64,000 nt of DNA, from assembly GCA_951406725.2 (NCBI GenBank), contig OX597840.1:36642001-36706000 (forward strand), given 5' to 3'. Below the pieces are notes generated by a model. The model was not told where the DNA came from. It did not search any database and worked only from the letters and a program-made list of their open reading frames with translations. The position numbers were made by a program, and so were the translations under genes. This document shows, one piece after another, positions 1 through 64,000 of the stretch. Origin of the DNA: Octopus vulgaris (taxonomy: Eukaryota). The number at the start of each line of letters is the position of its first letter. Within the stretch, counting starts at the first letter, position 1.

Positions 1-297
1 CAGCTAAGGACATTGTTTTTTTTTCGACTACTTGGATTCTTTAGTGCGTATGTTTATAAAAATTCTGTTTAAACTGAGACAATGTGGTCCCTGTGTCATG
101 AAAGATTACGGTATTAATGGCAACAGAGCACATATGAATTAGTTCTTTCTAAAGAAAGGGTAAAACTAGTGGACGCTCGATAGGGGTACTAATGGTAGAG
201 GAAGCCAAGTTCCTTAAATTAAATCTATGAAGAGTGACCGTTTAGAAATGGCACTGTTTATGGCACGATGACGAGAAGCGTTGTTGGGATTTTGATA

Positions 298-597
298 TCT
301 TTGCTTGTATCAATTATTCGACTGTGGCCATGCTGGAACACCGATTTGAAAAGTCTATCGAACGAAACCACCCAAATACTCATTATATGAGTTCGGTATT
401 TCTTTCATTTTTCACTTTGCAGAATTACTAGCTTACAAAGAGGTAAAAAAAAAGCAACAGTGGTTCCAAATCCCCCCCCCCCAGGCATCGGTCAGCTGTG
501 GTCAAGGCGACTTGCTCAAGGGGCCGGGAAGTAGGACTGAACTTGAAGCTACATGATCGCAGAACGAACTTCTTCACCACACAGTTATGCCTGCACC
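298..597 (-). mobile_element. Old degenerate copy of tRNA-derived SINE family A
   Basis: Reverse-strand tail (gactgtggccatgctggaacaccg) and head (gacttgctcaagg...ggactgaac...accacacagttatgcctgcacc) match the intact copies at 35031 and 39186. Confidence 0.7.
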
Positions 598-987
598 AAG
601 CACTTTCACAGGAGATTACTCGATTATTGTAACCCTCCGCCCACTGATAATGTAGGGGTTTGCCTGTCAACCGAGCACCTACTTCACCAGTCACAGTGCA
701 ATGAGGTTGCATCCACGATGATGTAACTACGCTGAAACAGCAACAACAATAAGACGAATGTAAAATAAAAACAGACAAAAGCAACAAATATACTGGTGTA
801 TAAAACAATTGTATACTTCCTAACAAGGAGAAATAACCACACACACACACACACACGCACGCACACACACACACACACGCACACATATATACACTCGAAA
901 CAGACACTGGTGTGTATAGATACATAAACTATTGAAAGACTGTAGCATAAAACATGATAAAAGCAATAATAATAACAATAATAATTG

Positions 988-1031
<44 letters not shown>

Positions 1032-1518
1032 GATATGATGATGATAATGATGGTAACTAATGGCAACAGCAACAATAACAATAATGATAATAATAATGAT
1101 AATGTCGATAATAATACACATTATTATTGTTTGTGTTGTTTTCGTTGGTACAACAACAAATAACAATTGCAACAACAACAACGACAAACAACAGCATTAT
1201 CAACAACAAAGAAAAGCCTTTTGCAAAGATGCAGCACGCCCCGTGCCAGCCTTGCCCATCTCTACTCACATCTAAACAAAGCAAAAATATACGACAAAAA
1301 AAAAGAAAAAGAAAAAGTTAAATAGATATTTTAAATGTGTGTATATGTTACAATATACACCTAAACTCACACACACACGCACACACACCATTATATACAC
1401 TCGCAAGCCATTGCTTATGCTTTAAACATGTATAAGTACGTACGTATGGTATACATTTGAGTGTGAGTGTGTGTGTGTACAGCTACACACATATATACAC
1501 AGTACATATATATGTATG

Positions 1519-1560
<42 letters not shown>

Positions 1561-1608
1561 TATACATATATACATATATATATATATACATATACATATA
1601 TACACGTA

Positions 1609-1644
<36 letters not shown>

Positions 1645-1784
1645 CACACACAGATATATATTTATGCACAGAGATACGTACACACACATATAAAGAGCAT
1701 ACATACGTACATATGAATGTATATACACAAGAGTCTATAAATAGACATTTGCAAGTGTGTACACATATACACAAGTGCACGCAG

Positions 1785-1826
<42 letters not shown>

Positions 1827-2207
1827 GTGCGTGCGTGTGTGTGTGTGTGTGTGTTAGTGCTTGCAACCTTTCAGTTTTTGGAATATCTTCTTATTCCTGA
1901 CAACTAATCTAATAGCAAGTCAGAAAGATGGCGCTTCGGGCAAACAAAGCTGCACAAAAGTGCTTCAACACACACACACATAAACGCACACAGCCACACA
2001 CACACACACATACACACACGTGCGCACGTACACACACACCTACACACATATACACAGGCTCACACAAATACTATGCATATTTTCAGATAGATATTGAGTT
2101 CTCTAACTTGGTCCATGTAATTTTATTTACGGTATGTATGTATGTGCGAACATATATGTGCATATTTGTAAATATAAATTTTTGCTTATATATTTGTTTA
2201 TATATAC

Positions 2208-2241
<34 letters not shown>

Positions 2242-4209
2242 TCATTTATATGTATATATACTGATATAATACATACACACACACATATCTACGCAAATGC
2301 ATGCACATACATACATACTTACACACACACATACCTTACATGCGAAACATACACCTTTTAAACATAATCGAAATCATGGAATATTGGAAAGACGACAATG
2401 CATCGGTTTTATCTATTTATTCTCGTGGTTCCATGTTATTTGGGCGGTGGTGGTGGTTTCGTGTCATATATCCTTTAATAGAACTCTTATGTTTTTTCTC
2501 TCTTACATTAAATCTTAAATATACCGGAGAATCGTGGATTAGCTAAGACTGTAAAATGTCTGACAAAAATAGTTTGCAGTATTCTGTTACCTCCCTTTAC
2601 TTCCTCAGGTGAAATCCAACGGTGCTGAGCTTTGCCTTTCATCCTTCCGACAAAACAGTTACGTACCTGAGCCGCGCCTGAGCCAATACTGCGGTCCTCC
2701 ACTCTAAATCTAAGGCCATGTACTGAAGCCAGAAGACAATTGTACGACCTTTCAGAAAGAAGTCCGAGTCTACGGAAACGGTTTTTTTTATGAAACCGAA
2801 AAAGAAAGGTAAGGCTGTTAGACTTAAAATTTTGGTCCTGCCAGGGATATAATCACAACATCGCAACAATGCTGTACAAGAATATCTCGGAGATCTTAGT
2901 ATCAAGCGCCAAACTGCTTTTATATACATTGCAGTTATTGTTTTTGTCTCTCTCTCTCCACGGATCCAGGAGGCTTCTAAGCAATTTCGTTTTTAGGCCG
3001 CAACCCTCTAATCTTTATCTCAAACATTATCTATCTAGGACTACTATTATCTAATGTGCCTTTCACATGTTTCTCTTCCTCTTTGTGTAAAGCCTAGACC
3101 GAACCGGATTAGGCACAAACGTAATCAGAATGATTCCAATCGCTAACATCTTGCCGTATCTAAAGACATTGTCCATCAAGGACATTCTCAGATGGGTTCC
3201 TGTTTGTTATTTAATAGAGCCTACGAAAGCCCCGCACCAGAAGATCTATGATCAAAGGCATCTCAATCAAAACTGCCGTGCCTTTATTTTAGGCATAGTG
3301 TATCTAGGACTACATTAATCTTATGTGTCCTTTCATGTAGTTGTAGAGTGTTTTACGAGAGCGTCACTTAATAAATGGAATCTTGTAGACAAAAACTGTG
3401 TTGACGTCATGCGTATACATTCGTACGTACCTACGAACTTACGTACATTGATACATACATACGAATGTGTGTGTGTGTGTGTGTTCGTGTGTGTATGAAT
3501 GTATGCAGAAACATTTACGCAAACACACACACACATCTAAGAGTAACAGATACGCGCCTTGGCAAGAAATTTGATTAACAAAACTACTTCGTAATATTTC
3601 TTCTCTTCGAAGGGCACAGAAACTTTGTCAGTATCGCTACTTTAAAGACAGAAAACTAGAGATTTTGTTGATGGAAAACTTCAATATAGTCCAGGACAGT
3701 ATCGTCCTGGCACTACACGATGATATATAAATAGAGTAGAATCGAAACTAATCGGTAACAGAGTTATAAATATGTTAGTAGAGCAATATGCCGAAGAGAA
3801 TAGAAAGAAATTCGATGCAATATCCTCGGTATTCAGTACAAACAAACATTACATTATCTCTTTGTATGTTGCATCAACCAAGTGCGTTCTTGCAATAAAA
3901 TAGGTGAATATGTTATAAAGAAAACAAAGTCATCGATTACAATCCACGTCTTGTTCGCGGTCATAATCTAACATTAATATATTCCCAAAATATTTATAAT
4001 GAATTTCTAGAAAAACTGTTGCCGCACTTATGTACTTTATCAGAAATCGAAAGCGCTGAACAAAGTCCAACCGGTTAATGTGATCGATGTTTGTAGACTT
4101 GCAAGCACGCGATATATAAACCGTCTGACTTAAACAGCTGCAGTGGGTCAAATAGGAGAAGGCTGCATCAGTAAAACTGTTATTTATTAGCATTAAAGTT
4201 ACTGATGTA

Positions 4210-4606
4210 GGCGCAAGAGGGGCTGTGTGGTAAGTAGCTTGCTTACAAACCACATGGTTCCGGGTTCTGTCCCACTGCGTGGAAACTTGGGCAAGCGTCT
4301 TCTACTATAGCTTCGGGCCGACCAAAGCCTTGTGAGTGGATGTGGTAGACGCAAACTGAAAGAAGCCCGTCGTATATATGTGTGTGCTTATGTGTTTGTG
4401 TTTGCCCCCCCCCCCCAAGTCGCTTGACAACATATGCTGGTGCGTCTACGTCCCCGTAACTTAGCGGTTCGGCAAAAGAGACCGATAGAATAAATACTAG
4501 GCTTACAAAGAATAAGTCCTGGGGTCGATCTGCTCGATTGAAGGTGGTGCTATAGCATGGCCGCAGTCAGATGACTGAAACAAGTAAAAGAGTAAAGAGA
4601 GTAAAG
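4210..4606 (+). mobile_element. tRNA-derived SINE family A, full length
   Basis: Pol III A/B-box-like head (ggctgtgtggtaag...gggttctgtccc), internal (TG)n, tail ggtggtgctatagcatggccgcagtcagatgactgaaacaag followed by (taaaagag)n; more than 10 copies in this window. Confidence 0.9.
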
Positions 4607-4741
4607 CGTTCGAATAGAGAAGTCACTTACGTTTCGGAAACAAATCTTTCATCACGAAAAGAGAAAAGAGTCTTCAGCGTAGAAGTTTTGGCGAAAAGAA
4701 AACAGTGTACACACACCCACGCACATACACACCCACCCACG

Positions 4742-4799
<58 letters not shown>

Positions 4800-5145
4800 G
4801 AGAGAGAGAGTCATATATCTAAATATTTGTGTACGTTTGCTTTGATTTGTTGTTTTACTTTCATCATAGGAAACCTTAAACAAATACACAAACAAAAGAA
4901 AATAATGTAATAAACATGAAATATATAAATCACGTGACTGAAACCTACGGCTGTCACTTCTGCAACTCTTCAACCTCAGAGACAGAAATGTTATAACCAG
5001 CTGCATGAGCCGCGTGGTAAGAATGACGGATGGAATTGCGGATAAATATTTGCGTCGTTCCAATGAAAGTTATTTACTACACCCACCACACAAATAATAT
5101 ATGCATTTTTCAAATATAAATTAATACATATATATATATACATGA

Positions 5146-5194
<49 letters not shown>

Positions 5195-5196
<2 letters not shown>

Positions 5197-5590
5197 CTCT
5201 TTACTTTCTTTTACTCTTTTACTTGTTTCAGTCATTTGACTGTGACCATACTGGAGCACCGCCTTTAGTCGAGCAAATCGACGACAGGACTTATTCTTTG
5301 TAAGCCTTGTACTTATTCTATCGGTCTCTTTTGCCGAACCGCTAAGTTACGGGGACATAAACACACCAGCATCGGTTGTGAAGCAATGTTGGTGGGGGGG
5401 GGGACAAGCACAGACACACAAACATATAAACACACACACACGTATATATAAATGTGAATTTTTAATTATTTTCTGAGATTTTACAAAAACAACAAAAATA
5501 TATACGACGGGCTTCTTTCAGTTTCCGTCTACCAAATCCACTCACAATGTTTTGGTCGGCCCGAAGCTATAGTAGAAGACACTTGCCCAA
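5195..5590 (-). mobile_element. SINE family A, head-truncated
   Basis: Reverse complement of the 4210/35031 copies. Confidence 0.9.
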
Positions 5591-5769
5591 TGTATGTATG
5601 TATGTAGGTACACACACACACATTGAAAGACAAATAAAGGCTGACCTAATGACTATGGAGCACGGAATGAAGAATACACGAAAGGGATTATGTGACATTG
5701 TTTTTTAATATTGGTTTCGGGTGAGCCTTGTTTTATGCCGCAGCCACGTTTATACAGAATAAGGATCTT

Positions 5770-5921
5770 GTTGGTGTGTTTGTGTCCGCGTAACTTAGCT
5801 ATTCGGCATAGAGACCGATAGAATAAGTAATAGGTTTAAAAAGGGAATTCTTTGGGGTGAAGGCGGTGCTCCAGCATGGCTACAGTCAGTTGACTGAAAC
5901 AAGTAAAATAATAAAAGAATA
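5770..5921 (+). mobile_element. SINE family A, 3' half
   Basis: ggcggtgctccagcatggctacagtcagttgactgaaacaag tail. Confidence 0.8.
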
Positions 5922-6365
5922 TATGTATGTATGTTTGTGTGTATCCATCCGTCCATCCATCTATACACACACTCACTCACACACACATACACACACACAT
6001 ACATACACATACACACACTCACACACATATTGCTTCATCGGATGCAAATAACCATTATGCAGGATTCCTAAGAATCGAATTTCGATTCGTGTCGTCACTG
6101 ACACCTCACGAATCAATGATTGCACATATTATTAATTAATTATTAATTAGTGATGTAATAAAAGGCCTCGCTCTCTTCATTGTCATTGGCTATTATTGCA
6201 GAATCTCTGAGGATAATAGAGAATTTTCAGGCATGTGTTAACAAACGATCCCCGGATTACTCTCCGCCTAAAAGCCTGAACCCGTGGATAAACTTGATAG
6301 GGGAAACTCCAGAATTAACAGCCGAATGAAATATTACACACACACTCATACATGTATCGATGTGC

Positions 6366-6421
<56 letters not shown>

Positions 6422-6458
6422 CAATGAAAGAATGGAGTTGAACGACGAATTCACAAAA

Positions 6459-6557
6459 TTCCTTTATTTTCGACATATGTTTCGAAGGTTGCATATTCCT
6501 AATTTCGAAGGAATAAAGGGTGCATTATGCCGCCTTCTCATCAGGAAAAACAAGGAA
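6459..6557 (-). ncRNA. Type I hammerhead ribozyme with full consensus core (probably PLE pLTR-derived)
   Basis: Minus strand reads ttccttgtttttc CTGATGA gaagg...ccttc GAAA catatg TC gaaaataaaggaa: stem I 11/13 pairs, long stem II, palindromic stem III, GUC triplet. Confidence 0.85.
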
Positions 6558-6669
6558 CTTATATATATGTATATATATATATATCCTAGAAACAGCTGTA
6601 AGACCTTCTATCTATAAATGCTCTAATATCTATACAGCATTGGTTTTTATCTCATTACGCAAAAGATTC

Positions 6670-6708
<39 letters not shown>

Positions 6709-7230
6709 CATTCATCCACACACATACACATATGATAGGTGTCAACAACAGGTTAATCGAGTATGACTTTCCAATTGCAACGCTGACGACGGTGTACCTA
6801 TAAACGGGCCCAAAACTTGTGAAAACTAATAACAAGCAACTACGTGTGTACGTGTGTGCGTGTGTGTCTGCGTATGAGTGTGTGCATTTGTGTGTGTGTG
6901 TATTTGTGTAAGGGTGTATGTCTGTCTGTCTGTGTGAGTGCCTGACTTGGCTGTTGATTTGCGAACATAACCGTTCTTTGTGTAACCAATTCAATATACG
7001 AAGCTTGAGTAGTTTGTCTTGGCAATGATGGACGGCAAATACCGGACTCACTGACGGGAGAGACAGTCTTACATACCTGCATAAACAGATGCATACATGT
7101 GTGCATAGAAAGATATACACCCGTAAATATATATATATATAAATGCATACATGTATAATACACACACACATTTATCTATTTATGTATATATGTGTGCATT
7201 TATATCTATATCTTATGTATATTCTTATCA

Positions 7231-7308
<78 letters not shown>

Positions 7309-7380
7309 ATGTGTATTCAATATATATATACATATATGTATACGTACCGATATGTTTACAAATATTTATGTGTGTGTTTG

Positions 7381-7421
<41 letters not shown>

Positions 7422-7469
7422 CATGCAAACACACACACACACACACATATATTTGTAAGCATATCGGTA

Positions 7470-7520
<51 letters not shown>

Positions 7521-7869
7521 GTATGTATACATATACACATACATCTATGCTCCCTCCTGTCTTTAAGCATACAGAACAGACATGTACGTCAAAGTTTTCA
7601 CACAAGCAGAGAGAGACGCACGTACACAGGACCTCCGTCACTTCGTGATGGATAACATTAAGCGAGTGAGTCTTTTGTGTGTTAACTTCGTAACACACAA
7701 CTGTCTCTTTGTCAACATGACATGTCTTTAGGGAACTAAATCCCTCCCAACCTCCTCTCTTTCTCTCTCAACCAACATTCACAATGACTGTATAAAACAG
7801 CGACCTTTCTTGTATGTATGGTTCGTATTTGACTGTACACTTTCATTATTTATCTTTCATTATGTGTGT

Positions 7870-7913
<44 letters not shown>

Positions 7914-8436
7914 ATGTACACATATATATATACGCATACATACTCAGACACACGGAGACACACTCACACATACATATACGTTCGTATGGTTATAGGCAGG
8001 CCTTTTCGTGCATATACATGTTTGCTCGTCTTTATGTTCTTGTTGATGTTCTTGTTGATGTGTTACAATGAAGCGAGTACAGAGCTGAAAGGTTATCTCT
8101 CCTCCACCCGCCTTACCAGGTCGAAAAATGTAAGCTAACTCTCTCCCCTCCTCCCCTTCATCTCCCGCCCTTCCGCAAATCAATGTCAATAAAAACCCCA
8201 CTTATTCCTCCTTTCCCTAAATTGTCTCTTGTCTAGAATGACCAGCACTTGTCTAGAAACGTTTCTTGATTATACACCTACCTGTTTATCAACCTCCACA
8301 TCTAGCATTATTTCTTATCTACCTGTCCGTCTCCCTACATATTACCTTGACTATAATAATCGCCCACCTGCCTCTCTGTCAGCCTGCCTGCCCGTCTGCT
8401 TGTCTGTCTGTGTACCAAATCACCTATGTATGTATG

Positions 8437-8489
<53 letters not shown>

Positions 8490-8581
8490 GTCTGTCAGTC
8501 TATCTATCTATCTATCTATCTACCTACATACCTATCTGTCTGTCTGTCTATCTATCTATATATATCTATCTATTTATCTAC

Positions 8582-8627
<46 letters not shown>

Positions 8628-8705
8628 GTCTACCTATCTACCTACCTACCTATGTATCTATCTATCTATATATCTATCTACCTACCTACCTACCTATGTA
8701 TCTAC

Positions 8706-8742
<37 letters not shown>

Positions 8743-9054
8743 CCAACATATTTACATAATATATCTACAATCGACATTGTTACAGTGAAGCAGAGAAACG
8801 GTGAAACAGCGAAGCGTTGGACAGATGTGAAAGCTAAGTGACTAAAAAATGTATTTTTAGTATACTTCAGAAATGTTTAGAAAATCAACATTATTTTGGT
8901 AAAACCTGCTTCAAAACAGAGATACAGAGGCTGACTACCAGTCCCTCTTTCAATAATCGTGAACACGCCAAGCAAAATGCTGCATTTTGTCTGGTGTAGT
9001 ATCGCTTCTGCCAGCTCGTCTCTCTCTCTCTCTCGCCTCTCTCACTCTGCATGC

Positions 9055-9109
<55 letters not shown>

Positions 9110-9136
9110 AATGTAATATGTGATAATTATTCGGTA

Positions 9137-9206
9137 GCCATGATAAAACTCAGAGTTTCGAATGACGGGGCGGAAACCCACGCCGCCATCTCTTCAGTTA
9201 ACCGGC
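9137..9206 (-). ncRNA. Type I hammerhead ribozyme (GUU triplet) in a PLE-like terminal repeat island (about 9106-9220)
   Basis: Minus strand reads gccggttaa CTGAAGA gatggcgg...ccgtcattc GAAA ctctgag TT ttatcatggc; stem I imperfect; flanked by (TA)n. Confidence 0.65.
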
Positions 9207-10047
9207 AATCGGAAAAAAATCATATATGTATGTATATATGAATGTATGTATGTATGTATGAATCATATCCTCAGGTTATGCTACAAAAAACCCCAAACAT
9301 CTACCCCCTCCCCTCAAAAGAAAAACAACCAGCAATGAATTGACCTTTTCATTCCATTCACCATAAAGAAATTGTTCTTTGACACCTTTGTTCATTCAGT
9401 ACATTTTCTCATTTTATTTTCTCATTTATATAAATTGCTTACGCAAAGAAATTGTATCTTCTCTTTAAATGTCGCCTGTTTTTTATTTCTTCCGTCTTCG
9501 ACACAAACTGCTAATCTAATTGCGACGGTATAATTGACGACGTAAGGTGAGTATGTCTCCTATAAATATGATCAAGCGTTGTCTTCAATGAATCATTTTC
9601 ATTTGCTTACTTATTATTATTCATATGCAGACCGATTGACCTCCGTTTGGCTGTCGCAATTTATTTTATTACTTTAGGCATGCGTTTGCGCGCGGGTTTA
9701 ATTAAAATTTGTCTTTGATTCATTCACGCTGGTCTCCAACCAAGTGACGAGATCTCGTTTTGCTTCAATCAAAATCGTGCAGGGATTTTGTGGGTTCACC
9801 GGACGTGAGTTCACAAATGGGAAGACGTAAAGCAATCCCGGAAAAAGTCGTTTTCTAAGAGTTCTGGACAAAACAAACGTGTTAAGGGATAAAACTGCAT
9901 CCAATAAGAATTTTTTAAATTTGAGCTCAGGATGCAAAGATGATCGAAGTCCATATACAGAGTCGGTCTGCGAGCCCCTCTTTCAATACTCGTGACAACC
10001 CGGGCCCAAATTTCTTGGTTTCTCTTTTATATTGTTAACTCCTGCAG

Positions 10048-10206
10048 GAGTGGAAAACAAAGTTGACGATGACTTGATGAAATCTGAACCCAGAGGTGTA
10101 ACTATACAACACAAGGAGGCATTTCTGCTCACTGCTTTACCAATCCTTCCAAACAACAACAACAACAACAACAACATAAGATTAATAACAACAGCAACAA
10201 TGAAAG
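10048..10206 (+). other. Possible internal coding exon of an unknown host gene (weak)
   Basis: Pyrimidine-rich acceptor tttctcttttatattgttaactcctgcAG, donor aag|GTaaat, 159 nt, open frame, phase 1-1; no recognisable homology. Confidence 0.2.
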
Positions 10207-10498
10207 GTAAATAGAAAGATAGATAGATCGATAATCAAAATTGTATGCATTGAGGATAAAAGAAAAATCAAACAATAATTCGGTTATTCTTGGATTCTGC
10301 AAGGCTTAGAGTTGCTAATGGTACGAACAGTAGGGAACCAAGAGCTAAATGTGTCTGTGGCAGGAAGGGAAAAGGGGAGGCGGGGGGAAGGAGTTGATGT
10401 ATAATCCAAGATTGATTAAAAACAGAAGAGTGGCATCCAGTGAGGAAGTAATTTACATCGCATTTTAGGATTTATATATACACAAACACACGCTGTCA

Positions 10499-10575
<77 letters not shown>

Positions 10576-10859
10576 ACTTATCTATCTCTGTCTGTTTGTC
10601 TCTGTCTGTTTGTCTATCTCCCTATAGATATAAAAGTTGTTTGTAAAGTGTATGTATAAATGTGAAAAGCGAACGGAGCCATTGTTGGCGAAGAGGCGTG
10701 AAGTTTTCCGATCAGCAGAGGATTATCTGCGGTGGTGGCGGTTTTGGGTGGTGGCGGTTTTGGGTGGGTGCGTCTGACAGCTTGACCATCTTTTTAGCTT
10801 TTTCTGATCTACGTGCCACAAAGAATCGTACGTGTCAGATATATTATTATTAAAACGCG

Positions 10860-12330
10860 AGTTTCATAGAAGAAATCATCTTTGTGTGTGGATGTCTGGA
10901 AATTGAGTGAAGATCAAATAAAATCTTTAGTGTAAACACAATAGAAGGATTAAGAGAAGAAGATATTAGCATGGCGGTTGGGATTAAAATTTGTCGACTT
11001 TTAAATGATGGAAAAGAAAAAGAAAAAGATAATGAAGAGTAATGGGCTAACATTATAGAAGATAAAGAAATCATAAAACAGGTAGATGTGTAGAAGGTTA
11101 GAAATATATTCTGGGATAAAAGAGACAATATAAGGTGAACTAACGAACGTGATGGAATATTTTTAAAGCGGCTTGGAATATTTCACAAGGTGAATTTTAG
11201 TATTAAAATCTAAGCTAAATTGAAAAAGTAAAATTCTAGCCATTAACACAAAATAGTATTATTTCTTTGGAAGTATAGCAGAGGAATTTTAAACTGGAAT
11301 GAAGAAGAGAAGTAAGTATATAAAACAGCAGAATGAATCCTTGTTTGCTGCTGTTAGACTTAACAATACAATTCCTACCGAAAATTTGATGCAGCCCCAA
11401 ACATTTAAGAAAGAAGATGAAGAAAGAATGAACAATTGGAAAATGAAATTACTGTATGGGAAATACGTCAGAGAAATCGAAGGAAAAGACAAGACCAACA
11501 TTTGGATATAGCCAATAAGAAGTGATCTGAAAGGATGCACTAACTGAGGCATTGATATGCAGCGCCTAGGAACAGGCTCTGAGAACTGATTACACCAAAT
11601 TCCAAATAGATAAGAGCAGTGAATCGTCCCTTTGTAGGATGTGTGGCAGCAAAGGCGAAACAACCTCGCATACTGTGAGTGAGTGAGTGAGTGTAGCAAG
11701 CTGGCCTAAAAGCACTACAAGAGAAATCACGGTAACGTGGCAAAGTTTGTTGACGAGAGACTCTGTGAAAAGTACGGCCTGAACATGAACCAGAAGGGGG
11801 TCACTGAGGACAAGATATTGTGAGATTTTACAATCCAGTGTGACCCCTTAATTGATGCTCGGAGACAAGGCCTTGATGTGGTTGATAAAGGAAAAAATGA
11901 AACCAAGATCATAGATACTGCAATATCAGGGGTTGCGCGCATAAGTGACAAAGAACTAGAAAAGATTGAAAATTATAAACTACCAAAAGACGAAATTGCA
12001 AGAATGTGGACTATGAGGAGAGTGTCTGTCATTCTAAAAGTTGTAGGGGCACTCGGAAACCCTAACAACCATGTTCAAAAAATATATTAGAGAAATCGGA
12101 ATTGACACGAGAGCAAGCAAGCTCCCCAAAACTGCCTCTCCTAGGGACAGCTAGGATCTTGAGATTGGTACTTGGGTTATTGAATGTCTTCCACGATAAT
12201 TAACGACCAATTATCAAAGACTACAATATGCGTAAAGAGACCCTGTGAGTCCTGATAACAGGCTGCTGTCCGCCTTCACAGAATGAACCAGAGCAAACAA
12301 GACTGAGTTCTGAGAAGTAAAAAATAAAAA
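10860..12330 (+). mobile_element. Decayed R4/Dong-clade non-LTR retrotransposon (RT C-terminus, CCHC, restriction-like endonuclease)
   Basis: Broken frames give WKMKLLYGKY, EQALRT, CRMCGSKGETTSH..C, IIDTAISG..ISDKELEKIENY and VVGALG, typical of R4/Dong RLE LINEs. Confidence 0.85.
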
Positions 12331-12334
12331 TAAA

Positions 12335-12461
12335 TCTTTTCCACTAAAGGCACAGGGCTGAACTTTTGGGGGAGCGGGAGTAGTCGATGACATCAACCCT
12401 CAGTGTTTAACTGGGGTTGATGTTCCCGAAAGGATGAAAAGCAAAGTCGACCACGGCGGAA
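12335..12461 (-). mobile_element. SINE family B fragment
   Basis: cccgaaaggatgaaaagcaaagtcgaccacggcggaat matches the 47780-48168 element. Confidence 0.65.
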
Positions 12462-13143
12462 TAACCATAATATAATCCGAGTCCATTCACCTTGATAACT
12501 TTAAGCGACTCGTCTCTTCCCTCCACCACCCTCTACCCAGTGACCACCCCCTACAGTAGCTGTAGCTTCAGGCTGTATGTTGACTGGTGGTGAATAAACA
12601 ATGCTTTGACAGTTGTATATATTTGCTCATTGTCAAAGTATGCGGTTATTGTAAATAGAACAGGTGAAGGTTGATGGACGCGTTAAGACTGTTTCTGAGC
12701 GTTTGTCAGCTTTGGAGAGGGGCGGATTGGGATGATAGTGGCGGCGGCGGCGGCGGTGGTGGTGGCGGCGGCGGCGGTGGTGGTGGTACAGTGTGGTGTG
12801 GAGATGGTGGTCGTATTTGATTTTCCTATTGTGGTGATTGTGTGGTGGTGATGGTGGTCGCGGCGGCGGTGGAGGTGCAAGCGCGTGTATAAGTGTTTGT
12901 GTGTGCGCGTGTGTGCGTGGGCGCGTGGGAGATTTTGATATGCTTGTGTAGAAAAGGCAGTGAAGGCGGCGGCGGTGGTGGTGGTGGTGCGATTTTGCGT
13001 AGAAATGGTGTGATGTGATGAACGGTGGTGGTGGTGGTGGAGTGTGGTGATGTATGTATGTGTGGTAGTGCGTTTGGGATTTTTGCGCGTTTGTGTGTGT
13101 GTGCGTGTGTGTGTGTATATGTATATATGTGTGTGTGTGATAT

Positions 13144-13345
13144 CTTTTTACTTGTTTCAGGCATTAAACTGCGGCCATGCTGGGGCATCGCTCCAAAGGG
13201 TCTAGTCGAACAAATCGACCCCAGGACTTATCATTTTTAAGCCTAGCACTTATTCCATCGGTCAGTAAGTTACGGGGATGTAAACAAACCAGTGCCGGTT
13301 GTCAAGCGGTAGTGGCGGACAAACATATACACAAAGACAAGACAC
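13144..13345 (-). mobile_element. SINE family A, 3' half
   Basis: tacttgtttcag...ctgcggccatgctggggcatcg tail on the reverse strand. Confidence 0.8.
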
Positions 13346-13425
13346 AAGCAAAGACAGAATATTTCTTTGACGAACGGTTCTGTAGAAAACGGTAACAATT
13401 CTGCTCTTGGTTAAGGTGTGTGTAT

Positions 13426-13831
13426 CAGGGACGTGCCGCCTGGGTAGGCAAGGTAGGCAGTGCCTACCCTGAATAAAATAGATCGATAGTAATATTTTCC
13501 TTTTATGGTAAAATATAGCCCTAATTCAATAAAATTATGAAGGTTACTCTGACTACTGTGGATAAAATACAAAATATTTTATTATTTTTGTAGCTTAGGC
13601 AGGCATAATTCGCCCAACCTTTCAGTCTCAGTATTAAAGCTACACATAGTGCTGCTGTAGTACACATGTTGCGTATATTCCTACAACAACGTTTACTTTA
13701 TGCACTTTAAAGGCAGAAGTAAATCTGCCTCCAACTCAGTCGTGCGTCTGTGTTTCGCTTATTTTTTTGTACTTTGCTACACAAACATCGCCAACTGCCT
13801 ACCCTGAGTAATTACTGACGACACGTGTCTG
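13426..13831. mobile_element. Non-autonomous hAT-like element (MITE)
   Basis: Termini CAGggacgtgccg / cgacacgtgtCTG (10/13 inverted match), 8-bp TSD gtgtgtat/gtgtatat (7/8), subterminal tgcctaccctga repeats. Confidence 0.7.
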
Positions 13832-13845
13832 GTGTATATATATAT

Positions 13846-14265
13846 TCTTATTTTATTTGTTTCAGTCATTTTGTCTGCGGTCATGCTGGAGCACCGCCTT
13901 TATTCGAACAAATCGACTCCAGGACTTATTCTTTGTAAGCCAAGTACTTATTATATCGGTGTATTTTGCCGAACCGCTAAATTACGGGGATGTAAACATA
14001 CCAATATCGGTTGCCAAGCGATGGTGAGAGGGATAGACAGACATAGACACACACATACACACACACACACACACACAGATATACATACATACACACACAC
14101 ATAAATATATATATATGTACGACGGGCTTCTTTCAGATTTCGTTTACCAAGTCCGGGATTCTTTCAGTTTCCGTCTACCAAGTCCGGAGCTATAGTCGAA
14201 GACACTCAAGGTGTCATGCAGTGGGACCGAACCCAGAACCATGTGGTTCGGAAGCAAGCTTCTTA
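13846..14265 (-). mobile_element. SINE family A, near full length
   Basis: Reverse complement of family A with an internal duplication of cttttcagtttccgtctaccaagtcc-like sequence. Confidence 0.88.
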
Positions 14266-14401
14266 TCTCAATTCATTATAATCCTTCTGTTTTTGTTTAC
14301 TCTTGTCTAAACCCTTTTTAAGCATGTCCTTGTAAAGTCCTAAATTTGATGTGACCCCTAGCGGCTAACAAATTAAACATTCCTTTTATTATGCTGAATA
14401 T

Positions 14402-14625
14402 TAAGGCGGTGAGCTGGCAGAGTCGTTGGGCGACGGGGGAAAAACCCTCGTGATGTTTGTTCCGGCTCTTTACGTTCGAGTTCGGATCCCATTGTGATTG
14501 ACTTTGCCTTCCATCCCATTGGGGTTCGATAAAATATCAGTCAAGTACTGGATCGATTTCATCTACTAAACCTCTCTCCTCAAAACTGGTGTCCTTGTGC
14601 CTAAATTACAAACCATTAATAACAA
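14402..14625 (+). mobile_element. SINE family B (Meta/MESC-like central domain), diverged
   Basis: taaggcggtgagctggcagagtcgtt head; gccttccatcccattggggttcgataaaa central motif. Confidence 0.7.
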
Positions 14626-14629
14626 GAAC

Positions 14630-14668
<39 letters not shown>

Positions 14669-14981
14669 TTCTTTAAAATCATCCGATTCTTTCTTTGTAA
14701 ATTTGTTTCTTTATTATGTTTCATGTTTTTTCTTTTCATTTTGTTTTCTTATATCTTCCTCCACCATCCCCGTATTCTCTCTCACCATCGCCACAGCCAC
14801 TCCATCGATACTCCAGTCCAAATATATTCAACGGAGTTTTCATTTGATGTCGACGATAAGTTTATCCAGATCTTAGCAACCTTAATTGAGAGAGAGAGAG
14901 AGAGAGAGGGGGGAGAGATGGGGAGAGAAGAGGGAGAATGGAAGGAGATAGGGAGAGAAAAAGTGGAAAAAATGAAAAAGA

Positions 14982-15016
<35 letters not shown>

Positions 15017-15211
15017 CATATATGCAGTGGAGAATGGTTGTAACAGAAAGAGAAAAAGAACGAAGACTAAGAAAAAGCATGTAGGTGTGCGCGTGCGCAA
15101 GTTTCTCTCTCTCTCTCTCTCTCTCTCGCTGTAAATGAACACACACACATTTATACACAGACATACACACATTTTCACGCATGTATGCATGTATGTATGT
15201 ATGTATGTATG

Positions 15212-15249
<38 letters not shown>

Positions 15250-15275
15250 GATACATGTATCTCTCTCTCTCTCTG

Positions 15276-15313
<38 letters not shown>

Positions 15314-16141
15314 AACGTATACACACATACACATACACACATATACACATATATATGTGTGTGTAGGTTTATATTTTGCTTGAGACAACGAAAGAAAGAG
15401 AGAGAGAGAGGAAAGGGAGAGAGAGAAAGGGGAGAGAGAGATAGAGAGAAAAATATAAAGACAGACAAACAGACATCGTACAGACATCATGCATTATACA
15501 GTCTTAGATATATAACATCGATTTCTATCAAAGACATGATTACGAATGTTTGAGAAAATTTCTTCTTCTTCTTCTTCTTCTTCTTCTTCTTCTTCTTCCT
15601 TATATATATATATATTGATTATTTTTGCTTTCTTTTCTGTTGTTTTTTTCTTCTTTTCTTTATTACCTTCTGCCATTTACGAAAATATAGAGAGAAAGAA
15701 GGCGAAAGACGATGGGAGAGAAATAAAAGAGAAAATAAGCCTTAACCCTAACCTGCATTTTGGAACGATCTCAGAAACGTATTTGAAAGTTGCTTATCTT
15801 CGAAGTAAAATAGAAAAAGAAAAAAGGAAAAAAAAATTAGAAAAAACCCCCAAAACAAATATAAACAGCCCCAAATGTACAAACACCTAAAATAGATAAA
15901 AGAATTAACTAATCTCTCCCAAATCCTCCTCCTCCTTCCTCCCCTCCTCTTCCCGTCCCGTTTATCTTTATTTTATTTGGGTTTTTTTCTTCTTCTACTC
16001 CTTTTGGCATATAATGTTGCTCGGTTCTTCTCTATGATGCGGGCCGCTCGCCTAAAGCTTCCTGTGTTTCTGTCGTTGTATTTCGGCAGAAAGAAAATTT
16101 CGTTACGCAGACAAGCCCGCCTCTACAACAACAGCAACAAT

Positions 16142-16189
<48 letters not shown>

Positions 16190-16496
16190 AATCAACGGTG
16201 ACGGTGTTGCGCTGCCGGCGCCACAACCGTCTTAGCAATAGAAATCGAACCAAAGCAAAGGTCGATGTCTTACTTTTAAAATGATGTTTGATGTCTTTTC
16301 CACGATATTCAGGGGCCGTTTTAGGAACGGAATTAAATATGAAACTTCGTGCGTGTCTATGTATGTGTCTGCGTGTCTGTGTGTGTGTCTGCGTGTGCGC
16401 GCACGCGTGTATGCATGTATGTATGTATGTGTGGGTGGTGGTTTCTATGCTTGATTGTGTGTATGAAAATATGTGCGTGTGTATACACACACACAC

Positions 16497-16575
<79 letters not shown>

Positions 16576-16777
16576 CATATATATATATATACATACAAAT
16601 ATTCTATAATTATATGCATAATCATAAAGAAGGGGTCACCTAATAGCTTCGTCACGCACTGAATTTAGAAATAGGAGCTAAATGCCTTTTTTACCACCAT
16701 AAAGATCTCCCAGACAGAAACACACTTTTATACGTAGGCAAAAAGAAAAAAATAACGAATCCACATGACTCAGATTA

Positions 16778-16845
16778 GCTACATACGCGTTTCGAAATTA
16801 AAGTAAAGTTATACTTATTTACTTATTTCTCAACGTCAGTGATGC
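16778..16845 (-). ncRNA. Degenerate hammerhead ribozyme
   Basis: Minus strand reads CTGA(cgt)TGA gaaataagtaaa...tttactttaatttc GAAA cgcg TA; 3-nt insertion in the core and a damaged stem I. Confidence 0.5.
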
Positions 16846-16943
16846 ATTTCAAAATATATTGAAATTATACACACACACACACACACACATTGAAACAAAA
16901 ATTAAAACTTCAGTTTCACGTCACTACAATCTTTAGTCCTCAC

Positions 16944-16974
16944 CTGAAGATCGCAGTGGCATGAAACTCGAGTC
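16944..16974 (+). ncRNA. Hammerhead core lacking a stem I
   Basis: CTGAAGA tcgcagtggcat GAAA ctcgag TC, palindromic stem III and GUC; flanks do not pair. Confidence 0.4.
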
Positions 16975-17153
16975 CCAAGATAAATTCTAAGTTTCAGTTT
17001 CAAAAAAGAATCCCATATCCTCTAGAAAATATATTGTGATCTGTCGTTTCATTTCTCCATCGTGTGTGTATGTGTATATATATAAATAAATAAATATATA
17101 TATATATAAATAAATATATATATATATATAAATAAATATATATATATATATAA

Positions 17154-17188
<35 letters not shown>

Positions 17189-17457
17189 GGTGCGTGCATA
17201 TGAGTTGGTGTATGTATGTGTGTGTGTATATTTTCAAGTATGTGCGCGTTGTTGTATGTAAGTAAGTAAATAACGGTTACTGCCTCAAATGTCACATGAC
17301 TTAACAGACATCAACGAATGCTCGTCATTTTGATCTTTCCTCAAAGAGTCAGTCGTGATTTTTCCTCTCAGAGTATAATTCTCAGTCACACGAACCTCGT
17401 ACTGCCTCTAACAGTACCTTAAATTTCATCTTTTACTGCCTGACACACACACACACA

Positions 17458-17500
<43 letters not shown>

Positions 17501-17509
17501 TACATTTTG

Positions 17510-17885
17510 GTTACACCTTGAATCACTTTATTTCTCGCAAGTAAAGTGATTTCATCCCAAAACTTCTTCATAAATTTTTAAATGATAAGCTAAATTCTGA
17601 TCGATAAGCCATGAATCTCCTTCACATATCAAAAACACTTCATGCTCGTGACATACAGTTTAATTTTCATATGAATCGCCCGCCTCTTTGATTTTAATGC
17701 ATTTCAAAACCTTTCATTGCTAGATTCGCCTTCTTAAATCTTTCATTAAATTCACTTTCTAAAGACCCATCACTTTCTATAAAACTTCCAACATATTTAA
17801 ACTATTAAACTCTTTTAATACTTACCCACTCAAAGGCACATTTCTTCTATTCGCCAGCTAAATCTTCATAATCTATTCATAAGAC
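17510..17885 (-). mobile_element. RTE-clade LINE RT C-terminal remnant
   Basis: Minus strand translates FKYVGSFIESDGSLESEFNERFKKANLAMKGF...KIKLY, matching the FKYLGS.I..DG...EI..RI.KA motif. Confidence 0.7.
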
Positions 17886-18627
17886 CAGCTATTATGTATT
17901 TATATGTAATTATGAATGTGTGTGTGTGTGTGTGTGTGCATGAAGTATATATAAATATATATACATATATGGATACACATAAATATATATGTTTACACCT
18001 GCATATATATATACATGCATAGAAAAACTCACACACAGCATACACTCACATACATATGTATGTAGGCTTTTCTGGGAAATTTTATGAGTTTTAGCGTGGA
18101 TTAAACACAAAAAATACCCAGCAAAATATTTTACTCATCATTTCAATAAGAAGGTACTCCGACTCGAAACGATAAACTCACAACAATAAAATTGCTTGAA
18201 AAACAGGTAACTTGAAAATTCCATGCCTTCGTTCATGAAACGTGTGGCTGCTGCTGCTTAACGTTCGAAGCATTTTTATATGTGTAGTTGTAGAGTCAAA
18301 CTTACTTCATACGAGGACAAATGAGCATTTCTCAAACATGCTCATTTGCTTACTGGATTATGTCACTTTTAACGAAGATATACACTCTTCTTCATCGGAT
18401 TAGTGTATTGACTCCAATTAATATGCAAAAATGGTTTCAAAAACGATTTACATTGTCCATATCTTTCTCGAACGAGATTTCTTGAGGATGTCCAAAATCC
18501 GAACGAGATTAAAGTCAATAATTATAAAATGCGGAAGAAATAACACATGATTACCCATTCTTATGTTTAAGAAACAAAAACATGCCCGCTTTGTATTGCA
18601 GAGAAGTACAAAGTTCTCATGTGTTGC

Positions 18628-18900
18628 TATTATATTCCGATTGCTTTGCCTTTTCTTTCATCTTCCGATCATAGGTCTCAACCAGAGACCTATGGTTCAT
18701 TATATTAGGAAAAAAACTTCCTGAGAATATGTGCAGCTGATGTCAACACAAGTTTTTGATTCTTATATATTGTTGGTTTCCCAGAGATCTGTTCAAAAAA
18801 ATTGTCACTACCTTTCTTGATTGCTCTCAGGGCACCTTTTGGTTTTTAATTCCCACATCATAAATATCTCAATCTCAAGACCCTTATATATCAACAGTTT
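18628..18900 (-). mobile_element. 3' fragment of R4/Dong-like LINE abutting (TAA)n
   Basis: Minus strand gives YKGLEIEIFMMWELKT..GALRAIKKG..QISGKPTIYKNQKLVLTSAAHILRKF; 5' junction runs directly into (TAA)n at 18899-18963. Confidence 0.75.
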
Positions 18901-18918
18901 ATTATTATTATTATTATG

Positions 18919-18963
<45 letters not shown>

Positions 18964-20259
18964 GTAATGTTAAAAGAAAACCCATATGTAATGAAAAATG
19001 CAGAGATGAGTATAAATAATGCTAGAAAATTACTTTCTGGCATGAAGCAGAGCAGATTTATCGGTCACTGGAATTATCTTTGGTTGGATTAAAATCTCAA
19101 CAAATCCTTAATTATGAGCAGTTTCTTTTTACCAATATGTTTTCATTTCTTAATATCTGAAGCCTACGGTTCAGAACTACACTTCGTCCGGTTACTCTAT
19201 CGACCACTTCGTGCGGTCACTCTATCGACCACTTCTTGGTCTGCGGCACCAAATTATATTAGAGATACTGATATTTGTTCAGACTAAGCACAGCCGGGCC
19301 ACATGTATGTTGTGTTTACCAAAAGATCTCCAACTATCAGCGGACTTTTCTATCAAACTCTCTCCCTAACAATCATCAATCACAGACGCTCAGTTCTGTC
19401 TTCTTTTTTATTGATGTTGAAATCTTAACTCAAACCAAAATCCTATCAGAGAAGATATTACTTTTGATTAAATGTCCGGCCAGAAATCGCTTTTTCTCCA
19501 TGGCTGACCAATATATTTATATAAATGTTATTGCAGCATTCTAACACCAAACAGCCAATGGCATCAATGCATGGCTGCTGACTCTACCTTTGGTTACACA
19601 CGATAAAGATGCAATTCTATTAAAGCCGTCTTGAAGAATGACCACAATATAGGAAACATGATGCAATGGAGGCAAGTATCGGATTTCAAAAAGAAATCAT
19701 AGACGCAGACGATCATACAAAGCATACAGCCATGGGATAAACGTAATGGAATATAATACAATAAAAGATATTAGTAGCGTAACATCTGAAGTGATTTATA
19801 AAGGCGGAAGAAAAATGTTCAGTACCATCAGAGAGAAAGGTGAATCCAGAATGTTCCAGCAGCATGCATCGGGGTTAGCGATCTTTAAATCAATCCACAG
19901 AGACACTTACCTGCAAAGGAATGGAAAAAAGCATAAATGAATGAATGAATGAATAAATAAATACATAAATATATATATGTATATATACTGACATATATTT
20001 ATATAGACAATTGGAACGGAGAAAGCTCTGTGCATGCATATATATATATATACATATGTACACAATACACACATATCTATCTATCTATCTGTCTGTCTAT
20101 CCATCTATCTATCTATATGTCTATCTATATGTCTATCCATCTGTCTATCCATCTATCTATCTATATGTCTATCTATATGTCTATCCACCTACCTACCTAC
20201 CTACCTACCTACCTACCTACCTACCTACCTACCTACTACCTACCTACCTACCTACCTAC

Positions 20260-20307
<48 letters not shown>

Positions 20308-20519
20308 ATAACAAGTCAAGATTCAAGTGAATCGGGCACTTAAATGATAAGGCAACAGGTCGGTTCGAAAGTAAAAACATTTACACAACAAAAATAGAGA
20401 GAAGCGGGTACCGAAGTACAGGCAGATTAACTGTACCCGATTGTGTATATCAGTAGCCCTGAGGCTAGTCAAGAAATGCAAATTGCACTAAAAGAAGTTA
20501 GATAGCATTATATGTAATG

Positions 20520-21081
20520 AAATCAGTGGTGCCTTCCCTAGATGTAGAACACGTGGTACGTGATCGACAAATATCAAGGAATGATGTTTGTAGAGGCCAC
20601 AGCCCGTGGAGAACTAGCTCGAAGTTTTAGGAAAGCTCTGAAGGAGGCTAAACTCAACGTTGAAAAGCCAGGAAGCTCCATCAGATCACAACTATGTAGG
20701 ATGTGCGCCTTTGAGAATACCACATGAACCAATGAGAACTGCATGGTATGTAGGATTAGCCCTGGCATTAACTGTAGAACTAGAAACGTAGTCTACAACA
20801 TAAGGTGCATAGAGGGCGCTTGTACAGACAAGAACATGATATACATAAGTGAGACATTGGGAAGCATTGCGGAGAGACTAATTGACCATTTGAGACAATA
20901 TGACGGCAAAAAAAACAATCCTCCATACTCTACCAACATGTCAAAGGTCAATAATGGCACACTGGGTCAACTTGATGTCCGCATTTTATGCAAACACACG
21001 AAAGACCCACTACTCAGGCAAGTACAAGAGTACGTCCTCATAAGCGAAACATCCCCAGTACTAAATAAGAAATATACATAG
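20520..21081 (+). mobile_element. Penelope-like element remnant: linker Zn-knuckle plus GIY-YIG endonuclease
   Basis: MFVEATARGELARSF..EKPGSSIRSQL..CMVC..NCRTRNVVYNIRC..IYISET..ERLIDH..RQVQEYVLI..PVLN. Confidence 0.85.
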
Positions 21082-21149
21082 GTGTCATACCCCAATAACG
21101 AATGATTAAATATACACAGGTAGTGTTGTTAGTAGGCTGTTAGGTAAGC

Positions 21150-21196
<47 letters not shown>

Positions 21197-21747
21197 TATA
21201 TATATATATGTATGTTTGTGCATATGCGTGTGTGTACAGATAGATAGGTACATAGGAAATACAGACTGACAGGCACACACACACATACACACATCCATAC
21301 ATAATACACAAATGAAGACTGAAACACAGGACCATATACACCCACGCACACTTCAAACAAGGACACATATGGAGACACACATCTCTACGCAACAGACGCA
21401 CATACCTAGTCACACAAACCCATAACGAACACACTCAAATATGCACACAAAAGGAGACAGAGGCACACACACAAATACACACACACACAGACACACAAAC
21501 ATTGAAGACACAAACAGATCAATATGCAGAATGCATAGATAGACACGTGTACACATGCATATATATGCGCACGCACGCTGCCGCACACGCATGCGCACAA
21601 ACAAACAAGCAAAAAGAACGCAGCTGCGACAACGATTATTGAAGAGGTTGCAAAACGAAACAAAAACTTGAGAAAAAATAAATAAGAAAATGAGTGGAAA
21701 TCGAACCGGCGCGTGTGTTAAGTAATAAGGCAATACTCTTCCCAGAC

Positions 21748-21782
<35 letters not shown>

Positions 21783-21810
21783 CTTTATTTTAAGCAGCGG
21801 AAAAATCAAC

Positions 21811-21857
21811 AAAATCTGTTACTCTGAGTTTCTCGTTGCCGTTCATCAGACAGTTTT
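21811..21857 (-). ncRNA. Minimal type I hammerhead ribozyme (mirror copy)
   Basis: Reverse complement of 22352-22398. Confidence 0.7.
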
Positions 21858-22351
21858 TGCTAGAATGGAACATATATATTAATTCAATCTATACTCTTAC
21901 AAACGCTACACCTTTAAAAAGAAATGGACTTGTTTGATTGGCCCTTTAGAAAAAACGGTCAATCTTCGAGCGATAAACAAAAAGGTCAAAAATATATGTA
22001 TATATATATAAAAACTTATAAAAATTATAAAATCCGAGGAAAATACCGAGGAAAAAACCTGTTGCCGTTAATGAAGACAGTACAAATTAATGCATAGAAA
22101 TTATTATATTTCTATGCATTAATTTGTACTGTCTTCATTAACGGCAACAGGTTTTTTCCTCGGTATTTTCCTCGGATTTTATAATTTTTATAAGTTTTTA
22201 TATATATATACATATATTTTTGACCTTTTTGTTTATCGCTCGAAGATTGACCGTTTTTTCTAAAGGGCCAATCAAACAAGTCCATTTCTTTTTAAAGGTG
22301 TAGCGTTTGTAAGAGTATAGATTGAATTAATATATATGTTCCATTCTAGCA

Positions 22352-22398
22352 AAAACTGTCTGATGAACGGCAACGAGAAACTCAGAGTAACAGATTTT
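22352..22398 (+). ncRNA. Minimal type I hammerhead ribozyme
   Basis: aaaactgt CTGATGA a-cg-GCAA-cg-a GAAA ctcagag TA acagatttt: stem I ctgt/acag, GNRA-capped stem II, palindromic stem III, GUA triplet. Confidence 0.72.
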
Positions 22399-22495
22399 GT
22401 TGATTTTTCTGCTGCTTAAAATAAAGCATATTACTCTACCACTGGTATTTGAGTACTCTTTTTTCCACCTTGTTTCACATTTATGTGTTTACTCC

Positions 22496-22535
<40 letters not shown>

Positions 22536-22802
22536 ATCGTATGAATTCACACAAGCACGAACACATACGTATACACACAGTCAAAGGCAAAGCTGCCAGA
22601 AACTTCGGAGTTTTGCCGATCGTCAGCTTTGCGAGGATGCGTCTAAAACGAATGACTGGCGGACACCCGAATCACTGCCACCCATTTCGTGTATGTGGTG
22701 GGGGTTATTCTTCATTTATGTTTAACCGATTCATATGCATACGCATGCATAAAAACAAACACTTTATATGTAATATATGTATAGGTATATGCACACATAC
22801 AT

Positions 22803-22842
<40 letters not shown>

Positions 22843-22905
22843 GTATATGCTTATCAATGTACATATATATATATATATAGGTATCTCTTGCTCTTTTTTT
22901 CTCTC

Positions 22906-22968
<63 letters not shown>

Positions 22969-23038
22969 GTTTATATACGAATATCAATAAATGTATTTAT
23001 TCGGTGTGTATTTATTTATCTATTTATCTACATACCTA

Positions 23039-23077
<39 letters not shown>

Positions 23078-23508
23078 TATGAATTCACACAAACACGAAC
23101 ACATACGTATACACAGTCAAAGGCAAATCTACCTATACACACACACACACACACACATACATACATACATACATACATACATACATACATACATACATAC
23201 ATACATACATACATAAATACATACATACATACAACACACTAACTATACTCACATGCATACACGCAAGAACAAAAAAGAATCGTAAAAATACCCATGACCT
23301 GCCCTAGAGGTGGCTACCAGAATTTTGGTCAGGGTCAGGTGTCAGGGGTCAAGAGTCAGGCACCAGCTCCTGGGGTTTTGGCATTAGTTCAGAAGACTTT
23401 GTCCAGGTTAAGTCGAATGATTGCATTTGCTGTGTAGTTATATGACGTGTTACCTCTACCACAAGGATTTGGGCAATCGTTTGTGTATATATGTGTGTGT
23501 GTATGTAA

Positions 23509-23553
<45 letters not shown>

Positions 23554-23865
23554 CATATACACGTCCATCTACAGTTGCATATGTATGCGTATATATATAT
23601 AGGACGAGAGAGAGAGAGAGAAATCAAATTGAAACATATATGGGTTAGGTTGACAATAAAAATATATACACGCACGCATGTACGCGCGCACACACATACA
23701 CTCCCAAAAAACGTTCACATTGACACACTGACATGCTTACGTGCACGTACACATATTTATATATTTACATATATACAGACGCACATGAAAACATTCATAT
23801 ATGTATATACATACATACATGCATGCATACATAGATGCACACACATATATGTGTGTGTGTATGTA

Positions 23866-24184
<319 letters not shown>

Positions 24185-27100
24185 CTTTTTTGTGCATGGC
24201 ACAAAAAATTATTGTTCAGCAGCTGACCTGGCTACAAGCACAAAGCTGGAACTACCTCCACATAAGGCCACCTCCAACAGATGCAGGATGGCCACCACAG
24301 ACACCAACACCAACACACACACCACAAAAATATTTCTACTGAATGTAGGAGGGCTGCTGCGCGGAAACTGTAAAAGAAAATTTCATTCCTGAGAGACCTT
24401 GTGACATGCAATCAAGCTATATGCATGGCACTCACAGAAACGCATCTTGAACCCGATATAGGTGATGCAGAAATACACATGCCGCAATATGCAGTCATAC
24501 GCACAGATAGAAAAGGGAGGAGCCATGGTGGAGTTGCAATGTACATCCGAGATGACTTCACGCCCCATGTCCTGCGGTCATATTCAAACTCAGTATGTGA
24601 AACTCAAATTGTACACATAAGACAACTGAATATCGTCATATGCACTACATATCGCCCACCAGATGCCCCAAAACACTCAGGCATGTTTGAAGACTGCCTA
24701 ACAAAAATAGGGGAAGTCCTCACCAACCTTGAACAGCACAACAGTGTATTCTTCATGGGTGACTTTAACCTCCCCAATGTGGAATGGCCTGGGGGGCAGA
24801 TGCTCCCAGGGATGACACACCATCAGCAGGCACAGGTGGAGTCCCTGCTCCATCTCACAAATGCCTCTTTCATGGAGCAAATAGTTCTGCAACCAACAAG
24901 GGCAGGTAATATACTGGATCTCTGCTTCACAAACAATATGGATATTATCCATAATGTTAATGTGATGCCGACAATGATCTCGGATCACAACATAATAGAG
25001 CTGTCTATGTATGGAACAAAAGCCCCCGCAGACACACAGCCTATACGAAGCACCCACCATCTCTCCAACTTAAACTTTCATAAAGCCAAGTGGAAGTTGA
25101 TTGAGAAAGAGATCCTCAAACAGGATTGTCCTGAATGTCTCTCCACACCGGACATAAACATGAAACACAAACACTTCATGTCCATAATACAAGCCATATG
25201 TGACAAATATGTCCCAGTGTGCAGGGCCAGCACACACAAGAACAAAAACAGGATCCCTAGAGAAAGGAGGATTCTTATGAGACGACGGACAAGGATTGCA
25301 AACCGCCTGAGCAAGCACACCAAAAGTGGTGAGGAGTCTCGGCTCGAAAGAATGCAAATGGAAACTGAGAAAAGTCTACATCAGTCCCATGAAAAGGAGA
25401 GAGCAGATAAAGAAGCTTGGGTAATATAAAATATAAAATCAAACCCTAAAGCTTTCTTTAAGTTTGCCAAAGAGACAGCCACAGTGCACCAGAGAATAGG
25501 ACCTCTCTTCCAAAAAGATGGCTCTCTCACAGGAAATCCCACGAGGATAAGTGAAATACTGAACGAACAGTTCGAAAGTGTGTTCACTACACCTCTAGGA
25601 CACAGGCAAGTAAACAACCCAGAAGAATTCTTTGCCACTTTACCTGCGGCCAAAGAGACAAAAATTGAGTACATCAACATCGAAGATGATGATATCACAC
25701 TAGCCATTGAAGAGATTGACACAAACCCCGCTGCTGGACCTGATGGATTCCCAGCGATCCTTCTCAAATCGTGCAAACGAGCCCTTGCAAAACCGCTACA
25801 GCTTCTTTTTCAGAGCTTTCTTGCAAGTGGTAAGCTCCTAGTCAAATTGAAAGAGGGGGGTAATATGCCCTATCCATAAGGGAGGTAGCAGAGCAGATGC
25901 TAAAAATTATAGGCCTATCTCTCTGACCTCACACATCATCAAAGTCATGGAACGAATAGTCCGTAAGAAACTAATCATGTTCCTTGAAGAAAATGACTTG
26001 CTGTCTGACACCCAGCATGGATTTCGACCAGGTAGAGGCTGCCTAACACAGCTCCTGCAACACTATGACTGGGTGTTGAAACAGCTACTAAATGGCTCAA
26101 ATGTGGATGTAATATATCTCGACTTTGCAAAAGCCTTTGATAAAGTCGACCATGGTATGATCTGTCACAAACTGCGTGGTCTCGGCATAGGCGGGAAACT
26201 TGGAGAGTGGCTGCACAACTTCCTAAAAGACAGAAAACAGGCAGTTGTGAGCAATGGAGCCACCTCCAAGGAAACGCAAATAACAAGCGGTGTCCCACAG
26301 GGCACTGTCTTGGGGCCACTGATGTTCATAGTGGCCCTTTCAGACATGCCTTCAGTTGCTACGATGACCACCCTTGCTAGCTATGCAGATGACACAAAAG
26401 TCTCCCACGCAATACAAAACCCTGAAAATATTGCGCATCTGCAACATGAGCTGGACACAATATACAGGTGGGCTGAGGACAACAACATGCAGTTTAATGC
26501 AGGTAAGTTCCAGGCCCTGCGCTATTGGCACACAAAGGTAAATGACGTGAAGACTGGATACACTGGCCCAGGAAGAATTGCAATCCCTGAGTCAAAATCA
26601 GTGCGTGACCTGGGCATTGACATGAGCAATGATGCATCTTTCCAAATGCCTATTGCTAATCTGGTGATAAAATGCAGACGGCTAGCTGGATGGATTCTCC
26701 GAACTTTCAGAACAAGAGAGAAGGAGACACTGATGGTCCTATGGAAAACATTCGTCCTCAGCCGCTTGGACTACTGCTCCCAACTTTGATCACCACACAA
26801 TATAAAACAAACAGCAGAACTCGAAGCAATTCAGAGAAGCTACACAAAGAAAATCGTCTCAATGCAAAATATCAGCTACTGGGAAAGACTGAAGGTATTA
26901 AACCTCTTCTCCCTAAAGCGGAGGCGGGAGAGATATGCAGTGATATACATCTGGAAAATCCTGGAGGGTCTTGTCCCAAACTTTGGCATTCAAAGTTACT
27001 CCAACCGCAGAACGGGGCGCCGCTGCGTGGTGCCAAGGATTCCAACATCACCATCAAAATACAGGTCCAGATACTGCAACAGCTTGGGTTTCAGAGGACC

Positions 27101-27376
27101 ACAGCTCTTTAACATCCTCCCTAAATGCCTGAGAGACTTACATGGTGTGGATGTGGGTTTCTTTAAAACTAAACTGGATCTCTTCTTGTTGGGAATCCCA
27201 GATGAACCTACCTCACGACAGGAGACGCGGATGCGGGCAGCAGCATCGAACTCCCTTGTTGATCAAGTGCCACGTATCAGAGGTGGATTCACAAACTAGT
27301 GTAGCTCATTCAGCGGTGGTGCCCCAGCATGGCCGCGGCCTTCGGGCTAAAACATTTTTAAGGATTTAAGGATTTA
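24185..27376 (+). mobile_element. CR1-group LINE, 5'-truncated, with nearly complete ORF2
   Basis: APE endonuclease (LTETHL, YRPP, MGDFNLP, LDLCF, SDH), RT (QHGFR, YLDFAKAFDKV, GVPQGTVLGP, YADD), CR1-type C-terminus (LDYCSQL, LKRRR), 3' stem-loop and (aaggattt)n tail. Confidence 0.95.
24329..27299 (+). pseudogene. Disabled LINE ORF2 (endonuclease-reverse transcriptase)
   Basis: Frameshifts near 24380 and 25860 (G run) and in-frame stops at 25427-25429 and 26787-26789 link track ORFs 24401, 25484, 25947 and 26862. Confidence 0.9.
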
Positions 27377-27392
27377 TATATATATTATTTAC

Positions 27393-27442
<50 letters not shown>

Positions 27443-27687
27443 TACAAAATTAGAAAATGGAGAAACATACTTAAATCAATCAAACATCAACCATCAGATA
27501 ATACCCAATCAATACTTTATTACACCATTACATAACAGTAAAGGCATTATACAAAATATATTGTAAATATAATTAGACAAGGAAATAGAAATATAAAAAT
27601 ATAAAATATAATATATTATTTACATAAATATATATATATATATATATATATTATTTACATAAATATATATATATATATATATATATA

Positions 27688-27731
<44 letters not shown>

Positions 27732-27908
27732 AAAATAGTAATAAAAAAATTACGCGCGTTTTATGTCTATATTTAACATTTATTGTACTTTATTTATTTT
27801 TGAATAAGGTTTTTATAGTATATTATGATAAGAGATGCTGTGAATATATACTATATGGTGTGAGTAACATGTGAAAGTTCCTTGTAAAACATATATATAT
27901 ATATATGC

Positions 27909-27951
<43 letters not shown>

Positions 27952-27955
<4 letters not shown>

Positions 27956-28194
27956 TGGGGTGGATACAAATGTCTTTAAAATGAAGCTGGATCTCTTCCT
28001 GTCAGGTGTCCCAGATGAACCAACTTCACGGCAGGAGGGGCAGATGAGGGCAGCTGCATCGAACTCTCTCATGCACCAAATAGCAGTTGCTAGAAAGCCT
28101 CCATGAAGTGAAACCAAGTAGCAACACCAAATGGCGGTGCCCCAGCATGGCCACAGCTCATAAGCTGAAACTAGAATCAATCAATCAATCAATC
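27952..28194 (+). mobile_element. Short 3' fragment of a related CR1 subfamily with (AATC)n tail
   Basis: Encodes HGVDTNVFKMKLDLFLSGVPDEPTSRQEGQMRAAASNSL, homologous to 27140-27260; tail ggcggtgccccagcatggccacagctcataagctgaaac. Confidence 0.9.
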
Positions 28195-30195
<2,001 letters not shown>

Positions 30196-30307
30196 CGGGC
30201 TTCTTTTAGTTTCTTTCCGCCTACCAAATCCACTCACACTTGCCCAAGGTGCCACGCAGTGGGACTGAACCCAGCTGTTTTAACAGCATACAGCATGGTT
30301 CATGCTG

Positions 30308-30371
<64 letters not shown>

Positions 30372-31318
30372 TATATATATATATATATGAAGTTATCGCG
30401 CCGATATAGGAGTAGACAGAGAAGGACATATGTGAAGAAATAGATTATTCGATAAAAGCGGTTGTTTAGGCAGATAAATAAATAGAGAAATATGTAGAAC
30501 AATCGATACGGACCAATAGAAAGTTAGGTGGGGAGGGGGTGCAAGAAACTCACCTTCTTTTACATCTGTTCCTGTATATTGACACCGAAACAATCAATCT
30601 ATTGACAAACTATCTAACCATATTGCAATTTTATGATAAATATTCTGTAAAGCACCCGGACTTGTTCCGAAGCACTGCTTAAAAATCGACATCTGGTCCT
30701 TGTGTTCAATTCTTTTTTGTTTACGAGTGTCCGTTATGTGTCAAGAATTGGATGAGAATCTTTGGATTGAAGGCAGCCCATGATTTATCGTAATTGCTCA
30801 TGTTTTCCTCTCGCCAGTCACTGGTCTTGAGACAAACATACAGACACACATACAACCATACAAACATAATGCATATATACATACACACATGTATGTACTG
30901 CGTAGCTCGTTCAAATTCTGATGGTGTTACGGCGCGCCGTCAGTAGACCGCCCGTGTTCCAAGCATTTTTAAAACTGAAGATGTCCACCATTACGCATGT
31001 TTCATCAAGTATATAATAATGTATATATATATATATTTGTATCAATGTGAAACATTTCGCTTTTACAGTTTAAGAAATCAACGTATGATTTCTACGATAA
31101 TCTTATAAACTGAACAGGCGAGTTGTGTTTAACCCAAGGCTCTAGATGAGAGTCATTGACAAGCATTAACAAAAATGCGAAATGACTGTGATCTGGCTAT
31201 GCCTGGACTGGATTGCCTGAGGAAACACAAGGAGAAGCCTGAGGAGAGCAGAGGGTAAAATCTGAAGGTGGACGAGCTTTATACTGTACTCTACTAGGTT
31301 CTTAACGGAATACACCAT

Positions 31319-31358
<40 letters not shown>

Positions 31359-31360
<2 letters not shown>

Positions 31361-31725
31361 AGGGATGACCTGTAAGTGGACACCCATTATGTTAGAAGAA
31401 GATCCGCTATGGTCTTACCACTAAGAAAGGAATGTTCTCAAGAATATTTAGCAAACGCCAGAACGTATGTTGTGAGCAAGACAACTGAAAAGATACAAAA
31501 TATAAAGATATAATCAGAGACCAGGTTTCGTTGTTAAGGCTTACGTAAGCCTTAACAACGAAACCGAGTTTCTGAGTAATCTATATTTTGTATCTTTTCA
31601 TTTGTCTTGCTCACATACGTTCTGGCGTTTGCTAAATTTTCTTGAGAACATTTCTTTCTTAGTGGTAAGACCATAGCGGATCTTCTTCTAGCATAATGGA
31701 TGTCTACATACAAGTCATCCCACTT
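31359..31725. repeat. Diverged fold-back palindrome (about 180-bp arms, no spacer) next to (TA)n
   Basis: Perfect core 31524-31565 (ggtttcgttgttaaggcttac|gtaagccttaacaacgaaacc); outer arms complementary with scattered mismatches and indels. Confidence 0.9.
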
Positions 31726-31887
31726 ATATGTATGTAATATAATTATTTCTGAAACTTCAGAGTTTTCAATATGTTAGACCACCGGTTTTAAATTGATATT
31801 AATCAAATTAATATTCAATTTTTCACCCTTATTATTTTAAATTTATATATATATATATATATATATATCTGTATGTATGTATTCATA

Positions 31888-32016
31888 CCGTTTACTTGTT
31901 TTAGACGTTTTAACTGCGACCATACTGGAGCACGGCCTTGAACGGTTTTTAGTCGAACAAATCGACCCCAGGACTTATATTTCAAAGCCTACTACTTATT
32001 CTGTCAGACTCTTTTG
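31888..32016 (-). mobile_element. SINE family A tail
   Basis: tttacttgttttagacg...ctgcgaccatactggagcac...gaccccaggactta. Confidence 0.75.
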
Positions 32017-32157
32017 CGCGCTCGCGCGAATATATATATATATATATGCTTATATTGAAATGTAAAATATATAATCTATATAATGCATATATAATATATA
32101 AATGATATCTATCTATCTATTCATCTCTCTGTCTGTCTGTTACTCTCTGAATTCTGA

Positions 32158-32189
<32 letters not shown>

Positions 32190-32591
32190 ATTTGTGTGTG
32201 TGTGTGTGTGTTTGTGCATGTGTGTCTCTGTGTATGTATGTATAATAATTTAGAAAATGAATAAATTAAAATAAAGTAAATAATATGAAAGTGGAAAAAA
32301 AAGAAGTGTCCCCCCCCCCCAGTAAGTGTATTTTTTTAGCCAGAATATTTCAAGTGTGAATAGAGAGAGGTATTTCGAAGGCAGCACATCGATAATATGC
32401 TGTGCAGAGAATTATTTTTCGTCTTTTCCAGTCTGGTGAATAAATTGAAAAAATATGTAAATAAGTATGTATGTATATGTATGTATGTATGTATGTATGT
32501 GTATGTATGCATGTATATGTCCGAGTGTGCGCACATGGATGCATTTTGTAAGAGTGTATCTATGTAAACACACACACACATTCACACACGC

Positions 32592-32638
<47 letters not shown>

Positions 32639-33169
32639 CACATGCATATAGATGCGTTTATCTATTTCTGTATGCACATAAACACGCATACACATATGCG
32701 CGTGTATGGATTGGCACATACATGTTCACCAAAGTATCAATACGTATATACATACGTATATAAGTACACATACGTATATGCATACACAAACACATATATA
32801 CATACACACACATGGAAAGAGGGAGGGAGTGAAAGAAAGAGACAAAACTATTTGTATATTCGTGTCTACGTATCTACTTCAACATTTATGTCCATATTTA
32901 CACACAACTCAAGTACATAATCGTTGCTATTATATTAAACTGTCGTATGTCCGAATTTAGCCAAATGCGTTTTTTTCAATATTGATTTTTGCTTACAATA
33001 GCCGGTTCTTTTGGTCAAACTATCCCATCTCCAGCTGCTTCACCTGCCAATATATCCTAAATTGTCCAAGTGTAGTTACTATGGAATGGTGAAACCATGT
33101 TTTCAACAAGCAAAAATGTTAGCTGAAAATCTCTCCAAGAGATCAACGCAGTAGTTGTACTCACAAGTA

Positions 33170-33346
33170 ATATTTGTAGCCATTTTAACATGGCCGTCCG
33201 TTCGAACGGACTCTACTGCGATTTTTTAACCCCAAGAGCACATCTCAGCTATACATCGTTAACCAGCTAGACGAGATGTCTTCGGGTTAAAAATTCGCAG
33301 TAGATTCCACTCGAACGGACAGCCATGTTAAAGTGGCTACGAATAT
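33170..33346. mobile_element. Fold-back MITE-like element
   Basis: About 75-bp imperfect inverted arms atatttgtagccattttaacatggc... / ...gccatgttaaagtggctacgaatat. Confidence 0.75.
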
Positions 33347-33609
33347 AACTATGTTTTCGTTTTCTGAAAAAAGCAGCATTTTGAACTTAAGACACTGGCA
33401 AAACCCTTTCTATTGTAGGCGCAAGGTCTGAAACTTTGTGGGAGGGGACTAGTCTTCTTTTTCTTCTCCTTGTGATGATGTTGATGATGAGGGTAAAGAT
33501 GATGATGATAATGATGATGATGTCTTCTTTTGGTATGACTGAGGATTTGTAACAGAGAGCTAATATGTTTGTTGTACTGTTTACAATACTACTTAATACA
33601 CCGAGATAA

Positions 33610-33650
<41 letters not shown>

Positions 33651-33678
33651 CAACAACAACAACAACGATAATAATAAG

Positions 33679-34860
33679 ATGCTTAAAGCTCATGGAAAAC
33701 CATGTAAGACGTAAGAAGCTTCATTCTGTTAGGAAGGAGAGCAAAAACTTTTCGAGTGAGTTTATGCATAATACCCAGGTTGAACAGCGTGATGGAAGTG
33801 CAGCAGCTGCACTTGCAAAGAAGGTGAAATCAATATCAAAGCAAAATGCATTTGAACAATTGGCTGATAGGTGGGAACAAAATCTTCTGCATGGCAAATA
33901 TATGACTCGAAGCAACAAGCTAATGTAGACCAGAAGCACACCCATCAGTGGAAACCGAGCTCAGGCAGAGAATGAAGATTTTATCCTGGGTGTTGAAGAT
34001 CAGAGCTTAGTGACTCAGAACTATCGTGCCAATGTGATTAAAAATGGTGTAGACCTAAAGTGCCGATACTGCAACGATGGGATTGAAACAGTGGACCACC
34101 TAATCTCCGCATGTAAGGTTTTAGAACCTGTAGAGTACAAATCAAGACATGACAGAGTTAGCCAATATCTACATTGGATGATATGTCGGCATTATAGAAT
34201 GAAAACTGCTGACAAATGGTACAAGCACCACCCTGAGGCTGCAACTGAGGGAGAAAATATAAGTATTCATTGGGAATTATCAGTGTGTACAGACCGGACC
34301 ATCAAAACAAACAAACCAGATATTGTTGTGAAAGACCAATACAATAAAGCCTGTTTATTGATTGGTATGAGCATACCTTGTGACCATAATATCTCGGAAA
34401 AAGAATTTGCTAAGCTCAGAAAATATAAAGATTTGCTAATTGAAATCGACAAAAAATGTGGCACCTCAAAATGGTTACAATACCAGTAATTGTAGGAGCA
34501 CTTGGAATGATCAAAAAAGAAACTGAAAATGAATGATCCCTGCCTTGCCATCCATGCAGGAAGTGCAAAAGGTTGTATTAACTGGTACGTCACACGTATT
34601 GAGAAGAGAATTATTGATTTGAGTTGTCTTTCCTTTTTCCCCTCCTTTATTTTATTTGTTTACTTTTTTGTATTTTTTTCCCCTTTTTCTCTCTGTGTTT
34701 CCCGCTTGTCTCTATCACAAGATTTTGTAAATGAACAATCTGATGTGTGTAATTTAATGATCTACCAATGTATACAGTACGCTTCTCTGGCCTAGGTGTT
34801 GGGAAGACACTCGGCAAGAAACGGAAACAGAACTGAAAGAGGATGCTAATGAAATAATAA
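33679..34860 (+). mobile_element. R4/Dong-clade LINE 3' portion (CCHC plus RLE) inserted in (TAA)n
   Basis: WEQNLLHGKY, EDQSLVTQNY, CRYCNDGIETVDHLISAC, RHDRV, KPDIVV, LIGMSIP, KYKDLLIEI, PVIVGALG; starts at a (TAA/CAA)n tract and ends in aataataa. Confidence 0.9.
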
Positions 34861-34982
34861 CAGATGCCGAAATATCGTTCAACCAATTCCACAAGACAAC
34901 TATGACACTCTTCTATCAGTCTACTTCATTTTCTTTTTAAGATTATAAAGGACTGAGGTAACTCCTCCAGAAGTTACAGAGA

Positions 34983-35028
<46 letters not shown>

Positions 35029-35030
35029 TA

Positions 35031-35446
35031 GGCGCAGGAATGGCTGTGTGGTAAGTAGATTGTTTACTAGCCATATGGTTCCGGGTTCAGTCCCACTGCG
35101 TGGCACCTTGGGCAAGTGTCTTCTACTATAGCCTCGGGCCGACCAAAGCCTTGTGAGTGGATTTGGTAGATGGAAACTGAAAGAAACCTGTCGTATATAT
35201 GTATATATATATATATGTGTGTGTGTTTGTGTATCTGTGTTTGTCCCCCTAGCATTGCTTGACAACCGATGCTGGTGTGTTTATGTCCCCGTCACTTAGC
35301 GGTTCGGCAAAAGAGACCGATAGGATAAGTACTGGGCTTACAAAGGATAAGTCCCGGGGTCTAGTTGCTCGATTAAAGGCGGTGCTCCAGCATGGCCGCA
35401 GTCAAATGACTGAAACAAGTAAAAAGTGTAAAAAAGAGTAAGAAAG

Positions 35447-35448
<2 letters not shown>
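35031..35448 (+). mobile_element. SINE family A, full length, young
   Basis: Intact head tggctgtgtggtaag...ggttcagtccc and tail; between (TAA)n tracts. Confidence 0.92.
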
Positions 35449-35495
<47 letters not shown>

Positions 35496-36236
35496 TTCCA
35501 AATATAGGCGCAAAGCCAGCATTTTTGAGGTAGAGGCTAAATTAAGTTAATCGACTTATGTGTGTATGTATGCATGTATATAGGCATGTACATATACGCA
35601 TGCGTGTGTGAGCTCTATGCATGAAAGTGTGGATGTATGCATGTAGAAAAGTTCCTCAGACTCTGCCAGTGAACCATGTTCTACGACTGTAGCACCACAT
35701 TCAATAGTTTTCATGGAATTGGCGGAGTCTGGAAAAATGCTGTTAAACTTGAAAGCTGCTTCAGTGGAAAGTTGCAGCGTTGGTGCAAAGTGCACCGGCT
35801 GCCGTGGCTGTATGTGCACTAGTTGCAGCCGTGGCAAGAACAGAAGAAGCTGCAGCAGGTACGTCATCGTCAGAAGAAGTGGCAGCAGCCTCAGCAGCAG
35901 CAGCAGCAGCAGCAGAAGGAGACGAAGCAGCTGGGCATAATTGATAAGTGTGTAGGTAATCGATAAGTTATCTAATCAATTCATGTCTATTTCTATTTAT
36001 ATACGCACATATATTTAGTGCCTTCATGCATACATAGTGTCTTACATGTTCACACACACACACTCACGCACATATGTATACACACATACATATGTATATA
36101 CGTGTAATTTGTAGTGTGATTAAAATACGAACAAGGTAAAAGAAAGCTAAAATCTTTATTTGTAGTGTAAACCTTTGAGAGTCTGGTGTGCTTGTGGGCG
36201 TATGGGCGCGTTCGTGTGTGTGTGTATATATGTATG

Positions 36237-36279
<43 letters not shown>

Positions 36280-36282
<3 letters not shown>

Positions 36283-36541
36283 CTGTATCCATATCTATCT
36301 ATCTATCTATATATATATAGCTATATCTATATCTATCTATCTATCTATATATATATAGCTATATCTATATCTATCTATCTATCTATCTATATATATATAG
36401 CTATATCTATATCTATCTATCTATCTATATATATATAGCTATATCTATATCTATCTATCTATCTATCTATATATATAGCTATATCTATATCTATCTATCT
36501 ATATATATATATAGCTATATCTATATCTATCTATCTATCTA

Positions 36542-36574
<33 letters not shown>

Positions 36575-36783
36575 ATATCTATCTATCTATATATATGTAT
36601 ATATATATATATATAGCTATATCTATATATCTATCTATATATATATATAGCTATATATATATCTATATATCTATCTATATATATATAGCTATATCTATAT
36701 CTATCTATATATCTATATATATATATATATATATAGCTATATCTATATCTATCTATCTATCTATATATATATATATATAGCTA

Positions 36784-36817
<34 letters not shown>

Positions 36818-36870
36818 GCTATCTATCTATCTGTCTATATCTATCTATCTGTCTATATCTATCTATCTAT
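36280..36870. repeat. Compound minisatellite (TA)n-gctatatcta-(TCTA)n
   Basis: More than 10 units each carrying an agct core. Confidence 0.85.
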
Positions 36871-37684
36871 ATATATATATATATATGTACACGCATACAC
36901 ACACATATCTGTGCATGTGTGTGTGTTTGTGTGAATGCGTGTATATATTAATGTGTTTACAGAAACAAATTTGTATACACAAATGGTTTGCTTGCGGTGG
37001 AGCAGTTTTGTGTTAAGCTTGTAATATTCTTAGTGAAGGAGAAAAAGAATTGCCTGTGGCCCCTCTTGGGATCTTCGGGACTGGAATCGGAGACCCTAAC
37101 TTGTCGCAAATTGAATTCTCTTGAGCCAAGTGAACTGTTTTGTCTGCTACCTCAAGAAACTTACCATAAAATTAGAACTCATAACGTTAAGGGCCGGAAA
37201 AAATACAGCATGCGTTTTGTCCGATGTTTCACATTTCTACTGTCTACCACGTTTATTTACAGCCCCAGGACTGATGAAATTCAGTACTGGGCTCCATAAG
37301 ATCTGAATTTAGAGCGTAAGGTACTCGAATAAAAACTAACTGTGCCAAATCATAACCAAAAATGGTTTGTGTGTAATAAGATCTGTGGTAAAATTGTAGC
37401 TGATGTGATGGACGCAGTGTAAGAATCGTAGTTGCGGTTTTGGTAGATCAGGGGTGGATCACTAGTTGAGACCGCAGAGGTAGTATGGTAGCGAACAATG
37501 TCTTGGGAATTACTAGTCGTTGTTCATGTATTGGGATTAGGAGTGTTCTGCTGCTTGCCGTGACCTTCACTAGGAACGGTCAGAGTTGGATCTTTTCCTG
37601 CAGGTGACGGAGTGAGACTTACAGACAGCAGCCATGTATGTCTTTTCCTGTGACTTGGACTAAAAATCTTTGAGGGATTTTATT

Positions 37685-38297
37685 GTCAGTCGTCTGGATT
37701 ACTGCTCCCAACTGTGGTCTTCGCTGAAGTTGTGGAACTTGAGGCAATTCAGCGCCACTACACAAAGAAGATTGACTTGGCGAAACAGACGAGTTACTGG
37801 GAGAGGCTATAAGAACTGAAGCTCTACTCCCGGGAGAGAAGGCGAAAAGGATATGCAATGATAAACAAATGGAAGATCCTGGAAGGTCTAACTCTCAACT
37901 TTGTAATTAAAAGCGATACGAATGACCGAACTGGACAGCACAGCATAGTACCAAAAATCCAGTCTTCTTCATGTTGGATAAGGACCCAGTACTACAATAA
38001 CTTCGGTTTCAAGAGGACACAACTGTTTGACATCCTGCCGAACGACCTCAGAGTTTTGCGAGATGTAGATGTGGAAATGTTCAAAAAAACACCTGGAGAA
38101 ATTTCTATCTGAAACTCCGGATGAATCCACATCACGACAGGAAGCAGAAAGAACAACAACAGCTCCGTCTAACTCACTTCTTCATTAAAAACAGAAGAGA
38201 AAGGAGACCCCAAAACACTGAAAGGCATGGCGGTGCTCCAGCGCGGCCCTAGCCTCTGACTGAAACCAGCAAAAGAATAAAAGAAATTAAAGAATAT
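37685..38297 (+). mobile_element. Older CR1-group LINE 3' fragment
   Basis: SRLDYCSQLWS, LEAIQRHYTKKI, WKILEGL, QLFDILP and tail ggcggtgctccagcgcggcc...gactgaaacc + (aaaagaat)n. Confidence 0.88.
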
Positions 38298-39021
38298 ATA
38301 CGCACATAGATATAGAATGTATATGTGAGTGTGTGTACATCTGTCTGTCTGTCTGTCTGTCTGTCTGCCTGCCTGCCTGCCTACCTATCTATCTATCTAT
38401 CTATCTATCTACCTACCTACCTACCTACCTACCTGTCTGTCTGCCTATCTATCTATCTATATATCTATCTATCTATCTACCTACCTATCTACCTGTCTGT
38501 CTGTCTGTCTATCTATTAATATATGCACGCATTGTTAAGTAGCTAGTTATCTTTTCCATGTTCCCTGCATTAAATACGTTAACACTAAATTTAACTTATT
38601 AATTATTAAGCCTGTTACAACGTCTCCGCCAACCATTTTTAGTTCCATTCTCTGCCTGACGACATCATAAAAAGCAGCAGCGTTTGCTTATTTGTTTTCT
38701 TGTGATTTCTTCTGCTCATTTTGGCATCGATAATTGCTTTGTTATTGAACCCAATGCCTACAGCCATCGACTTCTGAACTCATAAACTGAGAACAAACAC
38801 GAAAATTAACTCCACGCCAGTCCTCTCGAAGAAAGAGAAACAATGTAGAAAACTCATTTGGCTTCTTTAGTATTTCTGAAGAAGAGAAAAACGACGAACT
38901 ATAAAGTGGTTTTGAATAAAATTTCAATTCGTTTTAGTTCAATCTTTTCTTGGTATACAACACACACAAACAAACAAACAAACACACACACACATACATA
39001 CATACATACATACACACACAT

Positions 39022-39052
<31 letters not shown>

Positions 39053-39185
39053 TACACAAACATACACACACATACATACACACACACAACACATACACAC
39101 ACACACACACAACAACACACACACACACACAAACATACACACACAAACATACACAGACACAAACATACACACACACACATACATA

Positions 39186-39556
39186 GGCGCAGGAGTGGCT
39201 GTGTGGTAGGTAGCTTGCTTACCAACCACATGGTTCCGGGTTCAGTCTCACTGCGTAGCACATTGGGGAAGTGTCTTCCACTATAGCCTCAGGCCGACCA
39301 AAGCCTTGTGAGTGGATTTGGTAGACAGAAACTAAAAGAAGCCCATCGTATATGTGTGTGTGTGTGTTTGTCCCCCCCCCTCAATATCGCTTGACAATCG
39401 ATGTTGCCGTGTTTACGTCCCCGTAACTTAGCGGTTCGACAAAAGGGACCGATAGAATAACTCCTGGGGTCGATTTGTTCGACTAAAGGCTGTACTCCAG
39501 TATGACCGCAGTCAAATGACTGTAACAAGTGAAAGAATATAAGAAAAAAAAAAAGA

Positions 39557-39560
<4 letters not shown>
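39186..39560 (+). mobile_element. SINE family A, full length
   Basis: Same head and tail as 35031. Confidence 0.9.
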
Positions 39561-39588
<28 letters not shown>

Positions 39589-39660
39589 TGCAGGTATTTT
39601 AATCTAAATGTCTTTTAAAATTCAAATACAAAACAAACATAAACAGCTACATATGTATAT

Positions 39661-39852
39661 AGTTGGCACTCCGTCGGTTGCGACGACGAGGGTCCCAGCT
39701 GATCCGATCAACGGAACGACCTGCTCATGAAATTAACATGCAAGTGGTTGAGTACTCCACGGACACGCGTACCCTTAGTGTAGTTCTCAGAATGTAACAA
39801 GGCTGGCCCCTTTCAAATACGGGTACTACGCATTTTTGCCAGCTGAGTGGAC
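39661..39852 (-). mobile_element. SINE family C 3' portion
   Basis: Reverse complement of the tail of 50211-50597 (gcactccgtcggtt...gacgagggt...gatccgatcaacggaac). Confidence 0.8.
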
Positions 39853-40167
39853 TGTGTGGTACGAAGCTTGCTTCCCAGCGGCATGGTTTCATGTTCAGTC
39901 CCACTGCGTGGCACCTTGGGCATGTATCTTCTATTATAGAACCGGGTTGACCAAAGCCTTTTGAATGGATTTAGTAGAAGGAAAGTGAAAGAAACCTGTC
40001 GTGTATATATATATATATATGTTTGTGTGTGTGTGTGTGTTTCACAACTGCTTGATAACCGGTGTTGGTGTGTTTACGCCCCCTAACTTGGTGGTTTGGG
40101 CCAAAGAAACCGACAAAATAAAGTACTGAGGTCGATTTATTTGACTAAAAATTCTTCAAAGCGATGC
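39853..40167 (+). mobile_element. SINE family A, diverged
   Basis: gttcagtcccactgcgtggcaccttggg...ccaaagcct body. Confidence 0.8.
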
Positions 40168-40413
40168 CTTAGAAAATATATTTTTGAAGTCTTAGAGGAG
40201 AAATCTGAATTTAAATGTGATACAAAAAATTTCTACAACAAATTGTTAAAATTGATAGTTTACTATTTTATGAGTCATCTAGAATAGGGGCCTGGCCCTT
40301 CTCGATACGTAGCATCGCCAGTATCGGGGTGGGAATAGAAAAACAGAGAGAGATCGAGAGTGGGGGAGTAATAGAGCCCTGTTATTTTATTGTCCCTACA
40401 AGGATTAATTAAA

Positions 40414-40740
40414 GGCGCATGGTTCAGTGATTAGAGCGTCAGGTTCACAATTATGATGTTGTGAGTTCGATTCCTGGACCGGCTGTGTCATGTTCTTAAG
40501 CAAGACACTTTACTTCACGTTGCTCCAGTTCACTCAGCTGTAGAAATGAGTTGCAGCGTCACAGGTACCAAGCTGTATCGGCCCCTTTGCCCTTCTCTTG
40601 GATAACATCAGTGGCATGGATAGGAGAGGCTGGTATGCATGGGCGATTGCTGGTCTTCCATAAACAACCATGCCCCGATTTGTGCCTCGGAGGAGAACTT
40701 TCTAGGTGCAATCCCATGGTCATTCATGACCGAAGGGTGT
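40414..40740 (+). mobile_element. tRNA-derived SINE (family C-type head, different tail)
   Basis: A box tggttcagtgattag, B box gagttcgattcc, then agcaagacacttt...ctccagttcactcagctg. Confidence 0.75.
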
Positions 40741-41180
40741 ATCTTAGAAAGGTGAAAGGAAAATTTGATCTCGGTGGGATTTGAACTCACAGTACAAACA
40801 ACCAGAATACCGCAACACAATCTGGCTAACGCTCTACCGATTCTGCCAGTTGGCACTGACTTAATTCGGTTAATTCCACCGCCACCCTCTTAGCACAAAA
40901 CCACTTTTATGCGCTTCGTTAATAAATTTATTTTCGATGTTTTTAGAAATATTTCTAATTTTATCAGAAAAATCTCAACATTGTTGTTCTAAGCTAATTG
41001 CTCTCTTTCAGGATTTGAAGCAAAAGTTTTCTGGTTTTTGTTAGTTTTATTTTCACAGAGAGGGCGTCTCTCTGAAATTCTTTTAATTCTTTAATCAGAA
41101 GAAAGTGATGGGGAGAGATTAATCTAAGATCTAAGAACCAAATTCATTGTCTTTAAGTCGGTGTTAACATTTTCGACAAC

Positions 41181-41211
<31 letters not shown>

Positions 41212-41682
41212 GAGAGAGAGTGTGTGAGAGAGAGAGTGAGAGTGTGAGAGAGAGAGTTCCTACTATTCACCTAAATTCTATAAAATTCTTTTACTTTTCT
41301 AATAAAATGTGGTTGCCCTTGTTTTCCTTATTATTATCATTTAGTCAATCCTAATCAAGCAGATTTATGATCGAAGGCAATCTCGCCGTGACCACTTCGT
41401 CATTATCTTATGTGTCTTTACCTTCTTAGCCTTGTAGGATGTGATAAAGGGAATTTGGTTGCTATTTCTAGCAGAGTTGGTGACCACATAAAGACTCCCT
41501 ACGGTTTTATTTGATGTTTATTTTTTTGCAGCTTTATTTTTGAAACTAAACAACAGTTGTGTGGTTTTCGTTTCATTAAAACTTTCTCCAATTCCTCTTC
41601 TCACAGACATAGAAAGGTAATATTTTCAAACTGCTTTTTTAAAGTTACCAGGTGAGTTAAAGAAGATTTGACTGCCGTTACC

Positions 41683-41801
41683 TGTAAATATAATATGTGA
41701 CAATTATTCGGTAGCCATGATAAAACTCCTAGTTCCCACCACGACATCCGAAACTCGGAGTTTAACATGGCTACCGAATAATTGTCACATATTATATTTA
41801 C

Positions 41802-41802
<1 letters not shown>
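41683..41802. repeat. Fold-back of a PLE-like terminus containing the 3' half of a hammerhead
   Basis: Inverted arms tgtaaatataatatgtgacaattattcggtagccatg / catggctaccgaataattgtcacatattatatttaca; GAAActcggagTT at 41750-41762; same family as 9106-9220. Confidence 0.85.
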
Positions 41803-41866
<64 letters not shown>

Positions 41867-41928
41867 TGTTGCTATACGTATGTAACAGCAACAACAGGGA
41901 AAGATCTACACACATTCTTGGTATTCTT

Positions 41929-42410
41929 AACTAGCTGACGTACCTGGCAATTCCTAGGAAATCGGGGTTTATACATTGGTTCCGTTGTCATAATTGTTTG
42001 GATCTATTGTTTAGGAAAATACTATTTACTTGTTTAAGAGTTGTAGTGGATAAATTTTGAAAATAACTCTAACAGTTCAAATACTAAGAAATAAGCATAC
42101 TCAATTTCATTTTTACCAAATAATTTAGGAAAATGAATGGGTTATTTCGCTTGGCTATATATAAGGACCCCTTCCATGGGTTATTTCCTTTGGTTTTTAA
42201 AATAAAATATATTAGATATATATATATAAGGATCCCTTTCTGGGGCCCTATTATTGATTTTTTTCAATAATCTGAGTATGCCATGAGGTTTCCAGACATG
42301 AATTCTACTCAGGTGTTAATTCATCAAAATCGATAAAATGGTGTAGGAGGAGTTAGCTAACAACTCCACAAATACACCCCACAGACAGAATTTCCCACAT
42401 ATGTCGTAGA
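41929..42410. mobile_element. Helentron-associated non-autonomous element (HINE/DINE-1-like)
   Basis: Begins aactagctgacgtacc; ends ttcatcaaaatcg...ggaggagttagc...acagacagaatttcccacatatgtcgtagat. Confidence 0.55.
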
Positions 42411-44644
42411 TAAATACGTATAGGGCTTAACAGCGAAAAACTGAGACAAAAACAAACAAAAAAAAAACAAATAAATATACAAAATTCAATTCCAGATGTC
42501 ACTAAATTACAAAATAACTAATAGTACACACGCACACACACACAAACGTGCGCGCGCATACACGCCATCGGAAGTCATCAATAGTTTGAACCACCAGCTG
42601 TTTCCTAAAACAAATATAACTTATTCAAATTGTATACTTTTCCCTGTGGTTTGTAACCAAACACGTGTGTATGTGTGTGTTTGTATGAATATATATATAT
42701 GCACGCAGCATTTATGTGTATGTGTGTGTGTGTGCACAGATTTAGGTATATCTGTATATCAATCTATCATCATTATTATAATTACTATTATTACTATTAT
42801 TATTATTACATGCAATAACAATGACAGAATAGAAACATACATGCGTGTGTGTATGTGTGTGTGTGTCCATGCATCTGTGTGTGTGTGTGTGTATAAGTGA
42901 GACGAGTTGATTTCCTATTATATTTCTAATTATCTTCCTGATTGACGCAGCATTTCTTCCTCTGCTGACAGTCACAGATATCCACTGACAGGTTACATAT
43001 AATACTTTAACAATGTATTCTGTTCTTTATGGAGTTGTACACAAACAAAAAGGCATTTCCTCACAAATTACTCTTGAAATTTGTATGGAGTTTTGCAGTT
43101 TTGGGTTTCAATTAGTGGACTCTGATCACCAGGGTGTTTGACAGCAATAAGATGACTCCAGGTGTGTTGATCAGAAAACGTTGGCTGTTGTCTGTCAGGT
43201 ATGATAAGGGAACTTCTTTGAAATTATTAAGGATGAATTTGATCTTGTGGCTGCAAGTTCTTTAATCTGTTTCAGTCATTGGACTGCAGCCATGTTAGGG
43301 CACCACCCTGAAGAGTTTTAGTCAAACAAATCGACCCCAAAATTTATATTTTGAAAAAGAAATGCTCAATAAAGATGTCTGTATTTAAAGGGATAACATG
43401 AATAAATACCTGCCGAACTTCGCATTTCTGAGTAGACTTAATACCCTCATTGTTAATCATCTACCCATCCCCCTTATTTAGAGGCACCCGTAGAGCATCC
43501 CTAGGTTGATGACGTGGTTATGTTTTATGATGTCGACATTTTCAACAAACCGTTATTCTTTCTTATCACTTCTTGGTTTTATTATAATTAGACTTAGTTG
43601 AAGACATAAAAAGAAACGGATTTCTTATTTAATAGGTCACAGTCACATGTCAGAGATCACAGACCAAAGATTTTTATTTCGGGCGGTTGATTTTCTATTT
43701 CTGTTTTAAATAAAAACTTAATTAAAGATGACACTTCTTCCAGACTATTGTCGTTGCTGCTTTTGTTTAGCTGAAGGTTGCCACGACTGAGACTGACGAT
43801 TAAAGACTTATGATTAAAGACATTCCAAATATAATCATCCCGTGATTATATTAGGCTATAATCATCCCGTGATTATATTAGGCATAGTCTATATAGGACT
43901 ACATCATTCAATGTGTGCCTCTTTCTTAAACACTGCAGAGACTGATTTGATAGGATTTTGTTTGGGTTTTTTTTTTTGAAGGTCGAACGGCCAAGCTGTA
44001 ACTTTCTCGGTCGTTCCAGGCGTTGTTGCTGTTGTTGTTGCTGTTATTGTTGTTGTTATTGCTGCCACTGTTTGATTCTTGGTCAAACCAAAATCAGCAG
44101 ACTTATGTTGAAATGTGTTTCAAGCTATTCCTCTAATCTTTTATTCAACATTATCTACTTAGAACTAAAATTATTTTGTCGCAGTCAACCAGAGGAAACT
44201 AATGTTTTGTAAATGGTCAACTTATAAAAAAACCATGCAACTTCCTAAATAATTCAAACCGAATTAAGACCAACGTCAGCTTCTTCGAACTCAGTTTTTT
44301 ACGCCATTTAATTCGTTCTGGCTTTTCGGTGCATTTGATTCTCAACTTTCCAGCCAACATTATTTGGACAAACACCGTATAAATATTAATTTGTAGACAG
44401 TTATACAGTATGTAGAGTTTGACTGTATAGAATATGGTGTCTACCTCCTCACTCAAAATATATATTCTGTGTCGAAGCATAGAGTCAACATCAACGTGCT
44501 ATGAAGTCAATATCTATACCATGTTTCTCTATCCGGTCAATAATTACACACTGTGTCTGTCGCTCCATTTAACATCTCCACATCTAGACAACATCTGCAT
44601 AATGTGTCTAATTAGCGTATACACACTGTGTTTATCTATTTAGT

Positions 44645-44896
44645 TCAACAGAACGGCCAGCTTTTGAAATTAACATGCAAATTGTTGAATACTTCACGTA
44701 GTTCTCGGGGAGATTCAGTGTGACTCGGAATATAGCAATTCTGACCCTTTCGAATAGAGATACTGCTCATTTTTGCCAGCTGGGTGGACTGGAAATAAAG
44801 AGTCTCGTTCAAGGATATAACGTGTCACCGGGAATCGAACCCACGACCTAACGATCGTGAGTCGAATACCTCAACCATTAAGTGACGTGCCTTCAC
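44645..44896 (-). mobile_element. SINE family C, diverged
   Basis: tRNA-like head (ccggggaatcgaacccacgacc on the plus strand) and a body matching 39661-39852. Confidence 0.7.
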
Positions 44897-46539
44897 CACA
44901 CAAGATGTTTATCCAGTCAACAAGTTATGGTTGATAGATGAGACTGTCACTATTCACACAACATCTTCACACATCTATTCTTAACTTCTTTGTGTGTTTT
45001 CGATAAAGAAACGCCTTCATTCTCCAAATCCCGAATCTAACATGCTGTTCTTGTCTCAGAAGTTCAACAAACAACAAACGAAATAATTATTTATCTGTCT
45101 ATAATTCTCAAGTATGAATTGGGGACATTTAATGCAATATCATCCACAAGAATCGAATATTTATCAATTGTATTTGAAAATTGCATTGTAAATTTGTTAA
45201 ATATAAAAATGTGTGGAAAAGCAAAATATTTTATTCTTGGTGGGCAGGAATTGTTATTATTTCTTTTTTGAATATATTTTTTATATTTATATTTTTGGTA
45301 TAAAAAAAATACATTTGTGAAAAGAGAAACTTGGAAACAAATGATTTATTTAATTTTTTAAAGAATAATTTTTGATGTTTTTTTTCCGAAATGTTTCTTT
45401 CTCAAAGAGATTTTCTTCATCTTAGAAAAAAAAAAAAAATACAGAAAAGGAAAAAGAAAAGAAAGGAAAAGAAAAAGCAGCAATTCATTTCCTCCTCATT
45501 CTCTCCTTTTTCTTTCTGTAAAGTTTATGAATTTTGCCTCTGCTGAGTTCATTTTCTCGCTAAATATCTGATTTTAAACAGGAATGACACGTAAAATGAT
45601 AGATGAAATTATACCGAAAGATTGTCAAGTCCAAAGACGTAATTTCTAGCAAGAAAATTGGCCGCTAAAATCTTTTCTTTTTATTATCTAAAAAAATAAA
45701 GAAGTAAAAAAAACAACAAAAAAAACATAATCAATTGACGGGGAGGGGGTTGGGGTTGGGTGATATTCGTGGCACAAAAAAAAACAAAAAAAATAAATGA
45801 TGTATTTATGTTTGTTAGAATTTTGGCAATATTCTTTCCACTTGAAAAAGTGTTTTTTATCACAAAAATCAATAAAAATATAAATAAAAGTGAAATTGAA
45901 GGTAAAACAAAACAAAAAAAAAAATGAAATGCTAGACGTTGGTCTCTATTTAGTTGTTTACGGTACCTCTCGCTAGGTTCTGTGTTCAAATCCAACTGCC
46001 AGATAGACTATTTTGTTTTTATTTTTAGTGGCGACAGAAGAAGACGAGGTCGAACCAGTCAGTGAGCTACGAGGGGGGTGGGGGTGGAGGAGATTAAATA
46101 AAGAACGGCTGAGTTATTCCATACTCCATTCTCTTCTCAGAATTTATTACAAGTCGTTGCCAAAATTTAGATATTAGAATCAGTATTTAGCTACGACCGT
46201 TTACATTCCGTGATTATAATAACCGAAACTGACTTCGTTTTTGCGTTTTACTTTTATCGTCCCAGCAAGGAGATGGGGGTTTTTGAAAGTGATCGGAGTG
46301 GGTCCATGAAATAAAATTTAAAAAAACATTCAGGTAGAGAACTAGGATGGGTTTGATTTATTAATTCTCTCCATCCTTTTCCTCAACACACATCGAAATT
46401 TGGAATATTGTGTCTAGGTTAGAATTCAAAAATCAGTATTCAGTTTCGTCACTTTAATATTCTATGCTCAGACCTCACCCGGGTAGATGAGATGCTTATA
46501 TGAAAAACAAAACAAAACAAAAATACGATCAGTCATGTT

Positions 46540-47520
46540 CGTTTAATCCGGGGAGTGGTGGCGCTTCTGAGAAAGGATCCTAATAAGGTGAACCACATAG
46601 AGAGTTTCTGCCCCAAACTCTCTCAAACAATGAGATCAAGATTTTGAGCCAGGCGTTATCAAGTAAGATATGCGTTATCCTGAACAGATCTGTTGGCAAA
46701 ATTCAATAAATGCGACACTTAATCGAAAGAGTGGGTAAAGAAGTGGGCAGGTTTCCTTGTTCTCATCAACCTTAATCAATCAAAAACCTTCGATTAGGTC
46801 GTCCATCAATACTTGACAGCTTCCCTGACTGCTTCTGGTTTCGACTCCTTTCCCAGGGTTTCGATCACTGCAATGTACGACCTATCGGATCCGTTCAATA
46901 TCAGGCGTTCGCCCGGTCAAGGTTGTCCTTTTTTGTTTCTTCTGTATGTACGGACATTCGGGCCACTGCTGAGGAAGCTAGAGACTTTGAGGGGCACCTC
47001 ATGCGAAGTGCGAAAGATCTGTGTCAGTACACGTAGACAACATCACCATAATAGTGGTGATCGGCACTTCTCTAAGAGAGTCTGACACAGTGACGAATTC
47101 AAATTGGTGGGTCTGCAGCTACGTAGATCCATTCAATCGAAAAGAATCGTGGGGTCGTGGGCAGACGGATCGGTTAAATTGCTTGGGGTCTGATTGGGTC
47201 CAAATCTTCTGGTGTGCAACAAATGGGACAAGGTGACGAGCAAGGTGGCCAATGTCATCCAGAACTGGCTCGAGAGTCCGTTATCCTTGAAACTATGGGC
47301 AAAGGTGGCGAATGCTTGTGTTGCCTCCACCATTTAATTTCGCCAAACCGTCACCATTTAATTTCGCCAAACCGTCACCATTTAATTTCGCCAAACCCCG
47401 TTCACGTTTGGTCAATCTGCTCTTTCGCTTTCTGGGAAAGTGACTCGTTCCACTGGTCAGCACTTTTGGATTTGGAGGACAGTTTGAGAAGAGTCTTAGT
47501 GGTCAAATTAACCCTCATTT
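46540..47520 (+). mobile_element. Decayed L1/Tx1-like LINE RT remnant
   Basis: VVALLRKDPNK..F.P, IKILSQAL, LINLNQSKTFD.V.HQYL, QGCP..FLLY, VSVHVDNITIIV (degenerate YADD). Confidence 0.7.
47328..47397. repeat. 24-bp tandem repeat, about 3 copies
   Basis: caccatttaatttcgccaaaccgt repeated. Confidence 0.9.
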
Positions 47521-47616
47521 AGTGGGATTTCCACGAGTAGCCCTCAGAGGCTACAGCCTTTGTGCGGATATTTTCTTTCTTTGAATATTTTTTTATCTTT
47601 GTTACTTCCCCTGTTT

Positions 47617-47672
<56 letters not shown>

Positions 47673-47779
47673 ATATAATAATAACCTCACACCCTATCGT
47701 CCTGCAGTGACGTCAATGTATTTGTCAACTCTTGTGGTTAATAAAGAAATAATAATTTGTATTGCTATTAAGGCAACGA

Positions 47780-48168
47780 ATTCTTTTCTACTATAGGCAC
47801 AAGGCCTGAAATTTGGTGGGAGAGGGCCAATCAATTAGTACGCAACTGGTACTTAATTTATCGACCCCGTAAGGATGAAAGGTAAGGTCGACCTCGGCGG
47901 AATTTGAACTCAGAATGTAAAGACAGACGGAATACTTATTTCTTTATTACCCACAAGGGGCTAAACATAGAGGGGACAAAAAAAGACAGACATAGGTATT
48001 AAGTCGATTACATCGACCCCAGTGCGTAACTGGTACTTAATTTATCGACCCCGAAAGGATGAAAGACTAAGTCGACCTCGGCGGAATTTGAACTCAGAAC
48101 GTAAAGACAGACGAAATACTGCTAAGCATTTCGTCCAGCGTGCTAACGATTCTGCCAGCTCGCCGCCT
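47780..48168 (-). mobile_element. SINE family B (Meta/MESC-like domain duplicated) with 14-bp TSD
   Basis: Head aaggcggcgagctggcagaatcgttagc; two copies of ttcatcctttcggggtcgataaattaagtaccag-like domain; TSD tattaaggcaacga at 47766-47779 and 48169-48182. Confidence 0.88.
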
Positions 48169-50210
48169 TATTAAGGCAACGAGTTGACAGAACTGTTAGT
48201 GCAACGAAGTAAACGTTTAGAAGCATTTCGTTTGGCTCATTACATTCCGAGTTCAAATCCCACCGATGTAAACCTAATAGAAAGGATTGTTATTATTATT
48301 ATTATTATTATTAGTTGTTGTAGTAGAAGTAATATCATCATTATAGTTGTTAAAGAGGCAAATTTTATATTACTTCAACTCCGTGTCACTTTGTATTGTT
48401 GTTCCTATTGCTCCTTCTTGTTATTCCACTTTCCTCCTCAACGACTCCACCCCTCCCGTTAATACTCCTCATTCCCATACATTCTCTTCTTCCTTTCCTT
48501 CTCCCAAGCCACGCATCGTATTTGATGTTTTGTTGTTTTGTTGTGTCTGTAACAAAACTTGCAATAATTATTTTGTATCAAATTATTAGATTTGATTTTT
48601 CAGTCTTCATTTTGTGTAGAACCAAGCAATGAATTACTAGAAAGGGCTTGTCTTCTGTTCTTGTGTTCACGTAGTGCTCTGCTCCTCTGTTCTTGTGTTA
48701 TTCTTCTTTTCTTGTGTTCTCGCTTCCTGCGATTGTTTTGTATCAAATTATTATTTCATATTTTGATTCGGTTTTGTTTTGTGTATTTTGCAAGCAATGA
48801 ATATTTAGAACGGCTCGCCTTGTATTCTTCTTCTTGTATTATTCTTGCTTCGAATGCAGCCGCAACCCCACCAGTTGGTCAGTACATTTAAGGTCCCCAA
48901 ACAACCTATTATGTTACATAGTGTAATGATTAATGCTTTATTTAGTTACAACAAAACTTGGTCAGTATATAAAAGCTCGCCAAAAGAACCTATTATGTTA
49001 CAGAACACTATAGAGTGTTATAGGAGAATATCGTATAATATAATATACGATACTATAGCAGATTCTTTGATGCTTTGTCTAGGTCTGCTTCTGGTATTTT
49101 TGATGTTAGTTTGCTACAGAATCATTTATTCTAAAATTACTAAAGTTGTTGTCCAGAAGATGGTCGACAAAGGTCGATAGAGGTCGCCCAATGTCACCCT
49201 GGAGAAGAAGGAAAAAAATTCTATGTATTAGCAAATAGTGGTGTCCTTTGTATTGACAAGTTTTTCATGCTTTTGAGGTGTTCGTTGGGGCGGGGAGGTT
49301 TCAATTAATACATGTCGTTTTAGTTGTTGTTGTCGTTGTTATTGTCGTCGTCGTCCTCATCGTTGTATAACTCTCCGTCAGCTTTGATGAATTAGTCTTC
49401 TGATAACAGACATTCCAATAGCTATGACCAACCCGCCTTTCTTCTAAAATAACCCTTGACCGTCGAAAGCTTAGTGAGTATAATACACAGGGTTTTCAAT
49501 CGCAAAAGAGTTGAGGCCCGTGCAAGGTTTTTCTTTTTGGCGGAGGTCTAGCATTTGCCCCTCAGCACCAATCTTCTCCAAAGAAAAGGTTATCAGTTTG
49601 GTACCAGAATCATTAATAGTTGAGAACGCAATGAGTTGGAAGCGAAACCGCAATGCGTCTCGTCTGATTCTCTGCCGGTTCCTCTATTCTACCGTCGTCG
49701 GGGTGATACCTGTTTATTGACTCCTTCCCCCAAAGATGAATACAGAGAGTCGGAATAAATACTGCAATGTATTCTCACGATGGGAAATTGCGAAGGAGGT
49801 TATGGCTGAGAGGGTGGTTCTTTGGCTGGAGTAGATTTCATTTGTGGACCGTTGTAACAGAAACCCTAACCAAAGAATGTCTTTAGCAGGGTTTCCAAAA
49901 CTACAAACATTCTAGCAAGGACTTCACTCTAATTATATCTTCCTTTCACTCTTTTTCTTTCTCCTTTCCCTCTCTCTTATTTCCTCCCCCTCGCTCTCTC
50001 TCTCACACACAATTTTGAGATCCCTGAAAAAAAGGGGCACGGATACTACTCTTTCTTCTCTAACGGAGGAATAAAAATGAATTCACTGAAGTCTTAGAAA
50101 TATTTCTTACGACGCTTGGGACTGATCTGAGGGAAATTCTGCAGCTATTTCTTGCAAGTAGTGTCACTACGTAGAAACTCCTATGTTGGATGTAACTTAA
50201 TATATCCAGT

Positions 50211-50597
50211 GTGGAGGCGCAATGGCCCAGGGGTTAGGGCAGCGGACTCGCGGTCATAGGATCGCGGTTTCGATTCCCAGACCGGGCGTTGTGAGTGTTT
50301 ATTGAGCGAAAACACCTAAAGCTCCACGAGGCTCCGGCAGGGGGTGGTGGTGATCCCTGCTGTACTCTTTCACCACAACTTTCTCTCACTCTTACTTCCT
50401 GTTTCTGTTGTACCTGTATTTCAAGGGGCCGGCCTTGTCACTCTCTGTGTCACGCTGAATATCCCCGAGAACTACATTAAGGGTACACGTGTCTGTGGAG
50501 TGCTCAGCCACTTACACGTTAATTTCACGAGTAGGCTGTTCCGTTTATCGGATCAACCGGAACCCTCGTCGTCGGAACCGACGGAGTGCTTCCATCC
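50211..50597 (+). mobile_element. tRNA(Arg)-like SINE family C, full length (resembles octopus OR-type SINEs)
   Basis: Head ggcgcaatggcccaggggttagggcagcggactcgcggtc...ggtttcgattccc; 12-bp TSD aatatatccagt at 50199-50210 and 50598-50609. Confidence 0.88.
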
Positions 50598-51928
50598 AAT
50601 ATATCCAGTTGTTGTTGTTGCTGCTTTTGTTGTTGTTTATATGCTGATCGAATTTAGCCGTGACCATTCCATCCTATTATGGCATGTGGGACGACATTGT
50701 CTAATGCCTTCTCTATTTAAAACGGTAAGACATGTTGGCTGTTATTCCTTGCATGTCCTGCGACTGCATACGGGCTTCGTCGCTCGACAACAAGCACAGC
50801 TATTTACATTTTAGACAAATAACAAGAACCATTGATATCTTATTATTAGAATATCATGTGACATATCAAATCGTTATTCCGATGGCAACACCCCCTCCCC
50901 CACCCACCCTCACCTGCTGTCCTTGTCTACCTTGGTTGCAATTTAAGTGACACTTGACATTAGATTGACACTTCACATGATTTTCTTTTCAGTTTCTATT
51001 TTGTTTCCCCGAATACATTAGGAAAGACGAAGTCTGTGACCATTCGTCGAAGACTTGGCGAACTGTGGCGGGGGAAGGGGAGGTAATATGTCAGCTGACG
51101 TCAATTAGAGAAGATTTATAACACTTATTGCTACTCTCTGTTTTAAGACAAATATTTTCTTCTCACGTTCTCTGTTTTCATCTGTCAGTTTGTCTGCCTG
51201 TCTGTCATATATATATATATATGATAATCTGTGTGTGTGTGTGTTAATGAATTCAAAGCCACTCAGCTGATGACATGCAATTACACAGCTTTGGTTGGAT
51301 CCTGTTTATATAATATTTATATTATTATAATGTGTATAATATGTGAAACACTCGGCCACTAATTACTGATGCTAATGTACAGAAATCATTGCAGTGAATT
51401 GGATTAAAACTTATTCCATCTTATATAATAATAATAATAATTTTTTAAGGTATCAATGTATCAATGCACATAGATATTCAGACAAGACAGATTCTTGCGT
51501 CGAAGGCGGTGAGTGTTCTGCTTTTGACGAACGACTTTCACAAATGATTTGCTTACGGTGATCAAAACACATCTGCCATACATTAGCTTACGCTCTCTCT
51601 GTCAAACCGACATTGCCCGAGCAGGTGTCGAAGTGATGGCAGGGCGACGTGAGGTAAATTGTGTTGTTCAAGAACACTACTCGCCACCCGGTCAAGTAAC
51701 TGAAACCACGATCTTGCAATCGCGAGTGCAACACACTGAGTACTTGGCCATGCGTCCATATATGTATGTATATGAGAATGTGTATGTGTAAAACAAAAGT
51801 GCATTACTATGACCGCTATCGAATGATACTAGTTTATCTATCTATCTATCTATCTTCTTGTCTGTCTGTCTCTCTCTATCTGTGTACATGTATGCATGTT
51901 TTTATATGTACATACATGTATACGCATA

Positions 51929-51965
<37 letters not shown>

Positions 51966-51991
51966 AGTGTGTGTGTGTGTATGCAAATATT

Positions 51992-52190
51992 CTATTCTTT
52001 TATTTTTACTTGTTTCAGTCATTTGACAGCGGCCATGCTGGAGCACCTCTTTTAGTCGAACAAATCTTATTCTATCAGACTCTTTCCCGAACAGCTAAGT
52101 TCGTGGACGCAAACACACCAACACCGGTTGTGAAGCGATGGTAGGAAGACAAACGCAGACACAAACATATACACATACACACACACATAA
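51992..52190 (-). mobile_element. SINE family A, 3' half
   Basis: tacttgtttcagtcatttgacagcggccatgctggagcacc. Confidence 0.8.
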
Positions 52191-52666
52191 AAAAAAAATA
52201 TATATAAGTTGACTTCAGCGAAATTTGAACTCAAAACTGCAACCTTATACATGTTTATGCACGTATGAATAGAGACACGCATAGGAATATGCACACACAC
52301 TCACGTGTGTGTGTATGTATATACACACACATACGCATATATATATAGTGTAAATATGCATACATATACATGCATACACGTACACGCACGCACAGTCACA
52401 CACAACACACACACACACACACACGCACACATACAAACACGCATACATATTTATATTTGAAACACGATTTTGTTGTCAAAGAAAGATCTGTGTTCTGTTT
52501 CTCTGGAGAATTACTAAATTTCAAGGTTTCTTAATTTAGAGTGTATTTTGACATTCAATACAGTTAAATAATTCTTCCGTAGGATGTTGATTTAAAATTT
52601 TCTGTGCATGCGTGTACGTATGTATGTATGTATATATGTATGTAAATATATATATGTGTATATATA

Positions 52667-53260
52667 TCAGGTTATCCCATATGTTCTGTCCGAATTTTGA
52701 ATAAAGAAAACAAGTGATCAAATGTTATATTTAATTGAAATTTAATCATCAATGTACTTTCCTGATTATCTATGACTTCCTTCCATCTATTTACAAGCTG
52801 TTTAATCCCATCAATGTAAAACTCTTTTGGTTTCAAAGTGAAGAACTCTGAAGTGTCAGTTTCGACCCCTTCCTGACTTGTGAAAGTTATATCCCCTAAG
52901 TGTTTCTGTAAACTACGAAACAACTGGTAGTCTGAAGGAGCAAGATCGGGAGAATAAGTTGAATGAGGAAATTTTTCCCAACCAAGCCTTTCGATCTTCT
53001 GTGATGTGATCTTTGCAGTCTGGGGTCGCGCATTGTCCTGATGAAACATCACTCCTTTTCGATTCACTAAAGCGGGGCTCTTTTTCTTAAAAGCTTGGTT
53101 CAAACGCTCTAATTGCTGACAGTAGACTTGAGCATTGATTGTTGCATTAGGTGCAAATGATTCAAAGTGAATTACTCTTTGCAATCCTGCCAGATAGAGA
53201 GAAGAACCATTTTACCACGAAGTTCCCTTCTCAGTTGTGGTTGAGATTTTTCTCTTTTAC
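52667..53260 (-). mobile_element. Mariner transposon 3' end (transposase C-terminus plus one TIR)
   Basis: FHQDNARPQTAK and YSPDLAPSDYQLFRSL (DD34D); terminus TA|tcaggttatccc at 52665-52680. Confidence 0.92.
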
Positions 53261-53261
53261 C

Positions 53262-53408
53262 ACGACAGGCTTCTTTTAGTTTCCGCCTACCAAATCTACT
53301 CTCAAGGCTTTGGTCGTCTCGTGGCTTTAGAAGTGCCACGCAGTGGGACTGAACCCGGAACCATGTAGTTGGGAAGCAAGCTACTCACCACAAAGCCACG
53401 CCTGTGCG
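53262..53408 (-). mobile_element. SINE family A head
   Basis: gtgccacgcagtgggactgaacccggaaccatg. Confidence 0.8.
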
Positions 53409-53411
53409 CTA

Positions 53412-53452
<41 letters not shown>

Positions 53453-53520
53453 TTAAAAATAAAAATTGTATATATATGTATGTGTGTATGCATGTAAGTA
53501 TGTATCTCTCTCTCTCTCTC

Positions 53521-53724
53521 TCGGAATTTAAACTCAGAACGTAGCTGCAGACGAAGTACCTATTTCTTTACTACCCACAAGGAACTAAACACAGAGGGGA
53601 CAAACAAGGACAGACAAACGGATTAAGTCAACCTCGGCGGAATTTGAACTCAGAACGTAACGGCAGACGAAATACCGCTAAGCATTTCGTCTGGCGTGCT
53701 AACGTTTCTGCCAGCTCGCCGCCG
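53521..53724 (-). mobile_element. SINE family B
   Basis: Matches 47890-48168. Confidence 0.85.
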
Positions 53725-53737
53725 ATTTAACTTATGT

Positions 53738-54400
53738 ATATATATGAGGCCAGAGTCGAAGAAGTTTTCTATTTAATGTTAGTAAATGAATTTAAATGCG
53801 TTCTATATCTTTTTTTCTTAAATTCAACAGTACTCTCTATGTATGTTTTAGCCGGATATTTATCTGATACTAAATATATATACATACTAGATTTTTACAG
53901 AAGCAGAATCCTTCAAGTGGGTATAAATCGATTTTCTACAGCTTTATGTTTTCCCTAATTTATTTTTTTACTATTATCTATATTTTTTTTGGTGGTGGTG
54001 GTGGTGGTGGTGGTGGTGGGTAGGGTCCATTATTCAAGGCTACCAACGAATTGGAGTTATTTTTATTTGATGTTGAATTCTATGAATTAGGTGTTCCGGA
54101 TATATTTATATTATTTATACTTGGTTTCCTATCAGTGTTAAAGGTTGTGAAAGCGTGATATTTGATTTTGTTCTTATTTATGGATGCTATAATTGATCTT
54201 AAATTTGGCATTGTGGAATAAGGAACTTTCATAGAAGATTTATTGCATATTGGATAGTATTTGTGATGTTTTGGAAAATTACGTTTTAGTATTTTGAAAA
54301 ATAGTTTCGGTAGATTTTTAACAGAAAACCAGAATGGAGGACAAAGCGAATTAGTTCGCACTTTCTAGATTTATATTGTTTAGATGTACCATGTTGTTCT
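53738..54400 (-). mobile_element. Second, different Penelope-like remnant (post-RT linker plus GIY-YIG)
   Basis: PPFWFSVKNLPKLFFKILKRNFPKHHKY..NKSSMKVPYSTMPNL..II; then SCRK..YPLEGFCFCKNLV, TYIEST.EFKKKRYRTHLNSF..STLASYI across frameshifts. Confidence 0.82.
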
Positions 54401-55299
54401 TGAGCAGAGTATTTATTTCTTTTGCTGGGGCTTATTTTATTATATTTGATATAATTTTAATTACCTTCGGACTTAATTATACTCGCATTTTTCAGTGACG
54501 TATTAGTATTAGTTAAGTTAGAATCAGAGTTACTATTGTTAGATTGTTTTAAATTTAGTATGTGCATTATCTACAGTGTAGTTAAACCATGTAATTACGT
54601 CCCCAGACGAGCTCATAGAGGGAGTTTGACTTGGTTTCTGATTCGTATATGAGTGTGACTCATCGTAAAGTAATAAGGTTAGCGTCGTAGTGAGGAAATT
54701 TCGAAGAATGAACCAGACAACATCCAGGAAACCGAATACAGTGGTAAAGACTGAAGAAACCACTTAATGAAAGGTATTTAAACAAAAATATTTCCACTGA
54801 GGAACCTGCTGTGTATTTAAGGGTTTTTAGGTCAAACTCATTTACTGTGTATTTCCTTTTGTAAGACACAGTTGTAAAAACTGCTATCTATTGCAGGTTT
54901 AGCAACCACTTAGAGGCTCTCTTATCGGTTGCTATTGGAATTTGGAGCGTTGTTAATCCCAACTGAAAAGACTTCTGATGGCGGATGTTACAACCGTGTC
55001 TAACCCTTGTTTTGAATTACTACATCCCAAACTGAATCATACTTTAAAGATGGTAAGGTATGGAATGTGTGGCATATTTACAGCAATTTTAGGGACGAAA
55101 GAGAAATCACAGTGTGGTCCCTACTCTCAACAAAACATTCTGGTAACTAGGTCCCATTTACAATCAGATGTGCAATAAAGAGGGGCGCAAAAACTGTGCG
55201 TCTCTAAAGTAGATGAATCATAGATGGGTTGGGGAAAGTGACTTGATATAGAGGGAGAGTGTCTGACTGTCAGTTACTCTGTCTGTGCGGGACAGAGAG

Positions 55300-55339
<40 letters not shown>

Positions 55340-55553
55340 CGAGAGAGAGAAGAGTAAGACTGTGATGTTGAGACTAAGTTACCTCCAAAATAACACACCC
55401 AAAATTGGTTGGGTGTGAGTCACAATTGTTTGAATGAAGTAGCATGAGACAAGGAAAACACTCACACACACGTGTTATGTATGTGTGTATATATATGTAT
55501 ATATACATGTATACATATATATATGCGTATATATACATGTATACATATATATG

Positions 55554-55602
<49 letters not shown>

Positions 55603-55637
55603 GTATATATATATGCATGTATGCATATATATATGCA

Positions 55638-55672
<35 letters not shown>

Positions 55673-55823
55673 GCATATATATATGCATATGTATATGTAT
55701 ATATATATATACATATATATATATATCTGTGTGTGTATATATATATATATATATGAATATTTATGTATGGATACATACATACATACATACATACATACAT
55801 ACATACATACATACATACATACA

Positions 55824-55882
<59 letters not shown>

Positions 55883-56028
55883 ATTCTTTGATAAATGGTA
55901 TGCAGAAAACCCTCGGCGTTTGGGGCAGTCTTAAAACTATTGTGACGATTAATAAACATATAATTACGTACATGTGAGTGCCTATGTTTATAAACACGTG
56001 CGTGTGCACCCACACCCATAAATATATG

Positions 56029-56067
<39 letters not shown>

Positions 56068-57258
56068 ATATATGATATATATATATGAAATATATATATA
56101 TATATATACTATATATATATAAACATATATACATATTTATATGTACATACGTACATCTACGCGTATATATATATATATATATGCACTTGTGGGTACAGGT
56201 CGTTATGAAAACGTGTTCAAGAAAAGAAACGAAGTACGACTACATGGAACATGAACTATTCTTTCGAACAACGAAAGACAGAAATGGAAGACAAAACAAC
56301 ATAAAGAACGACCCTTCATCAGGTGTTGGCTGTTTTTATAGTCTCGTATTTCGAGCATTTAACAACAATACACGCTTTATATATATATATATCCCCTTTT
56401 TGCATATGTATTTGCATGGCTTATTTTTATACTATTACACCTACTTATATCAGTACACACTTTTCTTGTTTATTAATATTTATGTCTATATATTATCATT
56501 TATCCTGCTTCTAATTCCTTACTTTCAATCAATAGACAGTATGTATCCTTTTCCAGATAAATTCCTTATGTAAGTGGTTTGAGTGGTCTTTATACTGGCC
56601 ACCTAATAATTAATTAAGTAAAGATGAGGTATTAAGTTGATTCTACATAATAGTAATCTCCTTTTAATGTTTACATTGATCTATAAATCCCTTTTACCTT
56701 ATTTCGTTATGATATCACTTTGTAGAATTTAAAAAAAATTGTTTTTATATTTATACAACATAATAAAATGTTGTTTATAAACGTTATTTCTCTGAGCCCT
56801 TACTGTTTTCCTGGATCTCATTGTAATATCCAAAGTTTCATAGTATTTGCCCCTTTATTTGATAATAACATCATGAATTAATGTCGACCTTACCCAACCT
56901 CTTTTATAGACATTTACTATTAACTAATTGACTCTTTCTAAAGTTTTTTTCTCTTTTTCTTGCGGGTTGGGGAATACTTGTGATTCTGCGAAATTTATGA
57001 CCAGCAGCCAGCTCTGAGCTGTCAACTCTGCTCTTTATTCTAAATATACGCATTCTTCTAGTCTTAGATTTTTGTTGATGATAAGGAGATACATAAATTG
57101 GAAATGAATTACAAAACTATGACCTCCAATGTGTTCCATTCCACTCTAAAAATTCTAGTCTTGTTCTTCTCTTAGATATTCTTGCTACAATAGCGACAAA
57201 TTCTACCATTCTCTTGCTCTGTTAAAATATTTAAGAAAAATCTGAAAATCCATATTTG

Positions 57259-57344
57259 TGCAGCTGAAGATAGTGCTAAATTTAAATTGATGCAATGATT
57301 ACATTGTTCAATTAAATAGAGCCACTTGAAACGGTCGTACTGCA
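57259..57344 (+). ncRNA. Type I hammerhead ribozyme with very long stem II
   Basis: tgcag CTGAAGA t-agtg...aattga-tgcaatg-atta-cattgt-tcaatt...cact-t GAAA cggtcg TA ctgca; perfect 5-bp stem I, GUA triplet. Confidence 0.75.
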
Positions 57345-58309
57345 TTACAACTTGACATACGGTTACTTATCTTGATTTTATTTACCTTACTTGGTAAATA
57401 AAGTACCAGACTGACTTGATACTTCAATTTAAGTACCTAATTCAACTGAATCTTAATTGCATATATACATATGTGGATGCATCATATTTATATGTAGGCG
57501 TTTACATATATATAAATATCTGTACAGAAACATACAATAATATAAGTGAATACATACATACATATACACACATGCACACGCGTATATAAATACAAATATG
57601 AACTTTTATGTGACCTAACATTCATATATACACATATGTACACAGAGAGAGACTTGCACAAGCGTGTGCATGAAATGATAATTTGGCCGGTAACTGTACC
57701 TGATCTTCTCACCAGCCTTTTATGAAGAAGTGTTTCTTAAACAGCTGCTCCTACTTTAATAAAACATACAAAAAGTCAAATTTAAAATCCTGAACCAGTG
57801 TCACCTACCTACAGCTAATTACACAGTTCATATTGTCTGTTTCATACCATTTTATTTTCGTATCTTAAATCTAACAAAAGAAAACAAAGTTTAGTTTTAA
57901 TAAATACAGAATTCGCCGTTAACCACCTTTCAATCATAATTGTTGCTTGAAAAACTTTCTATGAATCTAACAAGTTGTTCATAAAGAAGCAAAAATCTCA
58001 AAAGTTTTATACCTGTAATACAGCTTTGGATTAATTAACTGTGAGGTGTAAGCCACCGAGTGAAAACGTCGCAATGGTGGAAGTAAATTTTAACGGTGAT
58101 AGTTCAGCCATATTTCTTCCAGTGGCACAGAACAGAGTATCGTAGACAGATTATCCTGTTTGGATTTTGGATGAAAGTGTTATCGCATTCAGAACATCCT
58201 TAAAAATATAAACTGCGCATTAATGAAAGTAAAACCTGGGGATCATGTAATCTAGGGGGAAAAAGTCATTATCATGAATGATAATGAATTTATTGACTGT
58301 TGCGGTTAC

Positions 58310-58985
58310 AGAGTACTATGCCATGATCGGACAGGAGGGTCTTTCCACTGTGATGTTGCAGATAGTGTTAGCATGATTGCTTATCACTAGATCCAAGACA
58401 CTTTGGTTGTTTCTGGTTGGTTCATGGACGAGTTGTGAGAAGAAATAATTATCCATAAATTTGAAAAGTAACTCCACTGTCTGAACTTGAGGTGAAGGTT
58501 CTTGTCCCAACAATATCAGTGGACCAGTCTACAGAGGGCAGGTTAAAGTCGCCCATCATCAGAATCTTTCCTGGGTTACATTGCAGGAGAAAAGATTTGA
58601 TCTTCTCGAAGCACTCTTGAAAATAGTGTAGGAGTGCTTGTGGGGGTCTGTAGAGTCCAATGACAGACATGTCTTTACCCTTGTTGTGTAGAGACTGATT
58701 TGCAGTAACCATTGGAGAAAAGGTCCTTGGCATCAGTGCTAAAAGAATCGTGGAAGAAAACAGCAACTCCACCCTTTCTTCGGCCTTGCCCAATCAGCGC
58801 GAATGGCAGTGAAGTCTCAGATTTTCAGATCAGCCTCTAAATGAAGGTCATTTAGGTGGGCCTCAAGACAAAGAAAGGGTTTGGATGTGAGTGTGCTGAA
58901 ATCCATCCCTCAGTGTAGGGCATTTTCCGTTTTTGAGTCTTGATGGCTGGGTTGATACCTTGGGCATTAAGGAAGAATGTTGTTG
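58310..58985 (-). mobile_element. CR1-group LINE endonuclease remnant
   Basis: FFLNAQGI, VIGLYRPP, MMGDFNLP, QLVHEPTR..VLDLVISN across frameshifts. Confidence 0.85.
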
Positions 58986-59415
58986 CTAAGGTAACAACTT
59001 CGTTGCGTTTCTTCAGGATCTGCACATCATGTTTGTTGTTGTTGTTGTTGTTGCTGTTGTTTGCCCATCCCTGGGGAAGTGACTCACCTCAAATACTTAA
59101 TAAGTAGCAAGTAGTGAGTTACGCCTTTTCCCAGCAGATGCACATGCGTTAGTTGACATCATTCCACTACAAAGAAACTAAGAATACGACTGTGAAAGTG
59201 TTGAGTGCTGCATTCAATTTCTGGTGAATTTTCGTTTAGAAAAAATACAAAACAAAAAAAAAAACTGTCTGGTATCCCAGAGATGCTGTATGTTTCAAAT
59301 GCCGTCGAGGCATTTGAAACATAATGATGGACGAAATACCGTTAAGCATTTTTGCGTGACGAGCTGACGATTTCGCCAGTTCACTGCTTTATACGCAAAT
59401 ATAAATATGGGAGTA

Positions 59416-59469
<54 letters not shown>

Positions 59470-59572
59470 GGTTGGTCATTTCTGTCTTGAATTTTACTCG
59501 AAGGAAACACAAGTATTTTTGTTGGAGTGAGACGCACGTACACACAAACACACACAGGCACACACGTGTATG

Positions 59573-59667
<95 letters not shown>

Positions 59668-60110
59668 CATCTTATCGAAATAATTGATTAGTTTTGCAAA
59701 ACCTTATCTTCACAACTTCAGAAGTAACGGAGGGTGGGGTGGAGGTAAGACTTGTAACGTCTATGTGAAGGTGTGTGGGTGTGTGCGTGTGTCTGTGTGT
59801 GCGCATGCGGTAGTGTTTATCATGTATGTGTGTGTTTGCGATTGAATGTGTTTGATAAATGGCCTCTAAAAATGGGGAAGCAAATAGAAAACAGCATTGT
59901 GGTACGAATGGAGGTGGTTATGTTGTTGTTGTTGTTGAGGTGACAGCAGGGTGCGTTATTGTGTTGGTGCTAGTTGTGGTCATTATAGTAGTAGTAGTAG
60001 TAGTGGTGGTAGTTGTTGCTGAGGTGACAGTCGTCTTTCGTTGATGATTGTTGTCAAGTGACAACGTAACAATTCCGTTGTGGTTGAGGTGATAGTACTT
60101 GTGGTGGGAA

Positions 60111-60333
60111 ATATATTAAAAATGGGGAAGGCCGTTTTATGAGACTACCCAAAGTTTCCCGTCCGAAAAGGTTTTAGCGTTATGGCGTATCGTCAGTTCC
60201 CCAAAACATGTTGGCCCATAACTTTAAGTGGTCAAGGGCCAGCAAGTTTTGGGGATCTGACTAAAGCTAAACATTTTATGCGCGGGAAACCTAAGAGAAT
60301 CCCATAAACCCAACCTTCCCCAGTTTTAATATA
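60111..60333. mobile_element. Fold-back MITE with TA flanks
   Basis: TIR atattaaaaatggggaagg / ccttccccagttttaatat; inner pair ccccaaaacatgttggccc / gggccagcaagttttgggg. Confidence 0.78.
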
Positions 60334-60409
60334 TTCTGCTCTACATCTTGAACTGTGTTTCTTCGGATTTATGTTTTTTACAAACGATTATATATATATA
60401 TATACACGT

Positions 60410-60643
60410 ATCTATCTGTCAATCTATCTCTATCTGTCTGTCTGTCTGTCTACCTGTCTATCTATCTACCTGTCTATCTATCTATCTATCTATCTATCTA
60501 CCTACCTACCTACCTACCAGTCTATCTATCTATCTATCTATCTACCTACCATCTATCTATCTATCTATCTATCTATCTACCTACCAGTCTATCTATCTAT
60601 CTATCTACCTACCAGTCTATCTATCTATCTATCTACCTACCAG

Positions 60644-60679
<36 letters not shown>

Positions 60680-60743
60680 CCTACCAGTCTATCTATCTAT
60701 CTATCTACCTACCAGTCTATCTATCTATCTATCTACCTACCAG

Positions 60744-60775
<32 letters not shown>

Positions 60776-60883
60776 CCTACCTACCAGTCTATCTATCTAT
60801 CTACCTACCTACCAGTCTATCTATCTATCTACCTACCTACCAGTCTATCTATCTATCTATCTATCTACCTACCTACCAGTCTA

Positions 60884-60982
<99 letters not shown>

Positions 60983-60990
60983 GTCTGTCT
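60410..60990. repeat. (TCTA/CCTA/TCTG)n with higher-order accagt units
   Basis: accagt(ctat)n unit repeated about 10 times. Confidence 0.9.
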
Positions 60991-61254
60991 GTGTTCGCAT
61001 CTGTAGTTACTTCCATAGCAAGGTTTCAAGTTGTCATACGGAAATGTGGACACAGCGATTCTCGGCTGACTTTATTCTTAGTTGGTGAAACAAATGTTAA
61101 TCCTCTAAATATATAAATACTACGCTCTGCTAGAGTTTCTCTCAGAGAATGTTTGACACTTTGGAGGCTTACAGGAAAAAATCGCAAGAAGCGGTGTACA
61201 ATCACGCGCACTTTACATCACACACACACACACACACACAGGTATAAATGTGTG

Positions 61255-61297
<43 letters not shown>

Positions 61298-61302
<5 letters not shown>

Positions 61303-61460
61303 CTCTTATAAATTTGAGTGATGTTTCTCTGTCCGTTACGTTTTATATTCATTAACTCCTCCTAGGCCGCTGGTGCAAGGACAACGAAACTCAAACCAGC
61401 AACTCCTCTAATCCCATGGAATGTCCTAGGGGCTCAATTCTTTTAGGGGCCGCCTAATTA
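61298..61460. mobile_element. HINE-like fragment, opposite orientation to 41929-42410
   Basis: atctcctcttataa...ctgtccg...aactcctcctag shares aactcctccta with the reverse of about 42345-42355. Confidence 0.4.
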
Positions 61461-61508
61461 ACCATCATTTTTATTGCATTTTAAACTAAATACATAGCAT
61501 TTCCCCAA

Positions 61509-61555
61509 GACACCTGATGAAGGCTGGAAGGGTGTATTAGCCGAAACGTTGTGTT
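61509..61555 (+). ncRNA. Minimal PLE-type hammerhead ribozyme
   Basis: gacac CTGATGA a-ggctgg...ttagcc GAAA cg TT gtgtt; followed by a tail with (tgtaaataa) repeats to about 61640. Confidence 0.75.
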
Positions 61556-61911
61556 AACAACAAACAAGATGAGGACAAATATCGTCAAATGTAAATAATG
61601 TAAATAATGTACACAATACCTCATCTCTTAAATATAGAACTTTCATATGTATTCGCACAGACACACACACACACACACACGTGCGCGCATACATATAACA
61701 CACGCTCAGATAAGCGTTCCACCCAGGCCTTCCCTACCGTCTATCGTCTCTCTATCACTAATACCTCCACCATTTTCCCCACTGCGTTATTCTCCTTCTG
61801 CCGTGTGATAACTACATACTTCGCCATTTTTTTCTTTTCTCTGCGATACCAGTCATTCTTCCCACTCTCCGGAACGACTTCACTTAATAATATTCATCCA
61901 TCATTCTCATA

Positions 61912-62129
61912 CTCATTTACTTGTTTCAGTCATTTGACTGCGGCCATGCTGGAGCACCGCCTTTAATCGAGCAACTCGACCCCGGGACTTATTCTTTTGT
62001 AAGCCCAGTACTTATTCTATCGGTCTCTTTTGCCGAACCGCTAAGTAACGGGGACACAAACACACCAGCATCGGTTGTCAAGCAATGCTAGGGGGACAAA
62101 CACGGACACACAAACACACACACACACGC

Positions 62130-62178
<49 letters not shown>

Positions 62179-62324
62179 CATATATACGACAGGCTTCTTT
62201 CAGTTTCCGTCTATCAAATCCACTCACAAGGCTTTGGTTGGCCTGAGGCTATAGTAGAAGGCACTTGCCCAAGGTGCCACGCAGTGGGACTGAACCCAGA
62301 ACCATGTGGTTCGTAAGCAAGCTT
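61912..62324 (-). mobile_element. SINE family A, near full length, young
   Basis: Reverse complement of 35031-35448. Confidence 0.92.
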
Positions 62325-62331
62325 CCTCTTC

Positions 62332-62550
62332 TTAAGGTTGCCGAACTCATAGAGTCGTTATTGCGCCGGAAAAAATGCATTGTGACATTTCTTACGACTT
62401 TACGTTCTGAGTTCAAATTCCGCCGAGGTCGACATAGCCCTTCAGCCCGCCGAGATCAATAAAATAAGTACCAGCTGGGATCGATGGAATCGAATTATCC
62501 CCTCCTACAAAACTGATATCCTTGTGTCAAACTTTGAAACCAATATTATC
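62332..62550 (+). mobile_element. SINE family B, diverged
   Basis: tacgttctgagttcaaattccgccgaggtcgac...aaataagtaccag. Confidence 0.75.
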
Positions 62551-63279
62551 CCTCTCCGTTCCCACTTAAGATTGATCACTCTTATCAGTCTTTCTTCACC
62601 ACCACTCACCTCTCATTCCCTCCATGTACCACATCTGTCTCTCCGCTCACACTCTTGCAACCTACTACTACTACTACTACTACACATACACACACACACT
62701 TCCTCTCCCTTTCCCTCTCTTATCTTTTCTCTCTCTACTGTATTATCATACGATTCTGTTACTTATTTACCTTCTTTTGGACTATCACTCATCCCCTGCT
62801 ATCCCCTACCTTTCCAAACTCATATATATCATCGAACACCCTTCTACCCCGATCTCAAATTCCCTACGACCACGCCTCAATTTCATTCAATCTTTAAATT
62901 CATCACCTGTTTTCCCTCCAAAATATATCTAACATCGATCTTACCCACAACCCTCGTTCTTAGTTCAATATATTCGCCCCTTACTTTCTCTCTCCCCAAC
63001 CTTTATCCATCCTCACTTCATGTTCTGCTGCTTCCATTCCCTTCTAATCATCTTCTTGTAACTTCAGGATCGTCCTTGGCATTTTATCGCCATAATTGTA
63101 TCCATTTTCCAGCTCCATCTCTTCACTCCCATCTACTCTTCAATAATGCGAGTGTCCAAGGAACTTCTCCACGGCAAAGAAACCTGTTCTGGCCCCTTCT
63201 CTCACACATAAACCTTTCACTCCGTGACCCCACTCAGTCAAAAGGGGTCTTAATCTCGGCAGCTGCTTGTACTCAGAGC

Positions 63280-63450
63280 TCACTGTAAAGTGGTTGGCAT
63301 CAAAAAATGCATCCAAGCAGAGAAACCATACCAAAGCCGGGACTGGAACTCGACGCACTCCTTTGAGCCCCTCGGCCCTGTCAAACCGTCCAACCCATGC
63401 CAGCTGGGAAGATGGACGTTAAACGAAGATGATAATCATGATAATGACAC
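63280..63450 (+). mobile_element. 3' part of a SINE with RTE-type tail
   Basis: ggttggcatc...gcatcc...gtcaaaccgtccaacccatgccagc...ggacgttaaacg + (gat)n-like tail. Confidence 0.55.
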
Positions 63451-64000
63451 GTGTTTATCTGGATGTATTTCTATTAATAGCAAACTTAATTAAAGAAAGG
63501 TATTATTTTAATCTTCTAGCCAGACATTTCACCATCGCTTTCATTATCGTCGTCATCATCATCATCATCGTTGTTGTTGTCATCATTAGTTAATATTTCT
63601 TTATCGCGTTCATTATTCGCCTCACACTCCCTCCGCCTTCCCCTCTCTTCCCTTTTGTTGTAATCCCGTAAGAAGGGATTAATATGAGTGAGGGTAGGCG
63701 TTTGTTTCCAGTCGTCACATCATCCTCATTGTTACCGTGACTTCATCATCATCATCATCATCATCACCCCCACCATCATCAATTTCATCAGAACCATCAT
63801 CATTCCCATCCACATCATTCTACTCCTCCACCCCTCATGGTCATCATCATCACCGTTGTAACTACCACAACTCCACCAGCACCAGCAACAGCAGCAGCAG
63901 TAGCTTCACCACAACTACTACCACAGGCGCGATTACCATCATCATCATCATCATCATCACCATCATCACGTGTTTGTCTGTAATAGTGATCTTGCTTGAT

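Follow-up and report, generated by a model that had tools for sequence, protein, structure and literature searches.

A hammerhead motif with an extended stem II in a probable Penelope element end of Octopus vulgaris

The hammerhead motif and its surroundings

The window—the whole stretch of 64 kb of Octopus vulgaris DNA analysed here—carries on its minus strand a motif that is, judged by its sequence, a real and complete hammerhead (Table 1). As the initial annotation had read it, all core nucleotides are present: CUGAUGA, GAAA, and C17 were each located on the minus strand, stem I comprises 13 bp with two mismatches, which are adjacent, a G-C pair opens stem II (GAAGG/CCUUC), and the predicted cut falls where that annotation had set it. 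A strict type I descriptor matches once in the 64-kb window and in none of 60 block-wise dinucleotide shuffles. The fold of the motif has a z of −2.38, with 5 of 200 shuffles equally stable. Core (CUGANGA/GAAA/UH), three helices, and an open stem I are those of a type I hammerhead. The canonical Schistosoma-like form of this type, with a 4-bp helix II and a loop 1–loop 2 contact, is not what is found here: the helix has 12 bp and the distal stem I is unconserved. The Rfam hammerhead models gave no match to the motif at the gathering score or at E ≤ 10, which is likely due to the long arm.

Table 1 Features at the hammerhead locus (positions within the window)
Feature	Position	Strand	Remark
(TA)22 target tract at the 3' end of the element	6375..6418	.	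microsatellite
Family A element end (pLTR piece), 5'-truncated	6419..6562	-	from −90 to about +53, counted from the cut
Hammerhead stem I, 3' arm	6459..6471	-	from sequence
Predicted cut after GUC (C17 = 6472)	6471..6472	-	from sequence and hammerhead rules
Palindromic stem III ACAUAUGU	6473..6480	-	predicted 8-bp duplex joining two copies
Core box GAAA	6480..6483	-	strict descriptor match
Extended stem II domain, 54 nt	6484..6537	-	12-bp helix (6537-6526 with 6495-6484), internal loop, apical hairpin
Core box CUGAUGA (C3-A9)	6538..6544	-	invariant in alignment A2 save position 7
Hammerhead stem I, 5' arm	6545..6557	-	proximal 5 bp conserved across subfamilies
Short impure TA run between two independent insertions	6563..6585	.	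from sequence
Family C hammerhead, 3' half, cut off inside stem II	6586..6669	+	686 candidates in genome

The island between TA tracts that had been described around the motif measures 144 bp, with (TA)22 on one flank and a short impure TA run on the other. The half core noticed beyond it (6589–6600) is real and belongs to a separate repeat family, family C; it lies on the opposite strand and is hence not in the same RNA as the window hammerhead. The family C relatives shown (L099–L109) carry CCGATGA in 6 of 11 cases and CTGATGA in 1 of 11, and the former might be a shared core variant.

From a typical family copy (L008), the window copy differs at 6517, 6489, 6452, and 6422. The G-to-A change at 6489 is private to it and breaks pair 6 of the 12-bp helix. 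The copy begins at −90 and has no inverted partner. It bears neither a start site nor a partner copy and is probably an ordinary dead retrotransposon fragment and inert. In contigs of a guessed RNA kind, the family sequence is covered, and the unique flank of the window copy is uncovered in both X1 and X2. The proposal that stem II serves as an ADAR site gains no support, as the sole A>G difference in presumed-RNA contigs is also present in two large runs of unrecorded kind.

Further hammerheads populate the window. A complete one of another family (9147–9197, minus strand) has a 31-nt stem II and a GUU triplet, ends at (TA)n, and has 1,948 candidates in the genome; a second long-armed one, again of another family (57264–57339, plus strand), bears a 57-nt arm and a stem I of 6 bp. 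Two identical short-armed hammerheads form an inverted pair (21820–21849, minus strand, and 22360–22389, plus strand), upstream of which an open frame that looks GIY-YIG-like by eye and has no Pfam match (20728–21081, plus strand) may be a Penelope-type remnant. Additional candidates lie at 16944–16974 and 61514–61555 on the plus strand and at 60146–60196 on the minus strand. The window also holds a LINE with apurinic endonuclease and RT, split into several frames (24374–27299, plus strand), a Mariner-type transposase fragment (52672–53211, minus strand; Pfam Transposase_1), and a 2-kb (AT)n tract of ~1,000 units (28199–30193); the host genome is rich in microsatellites.

The repeat family, its coding copies, and their ends

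The island belongs to a dispersed family, family A, which it matches at 91–98% (40 of 2,407 first-look candidates scored). A 29-nt family anchor has 1,210 exact matches in the genome and a 34-nt anchor in stem II has 513, with 0 for the control in both cases; taking exact anchor matches as the measure, the family has at least 1,210 copies. Walking upstream from the island leads through a 3' UTR into an ORF for RT that carries GIY-YIG at its C terminus; the hammerhead follows this ORF by 541–574 nt at the 13 family A loci that yielded both. The Penelope-type origin implied by the initial annotation is thus borne out by the longer copies. One of them, L064, has a frameshifted start followed by 832 open codons; it begins with the same ~150-nt tail that is found 3' of the hammerhead in other copies. 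Among 30 copies sampled at the ORF start, 16 extend upstream through the hammerhead and none begins at the cut. A tandem array (G000:C20:23330712-23354624) consists of six family-related units, spaced alternately by ~3.16 and 3.72 kb, followed by one inverted unit. The linkage of the RT–GIY-YIG ORF to a hammerhead, together with pLTR, partial tandems, an inverted 5' copy, and an optional tail, is characteristic of Penelope elements. A MITE reading of the inverted pairs fails, as their arms are unequal and run on into the RT ORF; a non-LTR retrozyme identity is likewise out, given the solo copy, the coding master, and the lack of short head-to-tail tandem repeats.

The element protein has 440 homologues—one named homologue being from Argonauta hians—and bears the motifs DKT, YRDD, CxxC, and CxH. 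DKT stands in place of DKG (QSDKT in L064), as in 104 of 120 homologues, with DKG in 1. As in the Hydra clade, the C-terminal endonuclease is devoid of CCHH and carries CxxC and CxH around E and N. At the place homologous to the N-terminal RWK site, family A reads RIRWL, against RWK or RWR in 102 of 120 homologues. Of 87 homologues that have an endonuclease, 85 carry the CxCX5C linker, which is absent from the seven family A and two family B copies examined. L064:1244-3739 (minus strand) and L061–L065, L073, and L086 encode a linker-less protein with an Asn-rich insert, and family copies still end in (TA)n. Pfam returned no RT match for the element ORF or for two relatives, and solved structures gave no match for the element ORF. 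Compared by eye, the published protein of Hydra-1_Obim has the identical motif order. On motifs and this by-eye comparison, family A would be a derived lineage of Hydra-like elements without the linker.

The 3' ends were located in two samples of 30 copies each, with the anchor in stem II for the first sample and upstream for the second. They fall into two clusters, ~50–60 and ~190–205 nt after the cut, positions being corrected for a 5-nt insertion in the reference copy. These ends adjoin (TA)n in 27/30 and 28/30 copies, over a background of 10–14%—the (TA)n insertion of the Hydra clade. An equivalent count for family B (29/29) was dropped, because a TA run formed the end of that query.

For the 5' ends, 93 copies were anchored downstream of the cut. 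Of these, 88 extend past the cut for more than 5 nt, and 5 have their 5' end within 5 nt of it. Genome-wide, 11 matches start at the cut, preceded by three mismatches, compared with ~1,210 copies, and a control at −7 gave 2, the two patterns being unequal; a pile-up of 5' ends at the cut is hence weak at best. An inverted copy adjoins 52 of 80 mapped 5' junctions. Read-through as well as 3' and 5' ends fit copying of uncut RNA by internal RT initiation, as in the anole element (PMC11167929), and family A copies may well have been made in this way.

A cluster of 5' ends at −149 to −154 comprises 17 of the 93 copies where ~2 are expected, one locus being counted twice, and 7 of these 17 join TA directly. 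Position −152 is likely the transcription start site. Inr and DPE are consensus motifs, the latter with its position at +28. An Inr/DPE reading of −152 was set aside as no evidence: TCATTA is one base off consensus and the DPE-like word lies at +27. A rival to the transcription start is that −152 may be the DNA nick site of the element's own endonuclease, as the cluster starts at ATT, the motif nicked by the anole endonuclease. For Penelope, an internal promoter is supported by PMC2377424. A further cluster at −41 to −45 (11 of 93, at the apical hairpin), considered as a sign of snap-back function, was rejected: ~7 are expected, because junctions that fall within a 20-nt palindrome are mapped to its edge, and two of the loci enter the count twice.

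The core is intact in 27/30 and 26/30 family A copies. Whether the core is conserved over its flanks among paralogues, the check that the initial annotation had named, depends on the sample: in the 93 copies anchored downstream of the cut, non-CpG differences amount to 1.4% in the core and 5.1% in the 5' flank—a comparison in which changes common to a subfamily are counted repeatedly and the flank value may be raised by alignment edges—and in the upstream-anchored sample to 1.2% and 2.1% (p = 0.4), which is not significant. This pattern would suit selection in master copies and neutral decay afterwards.

The long arm and the predicted pairing of two copies

The stem II domain was aligned over 24 relatives chosen from 37 listed, leaving out near-duplicates and one chimeric copy. 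In its 12-bp helix, 89.5% of cells are paired, and double changes occur at 7 of the 12 pairs—the compensatory changes that had been sought among genomic copies. Slid controls reach 36–51% over the whole structure. In a shuffle control, the number of double-changed pairs was not beyond chance (319/500); the sequences are also related to one another. The initial annotation was right on the length of the stem II extension, while its pairings tgca/tgca (77%) and tattcct/aggaata (67%) give way to the better paired 12-bp helix with GCAUA/UAUGC. The stem I–II tertiary contact that it envisaged lacks support: the distal stem I differs from one subfamily to another, and the contiguous stem I has 3–7 bp in 80 of 98 sampled motifs. 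A poly(A) signal in the long arm was also rejected, as only 5 of 31 families have A(A/U)UAAA at 20–32 nt before the cut.

The long stem II is not particular to the window locus; most cores counted across this genome share the design. With a 42–66-nt spacer, the core pattern has 33,699 matches (reversed control 447), and with an 11–41-nt spacer 12,472 (control 346); both require an 8-nt stem III and an intact core, and arms are counted only to 66 nt, so that these are lower bounds. Descriptors that limit stem II to short lengths would miss most hammerheads here. The first 100 matches listed gave 98 distinct motifs in 31 sequence families; these 98 motifs, like the 93 copies above, are related, so that counts overstate independent events. 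Among the long-armed families, only A and B are tied to an ORF. One locus (L179, G000:C1:5011305-5012441) has three identical long-armed hammerheads in tandem with 534-bp spacing, a retrozyme-like arrangement. A literature search, with subscription papers thinly covered, returned no paper on long-armed or octopus-wide hammerheads. Penelope hammerheads with a larger helix II, of 7–8 bp, are known already (PMC4209133); what appears to be new at the family level is the combination of an extended, covarying arm with a ribozyme that is likely dimeric.

The inner two bases of stem III, left free in the search pattern, are Watson–Crick partners in 79 of the 98 motifs, as U-A, A-U, G-C, and C-G, the remainder being mostly G-U. 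As adjacent bases cannot pair within one strand, this covariation points to pairing between strands. An unconstrained cofold of two window copies yields a double hammerhead (−64.8 vs 2 × −28.7 kcal/mol), and the active monomer makes up 0.8% of the ensemble of the window copy. Because the 8-nt stem III stays palindromic by compensatory changes and two copies are predicted to fold best as a double hammerhead, cleavage is likely dimeric. PMC4209133 describes Penelope hammerheads as slow and dimer-dependent, and dimer cleavage is likewise described for them in PMC6765202.

Our preferred reading, which we hold to be probable, is that the locus is the truncated end of a Hydra-clade Penelope element in a TA microsatellite, whose hammerhead is predicted to cut only as a pair joined by stem III. 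The analysis shows family membership, the upstream RT–GIY-YIG ORF, two fixed 3' ends, TA targets, and inverted partners, as well as the covariation of helix II and of the palindrome. An active element would be transcribed from ~152 nt upstream of the cut, and its enzyme would nick TA DNA. Reverse transcription would start ~50–60 or 200–205 nt downstream of the cut, copy through the uncut ribozyme, and mostly stop early; transcripts of tandem units with two ribozymes would be cleaved into single units. Selection in master lineages would maintain the 54-nt arm, most likely as a putative site at which a protein of the element itself binds and gates cleavage.

More tentatively, this may extend to the whole class of long-armed Penelope hammerheads of the octopus, which would be a distinct one that Rfam misses, with more than 33,000 copies in dozens of families. 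It is conceivable, if doubtful, that stem II (54–60 nt) docks the RT, holds the ribozyme uncut as a template, and later licenses pairwise cleavage, with one young linker-less lineage targeting (TA)n.

Alternatively, the long arm might have no function of its own and be slack that goes back to a single ancestor, is tolerated, and has multiplied along with successful families. The coexistence of short-armed families (the 12,472 matches) and an upper arm that varies freely (6.6% differences, 75% paired) speak for this, against which stand the double changes at 7 of 12 helix pairs over ~20% RT divergence, a fold of the arm more stable than that of shuffled sequences (z < −2 for 62 of the 98 motifs), and arm lengths of 53–61 nt in 80 of 98 motifs despite unrelated sequences, though in only ~18 of 31 families. 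Taken together, slack is a possible explanation but a doubtful one.

The ribozyme may also be a self-limiting brake, by which abundant transcripts pair, cut, and lose the cap or the 3' end, the cut RNA never being a template; we regard this as rather unlikely. It would account for the scarcity of matches starting at the cut, for the lack of such starts among the 30 ORF-start copies, and for ribozyme mutants that still insert in vitro (PMC11167929). On the other side, 11 starts against 2 at the −7 control leave a small excess at the cut, and a tandem array with 3.2–3.7-kb spacing is what re-ligated circles would yield; such circles restore the junction and would thus also read as uncut.

That the ribozyme cuts efficiently as a monomer, its arm stabilizing the fold or docking on stem I in place of the loop–loop contact, is improbable. 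Stem III can form 2 bp and a tetraloop, as in active invertebrate retrozyme hammerheads, and hammerheads of this kind can cut as monomers (PMC7229834); the monomer fold has well-formed stems I and II (pair probabilities 0.86–0.95), and nearest-neighbour models leave out core and tertiary energy. Yet the covariation of the innermost "loop" bases is explained only by between-strand pairing, the distal stem I is unconserved, and efficient cutting would destroy the uncut templates recorded by 88 of 93 copies. That the host has co-opted the window copy, be it as an editing site or as a ribozyme with a cis-regulatory role, is highly improbable: its core is intact, but so are most family cores, as expected for a young family, and its private change breaks a helix pair and is almost absent from presumed-RNA contigs (12 of 9,667 depth units in X1).

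For the preferred reading of a Penelope end cut in pairs, the covarying palindrome variants support obligatory pairing and the copy ends indicate uncut templates. This bears on the role of hammerheads in Penelope-like elements, which is termed unclear in PMC8557442. Long and short arms in one genome constitute a natural experiment that makes a comparison possible, and the linker-less lineage provides a test of the proposed role of the cysteine linker in (TA)n targeting.

Comparison with known systems

The closest relatives are those of the Hydra clade, including Hydra-1_Obim of Octopus bimaculoides (Craig et al. 2021, PMC8557442). They share with family A a single ORF with RT followed by GIY-YIG, DKT, CxxC and CxH around E and N without CCHH, (TA)n targets, a type I hammerhead near the 3' end with a palindromic stem III, and an inverted truncated copy at the 5' end. 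The stem II domain of family A is longer than this minimal design, as the initial annotation had noted: 54 nt against 12–26 nt in 26 Hydra rows of File S2. Stem III has 8 nt, in the clade mostly 7–8 with a central odd base. Family A further differs by RWL, the missing CxCX5C linker, and the Asn-rich insert (RWK and a CxCX5C linker in the clade), and by a unit of ~3.5 kb with a tail of ~150 nt (below 3 kb and 30–40 nt). Its hammerhead sequence is unlike that of Hydra-1_Obim. Stem II domains of ~50 nt are listed in File S2 for PLE-X1_sMoe and PLE-X1_sTam of spike moss, flagged there as non-canonical structure; these are two cases only, from endonuclease-less, rDNA-targeting plant elements of another clade.

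The minimal metazoan Penelope hammerheads (Cervera and de la Pena 2014, PMC4209133) resemble family A in being type I, in their pLTRs, weak palindromic helix III, and larger-than-usual helix II, and in occurring mostly as solo truncated copies and in opposite-strand pairs. Their helix II has 6–8 bp—the supplementary alignments may show longer ones—whereas family A has 12 bp, an internal loop, and a hairpin, and it is without their bulged base after A9. The ~46,000 cores here compare with up to ~9,000 in that source, and PMC7229834 gives 126,247 hammerheads for axolotl. Animal non-LTR retrozymes (PMC7229834; bioRxiv 10.64898/2026.07.22.740005) offer a comparison in type I fold, dimer-enhanced cleavage, and origin from Penelope ends. 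They are, however, tandem repeats of 150–450 bp, while the window copy is solo and family A has a protein-coding master.

For the copying process, the nearest parallel is PAc, a Poseidon element of Anolis carolinensis, for which internal RT initiation, an uncut template, and protein-assisted cleavage are described (Frangieh et al. 2024, PMC11167929). Like family A, it has two internal RT starts 3' of the hammerhead that define the tail, AT-rich targets, and uncut RNA as template. It belongs to the Poseidon clade, is cut inside the ORF, and has a short tail, whereas the cut of family A lies ~280 nt before the ATG.
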